Shown here: piece after piece, positions 1-42,420 of the stretch
How positions within the stretch are numbered: position 1 is the first letter of the stretch
Layout: each line of letters starts with the position of its first letter
IMG/VR virus record: IMGVR_UViG_2700989535_000005
Coordinates: 1 to 42,420 of that record
Source: a virus
Lineage: Duplodnaviria; Heunggongvirae; Uroviricota; Caudoviricetes
Direction: 5' to 3' (one strand)
Length of the DNA stretch: 42,420 nt
Translations under genes and position numbers: made by a program
The notes under the pieces: generated by a model
Seen by the model: only the letters and a program-made list of their open reading frames with translations
Database searches by the model: none
What the model was told of the DNA's origin: nothing

Positions 1-124
1 ATAGCTGCACCTGCACTGCCTGATGTCAGAACAGTATTTTGATGAATTGCCAAGGTTACAATGGCACAAATGCGGCACAGGAGGAAACGTGGTGTATTTA
101 AATATGGGGTAACTCTTTGATTTT

Positions 125-172
125 AATGGTGCCGATAATAGGAGTCGAACCTACGACCTTCGCATTACGAAT
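125..172. repeat. Prophage att junction: 48-bp direct repeat identical to 40975..41022 (3' part of thrW)
   Basis: Exact 48-bp identity between 125..172 and 40975..41022; the sequence is the T-arm/acceptor 3' end of the tRNA-Thr gene, the usual signature of integrase-mediated insertion into a tRNA gene. Confidence 0.85.
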
Positions 173-248
173 TATAAGAATCCGTTTCTAATTCAAAGCA
201 TTACCCCATCAACACTGCGCTCACACGTCCCATCACATCAAAACATGT

Positions 249-299
249 AAAGCCTTGCAAGCCATTGTGAGGCCTTATGTGTCTCAGTTTTGTCCCAAC
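249..299. repeat. Copy 1 of a ~51-bp imperfect direct repeat (partner at 1715..1766)
   Basis: Begins with the 12-nt perfect match aaagccttgcaa; about 38/51 positions identical to copy 2 by hand alignment. Confidence 0.5.
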
Positions 300-544
300 T
301 TGTATTACGACTTGCATAGCCAATGAAGATAAATGTAGTGAATGCCTGTTATGAGCGATCAGCAGACGTTCATAATTGAGTCGACATAAATCTTGCGAAC
401 AATGCCGTGTGGCAATCAGCTGGGAACAGTCATGTCAGCCCTCTAAAACCACGTATAGCGAGGGGCGTAGGTCAGAATAACTCGCCTACTTTCACACTTG
501 AACGATATAATTGCTGTGGGACAAAAGATAAAGGATGACATGAA

Positions 545-1117
545 GTGAGCTTCCTATCTACTCAGCAAATACATGATCAATGTCTAGCAACAACACAAAA
601 AGCTATTGAATCACTTGGATGGACTAATATCTCTGTAGGCGTTTTGAGCGATGAAGAGAGACGCCAGCTTGAAGATGCAAGTTTACAAAGCCACTTGGAC
701 TGGCGATGGGCGATGCAGACCTATCGCGGTGACGCTGTAGATGGAATACTGGATATAACGTTAAAGCTGATCGACCGTGATGAGCCCGAACAGCTTCATG
801 CGGTTATCATTTGTAAATACGACTGGCGCCGTGAGCAATTCTCAATTTGCATGTTAGAAAACTTCATTTCAGATGAGGATACCGACCTAACAGGCAATGT
901 GTTGATCATCGCACTTATTTACGCGACTACCTTCTGCCAGATCGCGGAGCTTGACGACGTTTATATTCAAGATCCTACTGAAGATGCACAACCGCGTTAC
1001 AGGAGCTACGGATTTGCCCAAGTATGGCATGACCACAGTAAGATGTCTGCAGATGTGCACGACATCCTCGACACCATACGACGGAAAGTGAATGGCATTG
1101 ACCCAGTTGAAGAATGA
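545..1117 (+). CDS. Hypothetical protein (190 aa), prophage cargo gene
   Basis: ORF with GTG start preceded by an AAGGA Shine-Dalgarno-like sequence; lies between the att repeat and the tail-fibre end of the prophage; no family recognised. Confidence 0.5.
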   Translation: MSFLSTQQIHDQCLATTQKAIESLGWTNISVGVLSDEERRQLEDASLQSHLDWRWAMQTYRGDAVDGILDITLKLIDRDEPEQLHAVIICKYDWRREQFSICMLENFISDEDTDLTGNVLIIALIYATTFCQIAELDDVYIQDPTEDAQPRYRSYGFAQVWHDHSKMSADVHDILDTIRRKVNGIDPVEE

Positions 1118-1207
1118 CAATCTCAATCAGCAGTCGATGGGCTGTTTGTTTAATGAACGCATTTGTTATAAAATTATCCGTAAAGTCTATAGCCAAAGAG
1201 GTTAACC

Positions 1208-1381
1208 ATGATCAAACAACATAAAAAAATCACTTCTGATAAAGCTATGGCTAGTGCAAGACGCTCTCTCGACTTCTGGGCTTCCATCGACGGCAACAAA
1301 CTTGCCAAAGTTGGTCAGAAGGAAAAAGACATGGATATGGTCGGGCCGAAGAAAGGTGTAAAGCCAGTAAGCCTCGGATAA
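1208..1381 (+). CDS. Small basic hypothetical protein (57 aa)
   Basis: ATG at 1208 preceded by AGAGG at good spacing; hand-translated to a TAA stop at 1379..1381; followed by a hairpin terminator; below the size cut-off of the ORF track. Confidence 0.4.
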   Translation: MIKQHKKITSDKAMASARRSLDFWASIDGNKLAKVGQKEKDMDMVGPKKGVKPVSLG

Positions 1382-1405
1382 TATTCATCATCCCTATCAA
1401 AAAAT

Positions 1406-1426
1406 AAGGCTCCCATTGGGAGCCTT
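1406..1426. terminator. Bidirectional intrinsic terminator-like hairpin
   Basis: aaggctccc att gggagcctt: perfect 9-bp stem flanked by an A-run upstream and T-rich sequence downstream. Confidence 0.55.
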
Positions 1427-1714
1427 ATTCATATCATAACGGTTTCCCGTTACCAAATTCGCTCTTCTCTTTGCTGAGCTGCTGTTTAGCATATGTGACC
1501 TTTCCCCAGGACGTAGGAGTCGTTAGCTGATCTGCTCCCCTTAAACGAATGCAGCATAATATTAGAAAATTCCGCTCTTGGCACATAGCAGTCCTAGAGA
1601 CAGTGTCGTAAAGTTATGGAGGATCGGTGGGAGGAGGTAAAAATCCTCTCATACAAAAATACGTAAAATCGATAACAGCTGATTTTCATTCAAACTCGTG
1701 CTATCGAATAGCAC

Positions 1715-1766
1715 AAAGCCTTGCAATCCAGTGCAAAGCTTTGTGTGTATGAGTTTTTTCTCACAT
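1715..1766. repeat. Copy 2 of the ~51-bp imperfect direct repeat (partner at 249..299)
   Basis: See copy 1; immediately preceded by the 7-bp-stem palindrome gtgctat cga atagcac (1699..1715). Confidence 0.5.
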
Positions 1767-1830
1767 CACCAGGCAATCATCAAACTCCGTATTCCTGGCG
1801 TCATTAATTATGTAAGTGATCACCACGAAT

Positions 1831-1858
1831 ATAGCCAGTGCAGAATAGCCAGTGCAGA
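1831..1858. repeat. Perfect 14-bp tandem duplication (atagccagtgcaga x2)
   Basis: Two identical adjacent 14-mers inside the ~690-bp non-coding stretch 1440..2130. Confidence 0.8.
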
Positions 1859-2161
1859 ACTGTAACCATCATCATCTTCTGGCAGCGCTTCCCTTCTCCC
1901 GTTATCCAGATTAACCGGGTGGTGCTGAGGATGAGTCCGATATCGCTTGATCCTGAATTCCACATCTATAGCAAAGCGGAAGGATGTCTCAATGTCGTGG
2001 ACACACAGTGTTACAGCCACAAATCTATAGCCTAAGAAAGGTTTATTTTGTAATTAAAGAAGATTTTAAAAACCAGATTACTCATTCATATAGACACCAA
2101 TCCCCTACAGTCATAAAATGCCTCTTTTGAATTGCTTTATCTTCATAACAAGAGGTTATTG

Positions 2162-3181
2162 ATGCTTCGCCACTTAACAGGACTCAGATTTATAGCTGCA
2201 TTAATGGTTTATTTATGCCATTTAAATACAGACTATTTTGGTGTTTTTGTAAAAGAAATGTTTTCCCAGGGATTTATTGGCGTTTCCTTTTTCTTTATTT
2301 TATCTGGCTTCATTCTTTCATATTCATATGAAGACAAGCTAAAAAATGAAGTAACAAGTAAAAGACAGTTTATTCTTTTAAGATTGGCAAGAATTGTTCC
2401 AATGCATCTATTATTAGCCATGCCATTTATTTTACTAACCATTCACTTAAAGAACTTTGATTTTTCAAAAACCTTAACAAATATTTTATTAATGCAAAGT
2501 TGGATACCAAAGGAGGATTACTACTTCTCATTAAATGGTGTATCATGGTCTTTGTCTGATGAGCTGTTTTTTTATTTAATGTTTATTCCGTTGATTTATA
2601 CATCAATTACAAAGAAAGTAATCACTGCAATATCAATTATAACTCTACTATTAACTATATATTTTTTAAAAATTATACAAACAGAAGAACTTAATCACTG
2701 GTTATATTATATATTCCCAGTAAGCCGCTTGGTAGAATTTATTTGCGGCATGATTATTTACGCTTGCTGGAAAAACAGCCGACAGCAGACAGTCGACAGC
2801 CTTTTGTTTTTAATTTCACTATTACCTCTGCTAATAGCTATATATTATAGCAACAACATAAATAATAGTCTACGTTATTCGTTATATTATTTACTCCCCA
2901 TGGTAATATTCTTTACTTCATGCATCTATCTAAGAAATGGAGTCATTCATACTATCCTCAGTTCAAAAACCCTAGAACTATTAGGGAAATCATCATTTAT
3001 TTTTTATTTAATTCATCAACCCATTATATTATTTTGCTTTAAAATCTTTGGACATAACCCCGGACCACTCTATTTAATAGCGCTCCTTGTTATAATAACC
3101 ATAGTCTCAATCATACTTTATAAATTAGTTGAGGAGCCTTTAGAGCTGATGCTAAGAAAACGAATTTTAGCAGTAAAATAA
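2162..3181 (+). CDS. Acyltransferase family 3 integral membrane protein (OafA/Oac-like O-acetyltransferase candidate)
   Basis: About ten predicted hydrophobic segments; N-terminal LRHLTGLRFIAALMVYLCH resembles the conserved acyltransferase-3 N-terminus; visibly AT-rich; ATG at 2162 with AAGAGG 6 nt upstream (the track's TTG start at 2132 is probably an over-extension). Confidence 0.75.
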   Translation: MLRHLTGLRFIAALMVYLCHLNTDYFGVFVKEMFSQGFIGVSFFFILSGFILSYSYEDKLKNEVTSKRQFILLRLARIVPMHLLLAMPFILLTIHLKNFDFSKTLTNILLMQSWIPKEDYYFSLNGVSWSLSDELFFYLMFIPLIYTSITKKVITAISIITLLLTIYFLKIIQTEELNHWLYYIFPVSRLVEFICGMIIYACWKNSRQQTVDSLLFLISLLPLLIAIYYSNNINNSLRYSLYYLLPMVIFFTSCIYLRNGVIHTILSSKTLELLGKSSFIFYLIHQPIILFCFKIFGHNPGPLYLIALLVIITIVSIILYKLVEEPLELMLRKRILAVK

Positions 3182-3183
3182 AT

Positions 3184-3207
3184 AAAACCGCGCTATTGCG
3201 CGGTTTT
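3184..3207. terminator. Bidirectional intrinsic terminator between convergent genes
   Basis: aaaaccgcgc tatt gcgcggtttt: GC stem with A/T runs on both sides; sits between the acyltransferase stop (3181) and the minus-strand gene ending at 3193. Confidence 0.7.
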
Positions 3208-3372
3208 ATCTTCAGGCTTGATGAATTTTTTACCGTCATATGACCAGCCAATACCAACATCTCCAACACATTTAACTATATCCGCTTTTTCTGGCTTAAA
3301 CTCTGACTTACCATCCCATACAACAAGATTTGTAACGACACCATTTTGTACGACTGCATAAATATCGCTCAT
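3193..3372 (-). CDS. Small protein downstream of the tail-fibre gene (possible fibre assembly protein)
   Basis: Internal ATG at 3372 overlaps the fibre stop codon (TAATG); the track ORF 3193..3387 extends 5 codons further upstream. Confidence 0.45.
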   Translation of the reverse strand: MSDIYAVVQNGVVTNLVVWDGKSEFKPEKADIVKCVGDVGIGWSYDGKKFIKPEDKTAQ

Positions 3373-4538
3373 TACTGATACTCCCACACAAGAATATATC
3401 CCTGATTTCCATTATTTCCTGTCGCTGGGCCTGATGACGCCTTATTGTATTTACCTGTCCCGCCAATACCGTATGTCCCAAGCATAGTAGTGGTTATACT
3501 TTCAACGCCAATCGCCTGATCATCACCAAGTCCAAGTGCCCCACATAAATTTGATCGTGAAACTGAATGGAACAGAATCCCTTGCCCTGTAGGAATTGGT
3601 GCTTCTGTTGCACTTCCCCCTGAAAATGGAGGTACCTGCTGAACTTGAGTTGATCCCCTTCCTCCCGGGCATACAAGCAAATCACCAAAGCTTGTATTCC
3701 CGCCGTCACCTCCAGAGCCTCCTGGTCCTGTTCCTGCTACACCACCGCTTCCAATAGTTACTTGCACGGATTCAGGTATAGACTGATAAAAAAATGCTTT
3801 AGCATATGCCCCGTTGGAACCGGCAGCACTTACACCACAGTTATTTGAGGCTGTTGCTGATAAATTGCCACTGGCACCACCACCGCCAACGGCTTCCACT
3901 ATAATTTTCGTTACACCAGGTGATTTGTGATAAGTCCCAGATGATCCAAATACCTGAACCCCCAAAAGCCTTCCTGTTCCATCACCAAGTGTTAAATATT
4001 GTAGAGTTTCCGATACGTTTTTTTTACTTAAAATTTCCCTACCATTTTGAGTCAGCGCTGTCATATCCATTGTTCCAGCACCTGTAAAAAATGCCAGCCC
4101 ATCCGGTATTCCTGTTAAGCTCGACAATGATGTCAGATTATCATTTTTATCCTGTTTATCATTCAGAATGTCTGTCATTCCCAGGTTTTCGAGAGCCGTT
4201 TGCACAGTGCCATCCGATTTGATATCGCCAAACGGATTCTTGCGGCTCAGGTATTCAACAGCAAACCCCGATCCCAGCAATTCAACAAAACCGGGCAGAT
4301 CACCATTATCAAGCACATCCCGTTGCGTTTTATCACTTACAAACTGGGCCAGAGCTGCAGCAATAAAGCTGGCCTGCCGAATAACCTTATTGACTTGCGC
4401 ACTAGAGGCTTTCCCTGCTGTAAATCCGGATAAAAGCGCGGGCAACGCTTCCCATTCCTCCTGCGATATAACATTGGCATTTCGATCCGTTGCAAACGCT
4501 TTAAAGTCATTTTTCGCCATCAGAGTAATACTCCCCAT
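3372..4538 (-). CDS. Tail fibre protein (Gly/Ser/Thr-rich)
   Basis: 388 aa with long low-complexity Gly-rich stretches; last large gene of the tail module. Confidence 0.6.
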   Translation of the reverse strand: MGSITLMAKNDFKAFATDRNANVISQEEWEALPALLSGFTAGKASSAQVNKVIRQASFIAAALAQFVSDKTQRDVLDNGDLPGFVELLGSGFAVEYLSRKNPFGDIKSDGTVQTALENLGMTDILNDKQDKNDNLTSLSSLTGIPDGLAFFTGAGTMDMTALTQNGREILSKKNVSETLQYLTLGDGTGRLLGVQVFGSSGTYHKSPGVTKIIVEAVGGGGASGNLSATASNNCGVSAAGSNGAYAKAFFYQSIPESVQVTIGSGGVAGTGPGGSGGDGGNTSFGDLLVCPGGRGSTQVQQVPPFSGGSATEAPIPTGQGILFHSVSRSNLCGALGLGDDQAIGVESITTTMLGTYGIGGTGKYNKASSGPATGNNGNQGYILVWEYQ

Positions 4539-5200
4539 GCTCCTACATCAAAACCACTGATGAATTCGTTATCCATATCAAAACCAAAAAATTTTGAGCC
4601 TTCCGATGGGGTTTCCACCGAAGGTGTTTCAATGCCACCCGCCCATACCCCGGCGGCTTTTACTGTGAGATACCCCTGTTTAATTGCCGCAATTAACTCA
4701 CGCGATACATCTGAAATATCAGTATCAGGAAAGACCCAGACCGATATCGTCATGTCCTGGTTATCGACTATCTGCATTCGCAGTCCGGATCCTGCTGTCG
4801 CCGCGTCAAGAATTGCCGGAAGCGAATCATTCCGTCCATCCCAGTTATTAATCGCAATCTTCGCTTTAAGAATGACACGATAAGTTTCATCGCTGAGATA
4901 CATGTATCCTGAATCAGGATCGTATGGTCCCTGCCATACCCCCTGATCATATCCAAGCCCGTCGGTATCCCAGCTGAAATAGACACCTGAGATAGGCTGG
5001 CTGACAACACGGCTACGTCCGATCCACAATCCAAGAATGTCAAGTTGCACACCAACCGCAGAGTCAATATCAAATGCAGTAATCAGCCCTCTGGTGGCAG
5101 CCGCAACATCAATAAGTGGCCGGGTCATCAGATCAACATGCGCAAGAAATTTAGGTTTGGTGGCGTGGTAGTTCGTGATTAGTTCGGTGTATTTGCTCAT
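4520..5200 (-). CDS. Tail/baseplate protein (P2 gpI / Mu gp48-like position)
   Basis: 226 aa, between the baseplate-J-like gene and the fibre gene; overlapping coupled starts. Confidence 0.5.
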   Translation of the reverse strand: MSKYTELITNYHATKPKFLAHVDLMTRPLIDVAAATRGLITAFDIDSAVGVQLDILGLWIGRSRVVSQPISGVYFSWDTDGLGYDQGVWQGPYDPDSGYMYLSDETYRVILKAKIAINNWDGRNDSLPAILDAATAGSGLRMQIVDNQDMTISVWVFPDTDISDVSRELIAAIKQGYLTVKAAGVWAGGIETPSVETPSEGSKFFGFDMDNEFISGFDVGAWGVLL

Positions 5201-6396
5201 GACTCCACCGTTATAACGATATTTTCCGGGGTACAGGACGCAGATTCGTTGTATCTGATATCAATGTTTGATGACGACAAAGCCCCCGGGGATTTCCCAA
5301 TCGTCAGTTCCTGAATATCGTAATAGCGTGCATTCCCGCTACTCACCACGCCAAGATTCGCCGGTGAGTAAATGCGACTTAAAAGGACCGAATCACCAAT
5401 CATCAGACTATTGATATAGTCGGAAATAGCCTGCTGGATCTGCTGCCCTATCTGTGAGGTATAACCCGTAAAAACTTTTAATTTAATCCGGGCATAAACA
5501 GGCACATCACTGGAACGCGAGAATTTGATTACATGGGGATTGCCGTATTTATCCGGAACCGTAACGGATGTTGTACCGTGAGTGGCTGTCCCCTGGCCTT
5601 TATTTCCTCTGATAGCCTGAGCAATATCCGTTACATCACCGCCATCCACAATTACAGCAACAGAGTGTGGCGGTAACCCGTTACCGTCCTCCGAACCAGT
5701 ATCGTTTTCATAGAGTTTGTGGCGGGTTACACCGGTAACATTAGAAACAGCACCATCCAGTGCTTCAAATGGGGTTATTGATGGCAACGCAACACTTTGC
5801 GACTGGCGGATACGTAACTCCGCATCAGTTTCTGCTGGAGTGCCTACAGTAGCTGCAGCAGGATTGGTTACCGAAACCCAGCCACGGGTTGGCGTATTAA
5901 TTTCAGTGATAGTTCCAGCCAGCGCCGCCACTGCACCACTGACGGAACATTTTGCGGTCACCATCACTGTACCATCCACGCCGACCACCACTGAAGCAGG
6001 CAAACGCCATATCACATTATTACTGTCTTTCACGCTGCCATTAATGATGGTTGTTCCGGCAGTTCCTGTAAGAAGCAAATCAACCGTAGAATTCGTCGCG
6101 CCTTTACGTGAAATACCATTTATTTTCACGTTACTGGTCAGTGCAGCCCCATAGCCGGTTGCCGGTGAAAAACAGTTGTAGACAGTTATCGCCATATTAT
6201 TGGCATCATGAATCGCCAGCGCCATCAGAGCCACCATCTGGCCGTCTTTGCTGTCCGGTTCGAGGTAGGCATCACTGCCATAAATCTGCTGAAAATAGCT
6301 AATCAGGGTGCTGAGTATCGTCTGATAATCAGGCGCACTGATCCCCTCCGCGGTTACCTTTGCAGATAAACCGAGAGAATCAAGGTTCAGAGCCAT
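5197..6396 (-). CDS. Baseplate J-like protein
   Basis: 399 aa; position and size typical of gpJ/gp47-type baseplate wedge proteins; overlaps neighbours by 1-4 nt. Confidence 0.55.
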   Translation of the reverse strand: MALNLDSLGLSAKVTAEGISAPDYQTILSTLISYFQQIYGSDAYLEPDSKDGQMVALMALAIHDANNMAITVYNCFSPATGYGAALTSNVKINGISRKGATNSTVDLLLTGTAGTTIINGSVKDSNNVIWRLPASVVVGVDGTVMVTAKCSVSGAVAALAGTITEINTPTRGWVSVTNPAAATVGTPAETDAELRIRQSQSVALPSITPFEALDGAVSNVTGVTRHKLYENDTGSEDGNGLPPHSVAVIVDGGDVTDIAQAIRGNKGQGTATHGTTSVTVPDKYGNPHVIKFSRSSDVPVYARIKLKVFTGYTSQIGQQIQQAISDYINSLMIGDSVLLSRIYSPANLGVVSSGNARYYDIQELTIGKSPGALSSSNIDIRYNESASCTPENIVITVES

Positions 6397-6749
6397 TACG
6401 CCTCCGATGTAACAGTCGTTATTCCATAAAGAGTGTCGATTTCAGCGGAAAACATGACACGTCGGGTCGTGGTATCCACCGTCGTATTGAAAGAGAGGAT
6501 TGATTTAACGCCCCGCGTTTCGAGGATGCGCTTACGGATCGCCAGGTTGTAGGTTTCCGGCTTCTGCTTACCGAGTACGGACTGGATCCACGGAGTCCCC
6601 TCGGTGGTGTCGAGAAACCATTGCCCATACCACAATTCGAATCGCGTTTTTACCGCCTGCGCCACGGCCTCCGGTGAGTTAATCAGCCAGGTGTCATCAC
6701 CGCTGCCAAAGGTGTAATCGCCATCGGCGTCTTCACGTCTGTATCGCAT
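6396..6749 (-). CDS. Small baseplate protein (gp25/gpW-like position)
   Basis: 117 aa, translationally coupled between the spike and J-like genes. Confidence 0.45.
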   Translation of the reverse strand: MRYRREDADGDYTFGSGDDTWLINSPEAVAQAVKTRFELWYGQWFLDTTEGTPWIQSVLGKQKPETYNLAIRKRILETRGVKSILSFNTTVDTTTRRVMFSAEIDTLYGITTVTSEA

Positions 6750-7522
6750 CAGTTTACTCCGTCGGTATTGCTTCCACCGCGCTGAACACCACCATGAGTG
6801 TGCGTATCATCGATTGGCTTGCCGTTAGCCTTAACGCTCCCCAAGAACTCAACAGCACCAGTGATTTTTGAAGCCACGCCAGAAACAACAGACCCCACCA
6901 TGCCCCCCATCCAGGTTAACAGGCCATGAATGGTTACTTTCTCAGAAAAATCAGCCAGAGGGGCAACCACATCAAGACCACCCGGAGCGACAATTTTAAT
7001 TTTCCTGGTATCAGGATTAAGCTCAAAATAGGTGCTGCCATCGTCACTACGCAACTGTGTGGCACTGGTATTAATACCGCTAATCTTCCTCGCCTGCGAC
7101 TGGGGGCCTACAATACAAAACGCATCCGATAAATCATGCATTCTGTCATCGACCGGTTCCTGTATTCCGCCGCTCTGCCACCAGAAATCAATACAACGAT
7201 CGGCAAAAACGACAAGACACTCATCCCCGGCTTTAATCGGAAACGTTAGCGTACATCCTCCGCCACGTGGGAATACCACTGGAACATCCACCAGCAATGG
7301 GTAATTTTTGGTAATGCGGTTGCCGTCATTATCCTTTTCAACCGAACGGATAGCAGGCTGCACAACCGCCGTCACCGCATCAGGATCGAATGACTGAATA
7401 ATGCCAGGCAAGGCGACACGGATCTGATTCTTTGTTGTTTCCCGTTCAGATTTGAATGTTTCGGCAAGGTCGCCGCTGCGGGTCTGGTCAGATACTGCCA
7501 TTTGGTAGGCTCCAGAAAGCAA
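6749..7522 (-). CDS. Baseplate spike/assembly protein V-like
   Basis: 257 aa; C-terminal HTHGG motif as recalled for Mu gp45 / P2 gpV-type spikes; gene order. Confidence 0.5.
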   Translation of the reverse strand: MLSGAYQMAVSDQTRSGDLAETFKSERETTKNQIRVALPGIIQSFDPDAVTAVVQPAIRSVEKDNDGNRITKNYPLLVDVPVVFPRGGGCTLTFPIKAGDECLVVFADRCIDFWWQSGGIQEPVDDRMHDLSDAFCIVGPQSQARKISGINTSATQLRSDDGSTYFELNPDTRKIKIVAPGGLDVVAPLADFSEKVTIHGLLTWMGGMVGSVVSGVASKITGAVEFLGSVKANGKPIDDTHTHGGVQRGGSNTDGVN

Positions 7523-7546
7523 AAAACCCGCCGAATGGCGGGTTTT
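7523..7546 (-). terminator. Intrinsic terminator downstream of the two-gene cassette
   Basis: On the minus strand: aaaacccgcc attc ggcgggtttt followed by ttgct; 19 nt after the stop of the 131-aa gene. Confidence 0.7.
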
Positions 7547-7565
7547 GTTAATTCACTGAATGAGT

Positions 7566-7961
7566 TTAAACAGCTTCATCAGTCTTCATTTTTTCCCACT
7601 GAGAAAAAATAGTCTTAACCTCTAAGAGAGATTGCTGTGCCATTGCTTTATCTATTGCACAGCTAGTGAGGTCATAATCTGCTTCATTTCGAGCCAGTCT
7701 CTGTTGCTCAAGTTTGTAAGCCATGGATTTTAGGCTTAATGGATCATATGGCTCCAGTTTGTTTTCACTCTTATTTTTAAGATAAGAGATAAGACTGGAA
7801 TGATGATCCTTCGTATAAGCAGGAAGACTGGTCAGATTCTCTTTTATTTCATGGTAAAGCGCATAATATGCCCGCGAAATAGTATTACGATAACCAACTT
7901 CAGAATCCTCCGCAAAGCAACGCTCCGCTGAAGATAAAAACTCAGAGCTAGTTATAGGCAT
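7566..7961 (-). CDS. Hypothetical protein (131 aa), second gene of the AT-rich cassette; contains an R-x6-H motif (HEPN-like?)
   Basis: ATG preceded by AAGGGTG; start overlaps the stop of the upstream 256-aa gene by 14 nt; visibly AT-rich; motif RAYYALYH near the N-terminus. Confidence 0.6.
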   Translation of the reverse strand: MPITSSEFLSSAERCFAEDSEVGYRNTISRAYYALYHEIKENLTSLPAYTKDHHSSLISYLKNKSENKLEPYDPLSLKSMAYKLEQQRLARNEADYDLTSCAIDKAMAQQSLLEVKTIFSQWEKMKTDEAV

Positions 7962-8718
7962 ATTTACACCCTTTCAAGCTATTTCTTTCAACGGAAAAAC
8001 GTGCAATAAGATTGCAATCATCAAGTAAATCGATTGAACAAATTTCATCTGCAAGTCGCATATTCATTGCAACCACCTGTTCAGGAGATGCATTAACTAC
8101 CTCAACCAGATAAGTCCCACCAGATGCACCGTTGATGTCAGCACGATATTCAGTTGGAGGGAATTCAGCCATGACTCTATGAACAGCAAGAGCAACTTGC
8201 ATGTATTGTTCTGAAGAGCATCCTGACTTTTTGTATGCTTCATCCATATCGTGAATTACCTCCTGCAAGAAGGCTTCTGCGTCATCCCTATGTTCTTCTT
8301 GGGATAACATTTTGCAATGACGTCCAAAATATTCTACGCATTTTGATAGTTTCCCTACCAAATACGCAACGCCACCAGCCCTATAAGTAAACCACTTGGT
8401 TGGATACTTATCAGCTAAAGAATAGATGTAGTAGTCCGATTTTTCGAGTAGAGAAAAACGCTCAAGCAGCTTACAAAAAATCCGCGCAAAGTTAACATCA
8501 GCATGTGGGAGGATAGCTTCAAGCATTTCAATCCCGACACTCACATCACCTTTAGCAATATGAGCCAAAGCTACAAGCGTGTCAGCAGGCGGAGTACGCT
8601 TAGAGCCATACTCCGAGACCACCTCTCGAAAGGTCCAAATATCAAGAGGTTGACCACTATTGATTATCTTAACCAACTGGTCAAAACGCTCTTCCGCTTT
8701 CAGTTTTGGTCTTGCCAC
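7948..8718 (-). CDS. Hypothetical protein (256 aa), first gene of the AT-rich cassette
   Basis: Long ORF in AT-rich DNA; GTG start with a weak ribosome-binding site (start uncertain); no recognisable catalytic motif. Confidence 0.55.
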   Translation of the reverse strand: MARPKLKAEERFDQLVKIINSGQPLDIWTFREVVSEYGSKRTPPADTLVALAHIAKGDVSVGIEMLEAILPHADVNFARIFCKLLERFSLLEKSDYYIYSLADKYPTKWFTYRAGGVAYLVGKLSKCVEYFGRHCKMLSQEEHRDDAEAFLQEVIHDMDEAYKKSGCSSEQYMQVALAVHRVMAEFPPTEYRADINGASGGTYLVEVVNASPEQVVAMNMRLADEICSIDLLDDCNLIARFSVERNSLKGCKYAYN

Positions 8719-8747
8719 AGTACGCTCGCTACTTATCTTTTGGTTGA

Positions 8748-8777
8748 ATTTTATGTTCGCGTATACAGTTTAGTCAA
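8748..8777 (-). promoter_or_regulatory. Candidate sigma70 promoter for the cassette (TTGACT, 18-nt spacer, TAAAAT)
   Basis: On the minus strand: -35 TTGACT (8777..8772) and -10 TAAAAT (8753..8748), about 30 nt upstream of the GTG start. Confidence 0.4.
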
Positions 8778-8805
8778 TCCGAAGCTCGTGCTGTTGAGCC
8801 GTTTC

Positions 8806-8832
8806 GCACAAAATCATCCTTGCAAAAAGGAT
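8806..8832 (-). terminator. Terminator-like hairpin after the secreted-protein gene
   Basis: On the minus strand: catcctt tttgc aaggatg followed by attttgtg. Confidence 0.35.
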
Positions 8833-8838
8833 GGGACT

Positions 8839-9180
8839 TCAACCATCAACCTTTTTACACGGGAAAGATCCGATGATTTTCGGCGCGTCCATGCTGTTCT
8901 GCAGCAGTTGGACATTCAGGAATCGCGTTTCGGTACTAGGGCGACGAATGTATTCAAAGCCGTAGTTGTTACCGTCTTTGGCAGGCATAAGCCCCATGTC
9001 TACTTTCAAACCATTGGTACCCAGTTCGGTGATTTTTTGAGAGGTAACTCTTTCACCGTTGATAGTCGATAACTCGCCCTGGTTTGCAACCATAGTGTAG
9101 CCACCGCATTTAACCGTGAAGCCATCCGCCCACGCGCTGCACGCAGAAAAGACAGCGAACAGAAAAATAATACCCCTCAT
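8839..9180 (-). CDS. Small secreted protein or lipoprotein (113 aa)
   Basis: Classic N-terminal signal peptide MRGIIFLFAVFSACSAWA (possible lipobox FSAC or signal peptidase I site AWA/DG); start 3 nt after the stop of the upstream hub gene. Confidence 0.65.
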   Translation of the reverse strand: MRGIIFLFAVFSACSAWADGFTVKCGGYTMVANQGELSTINGERVTSQKITELGTNGLKVDMGLMPAKDGNNYGFEYIRRPSTETRFLNVQLLQNSMDAPKIIGSFPCKKVDG

Positions 9181-9183
9181 TGC

Positions 9184-10245
9184 TCATCCCCTTTGCAAAG
9201 CCGATTGCGTATACAGATCCGCCGCGCCACGCGCTTCGCACATCATATCCATGTACCACGCCTGGCCCCTTGTGTCGCCAGTGTACATAATCCCGCGCAC
9301 AATATAAACGCCATCCGTTGCGATGCTGGCAGGCTGCGATGTGGTGCCGCTTAGCGTGATATTTCCATCCGTGTTCTGGTCGGTGATCTGACCACCAGCC
9401 ATCGCAATATCGTTGTTCGACAACGCGGTACGATACACTGAAGCCTGATCCAGCTGAATGAGTCCGTTAACCCGGATGTTCGGATTAATAAGCGCGCGGA
9501 CGTTTACGCCGTTACCGATAGTCTGCTGCGGCATGCCAATAAGCCCGGTAGCGCTGTTGAGCACAATCGCTTCATGAACATATTCGTTATTCGCCACCAT
9601 CTGGCGCTGACCATCCACGAATTGCCATGTTGCGCCACATTGCCCGGCTACGTTATCCATTAGATGCCGCGTCATGCCAAAGAGTACCCGCCCCCGGGGG
9701 AATACAGTAGCAGGCATTTCAGGCGTCAGGCCTTCGGTCGCACCTTTGGCTTCGAAGTCTTTCATCAGCGCACGGTTCACATCAGCGACCGTGTAACCGG
9801 CAGCCAGCGTCTGTGAGGTTATACTGGTGGCAAAAGCCAGATCAGTATCTGCTGCCTGAATCAGGACGTAGGAATCAACCGGACTGTCTTTTCCTGTGAC
9901 CGAGTAGCGAATTTCACCGCTGAAAATCAGTCCGTAGTTGCGGCCATCTCTCTGGCCCACGTCCGCCGCGTCAACTTCCCGCACGGTCCCTACGTCGCTT
10001 GCTGACACCTCCGGCGCGATACCGTCGTAACCGGCAATCAGACGCACTTTCGAAAATTCCTGCCCGGTGATTCGGTTCACAGTATCTGCCGAGAGGTTAT
10101 AAATTTTGATAGTCCCTACCCGGGACGCGCTGCTGATGTTGAACCAGTCGATCGTAAAGGTGACTTTGAAATCACTTAGCTCAATTCCCTGACCGTTCCC
10201 GTCCACAAGCTGCAGCTCGAAATGTCTCATCCAGTTCTGTGACAT
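9184..10245 (-). CDS. Putative baseplate hub / tail protein
   Basis: 353 aa, downstream of the tape measure and two small tail genes; assignment by gene order only. Confidence 0.45.
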   Translation of the reverse strand: MSQNWMRHFELQLVDGNGQGIELSDFKVTFTIDWFNISSASRVGTIKIYNLSADTVNRITGQEFSKVRLIAGYDGIAPEVSASDVGTVREVDAADVGQRDGRNYGLIFSGEIRYSVTGKDSPVDSYVLIQAADTDLAFATSITSQTLAAGYTVADVNRALMKDFEAKGATEGLTPEMPATVFPRGRVLFGMTRHLMDNVAGQCGATWQFVDGQRQMVANNEYVHEAIVLNSATGLIGMPQQTIGNGVNVRALINPNIRVNGLIQLDQASVYRTALSNNDIAMAGGQITDQNTDGNITLSGTTSQPASIATDGVYIVRGIMYTGDTRGQAWYMDMMCEARGAADLYTQSALQRG

Positions 10246-10247
10246 GC

Positions 10248-10550
10248 TTACTCCGTTGATACCAGTAAATGACTGAGGCCGCCCAGATCAGTTTTCGTGG
10301 GATAATCCTGTGTGTTGTCATCGCAGACCACCACCAGCTTAAAACCAAGTCCCATACAGGCGTACTGCGCCAGCAGGTCAGCACCAGTGACGAGAGGAAT
10401 ACCGGAGATTACCGGCTCCCCTCTGTCGTTCTGCAGGTCCATAATCCAGTACAGATCGCGCCATATGATGCTAATCCGCCAGGTAACACCACCCAGGACG
10501 ATGCTGAACTGCTGGTTGTCCGCTGTCAGCGGAATTTCCTGAATTGTCAT
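10248..10550 (-). CDS. Small tail protein
   Basis: 100 aa, coupled within the tail operon. Confidence 0.4.
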   Translation of the reverse strand: MTIQEIPLTADNQQFSIVLGGVTWRISIIWRDLYWIMDLQNDRGEPVISGIPLVTGADLLAQYACMGLGFKLVVVCDDNTQDYPTKTDLGGLSHLLVSTE

Positions 10551-11137
10551 TAGCCGCCCCCCAGTAATGACGCCACGTTACCCGTGATGCTTTTCAGCAG
10601 TGAAGTATCTGGAGGCTTGGTGGTTTTGTTGCCGCTGTTCTGTACCGCCGACGTGCTGGCCCCTTCCTTCATGTTGGTTTTATCCGCGACGGTAATCTGC
10701 TGCGTCCGGGAGATAAGGACCTCCCTCAGGGTGAGGACGGCGGACAGGACGTTTTCGGTTGTCTTGTCCGTCGTCACTTCCAGCGCCCGGATCAACATGT
10801 TGCTGTACAGTCGTTTACCGGTTACCACATCGAAGGGGATACGGCTTTCCTGCAGATCCAGTAGCTCCTGATACGTCTGCTGAGGACTCAGGCCGAGCAG
10901 GCTGGTAGCCGTCAGATTACTGGCAAAATCCAGCAATGCGCCGCCACCGGCGAAACCAACCTCCATCACCACTTCTGACGGTTTTTTATAGGCATGATCA
11001 GCGACAGCGGCCCCAACCTCTACCGGATGCTCTGTTATTTCAAGCATATCTGTATGCTTCTCTGAAATAACAACACTGGGAACAATCATTCCTATTTTTC
11101 TGCTCTGCTGATGAAAAAGTGTAGAGAGAATATCCAC
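10550..11137 (-). CDS. Tail protein
   Basis: 195 aa, start overlaps the tape-measure stop. Confidence 0.4.
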   Translation of the reverse strand: MDILSTLFHQQSRKIGMIVPSVVISEKHTDMLEITEHPVEVGAAVADHAYKKPSEVVMEVGFAGGGALLDFASNLTATSLLGLSPQQTYQELLDLQESRIPFDVVTGKRLYSNMLIRALEVTTDKTTENVLSAVLTLREVLISRTQQITVADKTNMKEGASTSAVQNSGNKTTKPPDTSLLKSITGNVASLLGGG

Positions 11138-13146
11138 TAACCCACCCTCACCTGATTACTTCGCATGACCTGAGCATTTGCAGACTGTTGCCGACGTGCA
11201 ACCTCATTACCGACAGCGTGCGGATCTCCACCACCGTAAATGTGGTAGGTATTTTGCTGGTTAACCTCTGTCATTTTGCCACTAATTCCCGCCACGGCAG
11301 CCTTATTAATCAGCTCTCGAGAATAGATATTTCTTCCATTCTCATGCTGGATAATGCTGCTCATCAATGCTGACATGGTTTGCGGATCGCTCATATTCAG
11401 GGCAGCCCGGGGATCCACTCCCAGTCGTTGCGATACAGCCCTGATATACGCAGTTGTGTTGTTATTATCAGACGCAGGTGCCCAAGTAGAGATAATTTTC
11501 TCCACACTGTTTATTCCCCGTCCGGCGTACAGCATTAACTGACGAGCAAGAGCCCGTAATCCATCAAAAGCAGTTTCAAATCTGGCAAATCGCCCGCCCG
11601 GGCGTTCAAGAGAAGCCCCTGCCTGACCAGCAAAATTAAGGTTTCCCGGATTGTTATTCCGTTCTCCTCGTTTCGTAGCCTGTGCATATTGTTCCGGCTC
11701 ATCATCACCAAACCAGCCGCGTACCGTCCGGCCCACACTGCGGGGATCGAATCCCCAGTGCTCTTTAATCCAGTCGGCAGTACTGTTAGCGCTGTCTGTA
11801 ACCATCGGCATCGCTGACGGATTTTCGCTGCCCTGATTAAGTATCTGTTTGCCGATGATGACGGCATCAGCCCAGCGGCCATCTTTGATAGCGTTGAGCA
11901 GGTCGGCGATCATGTTCAGCATTTTGCTGAATTCGCCCATCTGGTCGATGAAGTTGCTGAAATCCCACTTCAGGGACCATGATTTTGGGTCAATATTGAG
12001 CAGTTTCGCCAGCGCTTTCGCCAGTTCATTAACAGACCCTTTCAGGTCACGAACCATCTTCAGCGCGGCATCGACCTCCGGCTTCCACTTGCCCCAGTCA
12101 ATCAGGCTGTCGCCGCCTTCCTTCCAGGTCTGATAGTCCTCCCACAGAAGGGCAATCCCCGCCGCCAGCGCGGTAATGAGACCAATCGGCGACATCCAGA
12201 ACGTACTGTTCAGAATGCGCAGCGCAATCGTCAGCGCGCCAAACAGCGAGATGAGCTCCCGCGTTTGCTTATCCAGCGATTGCCACCAGGTGATAAGGCT
12301 GGATGTTCCCTCAATTAGCCTGAAGAACAGCCGCCCGATGATGTCTCCGATCGCCAGAATGCCTTTTATGGCTTTCGTCAGGGTCTGCTCGATACGAGGG
12401 AAGTTGTCCAGGATATGGCGGCGCAGGGTGTCCAGCGAACCCGCAAGCCCACCCGCAAGATTAGAGCCGATTTTGTCACGGGCCATGCCTGCCATCGCGC
12501 CGAACTCGCGCAGGGAGGTCATGAATTTGTTGGAGCTTCTGGCCGCCTCGTCAGCATTGAAGCCGATAGCTTTCGCCATTGCGCTGTACTGCCCGGAGAA
12601 CCCCCCCACACCCCGGCGCATCGCCATAAGGGTATTTTCGTCAATGCCCAGCATCTGCGCATACTGGTTAGCCCGGTAATACGGCATGCTGCTGAGCTTC
12701 TGGCCGACGCCCGTAAAGATAGCGGCCATGTCGCGCATGTTACCGCTGGCGTCACGGGTCTGTACCCCCAGACGATTCAGAAATCCCTCCGCCCCGGGGT
12801 TATTACGGATAAAACGGGCAAGGCTCTCCAGTGACCCGCGCGCAGCGTCCACGCTGCCGCCAACCTGCGAAACCGCATAGCCAATAGACTGAATTCCCTG
12901 GACTGTCGCGCCGGTGCGCTGTGACGCCCAGTAAAGATTATCCAGGCCGGAGGCGATCTTAGCCGTGAAGGCCACCACGGACAGCGCAGCTCCTTCAACG
13001 GCCAGTCCCATTTTGATGACATTTGCAGTTGTACCGGCGAGGACAGAACCGAACTTTTTCGCTCCTGCATCATCCACACTGAAGCCAAGCGAGACGAGGA
13101 AATCTTTAATAGTTTCAGCGTTCATTATCCTCTCTCCATTTCTCAA
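11137..13146 (-). CDS. Tail tape measure protein
   Basis: 669 aa, largest tail gene, Ala/Gly-rich helical protein immediately after the frameshifted chaperone; an alternative ATG lies 7 codons downstream. Confidence 0.8.
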   Translation of the reverse strand: MRNGERIMNAETIKDFLVSLGFSVDDAGAKKFGSVLAGTTANVIKMGLAVEGAALSVVAFTAKIASGLDNLYWASQRTGATVQGIQSIGYAVSQVGGSVDAARGSLESLARFIRNNPGAEGFLNRLGVQTRDASGNMRDMAAIFTGVGQKLSSMPYYRANQYAQMLGIDENTLMAMRRGVGGFSGQYSAMAKAIGFNADEAARSSNKFMTSLREFGAMAGMARDKIGSNLAGGLAGSLDTLRRHILDNFPRIEQTLTKAIKGILAIGDIIGRLFFRLIEGTSSLITWWQSLDKQTRELISLFGALTIALRILNSTFWMSPIGLITALAAGIALLWEDYQTWKEGGDSLIDWGKWKPEVDAALKMVRDLKGSVNELAKALAKLLNIDPKSWSLKWDFSNFIDQMGEFSKMLNMIADLLNAIKDGRWADAVIIGKQILNQGSENPSAMPMVTDSANSTADWIKEHWGFDPRSVGRTVRGWFGDDEPEQYAQATKRGERNNNPGNLNFAGQAGASLERPGGRFARFETAFDGLRALARQLMLYAGRGINSVEKIISTWAPASDNNNTTAYIRAVSQRLGVDPRAALNMSDPQTMSALMSSIIQHENGRNIYSRELINKAAVAGISGKMTEVNQQNTYHIYGGGDPHAVGNEVARRQQSANAQVMRSNQVRVG

Positions 13147-13354
13147 TGCGCCGCTGGTTATCCGCTTTTACCGCCAGATGGTCATTCAAGAGAGCAATGT
13201 CATACAAATCGACAGAGCCATCTTTAAGTGCTGTATAGGGAATTAACCCGGCGTCAACCGGATTGAGAAGGTAGGACAGCCCGTCCGGCAGGCTGTTAAA
13301 CGTCAGCCCTGTTGCAGGCTCTGCGTCGTGCTGGTAAGGGGTGTAGGCAAAAAA
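13115..13354 (-). other. -1 programmed frameshift extension of the tail assembly chaperone
   Basis: Slippery heptamer T_TTT_TTG at 13354..13348 (minus strand) in the chaperone frame; the -1 frame stays open, with no Met codon, for about 75 codons to a TGA at 13117..13115 overlapping the tape-measure start. Confidence 0.6.
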
Positions 13355-13755
13355 TTTCCCAGCGAATCGGCGACCACCCGCGCCACCAGATGAAGCATGA
13401 CCAGCAAGTCAATATCATCAAACATCAGTTCGCCCTGGGTAAATACCGGAACCCATCCGTCCATATGACGCCGCGACACCACCGCAAGACAGGGATGAAT
13501 AATCGCATCGGTGTCATCTTCGGTCAGGGAAGACAGTTCCTCAGCGATACGCGGGAGCATGGTTTCAAACACCGGTTTTAACTGCTCGAATTTCACGGTG
13601 TCGATTTTGCCGTCAGCAGGCAAACGGGAGCGAATGCTCCCGAAATCTGACATCATTCCCGCCAGTACCGGCAGAAGTTTGCGGGTCACTTTCAGCTGGT
13701 CAAAAACGCTGAGTTTTGCCACGCGATATTTCACGCCTTTGATTTCGAATTCCAT
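13303..13755 (-). CDS. Tail assembly chaperone
   Basis: 150 aa between the tube and tape-measure genes with a downstream -1 frameshift window. Confidence 0.65.
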   Translation of the reverse strand: MEFEIKGVKYRVAKLSVFDQLKVTRKLLPVLAGMMSDFGSIRSRLPADGKIDTVKFEQLKPVFETMLPRIAEELSSLTEDDTDAIIHPCLAVVSRRHMDGWVPVFTQGELMFDDIDLLVMLHLVARVVADSLGNFLPTPLTSTTQSLQQG

Positions 13756-13758
13756 GTA

Positions 13759-14199
13759 TTAAAACTCCCCGAGAACCTGGTCAATCTTGCCGCAGTCAAA
13801 CACCCACGGCATCGTATTACCGGTTTTAGCGTTGGCATTATCCGGTTGTTTCTGGAACGCAACACTACGTGCCGTGATGATGTCGCCGCTGACCTTGTTT
13901 CGGATCACAATAACGTTATTCCCCCATGTGGCAGAAGACTGGCTCTGTGCGTTATACGCCAGCGACAATTTTTTATTTGTCGGTGATGTCTTCAGAAGGT
14001 TAACGGTAATCGTCCCGCTTTTATCTGCATGGAGACTGTGCATCACTTCGCCATCAGCACCGATGGTCATGGTGTTTTTAGGGCCGCCCATCGCAACCAC
14101 AATCCCCTCTTCAGAACTTGCAGAACCGTACCCGAGGTCAATCGAACCGGTCGGCCCGGTCAGCGTCGCAGTGACATCCATAAAAGAATAGGTAGACAT
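13759..14199 (-). CDS. Tail tube protein (contractile-tail type)
   Basis: 146 aa directly after the sheath-like gene; gene order sheath-tube-chaperone-tape measure. Confidence 0.55.
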   Translation of the reverse strand: MSTYSFMDVTATLTGPTGSIDLGYGSASSEEGIVVAMGGPKNTMTIGADGEVMHSLHADKSGTITVNLLKTSPTNKKLSLAYNAQSQSSATWGNNVIVIRNKVSGDIITARSVAFQKQPDNANAKTGNTMPWVFDCGKIDQVLGEF

Positions 14200-14209
14200 T
14201 CACTTCCCC

Positions 14210-15355
14210 TTAGCGAACAACGTTAATCTGTACGTCAGCGTAATGAACCGCGCCTGCAAGTTTTATTGCAGCCTGAATCACCGGAGCCTTACGGGCTTCA
14301 CGTTCTGATTGTGCCTGTTCATCCAGCGGCTGGGCGTATACGTAATAACCTTTGGGTAGTGTGTCACCTGATGACAACTGACCAAGGTCGCCCCCGTTCC
14401 ATACGCCCGGAGCAATCAGTCCATTCTGAACGGCCTGATCCAGTGATTTTTCAACATTTGATAACAGTCGGGTAATACCGGCTTCAGTCTGGGGAACTTT
14501 CGTGGTGCTGGTATAAAGCAGGTTATAGAGGTTGGTCTGCACATAACTCTGTAACCAGTCCAGGCCGTGGCGTTCATCAAAGAAATCACCGTTGGTCATC
14601 ACTCCCTGCTGGAGGATAGCTGTATCATTCTGGTAGTACACGAATACATTGCAGTTTTTTGCATCAAGTGCCGATGCCTGGCTGACTGTCAGTGTTTCAT
14701 ACCCGACACCCGGCTCCTGCTTAAACTTGAGCGTAATCGCGGTATTACTGCCATTAAAATTAACCGTGAACGCCCGGCCAAATGCAGATAACGCAGCGTA
14801 TTTATTACCCGATGAATACTGAATAAAACTGCGTGAATATCCGGCGGTTTTCAGTTTTGATGCCAAATCATCGCTGGATGCAGTCTGCAGGCATTTCTCA
14901 TCGCTTGTCGTAATCGCCAGAATACGGCTTACAGAAGAGGATTCGATCGCCGCAGCCACTTTCAGCCAGTCTGCATCCGGAATATCTGCATCGTCTGCAA
15001 TCCCCAGCCCATACCATGAAGTATAATCAAGCATGGCATTCACAGCCTGCTCCAGCGTCTCAGGCGTGGCCTGTTCGCTGTCTCCCTTCGTTTTCACCCA
15101 ACGACCAACAAAAACCTCCTGAGGTTTCGGTGATTGTGAGAAAAACACCTGCGCAGCCTTATATTCTGGTGATTCCACGCCAAAATCTTTTCCAATATCT
15201 TCCGCGGCAGAATAACGGCGAATGCGCTCACTTACCGGAATGATTGTGGACGGGCCGAGAATGAGTAATGCACCAAAATTTCGCCCTGATGCTGCACGCG
15301 GCGACATGATCACATCAACATTAACAACGTTTGATACAGGCAAGCCCTGTGCCAT
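14210..15355 (-). CDS. Tail sheath-like protein
   Basis: 381 aa preceding the tube gene; assignment by order and size. Confidence 0.5.
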
Positions 15356-15358
15356 AGC

Positions 15359-15967
15359 TTAATCTCCGAAAAAGATGACTGGTGCTTCCACCAGCGATTT
15401 AATACCGTACTCGCGCACAACCTTCCGGCGCAGACGCACCGTCATATCGTAGCGGCGGACCCATTGCTGATTAATAAGTTCAGGGAAGGGAGTCAGACCT
15501 GTGTAATCGCCAAGAGACAGCCCCAGCGCATTCAGTGCTGCGTTGTTCTGCGGTACAGATATACCGTCACGAAACCGGGACGCATACACCATCCCCGCCG
15601 GACCATAAAACGAAGCCATACACTCAATCGTTTCATGCCGCCAGAGCTGAGAGCCATCATCGGTCTGTCTGGTGAATGCCGGACTGTCATCACCTGACCA
15701 TCCGATAACCCCAAACGCACACCAGTTCGTTTCAGCCGGTAGCAGTGGCGGTTGCTCTTTCTGCCAGCGCGGACGAACCATCCCGGCAGACAGACCGGAA
15801 ACGTTACGCATCCACTGGCTTAACAGCCTGTCGAGCGCTTCGTCATAATCCGGTTCGCCACTGGTTGGTATCAGCCATCCGCGCTCTGTGCTGGTGTTAT
15901 TGCTCAACCGGAATTCCCCCATCAAACGGCAGCAACTCACAATGCGCCTGAACGAATCCGGCACCAT
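15359..15967 (-). CDS. Tail completion / neck protein
   Basis: 202 aa ORF; real start probably the internal Met at 15922. Confidence 0.4.
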   Translation of the reverse strand: MVPDSFRRIVSCCRLMGEFRLSNNTSTERGWLIPTSGEPDYDEALDRLLSQWMRNVSGLSAGMVRPRWQKEQPPLLPAETNWCAFGVIGWSGDDSPAFTRQTDDGSQLWRHETIECMASFYGPAGMVYASRFRDGISVPQNNAALNALGLSLGDYTGLTPFPELINQQWVRRYDMTVRLRRKVVREYGIKSLVEAPVIFFGD

Positions 15968-16286
15968 ACGCTGTATACGGGTCGACGAAAGTCACACGAT
16001 AATCACGGCCCTGATACGTCACGATATCGGCATCACGGCCAGTCTGCCCCTGCGTCAGTCGCTCAGTCGTCACAATCAGAATTGCACCACTGATTACCTG
16101 CCCGGCCTGCATACGACGGTTTTCCAGAGAGCGATCAACAGTAACGACTCCGGCAAACTGCTTTTTAACTTCGCTGTCGCTGCCGATCCCGTCCTCATCC
16201 ACCGTTTGCACACGGCGTGTTACCCACAAATTGAAGTCGCAAAAATCGGGGTCAAAAAGCACATCTGTTACATCAAGAGTCGGCAT
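15897..16286 (-). CDS. Head-tail joining protein
   Basis: 129 aa in the connector region. Confidence 0.4.
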   Translation of the reverse strand: MPTLDVTDVLFDPDFCDFNLWVTRRVQTVDEDGIGSDSEVKKQFAGVVTVDRSLENRRMQAGQVISGAILIVTTERLTQGQTGRDADIVTYQGRDYRVTFVDPYTAYGAGFVQAHCELLPFDGGIPVEQ

Positions 16287-16827
16287 CTTTATCCCTCACA
16301 ACATGGGTAATCGCTCTGCGATATTGCCCGGTATCAATTAATGGTTTCGCCAGATCGGTTCCGGGAGATTCGCCAGCAGCACGCCGGGCAAGTTCCAGTG
16401 TTGCCCCCTTGCGCCCCCGACGAGCCCGGGCTTCAACAGTGCTGTCAGCAAGCGGCGTAAAGCTGGTAATGGTCATGTAACGCCTGACGCCATTAACGGC
16501 CAGCGTTCCGGCACGGTTGAGTGCGCTTTCTGCTCCCGCAGCATTACCATCCAGTGCAGCCTGCGCCGCGGCTTTGAGCTGCGGCACCGTCTGCTCTTCT
16601 GCCGATTTAACGCCGGGGACCAGGTGAGGTCGTGGCGGGATGTTCTGCTCTGGTGAGCCGTATTCGTTGAGGTAACCGATGCCCGCATTACCAAACGGAA
16701 CATCATCCCGTTCGCTGTCTTCCGAAGGGATGCCGACCAGCACATCTTTTTTGGTTAACGACCTGAGCGCATCCAGAATGGCCTTAGCGTTATCCACCCT
16801 CGTGGTTACACCGCTTTTGAAACTCAT
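16273..16827 (-). CDS. Head-tail connector / neck protein
   Basis: 184 aa, coupled in the late operon. Confidence 0.4.
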
Positions 16828-17231
16828 AGCTGGCGACCGCCTGCACCGAACATCGTGATCAACTGATAAAATTCAGCGCCATATCGGGTGTTATTCCAGA
16901 AACCTGCATCAGGATTCAGCGTCGCGCTGGTGTCATAACTGACGCTTACCTTATCCACGGACTTTGAGGACTGAACACCATTGGTTGAACCGCCCGAACC
17001 ACCAGCCAGCATCGCCTGGCTGTCTGCCGCCCAGAGCGTCATGTAGTGCGCAACGAACAACCCGGCAAAGTACGGAAACAACTTTTTGCCGGTGACGTTT
17101 TCGCTCAGCAGTTCATCGGCCAGATTCAGACGAAACTGGATTTGCGCTTCGGGATATTTGGCAGGGTCAGCAAACTGCGGGAAGTCGCGGCGAAAATCAC
17201 TTACCGCTGGCAGACTTTGATTCTTTGGCAT
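16824..17231 (-). CDS. Head-tail adaptor protein
   Basis: 135 aa downstream of the capsid gene. Confidence 0.4.
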
Positions 17232-17418
17232 TTTTTACCTCGTTACGCGCGTCTGTGGCTTTGCCAACGGATACTTCCGCGTGCGCACGAGTGAACCAGT
17301 GCGTGGCAACGTCTTCCTCCACAGCATGACGGCCTTTAACAAACTCGCGCCGAGAACCGTCGGGAAGCGTGAGCACAAACGGGGTATGTACGTGTATTAC
17401 TGCATTATTTTTTGCCAT
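17197..17418 (-). CDS. Small virion-associated protein
   Basis: 73 aa ORF after the capsid gene. Confidence 0.35.
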
Positions 17419-17459
17419 CGGGTCATCCTTAATGGCCCCGCCAGGGGGCCATGTGGCTG

Positions 17460-18401
17460 TTAAATGCCATCAACGTACGAAATGGTTTCTTTGTACACTG
17501 GCTCAACCGCACCCAGCTTGCCGTAGTAAGTGACGATCTGATACAGACCGCGATACTGCACCGGCACGCTCTGAAGCGGAACCAGCGGGTAGCGGACGTA
17601 TTTTTTATCGTTGGTGTACGCAACCATGCGATCCTTTTTCCCCACACCACGGCCTTTCAGCCATTTAACCGCGCGGATATTCAGCGGAACACCGTTCTGG
17701 TGATAGCTGATGGTGTTGGTCTGAAGATACGTCAACAGGGACTGGTTACCCGCAGATGAAACGATGATGCTGGACAACAGAGCAAACTGCTCAGGCGGGA
17801 TCAGCAAATCACGCGGAACCACAGAGTAACCGGAAGCGGCCCACGCATCAGACAGCGCCTGGTTAATGCTTGCGCGGATTTCGTCCGGTGTTGAGGTTGC
17901 CCACGTTTTGGCAGCGTTGTTGACAGGAACACCGTTCAGGGTAACAAGGCCTTTCAGGTTTAATGCGGAATCGCCAACATACACCTGTTCATCGTTATCC
18001 ATCTGCCATTTCAGTTGCATCCCGTCATACTTCTGCGTATCGATCGGGCGTCCGACCTGCTGAGCAGCCTGCAATTCTATGACCGTCCAGCCAAGTTCCA
18101 TCCCCCACAGGTTCAGCGGGTTACCGGATTTGCCGATATCCACGTTTACGCCAGCAATAGCGGTTGAGTCTTTGCCTACCCAGTTTTTGCCATTCGGATT
18201 TGCACCAGTACCCGCAGCGGCGAAGCTGGTATTCGTCCAGCTGGAAATGTCATCTGCGATAGAGACATCTTCACGCAACTGAATATCGCGGGTCCAGGTG
18301 TACCCCACCAGTGGCAGGTTCAGCGTCTGGTCGAGTCGCTCCAGCTCCCCGATGAGAAAGGCACCAGAGCTGTCAACGGTTGCCTGATCAAAAGTAATCA
18401 T
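17460..18401 (-). CDS. Major capsid protein
   Basis: 313 aa, downstream of the scaffold/decoration genes and upstream of the connector genes; assignment by order and size. Confidence 0.6.
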   Translation of the reverse strand: MITFDQATVDSSGAFLIGELERLDQTLNLPLVGYTWTRDIQLREDVSIADDISSWTNTSFAAAGTGANPNGKNWVGKDSTAIAGVNVDIGKSGNPLNLWGMELGWTVIELQAAQQVGRPIDTQKYDGMQLKWQMDNDEQVYVGDSALNLKGLVTLNGVPVNNAAKTWATSTPDEIRASINQALSDAWAASGYSVVPRDLLIPPEQFALLSSIIVSSAGNQSLLTYLQTNTISYHQNGVPLNIRAVKWLKGRGVGKKDRMVAYTNDKKYVRYPLVPLQSVPVQYRGLYQIVTYYGKLGAVEPVYKETISYVDGI

Positions 18402-18412
18402 TCGTCTGTTCC

Positions 18413-18919
18413 TTAAATCTTCCAGGAAATTTCTGCATTGCCGTTAGCATCACCGGCACCTGTGAATTCAGCGTTGGTCAGCACCACGTTTTTGCCACTG
18501 ACTGACGTGGACATGAATCCACCCAGCGGCACTTTGATGGATTCATCAGTGGAGACGACAACGTATACCGGGTCGCCTTTTTTGATGGTGCTGGCATCAA
18601 AATCAGAACCGAGATTAACGGTCACGTAGCCACGCTTCATGGCGTCGCCCGGGAAGTTCTTGCCACTCCCCACCTGGCGAACCATGTCCGGCTGCGAAGT
18701 GGTCGGATAAGGGCGCACGTAGATCCCCTTCACCTTGTCTGCGGTATCACCATCAGCCAGCGGCACGAAAAAACCGTCATCATCGTATTTACCAGCCAGG
18801 CCATAGGCAGCAAAGGCGTTATCGGATTTAAGGACCACCGGTTCGACGGTTAAGTCCTGCGGGCGAGAAACAGCCCCGGCAATGCCAACAGGCATCCGGT
18901 ACAGAAATACATTATTCAT
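18413..18919 (-). CDS. Head decoration / structural protein
   Basis: 168 aa immediately upstream of the capsid gene. Confidence 0.4.
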   Translation of the reverse strand: MNNVFLYRMPVGIAGAVSRPQDLTVEPVVLKSDNAFAAYGLAGKYDDDGFFVPLADGDTADKVKGIYVRPYPTTSQPDMVRQVGSGKNFPGDAMKRGYVTVNLGSDFDASTIKKGDPVYVVVSTDESIKVPLGGFMSTSVSGKNVVLTNAEFTGAGDANGNAEISWKI

Positions 18920-18922
18920 TTT

Positions 18923-20143
18923 TTACCCTTTACGGTTTGCCCAGAATTCAGCGTTTTGTTTGTTCAGGGAAGCGATACTGGTCATGCCCATGTTTGGGCG
19001 CTGTGCATCGCCGGTGGTGGCGCGGGTGTTTTGCCCTTTGGCAATCTCAGACACGGCATTAAACGCCATGTCGACCGATTGTTTCGGTAATTTGCGGATA
19101 TCCGCATCACCGACTATCTGGCGAACCAGCGTTTTGTCAGCGGAAGCCAGAACCTCGCGTTTGAACGCGGTCGGTTTCATCTTACGGCTCAGATCGATAC
19201 CCGGAACGATAACTTCGGCACGCCAGGCTGAGTCACCAGTAATCGTGGTTTCCTCTTCATCGTCCTCGCCGTCACCGGTCGGATTAGCGTCAGGTTTATT
19301 ATCGTTATCGCCCGTGGTATTTCCTTCCAGCTTAGCCAGCAGGGCTTTCAGTAATGTTTTGAGGTCATCATCACTGTCGCCGGTTGGACCTCCGCCCATC
19401 TCTGGTGCTTTGTCCGGTAGCGGTTGCTGCGGGGACAGGTTGATGTTGAGATTAACGCCCTGCGGCAAATCCCCCTCATCTCCTGTAACCGATGCGGGAG
19501 CCGACTCCACCAGTTCGTTCATGGTGTCAGCGTCACCCGTTTTGATGGCCGTGCGCATGCGGGTCCACCAGTTTTTCTTTTGATTTGCCATTGTGTCTCT
19601 GTCTCCAATTGCACAACGATTTCCGGCTCTGCCTTTAGGGACAAGAGCCACATGGTTTCCGGTAATATCGACCTGCTCGGCTTTACCTGGCTCGGTCTGC
19701 TCGTACTCCGCGTCATAGCCACACGACACTTCACGCAGGCCATCTTCGATAACCTGAATGGCGCTTTCGTCTTTGACGATAAGGTCAGCCAGCATCAAAT
19801 CAGACAGCTCACCCGTCCCGCGCCGCACATTCTGAAGATGCCCGACAGCAAGCTCTTTCCAGTTCTCGGGATTTACCAGCCGCACATTCCCGTTTTCATC
19901 TTCAGGATGCAGGATCGTGATGCTCATCCCTTCGAATGAGGCGAGCGTGGCCGGATGGAATACCTGCTCAGGAGAACGCGTTACGACTATCTCACCGAGC
20001 TTGTCGGGTTTGAGGTTTGGCAGATCGGCAGCGCCGTAGAGCTGCTTACCCGTTCGACCTATCGGCACGTCTTTGCACAGCAGCGAGCCGTCAGCCAGCT
20101 GATAGCGGGTTTCCCCCAGCCGGGTATTGAAAAAATATTTCAT
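18923..20143 (-). CDS. Putative scaffold/protease protein with acidic low-complexity centre
   Basis: 406 aa between the Mu-F-like and capsid genes; Asp/Gly/Thr-rich central region. Confidence 0.45.
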   Translation of the reverse strand: MKYFFNTRLGETRYQLADGSLLCKDVPIGRTGKQLYGAADLPNLKPDKLGEIVVTRSPEQVFHPATLASFEGMSITILHPEDENGNVRLVNPENWKELAVGHLQNVRRGTGELSDLMLADLIVKDESAIQVIEDGLREVSCGYDAEYEQTEPGKAEQVDITGNHVALVPKGRAGNRCAIGDRDTMANQKKNWWTRMRTAIKTGDADTMNELVESAPASVTGDEGDLPQGVNLNINLSPQQPLPDKAPEMGGGPTGDSDDDLKTLLKALLAKLEGNTTGDNDNKPDANPTGDGEDDEEETTITGDSAWRAEVIVPGIDLSRKMKPTAFKREVLASADKTLVRQIVGDADIRKLPKQSVDMAFNAVSEIAKGQNTRATTGDAQRPNMGMTSIASLNKQNAEFWANRKG

Positions 20144-20157
20144 GGTTTACCTGCGAT

Positions 20158-20931
20158 TCAGGCGAGATAAGAATGAGGGTTGGGGAAGACGATTTCTTTG
20201 TAACAGCGGCAGTTCGGCAGCTCACCAGCGTGACCGGTCATACCGTCAAGCGTTGGAGGTCGGCCCCATTCGACAAACTTACCTTCCATCTCCCGATGAG
20301 AATGCCGGACGTCGCCATCTTCGGCTGTACGCCAGATATAACCATTCGAGCCGATTGACAGCGCACGCGCCTGATCGAGCGCGCCGGTTGCGCGTCCAAG
20401 CTCGGTACGGGCGATAAGGTTCGCTCGTGAGCGTGACACGTCACCGGACGCAGCTATCTCTTTCGCGAATGGCTCAGCGCGGCCACCAGTCACAACGGCC
20501 TCGATGGCTTTGTTCTGAATGTCATACACCCGATCGGCGGCCTCAAGAGGTAGCGATTTGATGTACTTAATCTGCTCGGCAACGATGGATTTCATCACCT
20601 GGCCTACCGGGGCGCGGTCAACCATGTTGCGCAGCTCTGCACTGATGTTCCGGCTGTGCTGACGCCACTGCTTTTCATTCTGGCGCGCAATGTCGGCGGT
20701 AAAGTTCTCAGCAACCTTCGTCGCCCAGGGGGTGATGATTTCGCTGTAGCGCTCCAGCGCATCCATGATTTCGGTGACGCTATCGTTTGAACCATCGTAG
20801 CGCCCATTTACGATATCCCCGACCGCCCGCGCTATCTGCCGTAGGCTCGTTCGATATCGGATCTCCGCCTGGCGACTCTGGCGGGTTGTCGCCAAGTTCG
20901 CCGATGCCTGGCGGCGCTTCGTCTTCGGCAT
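20158..20931 (-). CDS. Phage Mu F-like head morphogenesis protein
   Basis: C-terminal RTE...SIGSNGYIW...DGDVRHSH...CRC pattern as recalled for Mu gpF / SPP1 gp7; follows the portal gene. Confidence 0.7.
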   Translation of the reverse strand: MPKTKRRQASANLATTRQSRQAEIRYRTSLRQIARAVGDIVNGRYDGSNDSVTEIMDALERYSEIITPWATKVAENFTADIARQNEKQWRQHSRNISAELRNMVDRAPVGQVMKSIVAEQIKYIKSLPLEAADRVYDIQNKAIEAVVTGGRAEPFAKEIAASGDVSRSRANLIARTELGRATGALDQARALSIGSNGYIWRTAEDGDVRHSHREMEGKFVEWGRPPTLDGMTGHAGELPNCRCYKEIVFPNPHSYLA

Positions 20932-22249
20932 TCTCTATGTCCTCGTCGGTAATGGATGCCCCGATGCCGGTGACGTCAGAGTTTTCGCGCAGGTCGGTCA
21001 TTGCCGCCTTACGCGTCATCAATCCGTCGCCCAGCGCGGTGCTGATCGCGTTGGTGGTATTTACGGCCACCGTTGAGCGGTCAACGTCAGACATTTGCCA
21101 TAGCGGGTTAAACTCAAACGTGAAATCGTCCGGCAGTGGCTTACCGAGTTCCGAGCGGTGCATAATGTCCAGTATCCGGCGCATCGGCAGCCGTAAGCGG
21201 CGCTCCTGCAATGAGCTCACCCGGTCGTAATAGTTGGCAAGATCTGCATCACCGGTAGAAAATCCTTTCGGGGACTGTCCGAACAACCGCACCAGTGGAA
21301 TACCAACAGCGCCACTAATCTGTTCTGCAAACTGCGATAGGATGTCATCCAGACCACTGAAGCTGTACTGATGCGTTTCAAACTTATCCCGCGAGTCCAT
21401 GAGCGTCATGCCTTCATTGCTCTGGAACTGTCGAATCAGGTCGATATTCTTCAGCAACGCTTCATACGCAGGACCACCAAGTGCGATAAGCTCGCGTAGC
21501 TTCTCCACGCTGTAGGTACGCAAATGCGCTTTGTAGACCAGCTGCGCCGCGCCGACAGTGGCGCTGTCGAACGCAGTAAGCCGATCCCAGATACGCTCTA
21601 CAACCGACATTCCCCATTCGTTTTCGGTCATCTTCTGCTGGAATGGCAGCGTCACCCCGTCGAAGCGAATCAGGCGGCTGTGATGGATGCGCCAGGCTGG
21701 AATGCCCGTGGCAGTGGTCACCACGTCGTAAAACTCAGGTTTGCCGAGATCCGGCCCCATCTCTTTAATGCGGCGGGTCAGGACCGGGTTAATCATCCAG
21801 CGGTCGAGCGGGAGAATGCCCTTAAACTTGCCTTCTCCAATGGTTTCGAGCCGCAGCGGGGTCATTGGTGCCTGCCCCTCGATCATGATGAAGCCGACCG
21901 CGCCGCCGTAGAGGCGCGACCATTTCAGCACGTCGTTCAGCGCATCCCAGATCTGCAACTCATCCAGCTGCGCTTCCAGGGTGCCACGGTCTTTGGCGTC
22001 AATCTCCGAAGTGATGCGAATGCCTTTCCGGGTCATATCGTCCGGGATAGCGTCGACCGCTTCGCCGATGATCCAGGACGAACGATAGGACCATTCCACC
22101 AGCATGCGGTTGCGGCTGGTGAAGTTAGCCCGGTAGGTCGATGCTGAGTGCTGGTTAGGCGTCTGCATCCCTACGCGGGCAATAAAATTCTCATAACCAT
22201 CAGCTGTGGCCTGCGCAGTTCGCCGCAGGGCTTGTTTGTTTCGTGCCAT
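20780..22249 (-). CDS. Portal protein
   Basis: 489 aa directly downstream of the large terminase gene, acidic C-terminus. Confidence 0.7.
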   Translation of the reverse strand: MARNKQALRRTAQATADGYENFIARVGMQTPNQHSASTYRANFTSRNRMLVEWSYRSSWIIGEAVDAIPDDMTRKGIRITSEIDAKDRGTLEAQLDELQIWDALNDVLKWSRLYGGAVGFIMIEGQAPMTPLRLETIGEGKFKGILPLDRWMINPVLTRRIKEMGPDLGKPEFYDVVTTATGIPAWRIHHSRLIRFDGVTLPFQQKMTENEWGMSVVERIWDRLTAFDSATVGAAQLVYKAHLRTYSVEKLRELIALGGPAYEALLKNIDLIRQFQSNEGMTLMDSRDKFETHQYSFSGLDDILSQFAEQISGAVGIPLVRLFGQSPKGFSTGDADLANYYDRVSSLQERRLRLPMRRILDIMHRSELGKPLPDDFTFEFNPLWQMSDVDRSTVAVNTTNAISTALGDGLMTRKAAMTDLRENSDVTGIGASITDEDIENAEDEAPPGIGELGDNPPESPGGDPISNEPTADSAGGRGYRKWALRWFKR

Positions 22250-23871
22250 CAGGCCTGTCTCCCTAGCAGCTCCCAGATGTTCAGGGCTGAATTCATTGGG
22301 GCATAGTTGATCATCACCGAGTCGGCAAGGTTTGGCGATCGGGTTCCATCAGGCTGTTTATCAATAACGATTTTTCCCACACCATTAATGGAATAGGTCG
22401 GCTGCGAAAGCTCGATGATGAGTTTATCTTTGAGTGCCATGCTACTGCTGATTGAGATGATTTCGTCCGGGTTGTAAGCCATACCTTCAACCACGGCGCG
22501 CCAGGTATTCTGAAAAAGTTTACGTAACCGCCACCAGCTCTGGGCTTTGGCGTTAGCGAAGAAGTCCTTGTTCAGACGTGCGGCTTGCCCGTTGTCCCCG
22601 CGAACAGCTTCATCATCCGGATCAAATACCGCGCCACTACCTCGAAACGGTGTGGCAAGTATTGACGGTCGACGCGCAGCGTTACGCAGTTCGTTGATAG
22701 CGCGTGCATCGCCGCGAACGCCAGCGCCCAGCCCGTCCTCGTCAAAGCGAAACTCTTCGAGGTTGTCCTGTTCGCAAAAGCCGAAAACCTTCTCGACGGA
22801 CTGATAAATGTCGCTGCCCACACCGGACCATTCCCGCACATTTTCCAGGAGGAAGCCATGACGGGTGGAAAAGGCATTTTTGTCCCTGCCTTCGTCGGCG
22901 ACATCCATCGCGCCAAGTCGTTTGCCTGTTGGCTGGATACCCAGTTTGATATGCGCATCAACGGCAGCCTGTACCCATTCGGATGGAATCAGAACGCCTT
23001 CCGCTGATGCGCTGTAGTTCAGATCAAGTTCCTGTGCCACCACCACCGGATTATCGATTTTCTCGCATTCCCTGCGATACCACTCTTCATCCTTGCGAGG
23101 ATCATCCCGCCAGTGGAATGTGAATACCGGTATCTTCCCGCCATGACGCTTCTGAGCGAACGGGTTAGCCATGCCGTTAACTGAACTCAGGTCGATACGG
23201 CAACGCGTCGTTTGTGACAACGCCGCATCAATCAGCAGAGGACGCTGAAGGAATGCAGCCTCATCAACCAGATAAAGCGTGGTACGGTCACCACGACCAA
23301 TATTATCGCCAGCCTCGCCTTTGATAACGGCACCAGTTTCAGGAAACTCAACACGCATATATGGCGCGTGCTTCTTCTCACTCCACGAACCGCGAAACTC
23401 TACAGGTAGCGTTTCCACGAACTTGCGCGCCTTCCAGAACAATGCTTTCGGGTCACCAGTGCTGTCGACGTATTCCTCTTTACGGGAGCCAAAACCGATA
23501 ACCATTTCTTTGTTGAAGAGACAAAGCGAGCATGCCAGTCCGATCGCGGTCCAACTGAGCCCCATTTCACGGGATTTTTCGGTAATACCATTCTCCCGAT
23601 TGCTCCAGCGTTCCATAATCCAGTGGATCCACTCCTCCTGCTTAGGGAAGAGTAAAAACGGAATGGTCACCGGCAGGCCATAATCAATATTACGCGGGTC
23701 CGTTGTCATGCCCCAGTCGATGATGAACTGAGCCGGATTGGTTCGGTAAAACTGTTTTAGTGCAGGCAATATTTCAGGATTCTGGCGAATGCGCTGTAGG
23801 CGTTCCATCCGCCATTCAAAAACCATCTGGTAATCAGGATGTTTAAAATCGAAGGGGAATGGTAACGGCAT
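22249..23871 (-). CDS. Terminase large subunit
   Basis: 540 aa following the small terminase gene; ATPase-like N-terminal half and nuclease-like C-terminal half typical of TerL. Confidence 0.8.
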
Positions 23872-23873
23872 AC

Positions 23874-24425
23874 TTAGCCCATCATTTTTCTATACGCTTC
23901 TGCAACCTGCTCCGGCGTTAAGTTGGTAATTTCTGTTCTGACTGGTCCTCCGTCAGCACCAGTCACTTCATTTTTGACATTGTCTTTAAACGCCTGAACA
24001 GAAACATGACGCCCGAGCAACTCAAGGTTTTTAACCTTATCAGGCCATTTGATTTTCTTCAGAAGTGCGGCGCTATCTGCGGATGCCATCTCCACGACAT
24101 CCATTCCTGATAACGTTGTGCGCCATACCTTAGGCCAGTCTTTAATGGGTTTTAGCTCACCGTTTTGCAGGAGAATGTCAAGCACATCCATCTGGTCGAT
24201 TTCAATAAGGCGATTAAGTACATATTCTGCATTAATACCAACAAGATCATTGCGTTGCGCTTTCAGTTCGGCGATTCTTAACTTGATGTCAGGTTTTGAC
24301 AGGTTTTCGGATGCGGTACGGTTGGCTGTTTTTGCGCTGTACCCCGCCCGAATAGCCGCTTGCGTGGCGTTTAAATCGATGAGGTACTCGCGACAGAACA
24401 TCTCTTGCTTGTCTGTGAGTGCCAT
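23874..24425 (-). CDS. Terminase small subunit
   Basis: 183 aa; N-terminus [30 protein letters not shown] matches the recalled Terminase_2-type TerS motif. Confidence 0.75.
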
Positions 24426-24445
24426 TTTTTCTCAAAGGTGAATTT

Positions 24446-24877
24446 ATGAGCTCATTAACGTTTATCGGATTGTCACAGTTACTTTCTAGGAAAGGTGAGT
24501 TATTACAGCAAAATACGAATGATTTATTAGAACGTGTTAACACCGCATGGAATAACAAACGAGACCTTAATAAGCAAATTTCCATAGAGCTAAATGATGG
24601 AGAGCTTGAGGTTTCAATTCCACAGCTACGCTTTAAGTGTTTTACAGAAAGTAAGCTTTCACTTCACGAAGGCTCATTAATTGGGGTTATTACTTTTTAC
24701 ACATCGCGAGATGGAAAAAAACAGGAGTTTCATAAAATTTTTCTTGATTGGAACAATTGCATGCATTTTGGGGCGCTTGACTCAACAGCTCCAATAGACA
24801 TCGACTATACCGAAGATGTTGAGTATCTCTTTATGAACGCTCTAATCGATTCTGCTTATCGAAATAATTTAATCTAA
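24446..24877 (+). CDS. Hypothetical protein (143 aa), opposite-strand AT-rich orphan gene
   Basis: ATG at 24446 preceded by AAAGGTG; the track's GTG at 24419 overlaps the divergent terS start; only plus-strand gene inside the late region. Confidence 0.55.
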   Translation: MSSLTFIGLSQLLSRKGELLQQNTNDLLERVNTAWNNKRDLNKQISIELNDGELEVSIPQLRFKCFTESKLSLHEGSLIGVITFYTSRDGKKQEFHKIFLDWNNCMHFGALDSTAPIDIDYTEDVEYLFMNALIDSAYRNNLI

Positions 24878-25128
24878 TTGATGTTGGTGGTGAACTTTTG
24901 CCACCCAGTTAATCACTCTTAGCAGGATATAAGCCATTGTCGAGACCACTCATTGAATGGTCTCTGCAATAACCGATGTCTTTCCATCAGTCCGCCACCA
25001 CAAAGAATCTTTTTTGCCATAAGGCAGGAGGTTCATCTTTCAGTGGCTGCCAGTGTTATTTCCCCACTTACTGGCTTGGGTTGTTTCGCTGTACTGCCGT
25101 AATGCAAAAACTGGATTAACCTGCGAAA

Positions 25129-25659
25129 TCACACCATTCCGGGCAAATACATTTGCACTTCATTTGCCGCTCTCTCACGTGCAACATGAAGCAATCTTTT
25201 TCGCCCACCAACGCCCCACTTAGCCATTTGGCTTGCGCACTGGCTTATCGCTTTGGTTTCAGTATTGATGATGTGATCGATTCTATTCAGACGGGACATT
25301 GCGCCAACGCCGAGACGGACAACCGTTTTGAAAACTTCATAAACTTCGATTTCAAATTCCGGCTTAATCCATGCTGCATATCTGATTGCCAGAAGTTCAA
25401 CATCCCACACACCTGGTTCTGCACCACCTTTGATTATTTTAAGTGGCTGAATTTGTTCCAAAGTGCTTTTTTGCACTTTGGCCTCCAGTGCTTTTATGAA
25501 GCGTTTTATCTGCGCGCTACGCAAAAACTGGCTTGGGCGCTGTTGCTCTGTAGCCTCTCCATTTGCAACTGCTGCTGCATGGAGATCGTTTAAGTTGTAG
25601 CGTCCATCCTCATCAACACGAACGGACACACCATTGACAATAACTGTTGGGTACTTCAT
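25129..25659 (-). CDS. KilA-N domain protein
   Basis: N-terminal pattern VSVRVDEDGRYNLNDL...IKGG...GVW...LAIRYAAWIKPEF matches the recalled KilA-N consensus. Confidence 0.6.
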   Translation of the reverse strand: MKYPTVIVNGVSVRVDEDGRYNLNDLHAAAVANGEATEQQRPSQFLRSAQIKRFIKALEAKVQKSTLEQIQPLKIIKGGAEPGVWDVELLAIRYAAWIKPEFEIEVYEVFKTVVRLGVGAMSRLNRIDHIINTETKAISQCASQMAKWGVGGRKRLLHVARERAANEVQMYLPGMV

Positions 25660-25806
25660 CAGTGATTACCTTTTAGTGATGAACCTTGTCACACAGGATT
25701 CCGGCCCACAGAAAGGCACCGATCACCAAACCGGCATCCTCAAGGGTCATCCTGAAAGGTTCTGTGTTCATAAGTCGCGCGTGTGAAGCGCGTTTACTGC
25801 GGACAT

Positions 25807-25829
25807 AAAAAAGCCCCGCATCGCGAGGC
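25807..25829 (-). terminator. Intrinsic terminator after the lysis cassette
   Basis: On the minus strand: gcctcgc gat gcggggc followed by tttttt, about 35 nt after the Rz stop. Confidence 0.75.
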
Positions 25830-25863
25830 TCATTAAATGGACTTTGTGATTTGCAAAAAAAAA

Positions 25864-26313
25864 TTATTTCAGGCATTGCGTCCTGATGTACTCCTGCAGG
25901 TAGTTAACCTGCGCGGTTATCTTGTCGATTCCACTTCGGAGACGGTAATAATTGAGTTCAGCATCTGCTGTAAGTCTTGGGATTTCTCCATCGCCCATGC
26001 TGCTGGCTCCGGTCGTTGACTTTGCACAGGTGGCGGCGACTTGCAGGCGCTTACGCCCAGCAGAAACATCAGCACGGAGGCTTTCGATAGTCGCGTTAGC
26101 ATCAGCAAGCTCCTTTGTGTATCTGGCGTCGAGTTCTGCTACATCACGTTGACGCTTCTGCATATCAGCGATGATGGATGTGGCTTTATTGCGCTGCTCT
26201 TTGTAGGTCATGGCGTTATCACGGTAATGATTAACAGCCCATGACAGACAGACGATGATGCAGATAACCAGAGCGGAGATAATCGCGGTTACTCTACTCA
26301 TTGTTGCCCCCAC
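25864..26313 (-). CDS. Rz: Rz-type spanin (i-spanin)
   Basis: N-terminal transmembrane helix plus coiled-coil periplasmic domain; follows the endolysin gene; contains the nested Rz1 frame. Confidence 0.8.
25917..26108 (-). CDS. Rz1: Rz1-type o-spanin lipoprotein, nested in Rz in another frame
   Basis: Lipobox-like VSAC followed by a Pro-rich mature peptide; entirely inside Rz. Confidence 0.7.
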
Positions 26314-26795
26314 AAACAGACTTCACGCTCAATCTCACGGCGAGTCATCAGCCCTTTCCATTGCTTACCGCCAGCGTATGTCCAGCGCCGTAGCTGATCA
26401 CATGCGCCTTTGATATCGCCCTGGTTTATTTTGCGAAGAAGCGTCGATGTTCTGAAATTTCCAGCACCAACGTTGTAAACGAACGAGTAAAGAGCGCCGC
26501 GCGTTGTTTCCGGTATATCGACTTTGATGTACGGGTTAATTTGTCTGGCGACAGTGGCAAGGTCTTTATTCAGGAGGGCTTTGCATTCTGCTTCGGTATA
26601 CGTTTTACCGAGCATAATGTCTTTTCCGGTATGCCCGTAACATACAGTCCATACACCAACGATATCTTTATATGGTATGTAGCTGACGCCTTCCAGACCA
26701 TCGTTACCACTTGGGCCAGTGATTAACACAGATGCTATAGCAATAGCCCCGCCACCAATAGCCGCAGCAACGGCTTTTCGTAATGATGGAGGCAT
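26298..26795 (-). CDS. R: SAR endolysin (phage 21 R-type lysozyme)
   Basis: 165 aa with Gly/Ala-rich N-terminal signal-anchor-release segment [18 protein letters not shown]; matches recalled R21. Confidence 0.9.
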
Positions 26796-27010
26796 TATTC
26801 ACCTCTCGCAGCCTTTCTTCTGTCTTCTCTGATTTTGAAGTACAGATTTGTCAGATAGGTGAGAAAGCCCAACACAAGGCTTCCAAGCACCCCAATCGCA
26901 GCCCACTGTGATGGACTGACCTGATCCAACCACTGCAAAAACCAGTATCCCGCACTACCAGCGGATGTTCCGTAGGCAATGCCAGTTGAGATTTTGTCCA
27001 TTGATTTCAT
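26795..27010 (-). CDS. S: Pinholin S21
   Basis: 71 aa [28 protein letters not shown]..., matching recalled S21 with the dual-start Met1/Met4 motif and two transmembrane segments. Confidence 0.9.
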
Positions 27011-27128
27011 AGCAACGCCTCCGCCAGTAACGGATTGCGTAGTTCTTATATTGGGAAGGGAGAAAAAGAAGACCGCAGCATAACTATCACTGATGAATTC
27101 AGGACATCCAGTGGCTACGGCTCAGTTA

Positions 27129-27204
27129 TGGAGCTGGTTAACGGACTTGAACCGCTACCCATTCGCTTACAAGGCGACCGCTCTACCATTGGAGCTAAAC
27201 CAGC
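27129..27204 (-). tRNA. Phage tRNA-like gene, anticodon read as UGU (Thr)
   Basis: Hand-folded cloverleaf: perfect 7-bp acceptor stem, D-loop with GG, TTCAAGT T-loop, CCA end; anticodon stem has one mismatch. Confidence 0.55.
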
Positions 27205-27209
27205 ATGTT

Positions 27210-27283
27210 TGGCGGGACAGCGTGGACTCGAACCACGATAAGAAGGTTAACAGCCTTCCGTAATGACCTTTATACGACTGACC
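27210..27283 (-). tRNA. Phage tRNA-like gene, anticodon read as GUU (Asn), atypical D-arm
   Basis: Perfect anticodon and T arms (TTCGAGT loop), CCA end; one acceptor-stem mismatch and a short irregular D-arm, so possibly degenerate. Confidence 0.4.
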
Positions 27284-27289
27284 CAAATA

Positions 27290-27375
27290 AAAAAAGCCAC
27301 CGTTGCAACTTAAGAGTCACTAACGGCAGCTTATGCGAATAGTGTTGCTCATTTGCTCAATGATGTCAACACGTT
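27290..27375 (-). promoter_or_regulatory. Candidate late promoter / qut / tR' region downstream of Q
   Basis: TTGACA immediately after the Q stop (27369..27364, minus strand) and a hairpin followed by a run of 7 U before the tRNAs; the -10 element is poor, so the assignment is tentative. Confidence 0.35.
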
Positions 27376-27921
27376 CTATGCTACATGTTTAATTTTCTCT
27401 ACACGTTTCCGGTTTTTAAACGCACTATCCAGAACCGGGTAAATCATAAACAACGAAGCATTGAGGATTTCGTCAACTTCCCGGCGACAGGTTGCGAGCG
27501 ATGGTTTTTGAATACGCCCGCCGCCCCGGCATAACATCTTGCGAGGTCTTGCGACACGATGATAGTAAGATGCAATGGCGTGCTTGGAAGAGCCGTGGGC
27601 GTAGTAGCTGAGGAGGATGCCAAAGGCTTTCTTGTCAATGTACATGACGGAATCGACGACCTGAGAAATCAACATTCCATCATCATCATTACACATTGGC
27701 CTTGTCATAACTCTTCCCGGCTCTACGCTCTCCATGAACTTAGCTATTACGCTGCTCATGCGCTTTTCCAGACGACCTGAATAAACCCATGCGCCCCACA
27801 GTTCAAGCCAGCCATTCAGCCACTCGTGCTGTTCTTTGGTGAGGTTTAGTTCTCTTATGCCCATGCGCCTTCTCCCTTGTGATCTGGAATGGTTTTTACT
27901 GAGAACGTCATGCGGCCTCAC
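27376..27921 (-). CDS. Q: Q-family late antiterminator (phage 21/82 type)
   Basis: Position between the nin genes and the lysis cassette; [10 protein letters not shown] and [10 protein letters not shown] motifs recalled from Q82/Q21-type proteins; true start may be the internal MGIRELNL. Confidence 0.65.
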
Positions 27922-28522
27922 TTCTGCTGTTTCGCAGGTCTTTGAGTTTCTGCTGATACTCCGCCTTGATGGCCCTGCACTCTTCGACAGTCCAGCGATG
28001 GCGGTTATGGTTTGATTCGATTTCGTCTACTGCTTCCTGCCCGATGCGGCTAATCAGTTCGACGCGATACGGAACGAGATTTCCGCTTTTGTGCTGGTTG
28101 CACACCACGCATTGCTTGTGAATATTGCGTTCATCAAATCGGAGTTGAGGTGCCGCAGCAGTTGTCCGGTAATGTCCGGCATCCCACTGAGCAGACGTGA
28201 GCGTTCCGCACGAGATACATGGTAAGTCGCGGTCTCTTTCTCTGATGAAGGCGTTTACGGCTTGTTGGGCTTGTTTAATCCAGTAACTGCGGGGCTTTAA
28301 GGCGAGTTTTCTAATCTTAAGTTTATCTTTCTGTTTCTGCTCCTCTCGTCGTCGTTTCTTCTCTGCTGCTTTTTCCGCTTTTTCGCGTTCTTTACTTCGT
28401 CGTTCGAGTGCTATCTTGGTTCCACACTCTGGAGAGCACCACCACTGATTAGCGAATGCAGGGTGAAACCATTCCCGACATTCATCGTTTTTACATCGTC
28501 TTCGCGCTGGTTTAGCCATCAT
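27908..28522 (-). CDS. ninG: NinG (Rap) recombination protein
   Basis: 204 aa matching recalled lambda NinG ([21 protein letters not shown]...). Confidence 0.85.
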
Positions 28523-28712
28523 CTTCTTCCTCGTGCATCGAGCTATTCGAATCGCTCATCAGCTCTGCACAGCAGTACTCACACACGTGAACTTCCAGCA
28601 CATGCAGCTTCTGACCGCAATTAGCGCACGTTAAAGCCCGCTCGACGCTTTCTTGTTCGTAACTTCGATTTGGGTCAATCACCTTGTATTCCTCGCACGA
28701 TGTCTTAGCCAC
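28512..28712 (-). CDS. NinF-like zinc-ribbon protein
   Basis: CANCGQ...CEYCC cysteine pairs; position in the nin region. Confidence 0.6.
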
Positions 28713-28861
28713 CGGATATCCAACAGGTGAGCCGTGTAGTTGAAGGTTTTTACGTCAGATTCTTTTGGGATTGGCTTGCGTTTATTTCTGGAGCGTTTCG
28801 TTGGAAGGTATTTGCAGTTTTCGCAGATGATGTCGGTGATACTTCGTCGCTGTCGTCTCAT
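28679..28861 (-). CDS. NinE-like protein
   Basis: Internal start [18 protein letters not shown]... (60 aa); the track ORF extends upstream into the ninB 3' end. Confidence 0.6.
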
Positions 28862-29298
28862 GCCGCCCTGTCTCCCCATCGCGCTTTCCATTCGAGAGCC
28901 AGTCGCGCTTCGTCCGACCACTTAACGCCACGCTCTGTACCGAATGCCTGTATAAGCTCTAATAGCTCCGCAAATTCGCTTACACGCATCCTGCTGGTTG
29001 ACTGGCCTATTACCACAAAGCCATTACCGGCAAGGTTAGGAACAACATCCTGCTGCTTTAATGCTGCGGTAAACACACACTTCCAGCTTTCTGCATCCAG
29101 CCAGCGACCATGCCATTCAACCTGACGAGAGACGTCACCAAGGCAAGCCCAAAGCTTTCGATTCTGGTCTAAGCTGCGGTTGCGTTCCTGAATGGTTACT
29201 ACGATTGGTTTGGTTGGGTCTGGAAGAATTTGCTGTACCGCGTGAATAGCGTTTTGCTGATGTGCTGGAGATCGAATTTCAAAGGTTAGTTTTTTCAT
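28858..29298 (-). CDS. ninB: NinB (Orf) recombination mediator
   Basis: Matches recalled lambda NinB from [15 protein letters not shown]; start taken at the internal Met. Confidence 0.85.
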
Positions 29299-29371
29299 GA
29301 CTTCCCTCTCCCCCAAATAAAAAGGCCTGCGATTACCAGCAGGCCTGTTATTAGCTCAGTGATGTAGATGG

Positions 29372-29662
29372 TCATCTTTTAACTCCATATACCGCCAATA
29401 CCCGTTTCATCGCGGCACTCTGGCGACACTCCTTAAAAATCAGGTTCGTGCTCATCTTTCCTTCCCGTTCTTCCCTGGTAGCAAACCGGTAATACACCGT
29501 TCGCCAGACCTTACCTTCGATAACCAGAAGACCTGCCCGTGCCATTTTAGCCGCGGCCTGATTTATGCTGGTTACTGTTGCGCCTGTTAGCGCGGCAACG
29601 TCCGGCGCACAGAAGCTATTATGCGTCCCCAGGTAATGAATAATTGCCTCTTTGCCCGTCAT
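29372..29662 (-). CDS. ren: Ren
   Basis: 96 aa matching recalled lambda Ren; follows P. Confidence 0.85.
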   Translation of the reverse strand: MTGKEAIIHYLGTHNSFCAPDVAALTGATVTSINQAAAKMARAGLLVIEGKVWRTVYYRFATREEREGKMSTNLIFKECRQSAAMKRVLAVYGVKR

Positions 29663-30360
29663 ACACTTGCTCCTTTCAGTCCGAACTTAGCTTTGATTTC
29701 TGCGATCTTCGCCAGAGCCTGTGCACGATTTAGAGGTCTACCGCCCATGACAGGAAGTTGTTTTACTGGTTCAGGGATCGCCTCACCACGGTTAATTCTC
29801 GCAGTCATATGGACAAGCTCATCTGCGGCCTTACGGCGTAATTCCGCATCAGTAAGCGCATTGGCCCGCATGTTCTGATACAGGTTGGTAACCAGCCAGT
29901 AGTGCGCGTTTGATTTCCACGGATAAGACTCCGCATCCGGATACAGGCCTCGCTTCCGGCAATACTCGTAAACCATATCAACCAGCTCGCTGGCGTTTGG
30001 CAGCCCGGCGGTAACGGATGCTTCTTCCCGGCACCAGGCAACAAACTGCCCGGGTGATGGCAGGAATGGTCGATTCTGCCGGCGGGCTACGCGCATTCCA
30101 GCGTTAACCTGTTCCATCGTGGTGATCCCATTTTCCCGGAAAGCCAGAACCCACTGGCGGCGGATTTCGTTCAGTTCATTCTGGTCACGGTTAGCCAGGC
30201 TCGCCGGGAAAGTTGCCAGTAACTGGCTGAACACACCATTGATGATCTGCGCTACCTGTTGTACCTGCGGCTTTTCGTCGTACTGTTCCGGCATGTTGTT
30301 GGCGATCCGGCGCATCTGCTCACGGTCAAAGTTAACCATCTGTGCGGCGATGTTTTTCAT
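29659..30360 (-). CDS. P: Replication protein P (helicase loader)
   Basis: 233 aa matching recalled lambda P. Confidence 0.9.
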   Translation of the reverse strand: MKNIAAQMVNFDREQMRRIANNMPEQYDEKPQVQQVAQIINGVFSQLLATFPASLANRDQNELNEIRRQWVLAFRENGITTMEQVNAGMRVARRQNRPFLPSPGQFVAWCREEASVTAGLPNASELVDMVYEYCRKRGLYPDAESYPWKSNAHYWLVTNLYQNMRANALTDAELRRKAADELVHMTARINRGEAIPEPVKQLPVMGGRPLNRAQALAKIAEIKAKFGLKGASV

Positions 30361-31256
30361 AAATCCACCCCGTAAATCCAGTCAGTGTTTGTCAGGTCGA
30401 GTTTTGGTTTGCTGGCTGTCACGCCTGCCTGTTGCTTGTTACGGTTGATTTCGAGCTGGGTCCACTTGTCGCGGAGTTTGGCCGGACTCAGCACGTTACC
30501 GGACCAGAAGTTGTCCTGGCAGGCCCAGCGGAAAAGCACACACATATCGCGGTGGTTACGTCCGTCACGTTCACGCATCAGGCGGATATCGTTAGCCCAC
30601 CCAGCAAAATTCGGTTTTCTGGCTGATGGCGCGATGGTCTTCACCATGTCAAACATCCACTCTGCGGCGGTCAGGTCTTCTGCTGTTCCCCACTTGCTGC
30701 CGCTCTGAATTGCAGCATCCGGTTTAACCACAGAAAGATCGTTTTCTGGCTGGTCAGAGGATTCGCCAGAATTCTCGGACGAATAATCTTTTCTTTTTTC
30801 TTTTGTAATAGTGTCTTTTGTGTCTCCCTGTTTTGAGGGATAGCAATCCCCCAATTTGAGGGATGTTTTATCCCTCGTTTTAGGGGATTTTCCCTCGTTT
30901 TGAGGGATACACCATTCTGAGATGTTTTTATTTGGTCCAAACATGCCGCCTTGCTGCTTGATAATATTCATTCTGACGAGTTCTAACTTGGCTTCATTGC
31001 ACCGTTTGACAGGTAACTTTGTAATCTCGCTAAGTTGAGAATCGGTGATTCTGTCCATTGGTTTATTCCACCCATAGGTTTTACGCAGAATGGCAAGCAG
31101 CACTTTAAACTGTCGCTTGGTCAGATCTGCGCCCGAATAAGCCTCAAGCAGCATATTTGATAGTCTGGCGTAACCATCATCGAGATCTGCCACATTACGC
31201 TCCTGTCCGGCAAAGTTACCTCTGCAGAAGTTGAGTATTTTTGCTGTATTTGTCAT
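30357..31256 (-). CDS. O: Replication initiator O
   Basis: 299 aa matching recalled lambda O; contains the ori iterons. Confidence 0.9.
   Translation of the reverse strand: MTNTAKILNFCRGNFAGQERNVADLDDGYARLSNMLLEAYSGADLTKRQFKVLLAILRKTYGWNKPMDRITDSQLSEITKLPVKRCNEAKLELVRMNIIKQQGGMFGPNKNISEWCIPQNEGKSPKTRDKTSLKLGDCYPSKQGDTKDTITKEKRKDYSSENSGESSDQPENDLSVVKPDAAIQSGSKWGTAEDLTAAEWMFDMVKTIAPSARKPNFAGWANDIRLMRERDGRNHRDMCVLFRWACQDNFWSGNVLSPAKLRDKWTQLEINRNKQQAGVTASKPKLDLTNTDWIYGVDL
30825..30908. repeat. ori-lambda iterons (four ~18-bp O-binding repeats) with adjacent AT-rich region
   Basis: Repeated tccctc(g/a)ttttgaggga-type units inside O, next to the A/T-rich stretch 30781..30820. Confidence 0.85.
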
Positions 31257-31288
31257 AATGACTCCTGTAGATTTATCCAGTAATGACC

Positions 31289-31582
31289 TCAGAACTCCAT
31301 CTGGATTTGTTCAGAACGCTCGGTTGCCGCCGGGCGTTTTTTATTGGTGAGAATCGCAGCAACTTGTCGTGCCAATCGAGCCATGTCGTCGTCAACGACA
31401 CCCCATTCAAGAACAGCAAGCAGCATTGAGAACTTTGGAATCCAGTCCCTCTTCCACCTGCTGATCTGCGACTTATCAACTCCTACAGCTTCCGCTGTCT
31501 TCTCAGTTCCAAGCATTGCGATTTTGTTAAGCAACGCACTCTCGATTCGTAGAGCCTCGTTGCGTTTGTTTGCACGAACCAT
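31289..31582 (-). CDS. cII: Transcriptional activator CII
   Basis: 97 aa from MVRANKRNEALRIESALLNK, matching recalled lambda CII; the track ORF is extended upstream by 20 codons. Confidence 0.9.
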   Translation of the reverse strand: MVRANKRNEALRIESALLNKIAMLGTEKTAEAVGVDKSQISRWKRDWIPKFSMLLAVLEWGVVDDDMARLARQVAAILTNKKRPAATERSEQIQMEF

Positions 31583-31661
31583 ATGTAAGTATTTCCTTAG
31601 ATAACAATTGATTGAATGTATGCAAATAAATGCATACACCATAGGTGTGGTTTAATTTGAT

Positions 31662-31693
31662 GCCCTTTTTCAGGGCTGGGATGTGTAAGAGCG
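31662..31693 (-). promoter_or_regulatory. nutR (boxA cgctcttac, boxB gccctgaaaaagggc)
   Basis: boxB stem-loop at 31662..31676 and boxA at 31685..31693, read on the minus strand between cro and cII. Confidence 0.8.
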
Positions 31694-31700
31694 GGGTTAT

Positions 31701-31910
<210 letters not shown>

Positions 31911-31925
31911 TTAGTACATGCAACT

Positions 31926-31995
31926 ATTATCACCGCTAGAGGTAAAATAGTCAACACGCACGGTGTTAGATATTTATCCCTTGCGGTGATAGATT
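31926..31995. promoter_or_regulatory. Right operator region OR1-OR2-OR3 with divergent PR and PRM
   Basis: Three 17-bp operator-like sites; PR -10 GATAAT and -35 TTGACT on the minus strand; PRM TAGATA/TAGATT on the plus strand ending 6 nt before the cI ATG. Confidence 0.85.
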
Positions 31996-31998
31996 TAA

Positions 31999-32715
<717 letters not shown>

Positions 32716-32746
32716 TTGTTTTATTTTTCACGTAATAGGATGATTT

Positions 32747-33508
32747 ATGACACAGTTTCAACTTGCATTAATCGCTAGAGAAGTTGATGGAGAAGTCATC
32801 CATCTTCGCACCAAAGACGGATACATCAATGCCACCGCGATGTGCAAGTCTGCGGGGAAGCTACTTGCTGACTATACACGACTAAAAACAACACAAGATT
32901 TTTTTGATGAATTATCACGCGATATGGGGATTCCCATATCGGAGTTAATTCAATCATTTAAAGGCGGAAGAGCAGAGAATCAAGGGACTTGGGTTCATCC
33001 AGACATCGCAATTAATTTAGCTCAGTGGCTATCTCCAAAATTTGCAGTGCAAGTATCGAGATGGGTGCGTGAGTGGATGTCAGGTGAAAGAGCGCCTGCC
33101 GAACTCCCTATCCACCTTAAGCGGTATATGACAAACCGAGGCAGAGTTCCTCATACGCACTTTTCTATGCTTAATGAACTGACGTTTAACTTGGTTGCGC
33201 CACTTGAACAGGCCGGATATACGCTGCCAGAAAAAATGGTCCCTGATATTTCAGAGGGTAGGGTTTTCTCGCAATGGCTCCGTGACAACCGGGGGGTTGA
33301 GCCGAAGACATTCCCAACATATAACCATGAGTACCCAGATGGCCGGACATTCCCGGTACGTCTATACCCAAACGAATATCTTGCAGATTTCAAACAACAC
33401 TTCAACGAAGTGTGGCTGCCTCAGTACGCTCCTAAATATTTTGCTGAACGAGACCAAAGGGCATTGACGTTGATTGAGAAAATCATGCTACCTGACCTTG
33501 ATTCCTAA
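32747..33508 (+). CDS. KilA-N domain protein (253 aa) in the position occupied by rexA/rexB in lambda
   Basis: N-terminal DGYINATAMCKSAGK...GGRAENQGTWVHPDIAINLAQWLSPKFAVQVSRWV matches the recalled KilA-N consensus; AGGA 7 nt before the ATG; 31 nt after the cI stop. Confidence 0.7.
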   Translation: MTQFQLALIAREVDGEVIHLRTKDGYINATAMCKSAGKLLADYTRLKTTQDFFDELSRDMGIPISELIQSFKGGRAENQGTWVHPDIAINLAQWLSPKFAVQVSRWVREWMSGERAPAELPIHLKRYMTNRGRVPHTHFSMLNELTFNLVAPLEQAGYTLPEKMVPDISEGRVFSQWLRDNRGVEPKTFPTYNHEYPDGRTFPVRLYPNEYLADFKQHFNEVWLPQYAPKYFAERDQRALTLIEKIMLPDLDS

Positions 33509-33517
33509 ATGTTATTC

Positions 33518-33542
33518 CCGGCCACAGAGCCGGGTTTTCTTT
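33518..33542 (+). terminator. Intrinsic terminator ending the cI operon
   Basis: cccggc cacaga gccggg followed by ttttcttt, 10 nt after the stop. Confidence 0.7.
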
Positions 33543-33699
33543 GCCTCACGATCCCCCTCACCCAAGAACACATAACCAATTGTATTTATTTGGAAATTAA
33601 TAGATACAACTCACTAAACATCGCAATTCAGATCTCTCGATCACCTTCCCAATCCACACAACCCTGCAAAAAATAAATCTATATAAAAAACATACAGAT

Positions 33700-33762
33700 A
33701 ACCATCTGCGGTGATAAATTATCTCTGGCGGTGTTGACATAAATACCACTGGCGGTGATACT
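33700..33762 (+). promoter_or_regulatory. Left operator region OL3-OL2-OL1 with PL promoter
   Basis: Operator 17-mers aaccatctgcggtgata, tatctctggcggtgttg, taccactggcggtgata; -35 TTGACA (33734..33739) and -10 GATACT (33757..33762). Confidence 0.85.
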
Positions 33763-33802
33763 AAGCACATCAGCAGGACGCACTGACCACCATGAAGGTG
33801 AC

Positions 33803-33832
33803 GCTCTTAAAAATTTAGCCCTGAAGAAGGGC
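33803..33832 (+). promoter_or_regulatory. nutL (boxA cgctcttaaaaatt, boxB gccctgaagaagggc)
   Basis: boxA followed by the boxB hairpin between PL and N. Confidence 0.8.
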
Positions 33833-33942
33833 AGCATTCAAAGCAGAAGGCTTTGAGTAGCGCGAAATGCAGCTGCAAGACAGCAACCGTGGAGATAAGC
33901 ATCACGGCGCGTTACTCAAAGCTAACTGGCAGGAGAATCCAG

Positions 33943-34266
33943 ATGGATGCACAAACACGCCGCCGCGAACGTCGCGCAGAGAAACAGGCTCAATGGAAAG
34001 CAGCAAATCCCCTGTTGGTTGGGGTAAGCGCAAAACCAGTTAACCGCCCTATTCTCTCGCTGAATCGCAAACCGAAATCACGAGTAGAAAGCGCACTAAA
34101 TCCGATAGACCTTACAGTGCTGGCTGAATACCACGAACAGATTGAAAGCAACCTGCAACGTATTGAGCGCAAGAATCAGCGCACATGGTACAGCAAGCCT
34201 GGCGAACGCGGCATAACATGCAGTGGACGCCAGAAAATTAAGGGAAAATCGATTCCTCTTACCTAG
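33943..34266 (+). CDS. N: Antiterminator N
   Basis: 107 aa from MDAQTRRRERRAEKQAQWKA, matching recalled lambda N; the track ORF is extended upstream by 30 codons. Confidence 0.9.
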   Translation: MDAQTRRRERRAEKQAQWKAANPLLVGVSAKPVNRPILSLNRKPKSRVESALNPIDLTVLAEYHEQIESNLQRIERKNQRTWYSKPGERGITCSGRQKIKGKSIPLT

Positions 34267-34821
34267 TTACTTAGATATTGGCCTTGGCTTTATCTCAATA
34301 TTATATGGATCATAGCTGGCAACTAATTCAGTCCAGTAAATATCCTCAATAGGGAATAATATATGCTTCCCGTTCCATCGGGAAAAAGTTTTGTTCAACA
34401 CACCAAGCTCAATCAACTCACTAATGTATGGGAATTGTTTTGATGTAACCACATACTTCCTGCCTTCATTAAGGGCTGCGCACAAAACCATAGATTGCTC
34501 TTCTGTAAGGTTTTGAATTACTGATCGCACTTTATCGTTTTGCATCTTAATGCGTTTTCTTAGCTTAAATCGCTTATATCTGGCGCTGGCAATAGCTGAT
34601 AATCGATGCACATTAATTGCTAGCGAAAATGCAAGAGCAAAGACGAAAACATGCCACACATGAGGAATACCGATTCTCTCATTAACATATTCAGGCCAGT
34701 TATCTGGGCTTAAAAGCAGAAGTCCAACCCAGATAACGATCATATACATGGTTCTCTCCAGAGGTTCATTACTGAACACTCGTCCGAGAATAACGAGTGG
34801 ATCCATTTCTATACTCATCAA
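34267..34821 (-). CDS. sieB: Superinfection exclusion protein B
   Basis: 184-aa membrane protein on the opposite strand to the PL operon, in the lambda sieB position. Confidence 0.7.
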   Translation of the reverse strand: MMSIEMDPLVILGRVFSNEPLERTMYMIVIWVGLLLLSPDNWPEYVNERIGIPHVWHVFVFALAFSLAINVHRLSAIASARYKRFKLRKRIKMQNDKVRSVIQNLTEEQSMVLCAALNEGRKYVVTSKQFPYISELIELGVLNKTFSRWNGKHILFPIEDIYWTELVASYDPYNIEIKPRPISK

Positions 34822-34945
34822 ACTGTAGGGGTTGTAATAGTTTATCCGATTTCTCGCTGTAGGGGTACACGAGAACCACCGAGCCTGATGTGGTTAAAAG
34901 ACAGGCACAATCTTTACTACCGCAATCCACTATTTAAGGTGATAT

Positions 34946-35032
34946 ATGGAAGAAGAATTTGAAGAGTTCGAAGAGCATCCTCAGGATGTGATGGAACAAT
35001 ACCAGGACTATCCGTATGACTACGACTATTGA
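34946..35032 (+). CDS. Small acidic ORF (28 aa, lambda orf28-like)
   Basis: Hand-translated MEEEFEEFEEHPQDVMEQYQDYPYDYDY; overlaps the ral start in another frame; below the ORF-track cut-off. Confidence 0.4.
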   Translation: MEEEFEEFEEHPQDVMEQYQDYPYDYDY

Positions 35033-35216
35033 TAAAAATCAATGGTGTGGACAATTCAAGCGATGCAATGGATGCAAGCTGCAATCGGAATGCATGGTTA
35101 AGCCTGAAGAAATGTTTCCTGTAATGGAAGACGGGAAATATGTCGATAAATGGGCAATACGAACGACGGCAATGATTGCCAGAGAACTTGGTAAACAGAA
35201 CAACAAAGCTGCCTGA
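35016..35216 (+). CDS. ral: Restriction alleviation protein Ral
   Basis: 66 aa MTTTIDKNQWCGQFKRCNGCKLQSECMV..., matching recalled lambda Ral. Confidence 0.85.
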   Translation: MTTTIDKNQWCGQFKRCNGCKLQSECMVKPEEMFPVMEDGKYVDKWAIRTTAMIARELGKQNNKAA

Positions 35217-35352
35217 TAGTGGCCTTTATTTTTGGCATAAATAACAGAATAAACACTGCACTGTGTATTCATTCCAACGAGTGAATACACGGAGCAATGT
35301 CGCTCGTAACTAAACAGGAGCCGACTTGTTCTGATTATTGGAAATCTTCTTT

Positions 35353-35379
35353 GCCCTCCAGTGTGAGGGCGATTTTTTA
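35353..35379 (+). terminator. Intrinsic terminator in the PL operon
   Basis: gccctc cagtgt gagggc followed by gatttttta. Confidence 0.6.
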
Positions 35380-35398
35380 TCTATGAGGATATGAATAG

Positions 35399-35767
35399 AT
35401 GTCAAACATCAAAAAATACATCATTGATTACGACTGGAAAGCATCAATAGAAATTGAAATCGACCATGACGTAATGACAGAGGAAAAACTTCACCAGATT
35501 AATAATTTCTGGTCAGACTCTGAATACCGACTCAATAAACACGGCTCTGTATTAAATGCTGTATTAATCATGCTGGCGCAACATGCTCTGCTTATAGCAA
35601 TTTCAAGCGACTTAAATGCATATGGTGTTGTGTGTGAGTTCGACTGGAATGATGGAAATGGTCAGGAAGGATGGCCTCCAATGGATGGTAGCGAAGGAAT
35701 AAGAATTACCGATATCGATACATCAGGAATATTTGATCCAGATGATATGACTATCAAAGCCGCCTGA
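35399..35767 (+). CDS. ea10: Ea10-like early protein
   Basis: 122 aa in the lambda ea10 position between ral and cIII. Confidence 0.65.
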   Translation: MSNIKKYIIDYDWKASIEIEIDHDVMTEEKLHQINNFWSDSEYRLNKHGSVLNAVLIMLAQHALLIAISSDLNAYGVVCEFDWNDGNGQEGWPPMDGSEGIRITDIDTSGIFDPDDMTIKAA

Positions 35768-35839
35768 GCGCGGCGTTACCGCATACCAATTACGCTTCAC
35801 TCGAGGCGTTTTTCGTTATGTATAAATAAGGAGCACACC

Positions 35840-36004
35840 ATGCAATATGCCATTGCAGGGTGGCCTGTTGCTGGCTGCCCTTCCGAATCTTTACTTGAAC
35901 GAATCACCCGTAAATTACGTGACGGATGGAAACGCCTTATCGACATACTTAATCAGCCAGGAGTCCCAAAAAATGGATCAAACAATTATGGCTATCCAGA
36001 CTAA
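35840..36004 (+). CDS. cIII: CIII (FtsH inhibitor)
   Basis: Hand-translated 54 aa [47 protein letters not shown]..., matching recalled lambda CIII; the overlapping 89-aa track ORF is a frame artefact. Confidence 0.85.
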   Translation: MQYAIAGWPVAGCPSESLLERITRKLRDGWKRLIDILNQPGVPKNGSNNYGYPD

Positions 36005-36116
36005 ATTCACTATCGCCACTTTTATTGGCGATGAAAAGATGTTTCGTGAGGCCGTCGACGCTTATAAAAAATGGATATTAATACTGAAACTGAGATCAAG
36101 CAAAAGCATTCACTAA
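35973..36116 (+). CDS. kil: Kil (FtsZ inhibitor)
   Basis: 47 aa [47 protein letters not shown], matching recalled lambda Kil. Confidence 0.85.
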
Positions 36117-36191
36117 CCCCCTTTCCTGTTTTCCTAATCAGCCTGGCATTTCGCGGGCGATATTTTCACAGCCATTTTCAGGAGTTCAGCC

Positions 36192-36488
36192 ATGAACGCT
36201 TATTACATTCAGGATCGTCTTGAGGCTCAGAGCTGGGCGCGTCACTACCAGCAGATCGCCCGTGAAGAGAAAGAGGCAGAACTGGCAGACGACATGGAAA
36301 AAGGCCTGCCCCAGCACCTGTTTGAATCGCTATGCATCGATCATTTGCAACGCCACGGGGCCAGCAAAAAAGCCATTACCCGTGCGTTTGATGACGATGT
36401 TGAGTTTCAGGAGCGCATGGCAGAACACATCCGGTACATGGTTGAAACTATTGCCCGCCACCAGGTTGATATTGATTCAGAGGTATAA
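36192..36488 (+). CDS. gam: Gam (RecBCD inhibitor), short 98-aa form
   Basis: Matches the C-terminal 98 aa of recalled lambda Gam; the upstream ATG at 36071 is in a different frame. Confidence 0.9.
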
Positions 36489-36493
36489 AACGG

Positions 36494-37279
36494 ATGAGTA
36501 CAGCACTCGCAACGCTGGCAGGGAAGCTGGCTGAACGTGTCGGCATGGATTCTGTCGACCCACAGGAACTGATCACCACTCTTCGCCAGACGGCATTTAA
36601 AGGTGATGCCAGCGATGCGCAGTTCATCGCATTGTTGATCGTCGCCAACCAGTACGGCCTTAATCCGTGGACGAAAGAAATTTACGCCTTCCCTGATAAG
36701 CAGAACGGCATCGTTCCGGTGGTGGGCGTTGATGGCTGGTCCCGCATCATCAATGAAAACCAGCAGTTTGATGGTATGGACTTTGAGCAGGACAATGAAT
36801 CCTGTACATGCCGGATTTACCGCAAGGACCGCAATCATCCGATCTGCGTTACCGAGTGGATGGATGAATGCCGCCGCGAACCATTCAAAACCCGCGAAGG
36901 CAGAGAAATCACGGGGCCGTGGCAGTCGCATCCCAAACGGATGTTACGGCATAAAGCCATGATTCAGTGTGCCCGTCTGGCCTTCGGATTTGCTGGTATC
37001 TATGACAAGGATGAAGCCGAGCGCATTGTCGAAAATACCGCATACACTGCAGAACGTCAGCCGGAACGCGACATCACTCCGGTTAACGATGAAACCATGC
37101 AGGAGATTAACACTCTGCTGATTGCCCTGGATAAAACATGGGATGACGACTTATTGCCGCTCTGTTCCCAGATATTTCTCCGCGACATTCGCGCATCGTC
37201 AGAACTGACACAGGCCGAAGCAGTGAAAGCTCTTGGATTCCTGAAACAGAAAGCCTCTGAACAGAAGGTGGCTGCATGA
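36494..37279 (+). CDS. bet: Bet (Red-beta single-strand annealing protein)
   Basis: 261 aa matching recalled lambda Bet. Confidence 0.95.
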
Positions 37280-37956
37280 CACCGGACATTATACTGCAGC
37301 GTACCGGGATCGACGTGAGAGCTGTCGAACAGGGGGATGATGCGTGGCACAAATTACGGCTCGGCGTCATCACCGCTTCAGAAGTTCACAATGTGATAGC
37401 AAAACCCCGCTCCGGAAAGAAATGGCCTGACATGAAAATGTCCTACTTCCACACCCTGCTTGCCGAGGTTTGCACCGGTGTGGCTCCGGAAGTTAACGCT
37501 AAGGCGCTGGCCTGGGGAAAACAGTACGAGAACGACGCCAAAGTCCTGTTTGAGTTTACTTCCGGCGTGAATGTTACTGAATCCCCGATCATCTATCGCG
37601 ACGAAAGTATGCGCACCGCCTGCTCTCCCGATGGTTTATGCAGTGACGGCAATGGCCTTGAGCTGAAATGCCCGTTTACCTCCCGGGATTTCATGAAGTT
37701 CCGGCTCGGTGGTTTCGAGGCCATAAAGTCGGCTTACATGGCCCAGGTGCAGTACAGCATGTGGGTGACACGAAAAGATGCCTGGTACTTTGCCAACTAT
37801 GACCCGCGCATGAAGCGTGAAGGCCTGCATTATGTCGTGGTTGAGCGGGATGAAAATTACATGGCGAGTTTTGACGAGATGGTGCCGGAGTTCATCGAAA
37901 AAATGGACGAGGCACTGGCTGAAATTGGTTTTGTATTTGGGGAGCAATGGCGATGA
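37276..37956 (+). CDS. exo: Exo (Red-alpha 5'-3' exonuclease)
   Basis: 226 aa matching recalled lambda Exo. Confidence 0.95.
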
Positions 37957-38111
37957 AGCATCCTCACGATAATATCCGGGTAGGCGCGATCACTTTCGTC
38001 TACTCCGTTACGAAGCGAGGCTGGGTATTTCCCGGCCTTTCTGTTATCAGAAATCCACTGAAAGCGCAGCGGCTGGCTGAGGAGATAAATAATAAACGGG
38101 GGGCTGTATGA
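37953..38111 (+). CDS. Small ORF (52 aa), lambda orf60a-like
   Basis: ATG overlaps the exo stop (ATGA) and its stop overlaps the methyltransferase start (ATGA); below the ORF-track cut-off. Confidence 0.45.
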
Positions 38112-38665
38112 CTGATTTCACCGGAAGCAATACTCCTGCCGAACATCGCGACAGCTGGCGCACACCACCAGAGATTTTTGCTGCGCTGAATGCAGAGTTC
38201 GTTTTTCAACTTGATGCTGCAGCCAACGAAAAAAACCGGCTATGTCGGCTTTTTATCTCACAGGAGCAGAACACATTAACCACTTCATGGCCTGAAGCAA
38301 TGGGATATGCCTCTGGTTATGTCTGGCTGAATCCACCATACAGCAATATTTCCCCTTTTGTGAAAAAGGCAGCCACCGAAAACAAATTCAGTAGTGTGGG
38401 ATGTGTAATGTTATTGCCTGCTGACACGTCTGTCGGATGGTTTCATGAAGCGATACAAACCGCCAGTGAGGTCAGATTCATCACAGCAGGACGACTGGCA
38501 TTTATTAACCCACTCACCGAGAAACCCGTGAGTGGAAATAATAAAGGCTCGATGCTCATTATCTGGCACCCATACCCCCGTACACACTGCCACTTTACGA
38601 CCGTTGATCGTGGCGAGTTGATGGCGTTCGGCTCAAGGATTCTTGCCCGTCGGGAGGCTGCATGA
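38108..38665 (+). CDS. Orphan DNA N6-adenine methyltransferase (phage Dam-like)
   Basis: 185 aa with NPPY motif (WLNPPYS) and no adjacent restriction endonuclease gene. Confidence 0.8.
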   Translation: MTDFTGSNTPAEHRDSWRTPPEIFAALNAEFVFQLDAAANEKNRLCRLFISQEQNTLTTSWPEAMGYASGYVWLNPPYSNISPFVKKAATENKFSSVGCVMLLPADTSVGWFHEAIQTASEVRFITAGRLAFINPLTEKPVSGNNKGSMLIIWHPYPRTHCHFTTVDRGELMAFGSRILARREAA

Positions 38666-38741
38666 CAACCACGGAATGCATTTTTCTGGCAGCGGGCTTC
38701 ATATTCTGTGTGCTTATGCTTGCCGACATGGGACTTGTTCA

Positions 38742-38957
38742 ATGACACCTCAGCAAGAAAACGCCCTTCGCAGTATTGCCCGTCAGGCTAATTCTGAAAT
38801 CAAAAAAGCCAGACAGCAGTTTCCGGATAAAAACGTCGATGACATTTGCCGTAGCGTACTGAAGAAGCACCGCGAAACGGTAACGCTGATGGGATTCACA
38901 CCGACTCATTTAAGCCTGGCGATCGGCATGTTAAACGGCGTCTTTAAGGAACGGTGA
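38742..38957 (+). CDS. Hypothetical protein (71 aa)
   Basis: Internal ATG of track ORF 38643..38957; no family recognised. Confidence 0.4.
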   Translation: MTPQQENALRSIARQANSEIKKARQQFPDKNVDDICRSVLKKHRETVTLMGFTPTHLSLAIGMLNGVFKER

Positions 38958-39055
38958 ACATGAAAAGCAAAATCATCAGGGAGCTACAGGCTCCTTTTTT
39001 ATTATTCGCATTCACCCTCAAGCGTATTAACCAACAATTCAGGGATTAATGGAAG

Positions 39056-39274
39056 ATGGCAGACATCATTGATTCAGCATCAGAAATTGAAGAATTACAG
39101 CGCAACACAGCAATAAAAATGCGCCGCCTGAACCACCAGGCTATATCTGCCACTCATTGTTGTGAGTGTGGCGATCCCATAGATGAGCGAAGACGCCTGG
39201 CCGTTCAGGGTTGTCGGACTTGTGCAAGTTGCCAGGAGGAGATCGAACTTAAGAACAAACAATGGGGACTGTGA
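39056..39274 (+). CDS. DksA/TraR-family C4 zinc-finger protein
   Basis: 72 aa with CxxC-(17 aa)-CxxC (CCECGDPIDERRRLAVQGCRTCASC). Confidence 0.7.
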   Translation: MADIIDSASEIEELQRNTAIKMRRLNHQAISATHCCECGDPIDERRRLAVQGCRTCASCQEEIELKNKQWGL

Positions 39275-39321
39275 TGGCCTCAAAGCAGCAAATTTCAACA
39301 TCGTCCAACTGAGGTGTAAAA

Positions 39322-39600
39322 ATGTTCAGAATCATTTTGCCTAACACCTGGTACGTCGACCACCACGGCACTCCCTGCAAAATCCTGCGTTCTACCCACA
39401 ACAAAGTTCACTACATCCGAAAAGGCAGAACATGTATCGCCAGCATGTTCCGCTTTAATCATGACTTTGAACCTGTGAATAAAGCTGATGCAGATTGGAT
39501 AGCAGAAGAGATCGAAACGGCAGAACACATTAAGAAGTTACGTGACATGCGTTCAAAAAGCAGAGGTAACCATGGAATCATACAGCCTCACACTCGATGA
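39322..39600 (+). CDS. Hypothetical protein (92 aa)
   Basis: ORF between the TraR-like gene and xis. Confidence 0.4.
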   Translation: MFRIILPNTWYVDHHGTPCKILRSTHNKVHYIRKGRTCIASMFRFNHDFEPVNKADADWIAEEIETAEHIKKLRDMRSKSRGNHGIIQPHTR

Positions 39601-39922
39601 GGCCTGTCAGTTTCTTAAGATATCCAGACCAACCGCCACCAACTGGATACGAACAGGCCGCCTACAGGCAACACGCAAAGACCCCACTAAACCAAAATCT
39701 CCTTACCTCACAACGCGACAAGCCTGCATTGCGGCGCTTCAGTCTCCGCTGCATACTATCAAGGTGAGCGCGGGTGATGGCATAACAGAGGAAAGAAAAT
39801 GTCACTCTTCCGCAGAAGTGAAATATGGTACGCCAGTTTCACATTGCCGAACGGTAAAAGATTTAAACAGTCTCTTGGAACAAAGGACAAAAGGCAGGCG
39901 ACAGAGCTCCATGACAAGCTAA
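39572..39922 (+). CDS. xis: Excisionase (P22 Xis-like)
   Basis: 116 aa from [33 protein letters not shown] (helix-turn-helix); overlaps the int start, as is usual for xis-int pairs. Confidence 0.75.
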
Positions 39923-40962
39923 AGGCTGAAGCATGGCGGGTCAGCAAACTTGGTGAAATACCTGATATGACGTTTGAGGAAGCGTGTGTCAGGTGGCTCG
40001 AAGAGAAAGCACATAAGAAATCACTGGACGATGACAAAAGCCGGATCGGATTCTGGCTTCAACATTTCGCAGGGATGCAACTAAGAGACATCACTGAATC
40101 AAAAATTTATTCAGCGATGCAGAAAATGACAAACCGGCGTCATGAGGAAAACTGGAAACTCAGGGCAGAAGCATGCAGAAAAAAAGGGAAACCTGTTCCA
40201 GAATACACGCCAAAACCAGCGTCCGTTGCAACGAAGGCTACGCATCTTTCATTTATAAAGGCCCTGCTAAGAGCCGCAGAGCGTGAATGGAAAATGCTGG
40301 ATAAGGCACCAATTATTAAAGTGCCTCAACCGAAGAATAAACGTATCCGCTGGCTGGAGCCTCATGAAGCACAAAGGCTGATTGATGAATGTCCGGAGCC
40401 ATTAAAGTCTGTTGTTGAATTTGCACTGGCAACAGGCTTAAGACGCTCGAACATCATCAACCTTGAATGGCAACAAATAGACATGCAGCGCCGGGTGGCA
40501 TGGATAAACCCGGAAGAGAGTAAATCAAACCGCGCAATTGGCGTTGCGCTGAATGATACTGCATGTCGCGTATTGAAAAAACAAATCGGGAATCATCACC
40601 GTTGGGTATTTGTATACAAGGAAAGCTGTACCAAACCAGACGGAACGAAAGCGCCAACGGTCAGGAAGATGCGGTATGACGCAAACACAGCCTGGAAAGC
40701 GGCGCTGAGACGAGCAGGTATTGATGATTTCAGATTTCACGACTTGAGACACACCTGGGCAAGTTGGCTGGTTCAAGCCGGAGTCCCGTTGTCAGTGTTA
40801 CAGGAAATGGGAGGCTGGGAGTCTATCGAAATGGTTCGTCGATATGCTCACCTCGCACCTAATCACCTTACCGAACATGCACGGCAAATAGACTCGATCC
40901 TGAACCCATCGGTCCCAAATTTGTCCCAGTCAAAAAATAAGGAAGGTACTAATGATGTGTAA
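39799..40962 (+). CDS. int: Tyrosine integrase (P22 Int family, thrW-specific)
   Basis: 387 aa with C-terminal catalytic R...HDLRHT...Y pattern; adjacent to the thrW att site, which is the P22-type attachment locus. Confidence 0.9.
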
Positions 40963-40976
40963 CTTATTGATTTAAA

Positions 40977-41052
40977 TGGTGCCGATAATAGGAGTCGAAC
41001 CTACGACCTTCGCATTACGAATGCGCTGCTCTACCAACTGAGCTATATCGGC
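40977..41052 (-). tRNA. thrW: tRNA-Thr (anticodon CGU)
   Basis: 76-nt cloverleaf gccgatatagctcagttggtagagcagcgcattcgtaatgcgaaggtcgtaggttcgactcctattatcggcacca with CCA end; its 3' 46 nt are duplicated at 127..172. Confidence 0.95.
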
Positions 41053-41166
41053 CCTGAAAGGACATGTTCACGAACGTGAATCACGGTGGACAAGGTTAAA
41101 ACTAACCGGGCGATGCGTCAATGGCCTTGTGAATCAAATGGCTACTTTTGCATCACCCGGTTTTAT

Positions 41167-42420
41167 TTACGCACGAATGGTGTAATCACCAATGCCGATC
41201 CACTTGTAAGTGGTCAGTGCTTCCAGCCCCATTGGGCCACGCGCGTGGAGTTTTTGTGTGCTTACCGCCACTTCCGCACCCAGACCAAACTGGCCGCCGT
41301 CGGTAAAACGCGTAGAGGCGTTAACGTAAACAGCGGACGAATCCACTTCGTTAACAAAACGCTGGGCGTTGCGCATATCGCGGGTCAGGATCGCATCGGA
41401 GTGTTGTGTGCCGTGTTCACGAATATGGGCGATGGCATCGTCAAGATCGCTGACGATTTTGACGTTCAAATCTAATGACAGAAACTCATCGTCATACTCT
41501 TCGGCTTTAACAGCAACCACCTTCGCAGGGCCTGCCTGCAACTGCGCCAGTGCAGCTGCATCTGCGTGTAATGTCACGCCGCTTTCCGCCATTTGTTTGC
41601 TTAATGCGGGCAGGAAGCTATCGGCGATGTTTTTATTCACCAGCAACGTTTCAACCGTATTACATGTGCTCGGACGCTGAGTTTTCGCGTTGACGATCAC
41701 TTTTAATGCTTCAGCGATCTCTACACTTTCATCAACGTAAATATGGCATACGCCTATACCACCTGTGATCACCGGGATTGTCGACTGTTCACGGCACAGT
41801 TTATGCAAACCAGCGCCACCACGCGGGATCAGCATGTCGATGTATTTATCCATACGCAGCATTTCACTGACCAGCGCACGGTCAGGATTATCAATCGCCT
41901 GCACGGCACCCGCCGGTAAGCCGCAGGATTTCAGGGCGTCCTGAATCACCGCCACCGTTGCAGCGTTAGTGCGACACGTTTCTTTGCCACCGCGCAGGAT
42001 CACCGCATTACCGGTTTTCAGGCACAGCGAAGCGACATCAACCGTCACGTTCGGGCGCGCTTCATAAATCACGCCAATAACCCCCAGCGGTACGCGACGA
42101 CGCTCAAGACGCAGGCCGCTGTCCAGTACGCTGCCATCGATTACCTGCCCCACCGGATCGGCGAGGTTACACACCTGGCGCACATCATCGGCAATGCCTT
42201 TCAGCCGTGCGGGCGTCAGTGCCAGACGGTCAAGCATCGCTTCGCCAAGGCCATTGGCACGCGCGTCAGCAACATCCTGGGCGTTAGCGTTGAGGATGAT
42301 TTCGCTTTGTGCTTCCAGTTCATCGGCGATTTTTTCCAGCACGCGATTTTTTTCGCGGCTGGAGAGTTGCGCTAATTTATACGAGGCTTGCTTCGCGGCA
42401 ATGCCCATTTGTTCCAGCAT
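41167..42420 (-). CDS. proA: Gamma-glutamyl phosphate reductase (host gene)
   Basis: 417 aa matching recalled E. coli ProA; the start codon coincides with the window end; proA-thrW synteny. Confidence 0.9.

Follow-up and report, generated by a model that had tools for sequence, protein, structure and literature searches.

The att-proximal (left) end of the E. coli prophage analysed here (the window, a stretch of 42,420 nucleotides) carries a 3-kb cargo region that, judged from DNA comparisons, is a mosaic of two unrelated, self-contained cassettes, A and B, because positions 339-1589 match a Klebsiella chromosome and 1701-3400 and beyond match prophages at other sites. It is probable, if well short of certain, that both occupy a moron slot in which B supplies a surface-glycan acyltransferase and A a conflict module made of a GNAT-fold protein and a small partner. 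On this view the temperate phage entered the host chromosome at the thrW tRNA-Thr gene, and the 3-kb left end is its variable accessory ("moron") slot, in which recombination joined the two cassettes; its integrase and att site are of SfV type and its structural genes those of a SEN34-like myovirus. The acyltransferase-3 (AT3) gene is in itself ordinary and already annotated, and comparison of prophage sequences shows that it moves from prophage to prophage in a single block with the distal, receptor-binding half of the fibre gene. The GNAT pair is an unannotated, strictly paired family missed by current family and defence-system libraries.

Table 1. Features of the left end of the prophage (window coordinates).
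Feature	Position	Strand	Remarks
att core repeat, 48 bp	125-172		copy of 3' part of tRNA-Thr(cgt)
Hairpin element, D1 repeat copy 1	243-297 (D1 = 249-297)	+	just inside att site
Segment A, DNA in common with a Klebsiella chromosomal locus	339-1589	+	conserved core ~476-1430
-10 hexamer TATAAT, perfect, no clear -35, upstream of 190-aa gene	506-511	+	read from sequence
Acidic GNAT-fold protein, 190 aa	545-1117	+	GTG start; phrog_4350
Basic partner protein, 57 aa	1208-1381	+	predicted two-helix hairpin, Lys-rich tails
Hairpin terminator closing cassette A	1403-1429	.	12-bp stem, -18.9 kcal/mol, z -4.3
Conserved junction segment	1657-1708		recurs in other prophages; 81-83% identity to L003:3670-3721 and mEp460 L004:2197-2248
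Segment B	1701 to ~4160		holds UmuD-like relic, AT3 gene, 59-aa ORF and distal tail-fibre half
D1 hairpin element copy 2	1711-1763	+	left edge of segment B
UmuD/HumD-like S24 peptidase pseudogene relic	1761-1972	-	C-terminal part, frameshifted
Promoter-like site for AT3 gene	2091-2119	+	TAGACA-17-TAAAAT; consensus scan, 10/12 matches, pattern match only
AT3-only membrane acyltransferase, intact, 339 aa	2162-3181	+	RefSeq WP_000943925.1; PF01757, phrog_3333
Terminator between AT3 gene and convergent tail genes, bidirectional	3182-3209	.	12-bp GC-rich stem
59-aa ORF after tail-fibre gene	3193-3372	-	RefSeq CDS; phrog_14370 at 7.7e-28
Tail-fibre gene	3372-4538	-	tail-fibre PHROGs, Pfam Gly_rich_2

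The exact 48-mer of the att core recurs at 40975-41022, where the second copy is embedded in tRNA-Thr(cgt) (40977-41052) and adjoins the integrase gene (39799-40962). Shigella phages SfI, SfII, SfIV and SfV have attP regions that match the flank at 109-297 with 95-97% identity, and the hairpin that ends this flank (-18.9 kcal/mol, z -4.1) has a counterpart in the SfII record annotated as a rho-independent terminator after int/attP. Between the att repeat and the minus-strand tail genes, which run from 3372 onward, lie three intact plus-strand ORFs, all of which RefSeq likewise annotates as CDSs in E. coli KSC1031 (99.9% identical). The original prediction had placed three plus-strand genes in an att-proximal cargo region between att repeat and tail fibre, facing the tail genes and bounded by two terminators; all of this stands, each of the two hairpins having a 12-bp stem.

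Segment A is 96.9% identical over 1251 bp to a non-prophage Klebsiella locus carrying the GNAT pair (L005:5795-7045), and farther copies retain 476-1430 (80%) and 507-1427 (73%). The hairpin at 1403-1429, whose U-tract is weak on the plus strand and better on the minus strand, coincides with the right limit of DNA conservation in the divergent copies. The suggestion that the 190-aa and 57-aa genes could form a second independent unit is thereby borne out, the pair occurring outside a prophage at 97% DNA identity and being kept together in all 25 loci. Segment B is 98-99.9% identical in other E. coli prophages whose integrases or insertion sites differ, among them one at argW/intS (TW10590) and a degraded one near pphA/pinE (strain 300709); homology runs from 1701 to 4162-4672 in other prophages and to 4060 in Citrobacter.

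The stretch of about 690 bp between the two units, earlier described as non-coding, indeed contains no intact gene, but it does hold the tail of the Klebsiella-like segment (up to 1589), a D1 copy, a UmuD-like relic that had gone unnoticed and a promoter-like site. The junction segment within it probably corresponds to a "capsid protein" fragment called by PGAP in locus L012. The second D1 element (1715-1763) is 78% identical to the first (249-297) and forms a hairpin of -21.3 kcal/mol (z -4.2); its homologue in TW10590 starts 14 bp past the intS stop codon. The adjoining relic is called a pseudogene by RefSeq in three genomes and can also be read by translation, with 51-69% identity to HK639 UmuD, P1 HumD and an Enterobacter phage UmuD in tblastn; it contains a tandem 14-nt duplication (1831-1858) and is not detected by Pfam.

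The AT3 gene opens with ATG at 2162, behind a ribosome-binding site (AAGAGG) 6 nt upstream, although the open frame could also be read from TTG 2132, which would give 349 aa; the ORF is intact, not the pseudogene that the original prediction had allowed for. Its assignment to the acyltransferase-3 family is upheld by PF01757 (1.4e-30, 106.9 bits with the cut-off at 31; residues 5-320 aligned to model positions 4-325 of 326), by phrog_3333 "O-acetyltransferase" (6e-51) and by the motifs R9-X10-H20, FFILSG (44-49), R74LAR77 and WSLSDE, the published family motifs being R/K-X10-H in TMH1, FFXISG and RXXR (PMC7448272). The domain fills the protein, in which a crude hydropathy scan picks out some 8-10 hydrophobic segments, where about 10 TMH would be expected of a polytopic AT3-only protein. 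The gene is AT-rich, as had been noted, with 29.7% GC against 44-46% in its neighbours and 48.9% in the window. It is followed by a hairpin (-18.9 kcal/mol as centroid, z -4.1) with an A-run before and a U-run after, called on the minus strand by the scan. Three other prophage copies of the protein differ by 0-1 amino acids, and a Citrobacter homologue of equal length is 83% identical and lies beside a 61-aa ORF and a Gly-rich tail fibre. All close copies (seven complete E. coli genomes and Citrobacter examined) are prophage-borne at the att/int-proximal end, beside a tail fibre. The nearest non-enterobacterial homologues (35-45% identity) come from diverse bacteria.

The window AT3 resembles the AT3-only, serotype-converting O-antigen acetyltransferases Oac (OacA) of Sf6 and OacD of SfII in length (339 aa against 333 and 349 aa), in its AT3-only architecture and R/K-X10-H, FFXISG and RXXR motifs, and in being phage-borne with its own promoter (here a promoter-like site) and terminator between att/int and the tail fibre or tailspike. 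The gene order of SfII (int-attP-terminator-gtrABII-IS-oacD-terminator) puts gtrA-gtrB-gtrII and oacD in the same slot, and Sf6 has tailspike-oac-int; the likeness in location to known seroconversion genes, as originally proposed, is therefore real. Close kinship to Oac or OafA, for which a homology search had been suggested, is not: Oac aligns at 28% identity over the N-terminal 155 aa only (pairwise E 1e-4), a remote relation and not an orthologue, OacD gives no significant alignment (best E 0.16), neither was found by tblastn against the phage collection at 1e-3, and the protein has no fused SGNH domain and is therefore not OafA-like. The linked structures differ too, a myovirus Gly-rich tail fibre here as against an endorhamnosidase tailspike in the Sf6/SfII comparison. 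The closest homologue in the phage collection is the O-acetyltransferase gp49 of Escherichia phage TL-2011b (O103:H25), at 35.5% identity over 87% of the length; its gene precedes the lysis genes, whereas the window AT3 lies at the att end, and its function is, so far as could be found, known by annotation only.

The 59-aa ORF accompanies the AT3 gene and is also found beside the Citrobacter homologue, and the C-terminal Gly-rich distal half of the fibre (~3372-4160) belongs to the same exchanged block. The joint exchange of AT3 and distal fibre had been overlooked in the original prediction. Since AT3 is exchanged as a block with the distal fibre, its likely purpose is to alter the receptor used by that fibre type. 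Cassette B encodes an intact AT3-only inner-membrane acyltransferase. Family and position suggest that the lysogen expresses it from its own promoter and that the enzyme takes an acyl group, probably acetyl, from acyl-CoA in the cytoplasm and transfers it to a glycan of the cell surface, the O-antigen being the likeliest; the altered receptor would bring about lysogenic conversion and superinfection exclusion. From position and family, and from these solely, we infer O-antigen acetylation and the blocking of superinfection. The linkage could reflect simple physical hitch-hiking; the gene and the distal fibre half may also be transferred together as a cassette whose products bind the receptor as well as modify it.

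Hitch-hiking would fit a different reading, in which AT3 would acylate another envelope glycan (enterobacterial common antigen, osmoregulated periplasmic glucans, capsule or colanic acid). AT3-only enzymes act on a wide range of substrates, including enterobacterial common antigen, periplasmic glucans, capsules and exopolysaccharides (PMC9558356), the similarity to proven O-antigen acetylases is marginal for Oac and absent for OacD, and among the distant homologues from diverse bacteria the Aeromonas one occupies a chromosomal site next to IS elements that is neither phage nor O-antigen cluster. This reading is nevertheless judged unlikely, as every close copy examined is prophage-borne beside a tail fibre, the position is the one that Sf6 and SfII use for O-antigen modifiers of proven function, and no NCBIfam equivalog for housekeeping AT3 enzymes matches. 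That the cargo as a whole is decaying, unexpressed passenger DNA devoid of present function is very improbable: the region does contain a pseudogene relic and recombination scars, but all three ORFs are intact, with ribosome-binding sites and terminators, and their proteins are conserved across genera.

Cassette A is an operon of two genes that has a -10 element and a terminator to itself. The TATAAT hexamer was not called by the promoter scan, and the sequence GATATAAT is kept in L005, L013, L014, L038 and mEp460. Both genes had been called uncharacterised, which holds in that neither product matches Pfam, NCBIfam or PADLOC (PADLOC-DB v2, no match at E <= 0.01 for any of five proteins), but the GNAT fold of the 190-aa protein had been overlooked. 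This protein has no Pfam family at E <= 0.1 and no NCBIfam match, and a profile search of PDB sequences returned 0 hits at E <= 10; ten distant relatives likewise gave no Pfam GNAT family, with one sub-threshold non-GNAT match. GNAT enzymes carry an acetyl-CoA-binding motif A (Q/R-x-x-G-x-G/A) and a motif B with a catalytic Tyr (A-x3-Y-x3-G-F). A motif-B-like segment is conserved in the family (A148, invariant Y152, G156 and invariant F157), and motif A departs from the usual form (D114-L-T-G117-N-V), its sole invariant residues being L115 and G117. Relative to RimJ/RimL-like PA3270 and BH2621, NatD/Naa40 and the toxins KacT, TacT and AtaT, the protein is only 8-13% identical, acidic, with an atypical P-loop-like CoA motif, and has an obligate small downstream partner lacking an RHH/DUF1778 signature.

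The partner follows the GNAT gene in 25/25 loci examined, at 57-60 aa and with a spacing of ~83-98 nt in most, and keeps frame, length and sequence while the enzyme falls to 48% identity; both ORFs are conserved across genera, so the doubt first raised about their conservation is answered. Equivalent small genes follow GNAT relatives at ~25% identity, in mEp460 and L052; these distant pairs lie between int and xis in phage mEp460 and after the tail fibre in a phage contig, and their partners have K[IF]D[ST]xKA and GPKK motifs in common with that of the window. An AF2 model (pLDDT 67) predicts helices at 11-26 and 29-43, with no PDB match and no detectable DNA-binding fold, and Pfam, including DUF1778/RHH, gives no match; its 31 homologues are all named "hypothetical". 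The pair occurs in prophages, integrative islands, a probable plasmid or conjugative element and unrelated chromosomal sites, for example between Mrr-like and PvuRts1I-like restriction genes and an integrase in Providencia, or adjoining a polyvalent LPD protein and ParA in Yersinia. Six integrase queries, a limited test, detected no integrase within 6 kb in 19 of 21 species-representative genomes. The family of the pair is small, a set of 1.84 billion proteins containing only 28 cluster representatives of it.

Inherited together in relatives that range from close to very distant, the acidic enzyme (pI ~4.3-5.6) and the basic partner (pI ~10 in 23/25 loci) may form a complex, because their charges are consistently opposite; the enzyme would then acetylate the partner, or the partner neutralise the enzyme, and the pair would act as a toxin-antitoxin-like or phage-conflict module and not in metabolism. 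Against this, no toxin-antitoxin or defence model in PADLOC, Pfam or NCBIfam matches the pair. In a classical GNAT type II toxin-antitoxin such as TacAT, AtaRT or KacAT, the toxin would be the 190-aa protein, halting translation through acetylation of aminoacyl-tRNA, and the antitoxin the 57-aa protein. Such an assignment is unlikely: the gene order is reversed with respect to GNAT/RHH systems, the spaced genes do not overlap, the partner lacks a DUF1778/RHH match and a detectable DNA-binding fold, and the enzyme is strongly acidic (pI ~4.5), whereas a basic charge is typical of tRNA-binding GNAT toxins. The TopAI-YjhQ (YjhX-YjhQ) system of E. coli K-12, in which a GNAT-family antitoxin counters a small toxin, is comparable as a two-gene module pairing a small protein with a GNAT-family protein, but its gene order is opposite and there is no detectable homology, because neither window protein matches any Pfam family. 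Quite improbable is a small-molecule acetyltransferase, detoxifying for instance an antibiotic or metabolite, beside an unrelated or spurious 57-aa ORF, against which stand the conservation of the small ORF across all loci and behind the ~25% relatives, as well as the opposite charges, which argue for interaction. Possible rather than probable is the more specific proposal that the pair is a previously undescribed acetylation-based two-component conflict family of Enterobacterales prophages, islands and plasmids. It might serve in defence, anti-defence or addiction, and its enzyme would acetylate its partner or the N-terminus of a phage or host protein targeted through the partner.

If the O-antigen is what AT3 modifies, E. 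coli and Citrobacter provide a further case in which phages change the serotype and exclude superinfection, and in which phages exchange the modifying enzyme along with the part of the tail fibre that binds the matching receptor; this bears on O-serotyping, on vaccine targets in ETEC and porcine strains and on the host range of therapeutic phages. Identifying the target of the GNAT protein would give a function to a recurrent accessory module of prophages and islands, possibly a new acetylation-based toxin-antitoxin or phage-conflict mechanism.

A complete temperate phage makes up the window; it is integrated at thrW, a tRNA-Thr(cgt) gene into which the phage's tyrosine integrase gene (Pfam Phage_integrase) runs. 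The 3' part of the tRNA recurs as an exact 48-bp copy near the opposite end, and the cargo region therefore begins directly at the left att site. Around this copy, the sequence at 109-297 shares 95-97% identity with attP of the Shigella phages SfI, SfII, SfIV and SfV. The structural genes are SEN34-like and 96% identical to those of vB_EcoM-606R2 and related induced myophages of E. coli, and the lambdoid early region carries a lambda CIII thermoregulator RNA (Rfam RF01804, 88.5 bits). Rfam families were not found in 1-3400. The phage has two tRNA genes of its own, for tRNA-Thr(tgt) and tRNA-Asn(gtt). Its left end occurs at 99.9% identity in two porcine E. coli strains, KSC1031 and E41, in which RefSeq annotates the genes found here. 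The att-proximal slot of thrW prophages is a cargo hotspot; in two other E. coli thrW prophages (L011 and L012) it holds different cargo, namely a "lysogenic conversion protein", a LEM-3-like GIY-YIG protein, another acyltransferase-3 (AT3) protein (25% identical) and a DNA invertase.

Features of the prophage, in window coordinates
Feature	Position (nt)	Strand	Remark
Left att copy	125-172		48 bp
Hairpin element, first copy	249-297		
Segment A	339-1589		
Cassette A	~476-1430		
TATAAT	506-511		conserved
GNAT-fold gene	545-1117	plus	190 aa
Partner gene	1208-1381	plus	57 aa
Terminator hairpin	1403-1429		
Junction segment	1657-1708		52 nt
Segment B	1701 to 4162-4672		
Hairpin element, second copy	1715-1763		
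UmuD/HumD-like S24 peptidase relic	1761-1972	minus	C-terminal, frameshifted
Tandem 14-nt duplication	1831-1858		inside the relic
Promoter-like site	2091-2119		
AT3 gene	2162-3181	plus	339 aa, WP_000943925.1
Terminator hairpin	3182-3209		
Tail-fibre gene	3372-4538	minus	
tRNA-Thr(tgt) and tRNA-Asn(gtt)	within 27129-27284		
CIII thermoregulator RNA	35827-35885		
Tyrosine integrase gene	39799-40962		
tRNA-Thr(cgt) thrW	40977-41052		

The three plus-strand ORFs of the original prediction are all present, opposite in orientation to the tail-fibre and baseplate genes on the minus strand, and the two terminators placed beside them correspond to strong hairpins (z about -4 versus shuffled sequence). 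The AT-richness noted for the acyltransferase gene is equally clear (29.7% GC versus 48.9% for the window). The 690-bp stretch described as non-coding is indeed free of intact genes, but it is pieced together from relics rather than empty. That the 190-aa and 57-aa genes could be a separate unit is borne out by the existence of two independently moving segments.

These segments emerged as two clean blocks when 1-3400 was compared by BLAST with related loci, so that the 3-kb left end is a mosaic of two independent units. Segment A has its counterpart in a chromosomal locus of Klebsiella (96.9% identity), and segment B shares 98-99.9% identity with prophages of further E. coli strains. In TW10590, segment B starts 14 bp past the intS stop codon of a prophage at argW; in strain 300709, the prophage that contains it is degraded and lies near pphA and pinE. 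An extended comparison showed that segment B continues beyond the AT3 gene and a 59-aa ORF into the tail-fibre gene, of which it covers the distal half. A Citrobacter prophage remnant has a similar arrangement: its AT3 protein is 83% identical, a 61-aa ORF and the gene for a Gly-rich tail fibre adjoin the AT3 gene, and DNA homology spans 1704-4060 of the window at 76% identity. Unrelated prophages thus exchange one block that comprises the AT3 gene, the 59-aa ORF and the Gly-rich C-terminal half of the tail-fibre gene; this block may be a cassette pairing a receptor-binding fibre tip with a receptor-modifying enzyme. This block transfer is a useful detail that fits known modular phage evolution.

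Four features lie in the junction between the segments: the 52-nt junction segment, the second hairpin copy, the S24 peptidase relic and the promoter-like site at 2091-2119. The junction segment recurs in other prophages at 81-83% identity, near pinE in strain 300709 and between the tail fibre and dinI in mEp460, and a PGAP "capsid protein" fragment of L012 may be its counterpart. The two copies of the hairpin element, 78% identical to each other, mark edges of recombined segments: the equivalent of the first copy is annotated in the SfII record as a terminator after int/attP, and in TW10590 the second copy immediately follows intS. The relic that follows is identified as UmuD-like because it is called a pseudogene by RefSeq in three genomes and is 51-69% identical by tblastn to P1 HumD, HK639 UmuD and the UmuD of an Enterobacter phage; a Pfam search of it gave no match. 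Past the terminator of cassette A, about 160 bp (1430-1589) are 97% identical to Klebsiella, and 1430 to about 1525 is 91-94% identical to the Buttiauxella and Providencia copies; 1430-1589 contains only one unconserved 50-aa minus-strand ORF, which has no Pfam match.

The AT3 gene is intact. The possibility that it is a pseudogene is contradicted by a good ribosome-binding site and by the protein's 0-1 residue differences in three other prophage copies. Its product matches PF01757 over the full model (1.4e-30) as well as PHROG 3333, "O-acetyltransferase" (6e-51), and carries an R/K-X10-H motif in TMH1 (R9...H20), FFXISG (FFILSG, 44-49) and RXXR (R74LAR77), all of them reported to be common to characterised AT3 carbohydrate acetyltransferases (PMC7448272), in which the equivalents of R9 and H20 make a putative acyl-donor site (PMC7448272). 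Its similarity to Oac and OafA is remote: identity to Sf6 Oac is 28% over 155 aa (pairwise E 1e-4), and an SGNH domain is absent, which makes the protein one of the "AT3-only" type, like Oac and unlike OafA or OafB. SfII OacD gave no significant alignment, the best phage match is TL-2011b gp49 (35.5% identity), and homologues beyond the E. coli and Citrobacter copies reach 45% identity or less; judged by sequence, the protein is no close relative of any characterised enzyme. It is already annotated as "acyltransferase family protein", a literature search for WP_000943925 returned nothing on it, and it is an uncharacterised addition to the phage AT3-only acyltransferases.

A role in receptor or O-antigen modification is suggested mainly by gene position. 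In SfII the order is int-attP-terminator-gtrA-gtrB-gtrII-IS-oacD-terminator, followed by tail genes, and in Sf6 it is tailspike-oac-int; the cargo of other thrW prophages points the same way. Co-transfer with the receptor-binding fibre half would likewise fit a receptor-modifying activity matched to that fibre. Enzymes of the AT3 family use acyl-CoA at the cytoplasmic face. In the window protein, the acyl group would cross the membrane domain from cytoplasmic acyl-CoA to a glycan on the periplasmic side, of which O-antigen would be the most probable, with a consequent change of serotype and phage receptor. AT3-driven seroconversion of this lysogen is no more than plausible; the original observation is confirmed, and its interpretation is partly supported. 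Phase variation by Dam/OxyR in the manner of gtr operons found no support: only two GATC sites are present in the 460 bp upstream, and the gene contains a single T7 run.

Segment A carries the pair formed by the 190-aa protein and its 57-aa partner. The former has 68 homologues (46-97% identity) across Enterobacterales, every one named "hypothetical"; Pfam, NCBIfam, PADLOC and a PDB profile search gave nothing, and PHROG 4350, of unassigned function, was the sole match among Pfam, NCBIfam, PADLOC and PHROG. An exhaustive profile search of 1.84 billion proteins retrieved 28 cluster representatives at E <= 1e-3, and none of ten distant relatives gave an above-threshold match to a GNAT family or to any other family in Pfam. 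A confident AlphaFold2 model from a 27-sequence alignment (pLDDT 88.4, pTM 0.87) has a GNAT fold, and the alignment contains the GNAT-typical A-x3-Y-x3-G-F pattern (A148, invariant Y152, G156, invariant F157), together with a conserved MLEN (103-106) in strand 98-106 just ahead of the motif-A loop and an atypical pyrophosphate-binding motif, DLTGNV.

The partner gene lies 3' of the GNAT gene in 25/25 extracted loci, and its product has 57-60 residues. The spacer between the two genes measures 59-122 nt across these loci, mostly about 83-98 nt; that of the window folds no better than shuffled controls (z -0.28). Cassette A is the stretch of DNA that diverging copies still have in common, from the conserved TATAAT to the downstream hairpin. 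The partner has a conserved core, DFW..IDG.KLA...EK.MD..GP.K, and a pI of about 10 versus about 4.3-5.6 for the GNAT protein in 23/25 pairs. Modelling predicts two helices that form a hairpin, with flexible Lys-rich ends (pLDDT 67, moderate confidence), and a fold search with this model found no structural match. Very distant relatives keep the pairing: in phage mEp460, gp23 (177 aa, 27.6% identity) is followed by the 57-aa gp24 between int and xis, and in a phage contig, after the tail-fibre genes, a 182-aa relative is followed one base later by a 60-aa gene; read by eye, these small proteins have K[IF]D[ST]xKA and GPKK motifs in common with the window partner.

The pair is found in varied chromosomal settings: in Klebsiella, with a glutamine amidotransferase gene on one side, a gene for an AraC-type regulator on the other and no phage genes near; downstream of a LacY-like transporter gene in Serratia; and between pspF and an MFS transporter gene in Kluyvera. 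UmuDC or Y-family polymerase genes are close by in Enterobacter kobei, within a probable mobile element that also has ImmA-like, SRAP, RdgC and Dam genes, and in Pantoea, where a Y-family polymerase gene and a Mn catalase gene flank the chromosomal pair. Conflict-system or mobile-element contexts are provided by Providencia, in which an island at smpB places it between Mrr-like plus PvuRts1I/SRA-like restriction genes and an integrase, and by Yersinia, in which it adjoins a 2547-aa LPD polyvalent protein and ParA. In a limited test with six integrase queries, 19/21 species-representative genomes showed no integrase within 6 kb of the pair. Some copies have UmuD, UmuC, DinI and SRAP genes in their vicinity, which suggested SOS regulation, but this idea was rejected: 0/26 loci had a LexA box (CTGT-N8-ACAG, at most 1 mismatch) within 300 bp upstream of the GNAT gene.

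The best structural neighbours of the 190-aa model are mostly alpha-amine/N-terminal acetyltransferases and aminoacyl-tRNA-acetylating toxins, with viral GNATs also among the matches. Taken with these neighbours, the strict co-inheritance, opposite charges and mobility of the pair and its defence-island or mobile-element context in some hosts point to a two-component module in which the enzyme would bind its basic partner, the latter serving as substrate, neutraliser or targeting subunit. Quite possibly, if tentatively, this is a toxin-antitoxin-like or conflict module of some kind. A plain TacT-type toxin-antitoxin system is unlikely, since the gene order is reversed, a spacer separates the genes, an RHH/DUF1778 signature is absent from the partner and the enzyme is acidic. 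That the protein is an unrelated small-molecule enzyme is very doubtful.

The searchable literature on mEp460 gene functions and on GNAT two-gene prophage modules has nothing on these proteins, and the pair is a small unannotated family of known fold, absent from Pfam, NCBIfam, PADLOC and that literature. Overall, the left end is an ordinary prophage accessory region together with one modestly interesting uncharacterised module.

What the first reader, a model, noticed from the sequence alone, without database searches (positions are those of the whole stretch)
7523..8777. AT-rich two-gene operon embedded in the baseplate gene cluster: candidate undescribed defence or abortive-infection module
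Two overlapping minus-strand genes (256 aa, 7948..8718; 131 aa, 7566..7961; 14-nt overlap with its own ribosome-binding site) sit between the baseplate hub and spike genes, where morphogenesis genes are normally contiguous. The block is visibly AT-rich (roughly 40% G+C by eye, against more than 50% in the flanking tail genes; not computed). It has its own candidate sigma70 promoter (8777..8748) and its own hairpin terminator (7546..7523). Neither protein resembles a virion component. The 131-aa protein carries an R-x6-H motif (RAYYALYH) reminiscent of HEPN RNase motifs, though its N-terminal position is atypical; the 256-aa protein has no recognisable catalytic or nucleotide-binding motif. A lysogen-expressed insert at this position is the classic signature of a prophage-borne exclusion or toxin system, but I cannot assign it to any named system.
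Basis: partly seen in the sequence, partly recalled or inferred. Interest (0 to 1): 0.85.

Follow-up and report, generated by a model that had tools for sequence, protein, structure and literature searches.

The report
Mobile TPR–HEPN gene pair in prophage
Two overlapping genes inserted between the baseplate hub and spike genes of an E. coli prophage are a self-contained, mobile cassette (a fast-evolving repeat protein plus a small, highly conserved HEPN-type putative RNase) that looks like an undescribed toxin/anti-phage module, but its function has not been tested.

The parts
8748..8777 (-). Sigma-70 promoter-like site, TTGACT-N18-TAAAAT; the -10 hexamer ends 29 nt upstream of the GTG start of the 256-aa gene
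   Evidence: It is a 10/12 match, one of only six in the 42-kb window on both strands. Function is not tested, and the site is not conserved in sequence across other alleles.
7948..8718 (-). Gene for the 256-aa partner: a TPR array (about residues 8-185) plus a small C-terminal beta-beta-alpha-beta domain (190-243)
7948..7973 (-). Coupling region: Shine-Dalgarno-like AAGGGTG (7973..7967) and the 14-nt overlap (7961..7948) between the two genes
   Evidence: Overlaps of 1-38 nt occur in 11 of 14 curated loci, and overlap or abutment in most of 79 viral loci (where starts were called mechanically).
7566..7961 (-). Gene for the 131-aa HEPN-T/UPF0332-type HEPN protein, with invariant E21 R25 R30 Y32 Y33 H37 H54 R91 D95 Y96
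7517..7546 (-). Intrinsic terminator: a 10-bp G+C-rich stem, 4-nt loop and T-run, lying directly before the spike ribosome-binding site. It is the conserved right-hand boundary of the cargo slot
   Evidence: dG -16.6. It is conserved in 8 of 9 relatives carrying six other kinds of cargo.
7502..8838 (.). The variable cargo slot between the 113-aa ORF and the spike gene (1337 nt here; 352-1373 nt in relatives; GC 0.39-0.45)
   Evidence: slot contents.
8839..9180 (-). Left flank: a 113-aa signal-peptide ORF (phrog_3443), kept whatever the cargo in 8 of the 9 slot-bearing relatives compared and truncated to 77 aa in SEN34. Not part of the cassette
9184..10245 (-). Baseplate hub gene (backbone, context only)
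6749..7501 (-). Baseplate spike gene (backbone, context only). The ATG at 7501, preceded by GGAG, is taken as the start, as in RefSeq

Best explanation
The block is a self-contained, horizontally mobile two-gene cassette sitting in a cargo hotspot of a contractile-tail prophage.

Proposed mechanism:
1. A sigma-70-type promoter drives a bicistronic mRNA. The two genes overlap by 14 nt, so they are probably translationally coupled. (The anatomy is shown; expression is inferred.)
2. The downstream 131-aa protein is a minimal HEPN domain of the HEPN-T/UPF0332 type. Its ten invariant residues (nine of them polar) mark it as the enzymatic effector, most likely an RNase-type toxin. The site is non-canonical: R91-x3-D95-Y96 stands where Rx4-6H would be, and H37 and H54 could supply the histidine. 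(Fold and conservation are shown; activity is inferred.)
3. The upstream 256-aa protein occupies the 5' position that the MNT antitoxin holds in classical MNT-HEPN pairs. It is a non-enzymatic TPR scaffold with no conserved polar residue, and it evolves much faster than its partner. I infer that it binds the HEPN protein and keeps it inactive.
4. I further infer that it releases or activates the HEPN protein when its TPR surface meets a trigger, for example a protein of a superinfecting phage, or when it is itself lost. The result would be growth arrest or abortive infection that protects the lysogen population or stabilises the element.

The terminator that ends the transcript belongs to the slot and is shared by every cassette found there.
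For: HEPN identity:
- The family profile matches PDB HEPN at 1.8e-6.
- Pfam HEPN matches 7 of 13 members.
- PADLOC HEPN_IX gives a weak hit.

Effector and regulator asymmetry:
- Ten residues are 100% invariant in 56 non-redundant HEPN sequences, against none in 67 TPR partners.
- Median pairwise identity is 0.35 against 0.19, and HEPN is the more conserved partner in 99% of 1,378 locus pairs.

Obligate pairing:
- 79 of 79 assessable viral loci, plus 14 curated loci.
- The partner is always 5', and usually overlapping.

Mobility across unrelated backbones and known hotspots:
- Hub-spike slot.
- Integrase-adjacent.
- Lambdoid Q-lysis region next to HicAB and a methyltransferase.
- The P2 gpA-portal (old/tin) hotspot.
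- Mu-like tape-measure/baseplate junction.
- Siphovirus tail genes, Mor-lysozyme and lambda K-like contexts.
- A MOBQ plasmid and the Gilliamella chromosome.

Not needed for the tail:
- 10 of 306 E. coli carriers of the hub have this allele.
- The same slot holds a YafO toxin pair, a divergent TPR-HEPN allele and other cargo.
- The cassette is AT-rich in every context.

Background: Anantharaman et al. 2013 (PMC3710099) state that HEPN-T often has D in place of H with a conserved H elsewhere. They also state that the 5' gene of HEPN dyads is the antitoxin, and that other HEPN families pair with TPR or Sel1 proteins.
Against: - No experiment bears on toxicity, RNase activity, interaction or phage resistance.
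- The canonical Rx4-6H is absent. HEPN-T domains include non-catalytic members such as sacsin and nucleotidyltransferase substrate-binding domains, so an RNA- or ligand-binding role is possible.
- A 256-aa TPR protein with no DNA-binding domain is atypical for a type II antitoxin.
- The window protein itself does not reach any Pfam, NCBIfam or PADLOC threshold.
- The cassette lies in the same orientation as the late tail operon, so it may also, or instead, be expressed during lytic growth.
- Promoter function is unverified and the promoter is not conserved between alleles.
- Foldseek against the PDB was not significant on its own (E above 0.3).
Confidence: 0.55

Rival explanations
1. The pair is a selfish addiction (toxin-antitoxin) module that stabilises whatever element carries it, whether prophage, plasmid or island. 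It has no specific anti-phage role.
For: It is present on a 10-kb mobilizable plasmid and in a bare chromosomal site. It has TA-like gene order and overlap. A classical YafO TA toxin occupies the same slot in other prophages.
Against: It is strongly enriched in phage hotspots known for defence cargo. The very fast diversification of the TPR partner, including replacement by 20-30% identical alleles in near-identical phages, fits an arms race with an external target better than simple addiction does. The two roles are not mutually exclusive.
Confidence: 0.15
2. The HEPN-T protein is not a toxin. It would be a non-catalytic RNA- or nucleotide-binding or adaptor protein. Together with the TPR protein it would serve the phage itself or remodel host physiology, for example through counter-defence, regulation of host or phage RNA during lytic growth, or lysogenic conversion.
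For: The canonical Rx4-6H motif is absent. HEPN-T includes non-catalytic members. The cassette is co-oriented with the late operon and could be read through from it. TPR proteins are generic protein binders.
Against: An invariant constellation of two Arg, two His, one Asp, one Glu and three Tyr at 35% median identity is more typical of an active site than of a binding surface. The module also lives outside phages and at lysogen-expressed positions next to integrases. Anantharaman 2013 cites a genome-scale screen in which even motif-less HEPN proteins were toxic.
Confidence: 0.2
3. The two proteins are baseplate or tail-assembly accessory components of this phage.
For: Position between the hub and spike genes, on the same strand. 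In Rosenbergiella and Yersinia relatives the pair has diverged about as much as the hub and spike, so it has been inherited together with the tail module in those lineages.
Against: The pair is absent from about 97% of E. coli prophages with this hub, including tails with 98% identical hub or spike proteins. It is replaced there by unrelated cargo. It occurs next to integrases, in the P2 old/tin hotspot, in the Q-lysis region, on a plasmid and in a chromosome. It resembles no virion protein.
Confidence: 0.02

Closest known systems
MNT-HEPN toxin-antitoxin pairs (classical HEPN-T/PF05168 with a minimal nucleotidyltransferase; type VII HepT/MntA)
   Same: A small standalone HEPN protein is encoded as the 3' gene of a tight two-gene dyad. 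A conserved Tyr sits next to the motif Arg (Y96 here). The closest structures are HEPN-T proteins (2hsb, 1ufb, 1wol), and HepT is also recovered.
   Different: The 5' partner is not a nucleotidyltransferase. It is a TPR protein with no conserved catalytic residue and no NTase match, so neutralisation by AMPylation cannot be the mechanism. The motif is R-x3-D-Y rather than R-x4-H-x-Y.
RnlA-RnlB and LsoA-LsoB (E. coli HEPN-toxin type II TA systems that act against phage T4)
   Different: RnlA and LsoA are large multidomain proteins with a canonical HEPN motif. Their gene order is toxin first (from my own knowledge), and their antitoxins are small and unrelated to TPR.
HEPN families predicted to work with TPR or Sel1 partners (LA2681: fused to TPR and in an operon with TPR; AbiU2: operon with a Sel1-repeat protein; C6orf70: TPR fusion), from Anantharaman et al. 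2013, Table 1
   Same: The recurring architecture is a HEPN effector plus a helical-repeat protein, proposed to act in conflict systems.
   Different: Those HEPN families keep Rx4-6H and are different families. The present pair combines the nucleotidyltransferase-associated HEPN-T type with a TPR partner, a combination not listed there. Homology to those families was not tested here.
Single-gene 'HEPN-TPR' from the P4 hotspot (pFR83, Rousset et al. 2022, Table S2B) and the two-gene HEPN system 'ANEX' of DefensePredictor
   Same: These are HEPN-containing candidate or validated defence genes from E. coli mobile-element hotspots.
   Different: pFR83 is one large protein with a canonical RSSFVH motif. 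The ANEX proteins show no similarity to either protein here (BLASTP E=0.91; hhalign probability 0.1%).
Phage morons and prophage cargo hotspots (HK97/lambda morons; P2 old/tin and Z/fun hotspots; Tab and Tai defence morons in late operons)
   Same: Promoter, gene(s) and terminator are inserted between late genes. Composition is AT-rich, and cargo varies between otherwise near-identical phages.
   Different: This particular hub-spike slot, with its conserved terminator boundary, was not found described in the papers searched. The Tab and Tai proteins are unrelated.

Membership tests
HEPN superfamily (HEPN-T / Pfam PF05168 / UPF0332) | HEPN fold: a compact up-and-down helical bundle superposable on solved HEPN domains | tested here: met
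HEPN superfamily (HEPN-T / Pfam PF05168 / UPF0332) | Significant sequence-profile similarity to recognised HEPN proteins | tested here: met
   The family profile A3 matches PDB 9xbd at E=1.8e-6 and 2hsb at E=9e-4. PF05168 matches 7 of 13 members, best 2e-6. The window protein alone does not reach threshold.
HEPN superfamily (HEPN-T / Pfam PF05168 / UPF0332) | Rx4-6H catalytic motif at the canonical position | tested here: not met
The canonical position aligns to R91-N-E-A-D95-Y96. D and Y replace H, the variant that Anantharaman 2013 describes for HEPN-T ('D replaces conserved H... conserved H elsewhere'). H37 and H54 are invariant.
HEPN superfamily (HEPN-T / Pfam PF05168 / UPF0332) | Metal-independent endoribonuclease activity | not testable with these tools
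   Needs biochemistry.
MNT-HEPN / HepT-MntA (type VII) toxin-antitoxin | An adjacent 5' gene encoding a minimal nucleotidyltransferase (pol-beta fold, GS...DxD) | tested here: not met
   The partner is a TPR array plus a small beta-beta-alpha-beta domain. It has no NTase hit in Pfam or the PDB. The GASGG loop is not conserved, and no polar residue is conserved in 67 sequences.
MNT-HEPN / HepT-MntA (type VII) toxin-antitoxin | A conserved tyrosine next to the motif that is AMPylated by the antitoxin | tested here: inconclusive
   Y96 is invariant, and depositors mutated the equivalent Tyr to Phe in PDB 9xbc. No nucleotidyltransferase is present in the module, and modification cannot be tested here.
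Type II-like toxin-antitoxin / abortive-infection dyad | A strictly co-occurring two-gene operon with the putative antitoxin 5' and translational coupling | tested here: met
   79 of 79 assessable viral loci plus 14 curated loci have the partner immediately upstream on the same strand. Most overlap by 1-38 nt.
Type II-like toxin-antitoxin / abortive-infection dyad | Toxicity of one partner neutralised by the other; a phage-resistance phenotype | not testable with these tools
   Needs expression, plaque and growth assays.
Phage moron / cargo-hotspot cassette | Present or absent, or replaced by other genes, between the same two backbone genes in close relatives | tested here: met
   At least eight different cargoes occur between the 113-aa ORF and the spike in relatives with 89-98% identical hub or spike. 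This allele is in 10 of 306 hub-carrying E. coli genomes.
Phage moron / cargo-hotspot cassette | Its own promoter and terminator, and deviant base composition | tested here: met
   A rare 10/12 promoter match. A strong terminator, though it is shared by the slot. GC 0.41 against 0.50-0.53, and GC3 0.32-0.35 against 0.46-0.63. Promoter activity itself is untested.
Named anti-phage systems in PADLOC-DB v2 | A match of the component proteins to the system's models | tested here: not met
   The 256-aa protein has no hit. The 131-aa protein has only a weak HEPN_IX hit (E=0.009, 14 bits).
Baseplate / virion structural proteins | Conserved in all phages sharing the tail module; similarity to structural families | tested here: not met
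   (absent from most carriers). (no structural similarity). (non-tail contexts).

The most novel reading that the evidence does not exclude
The pair would be a minimal two-protein immune system. The hypervariable TPR protein would act as a direct receptor for proteins of invading phages, possibly virion or tail proteins given how often the cassette rides in tail clusters. On binding, it would unleash a HEPN enzyme that uses a non-canonical Arg/Asp-Tyr/His active site. This would be a new, widespread defence family in which a pattern-recognition TPR protein has replaced the MNT antitoxin of classical HEPN modules.
Probability: 0.25. Interest if true: 0.7.

Novelty: new variant of a known kind. 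Interest (0 to 1): 0.55.

Why it matters
If the pair is a functional HEPN toxin or defence module, three things follow:
- It adds a compact (about 1.2 kb), easily testable system to the catalogue of prophage-borne immunity.
- It shows that the HEPN-T domain, long known only as the partner of minimal nucleotidyltransferases and of doubtful catalytic status, can be regulated by a non-enzymatic repeat protein.
- It offers a natural series of highly divergent TPR alleles on near-identical phages, which is useful material for mapping what such sensors recognise.

Independently of function, the hub-spike slot, with its conserved terminator boundary, is a well-defined cargo hotspot in a common family of enterobacterial prophages. 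It could be mined for further accessory genes.

Tried and rejected
1. Direct scans of the two window proteins against Pfam, NCBIfam and PADLOC gave nothing usable. Only family profiles and structure comparison resolved the HEPN identity.
3. I considered that the C-terminal domain of the 256-aa protein, with its GASGG loop, might be a degenerate nucleotidyltransferase (MNT). I rejected this because the loop and all polar residues vary across the family, and there is no NTase match.
4. Alignments to 2hsb and 9xbd place the canonical motif at R91..Y96.
5. I rejected 'own terminator', because the hairpin is a conserved slot boundary.
6. I checked possible identity with published systems:
   - The DefensePredictor accessions are absent, and its ANEX HEPN pair is unrelated. 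Some supplementary files were truncated, so absence is not proof.
   - Rousset's HEPN-TPR and 'Putative HEPN' are different single-gene architectures; sequences were seen only for HEPN-TPR.
   - The Tai and Tab papers mention no HEPN or TPR domains.
   - No paper was found for PDB 9xbd/9xbc, for the RefSeq accessions or for the PHROG ids.
7. The Rfam scan of 7300-9300 found nothing above gathering score. The weak leader-like hits only reflect the terminator hairpin.
8. The C-terminal domain of the 256-aa protein stayed unassigned.
Full report
**1. The observation.**

The window is a temperate-phage genome integrated in E. coli. The 7523-8777 block is 99.8-100% identical to sequences in seven complete E. 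coli genomes, including E2348/69, where both genes are annotated as hypothetical proteins.

They overlap by 14 nt, and a Shine-Dalgarno-like AAGGGTG lies inside the end of the first gene.

They lie between a baseplate hub gene (9184..10245; phrog_196 at 3e-89) and a spike gene (6749..7501; PF18352 at 1e-44, plus the Apex motif).

GC of the block is 0.409, against 0.497 and 0.526 in the flanks. Only 5.5% of same-size windows are as low. Those windows fall in three patches. The other two hold an Acyl_transf_3 membrane protein (2132..3181) and a SieB superinfection-exclusion gene (34267..34821). In this window, then, AT-rich patches mark accessory genes.

The promoter-like site at 8777..8748 is a 10/12 match to consensus. 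It is one of only six such matches in the whole window on both strands, and it ends 29 nt before the GTG. The hairpin at 7546..7523 is a strong intrinsic terminator (10-bp stem, dG -16.6, T-run).

**2. The 131-aa protein.**

Direct library scans were nearly empty: a weak PADLOC HEPN_IX hit at E=0.009, and phrog_5176 of unknown function.

A family alignment that included distant partners (A3) matched solved HEPN proteins: 9xbd at E=1.8e-6 and the UPF0332 protein AF0298 (2hsb) at E=9e-4. Pfam HEPN (PF05168) matched 7 of 13 members. Several homologues are named HEPN or UPF0332 by their sources.

RAYYALYH (R30..H37) lies on helix 2. The canonical Rx4-6H position aligns to R91-N-E-A-D95-Y96. This is the variant that Anantharaman et al. 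[quoted passage not shown]

In 56 non-redundant family members (median pairwise identity 35%), E21, R25, R30, Y32, Y33, H37, H54, R91, D95 and Y96 are all 100% invariant. A constellation like that is typical of an active site.

**3. The 256-aa protein.**

An exhaustive HMMER search found about 60 representative clusters, nearly all 250-260 aa long.

Across 67 non-redundant sequences, no position except the start Met reaches 95% conservation. The best are A223, M218, A114 and L85. The GASGG loop that looked like a possible nucleotide-binding feature is not conserved. The protein is therefore almost certainly non-enzymatic.

It also evolves much faster than its partner. Median identity is 0.19 against 0.35, and HEPN is the more conserved partner in 99% of 1,378 locus pairs.

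**4. The pair is an obligate, mobile unit.**

In 80 viral contigs recovered with the HEPN alignment, 79 have a member of the 256-aa family immediately upstream on the same strand. The 80th is cut by the locus edge. The same holds for 14 individually examined loci, of which 11 have overlapping genes.

The contexts are strikingly diverse:
- The hub-spike slot in Escherichia, Yersinia, Rosenbergiella and others.
- Next to the integrase of P2/186-like and lambda-like prophages.
- Between antiterminator Q and the lysis genes of a lambdoid prophage, beside a methyltransferase and HicAB.
- Between replication gene A and the portal gene of a Vibrio P2-like prophage. This is the old/tin hotspot known to hold defence systems.
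- Between the tape-measure and baseplate genes of Mu-like phages.
- After tail-tube or chaperone genes of siphoviruses, after a lambda K-like gene, and between Mor and a GH108 lysozyme.
- On a 10-kb MOBQ plasmid of Acinetobacter.
- Between frr and a transporter gene in a Gilliamella chromosome.

In every context the pair is more AT-rich than its neighbours.

**5. The hub-spike slot is a cargo hotspot.**

The hub gene occurs in 306 of 5,426 complete E. coli genomes, while this allele of the pair occurs in 10.

Relatives with 89-98% identical hub or spike proteins carry other cargo between the 113-aa ORF and the spike:
- a 170-aa protein with an RNNLFH motif (phage 606R2);
- a 266-aa TPR-like protein without a HEPN gene (Yersinia phage YP3);
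- a 138-aa membrane or secreted protein (Salmonella phage SEN34);
- a DUF4282 protein;
- a DUF2335 protein;
- a 190-aa protein plus a YafO-family toxin (two strains);
- in E. coli A16, a very divergent allele of the same TPR-HEPN module (hhalign E=7e-19 and 8e-15), in a prophage whose hub gene is 98.9% identical in DNA.

Slot length ranges from 352 to 1373 nt, with GC of 0.39-0.45. The terminator hairpin and the spike ribosome-binding site (AACCCGCCnnnnGGCGGGTTTTTTGCTTTCTGGAGCCTAC) are conserved in 8 of 9 relatives whatever the cargo. The terminator is therefore the fixed right-hand border of the slot, not a property of this cassette.

In Rosenbergiella and Yersinia relatives the pair has diverged about as much as the hub and spike (43-57% and 47-77%, against 46-63%). 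So in some lineages it has been inherited vertically with the tail for a long time.

**6. How it most likely works.**

Shown:
- a bicistronic, probably translationally coupled cassette;
- a HEPN-fold protein with an invariant set of polar residues;
- a fast-evolving, non-catalytic TPR partner encoded 5';
- strict co-occurrence;
- residence in phage and plasmid accessory positions.

Inferred: the HEPN protein is the effector, most likely an RNase-type toxin. The TPR protein holds it in check and acts as the sensor or labile antitoxin. A trigger such as a protein from a superinfecting phage, or loss of the partner, would free the HEPN activity. The result would be abortive infection or post-segregational growth arrest.

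This reasoning parallels that used for MNT-HEPN and ParA-HEPN dyads by Anantharaman et al. (the 5' gene is the antitoxin). It also parallels the HEPN toxins RnlA and LsoA, which defend E. coli against T4 (for the RnlA paper; LsoA structural hit).

I give this reading about 0.55. Rivals:
- A purely selfish addiction module: 0.15.
- A non-toxic regulatory, counter-defence or lytic-cycle function of a non-catalytic HEPN-T domain: 0.20.
- A structural role: 0.02, effectively refuted.

**7. Comparison with known systems.**

It works like a HEPN toxin-antitoxin or Abi dyad. It is not a member of MNT-HEPN/HepT-MntA, because the partner is not a nucleotidyltransferase. It is not RnlAB/LsoAB either.

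It matches no PADLOC v2 system, Pfam family (other than the HEPN domain at family level) or NCBIfam model.

HEPN plus TPR or Sel1 pairings are known as predictions for other HEPN families: LA2681, AbiU2 and C6orf70. Rousset et al. tested a single-gene HEPN-TPR from the P4 hotspot. DefensePredictor's two-gene HEPN system ANEX is unrelated.

I found no paper describing this pair, though the literature tools cover only open-access text.

**8. Verdict.**

There are three corrections: an extra ORF in the gap, the motif assignment, and ownership of the terminator.

It is a new variant of a known kind: a HEPN effector with a new class of partner, in a newly delineated phage cargo slot. Interest is moderate (0.55). 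The comparative evidence is unusually clean and the system is small and testable. But HEPN-based two-gene candidates in prophage hotspots are no longer surprising, and the function is not demonstrated.

Noticed in passing
window 2132..3181 (+), with a promoter-like site starting at 2091: A 349-aa multi-pass membrane protein of the Acyl_transf_3 family (Pfam E=2e-30) lies in the most AT-rich part of the window (GC 0.28-0.31), just beyond the tail-fibre gene. It resembles phage O-antigen acyltransferases used for serotype conversion, and is probably another lysogen-expressed moron.
   Followed up: partly
window 34267..34821 (-): The third AT-rich patch (about 34.2-36.1 kb) contains a SieB superinfection-exclusion gene (Pfam PF14163, E=1e-29). 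It lies between a KilA-N protein gene and a RecT-family recombinase gene. So the prophage already carries one recognised abortive or exclusion gene in addition to the pair studied.
   Followed up: partly
window 8839..9180 (-): A 113-aa ORF with a signal peptide (MRGIIFLFAVFSACSAWA|DG), phrog_3443, function unknown. It is kept directly after the hub gene in relatives whatever cargo follows. It diverges faster (28-35% identity) than the hub (47-62%) and is truncated to 77 aa in phage SEN34. A weak terminator-like hairpin follows it (8833..8815). Its role is unknown; a periplasmic exclusion factor or a tail accessory protein are both possible.
   Followed up: partly
L001 2363..2875 (-) (Escherichia phage vB_EcoM-606R2): The cargo in the same slot is a 170-aa protein containing RNNLFH, a canonical Rx4H HEPN-type motif. 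It has no hit in Pfam, PADLOC, NCBIfam or PDB sequences. It may be a second, unrelated HEPN-like cargo of this hotspot.
   Followed up: partly
L002 2430..3230 (-) (Yersinia phage YP3): A 266-aa TPR-like cargo in the same slot aligns colinearly with the 256-aa family over 224 columns, but only weakly (hhalign E=3e-4, probability 40%). No HEPN gene follows it. It could be an orphan partner, for example an anti-toxin used as counter-defence, or a chance resemblance between TPR proteins.
   Followed up: partly
L026 1697..2687 (-) and L028 1484..2474 (-) (E. coli EC17CM13, APEC37): The same slot holds a 190-aa protein followed by a YafO-family type II toxin (Pfam E=4e-17). This is a recognised toxin family with an unrecognised upstream partner, in the same geometry as the TPR-HEPN pair.
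   Followed up: partly
L031 3553..3896 (Klebsiella phage ST405-OXA48phi1.3): The HEPN homologue (46% identical by tblastn over residues 1-126) is annotated as two short ORFs behind a 245-aa gene. This could be a frameshifted or decayed copy, or an annotation artefact.
   Followed up: no
PDB entries 9xbd / 9xbc (closest solved relatives of the 131-aa family): The two deposited sequences differ by Tyr to Phe at the residue that aligns with the invariant Y96 (RNRSDYDL against RNRSDFDL). Someone has evidently probed this tyrosine experimentally. No associated paper was found in the library.
   Followed up: partly
window 7517..7546 and the homologous site in L001, L003, L024-L028: A near-identical terminator plus spike ribosome-binding site is kept across prophages with different cargo. 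The essential downstream baseplate genes must therefore be transcribed through, or re-initiated after, a strong terminator. That implies antitermination or an unrecognised late promoter in this phage family.
   Followed up: no

Follow-up and report, generated by a model that had tools for sequence, protein, structure and literature searches.

The region between cI and N is a mosaic hotspot, which in lambda holds rexAB (Owen et al., 2021; PMC8585504). A stretch of viral DNA of 42,420 nucleotides (IMG/VR record IMGVR_UViG_2700989535_000005, positions 1 to 42,420; hereafter the window) raises the question of what takes this slot when rexA-rexB is missing from an otherwise lambda-like immunity region, and whether the occupant could protect a lysogen as Rex does. 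The window matches, with 100% identity, a lambda-like prophage of Escherichia coli D5 (NZ_CP010145.1, 4610269-4652688, reverse strand), whose gene set comprises int, exo-bet-gam, kil, cIII, ral, sieB, N, cI, cro, cII, O, P, ren, nin, Q and the lysis, head and tail genes. The prophage is apparently complete and is inserted at tRNA-Arg beside fimZ, at the DLP12 attachment site.

The boundaries of the exchange are sharp. Window positions 31642-32716 align with lambda 38300-37226 (NC_001416, BLASTN) at 99.0% identity without gaps, and the match stops 1 nt past the cI stop codon (TGA, 32713-32715). This stretch carries the operators OR1-OR2-OR3 with PRM and PR (31928..31991; PRM rightward on the + strand, PR on the - strand, its hexamers placed at 31954..31926 by the promoter scan), OR3 reading TATCCCTTGCGGTGATA at 31975-31991, followed by the 237-aa lambda-type repressor gene of the ORF list (32002..32715, + strand), which has 99% nucleotide identity to lambda cI and whose product is assigned to the LexA family in the annotation of E. 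coli D5. Homology to lambda restarts at window 33517, equivalent to lambda 35824 and 1 nt past the rexB stop, with a 91% match in BLASTN. Since homology breaks at the stop codons of cI and rexB, exactly rexA-rexB has been replaced and the terminator that follows is lambda's own tIMM: 800 bp of non-lambda DNA (32717..33516, + strand) precisely substitute for 1401 bp of lambda (37225-35825). A preliminary description of this DNA had proposed that a single gene takes the rexAB slot, a substitution which the two junctions show to be exact.

The cassette consists almost entirely of one gene of 253 codons (32747..33508, + strand), annotated in E. coli D5 as the KilA-N domain-containing protein WP_000191544.1, with 30 nt of non-coding DNA on its 5' side and 8 nt on its 3' side. 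An AGGA ribosome-binding site can be read at 32737..32740, 6 nt upstream of the ATG. The intrinsic terminator found by the terminator scan (33517..33544, + strand) aligns with lambda CCCGGCCTCAGCGCCGGGTTTTCTTTG, located directly after rexB, and forms the hairpin CCCGGC-CACAGA-GCCGGG (stem 33517-33534) followed by a T-run; compared with lambda tIMM, its loop is altered. Thus the distance of 31 nt from cI, the gene's own AGGA site and a strong terminator ahead of OL/PL (placed at 33518..33542 by the preliminary description) are all borne out by the ORF list, the sequence reading and the scans. Beyond the terminator lie OL3-OL2-OL1 (33700-33760) and PL (TTGACA-17-GATACT, 33734-33762), together 33700..33762 on the + strand, which were located by sequence reading and promoter scan in DNA with 91% identity to lambda 35824-35496; PL directs N (about 33945-34266). 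Just past N, as in lambda, a 184-aa ORF on the - strand (34267-34821) represents a sieB-type superinfection-exclusion gene, so that the prophage has a second lysogen-protective function near the gene in the rexAB slot. Between PRM and this gene, the terminator and promoter scans of the + strand detected neither a terminator-like nor a sigma-70-like site. By comparison with lambda, an anatomy without intervening terminator or promoter and with a shared tIMM is consistent with co-transcription from PRM.

The domain composition of the 253-aa protein places it in a known family. Its N-terminal ~110 residues had been described as a KilA-N domain, and Pfam KilA-N (PF04383) matches residues 13-112 (32783..33082, + strand) with E=8e-27 and a score of 93.6 bits, above the gathering threshold of 23.8. 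The remaining ~140 residues, previously described as unrecognised, do have relatives. In the PHROGs collection, the full-length protein matches phrog_6287, “BstA abortive infection system, replication inhibitor” (E=1.8e-82), while residues 13-116 match phrog_129, “transcriptional regulator” (E=8e-24), and the PADLOC BstA model PDLC02356 covers residues 120-237 (E=2.5e-20). An NCBIfam search returned no match. Precomputed Pfam annotations list PF04383 and PF26567 for homologues of the 253-aa protein and PF26567 alone for homologues of BstA from the Salmonella prophage BTP1, PF26567 being the domain to which UniRef gives the name “BstA-like C-terminal domain”; the PF26567 assignment derives from these annotations and names, the direct Pfam search, with a set of models that lacks PF26567, having given KilA-N only. 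In BLASTP against BTP1 BstA, residues 133-251 align at 29% identity (E=5e-15). Furthermore, when alignments of 35 sequences from each family were compared profile against profile with hhalign, only the C-terminal domains matched, with 97.7–98.3% probability and E-values of about 1e-12 to 1e-14, the match of 98.3% (E=1.3e-14) covering 131 columns. The motifs FS..E, VPDIS.G..W, H.YPD, YP and F(R/K) are common to the C-terminal domains of both families, and 61 residues are invariant among 35 homologues of 55–86% identity. On this homology, the C-terminal half (residues ~119-253; 33101..33505, + strand) is assigned as a BstA-like C-terminal domain, and the gene in the rexAB slot belongs to the BstA family as a divergent subtype. 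A reading of the conserved VPDISEG motif as part of a PD-(D/E)xK nuclease was considered separately and ruled out, the acidic residue after PDIS being Val in the BTP1 family.

In the N-terminal half, homology between the two families is no longer detectable by sequence. BTP1 BstA has no Pfam KilA-N match, and the N-terminal halves of the two families gave an hhalign probability of 0.3%. Structure prediction brings the two closer together. The AlphaFold2 model of the 253-aa protein (pLDDT 89.6) falls into two parts, of which the N-terminal one adopts a KilA-N/APSES fold and has DNA-binding domains of the APSES and winged-helix kinds as its structural neighbours. BTP1 BstA was modelled by way of P0121, a protein 99% identical to it (pLDDT 82.8), and this model retrieves the same neighbours with lower scores (NyxB 5.8, Ski 4.6, Mbp1 4.5, Dachshund 4.5, Orf22 4.5 and Bqt4 3.9). 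Because the neighbours of both models coincide, the architecture appears to be common to both families: as modelled, each combines a KilA-N-type fold with the BstA C-terminal domain, the first domain being canonical in the 253-aa protein. The helical C-terminal domain of the 253-aa model has no solved structural relative, so that a biochemical activity is not readable from its fold.

Among the characterised members of the family, BTP1 BstA has its gene downstream of cI, is highly expressed in lysogens, co-localises with infecting phage DNA, blocks its replication and causes abortive infection, and it is active against P22, ES18, 9NA, lambda, phi80, P1 and T7 (Owen et al., 2021; PMC8585504). 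The homologues BstA-Ec from E. coli NCTC10963 and BstA-Kp from K. pneumoniae, both of ~300 aa, are protective as well, and a few homologues match in the C-terminal region only (PMC8585504). Short entries in Table S1 of that study, such as the one of 351 bp from Hafnia alvei, probably belong to the same subtype as the 253-aa protein. To judge from the models, BTP1 BstA and the 253-aa protein agree in having a KilA-N-type DNA-binding fold at the N-terminus, next to the homologous BstA domain at the C-terminus (hhalign 98%), and as in BTP1 c1-bstA its gene stands straight after the prophage repressor, here with putative co-transcription. In contrast to BstA, it comprises 253 rather than about 300–307 aa, lacks the variable N-terminal tail and contains a canonical Pfam KilA-N domain whose sequence homology to the KilA-N-like domain of BstA is undetectable. 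Detectable homology to the tested BstA proteins is thus confined to the C-terminal ~130 residues, with 29–31% identity; in BTP1 BstA the PF26567 domain spans residues ~156-307. Compared with other proteins carrying the KilA-N/APSES domain (PF04383), such as P1 KilA, Bro/Ant-type phage proteins, yeast Mbp1/Swi4 and Bqt4, the 253-aa protein shares this domain and differs in its partner, which is the BstA C-terminal domain instead of Bro-C, KilA-C or ankyrin modules. To our knowledge, few KilA-N proteins have been assigned a defence role.

Taken with its position, this homology makes it probable that the gene encodes a BstA-type abortive-infection protein, which the lysogen would express from PRM as the functional equivalent of Rex. 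The Rex-like protective role proposed in the preliminary description was a reasonable guess, given the C-terminal homology to BstA and the rexAB slot, and the protective function attributed to the 253-aa protein rests on that homology; the idea itself is not new (Owen et al., 2021). Counting against the BstA-type reading are the restriction of homology to the C-terminal ~130 residues at 29–31% identity, the 0.3% probability for the N-terminal halves, the strong Pfam KilA-N match that BTP1 BstA lacks, a C-terminal fold with no solved relative and, as described below, the absence of the aba repeat and the many copies located away from a repressor. By analogy with lambda and BTP1, we infer expression from PRM, a defence phenotype and the following mechanism. 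The lysogen would make the protein continuously from the second cistron of a PRM transcript running from cI through the gene to tIMM, as it does RexA and RexB in lambda. During superinfection, the KilA-N/APSES domain would bring the protein to the replicating DNA of the incoming phage, and the BstA C-terminal domain would then block replication of this DNA. The infected cell would die with its progeny unreleased, which amounts to abortive infection.

The resemblance to Rex is one of place and predicted role. Both systems occupy the identical genomic slot with the cI stop on one side and tIMM and OL/PL on the other, presumably share the same PRM/PRE transcript and, as predicted for the 253-aa protein, provide an abortive-infection function in lysogens. 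They have no relationship in sequence or domains: neither Pfam, PHROGs nor PADLOC gave a match of the 253-aa protein to a Rex family, and only the slot and its flanks are common. Whereas Rex is a two-protein system composed of a sensor and a membrane channel, the 253-aa protein is a single soluble protein of DNA-binding type, and its expected target by homology is phage DNA replication, as opposed to membrane potential in the case of Rex.

The same DNA-binding domain allows for a different reading, that of a KilA-N regulator or antirepressor, which would bind specific DNA or a heterologous repressor and modulate transcription of the host or of a co-resident prophage. The canonical KilA-N domain is indeed the strongest single-domain signal, detected also by phrog_129, the structural neighbours are DNA-binding domains, and several phage records label KilA-N proteins as regulators or antirepressors. 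However, the full-length match to the BstA PHROG is better than that to phrog_129 by 58 orders of magnitude, and a regulatory role leaves unexplained the conserved BstA C-terminal domain, which is common to proven defence proteins. An antirepressor co-transcribed with the repressor of its own prophage would moreover be counter-productive. A purely regulatory function is thus considered unlikely.

The BstA-type gene is one of several alternative occupants of its slot. The preliminary description had raised the question of which gene follows cI in other lambda-immunity prophages, on which counts among 5,426 complete E. coli genomes bear: full-length lambda-type cI is present in 618 of them, with rexAB in 99 and the arrangement of cI, the 253-aa gene and OL in 18. 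Elsewhere the cI-N slot contains an NYN-domain gene, a DUF1828 gene paired with a hypothetical gene, or a single hypothetical gene, of 129 aa in EDL933 and of 301 aa in another case (L008-L011, from E. coli MSHS 133, 1070/13, EDL933 and 30345_1#31). Lambda-immunity prophages therefore carry at least five alternative cargos in this slot, rexAB and the 253-aa gene included, and rexAB is a minority occupant in nature (99/618). The other cargos are candidates for lysogen-expressed defence genes.

Several loci retain traces of how the cassette may be exchanged. In E. coli DY612, the cassette (window 32721-33545, 95.6% identical) follows a different S24 repressor and has a remnant of a cI 3' end before it. 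Such a remnant (...GTGTTTGGATGA in L004:2950-3027) lies directly 5' of the cassette although the resident repressor is a different one, and an Enterobacter locus (L013:2894-3000) has two tandem cI 3'-end remnants, AGCAGTGGCCTGA..., in the same place. Such remnants beside foreign repressors place the left junction of recombination at the conserved cI 3' end, and the pattern fits cassette exchange by recombination between this end and tIMM as the right junction. Homologues also accompany other repressors or flanks. Proteus phage vB_BPM-V3 has an 80%-identical homologue after its own cI, and Escherichia phage PhiR5_2, which was grown on MG1655, carries identical cI and gene with otherwise different flanks. 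A literature search on PhiR5_2 and on KilA-N genes after cI found nothing relevant besides Owen et al. (2021).

Beyond the repressor-linked slot, 139 of the 5,426 complete E. coli genomes have a homologue that extends over ≥80% of the gene region, and in about 117 of these the copy, with identities of 77% for DNA and 86% for protein, lies away from cI. This copy is located in the nin region, between replication genes (ydaV/ydaW/LygF) and ninG-Q, on the strand opposite the replication genes and beside a hok/gef toxin gene (L005:3001-3774, L006:3001-3774), and it occurs likewise in phages vB_EcoS-673R7/613R10/666R9. At identities of at least 53%, the subtype extends over many phyla, among them Verrucomicrobiota, Bacteroidota, Planctomycetota, Spirochaetia, Nitrospirota and CPR. 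A scan for the same-strand upstream neighbour in 36 loci identified HTH and Peptidase_S24 repressors in 9–10 and transposases of IS1595/ISXO2 type in six and of IS1 type in three, often at a distance of just 1–46 nt. The transposase-linked loci L059, L061, L064, L069, L074 and L091 (about 2000-3750 in each) contain the Pfam domains DDE_Tnp_IS1595 and Zn_ribbon_IS1595. The nin-region copies and the transposase-linked genes imply that repressor-linked expression is no general feature of the subtype, and the transposase linkage together with the identity across phyla suggests spread as an IS passenger.

This distribution lends itself to the view that the gene is a selfish passenger which serves its mobile element through maintenance, competitor exclusion or replication control and brings no anti-phage benefit to the lysogen, the lambda cI-N slot being one landing site among others, as the cross-phylum identity, the transposases immediately upstream in six to nine of 36 loci and the numerous copies beside hok/gef could indicate. 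Six loci were searched for terminal inverted repeats enclosing transposase and gene, yet none were found. Defence genes are typically borne on mobile elements as well, so that such a context is no argument against defence, and the homologous C-terminal domain has been tied to anti-phage activity by experiment (PMC8585504). A passenger without protective function is accordingly a quite unlikely explanation. A role as lysogenic-conversion factor acting on host physiology or virulence, as opposed to phage defence, is very unlikely: BTP1 bstA (st313-td) was first implicated in Salmonella virulence phenotypes, before its defence role was known, and the prophage studied here carries conversion genes, but Owen et al. 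found no mechanism for the virulence reports and showed that the protein itself acts directly in defence (PMC8585504), and the 253-aa protein has neither signal peptide nor membrane features, its N-terminal domain being a cytoplasmic DNA-binding fold. The conversion genes of the D5 prophage lie downstream of Q and comprise the serum-survival gene iss/bor as well as genes for a lom-type outer-membrane protein and a porin.

The BstA-type reading does not add a new kind of system, since both the kind of system and its rexAB-like position were published in 2021 (PMC8585504). What the window presents is a divergent variant with a canonical KilA-N domain, without the N-terminal tail and without an aba signature, in a textbook lambda immunity region; a BstA-type gene can thus stand in for Rex within the classic arrangement, which keeps the same cI, operators, tIMM and N. 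The locus is an experimental handle and not a discovery. The tractable genetics of lambda and the existence of an isolated phage, PhiR5_2, with an identical protein and MG1655 as a host make for a convenient system in which to approach how the C-terminal domain acts, what KilA-N senses and by what means a prophage without an aba-type repeat is spared by its own defence.

In BTP1, self-protection is conferred by aba, a 63-bp DNA element made up of 29 bp upstream and the first 34 bp of bstA, whose terminal CCCGCC direct repeats are essential, and every homologue has its own cognate aba (PMC8585504). Because the aba sequence is specific to the homologue, the element was sought by its geometry, as the direct-repeat offset with the highest score among 30–90 bp in the region from -130 to +80 relative to the start codon. 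Dereplicated loci of the 253-aa type, 86 in number, were examined alongside a positive control of 39 BTP1-type loci, taken from IMG/VR and likewise dereplicated. In the control set, an offset of 56–57 bp was best in 12 of 39 loci as against about 1.3 expected; the first copy lies between -28 and -41, and the pair straddles the bstA start codon (-45 to +60). The sequence repeated differs by homologue (L093-L172, L001), reading CCCGCCA, GGGCAGCA, GGTCAGCA, CGGTCAA, GCAGCACCCC, GAGCAGC and others. The aba hallmark therefore extends beyond BTP1, whose CCCGCC repeat alone the source paper describes, and the homologue-specific repeats are consistent with cognate BstA-aba pairs.

Among the 253-aa-type loci, the 56–57 bp offset was best in eight of 86 with about 2.8 expected, a weak enrichment. 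Two of the loci contain conspicuous pairs with 56-bp spacing which lie entirely 5' of the gene, namely the 15-mer AGGGTGATCACGAGA at -84/-28 (L026, 2917-2987) and the 10-mer GTCGGCCTTT at -85/-29 (L243, 2916-2981); these may be aba-like elements of the subtype. In the window, an exact repeat search around the ATG at 32747 detected no direct repeat of at least 6 nt, the best-offset test gave scores of just 2–4 for offsets 56/57 anywhere in 32600-33700, and both the spacing histogram and a test for direct repeats on either side of the start codon were negative. The aba hallmark of ~63 bp across the start codon with terminal direct repeats is thus absent from the window locus, and unlike in BstA, no direct repeat spaced 56–57 bp crosses the start codon of the cI-linked 253-aa gene. 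An inverted repeat in the early part of the gene (TCAACTT/AAGTTGA, 32758-32764/32781-32787) was taken as a chance occurrence, as it is not kept in the Proteus homologue.

Without the aba signature, self-immunity of the window prophage, if there is any, must act by other means. It could be as simple as the shut-off of PRM on induction or involve an element not yet recognisable, and an equivalent self-immunity element of another form is conceivable at this locus. That proteins of about 250 aa combining a canonical KilA-N domain with the BstA C-terminal domain form a separate defence lineage across phyla, unusually conserved and travelling both in the lambdoid cI-N slot and beside IS1595-type transposases, with a different phage-sensing module and non-aba self-immunity, is a tentative and rather doubtful proposition. 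If it holds, a phage with lambda immunity and lambda O/P replication would carry abortive infection against lambda-like replication and would escape from it in another way. As a minor observation, three cI-linked homologues (L226, L227 and L229) have in common an intergenic motif, ...GCCAA..ACACACAGCGCGAATCCA.C.AAGATTGGATAGC..., which is conserved about 60–100 nt 5' of the gene and absent from the window. The motif contains a short hairpin (TCCAA/TTGGA) and may represent a regulatory site or a terminator between the repressor and the BstA-like gene.
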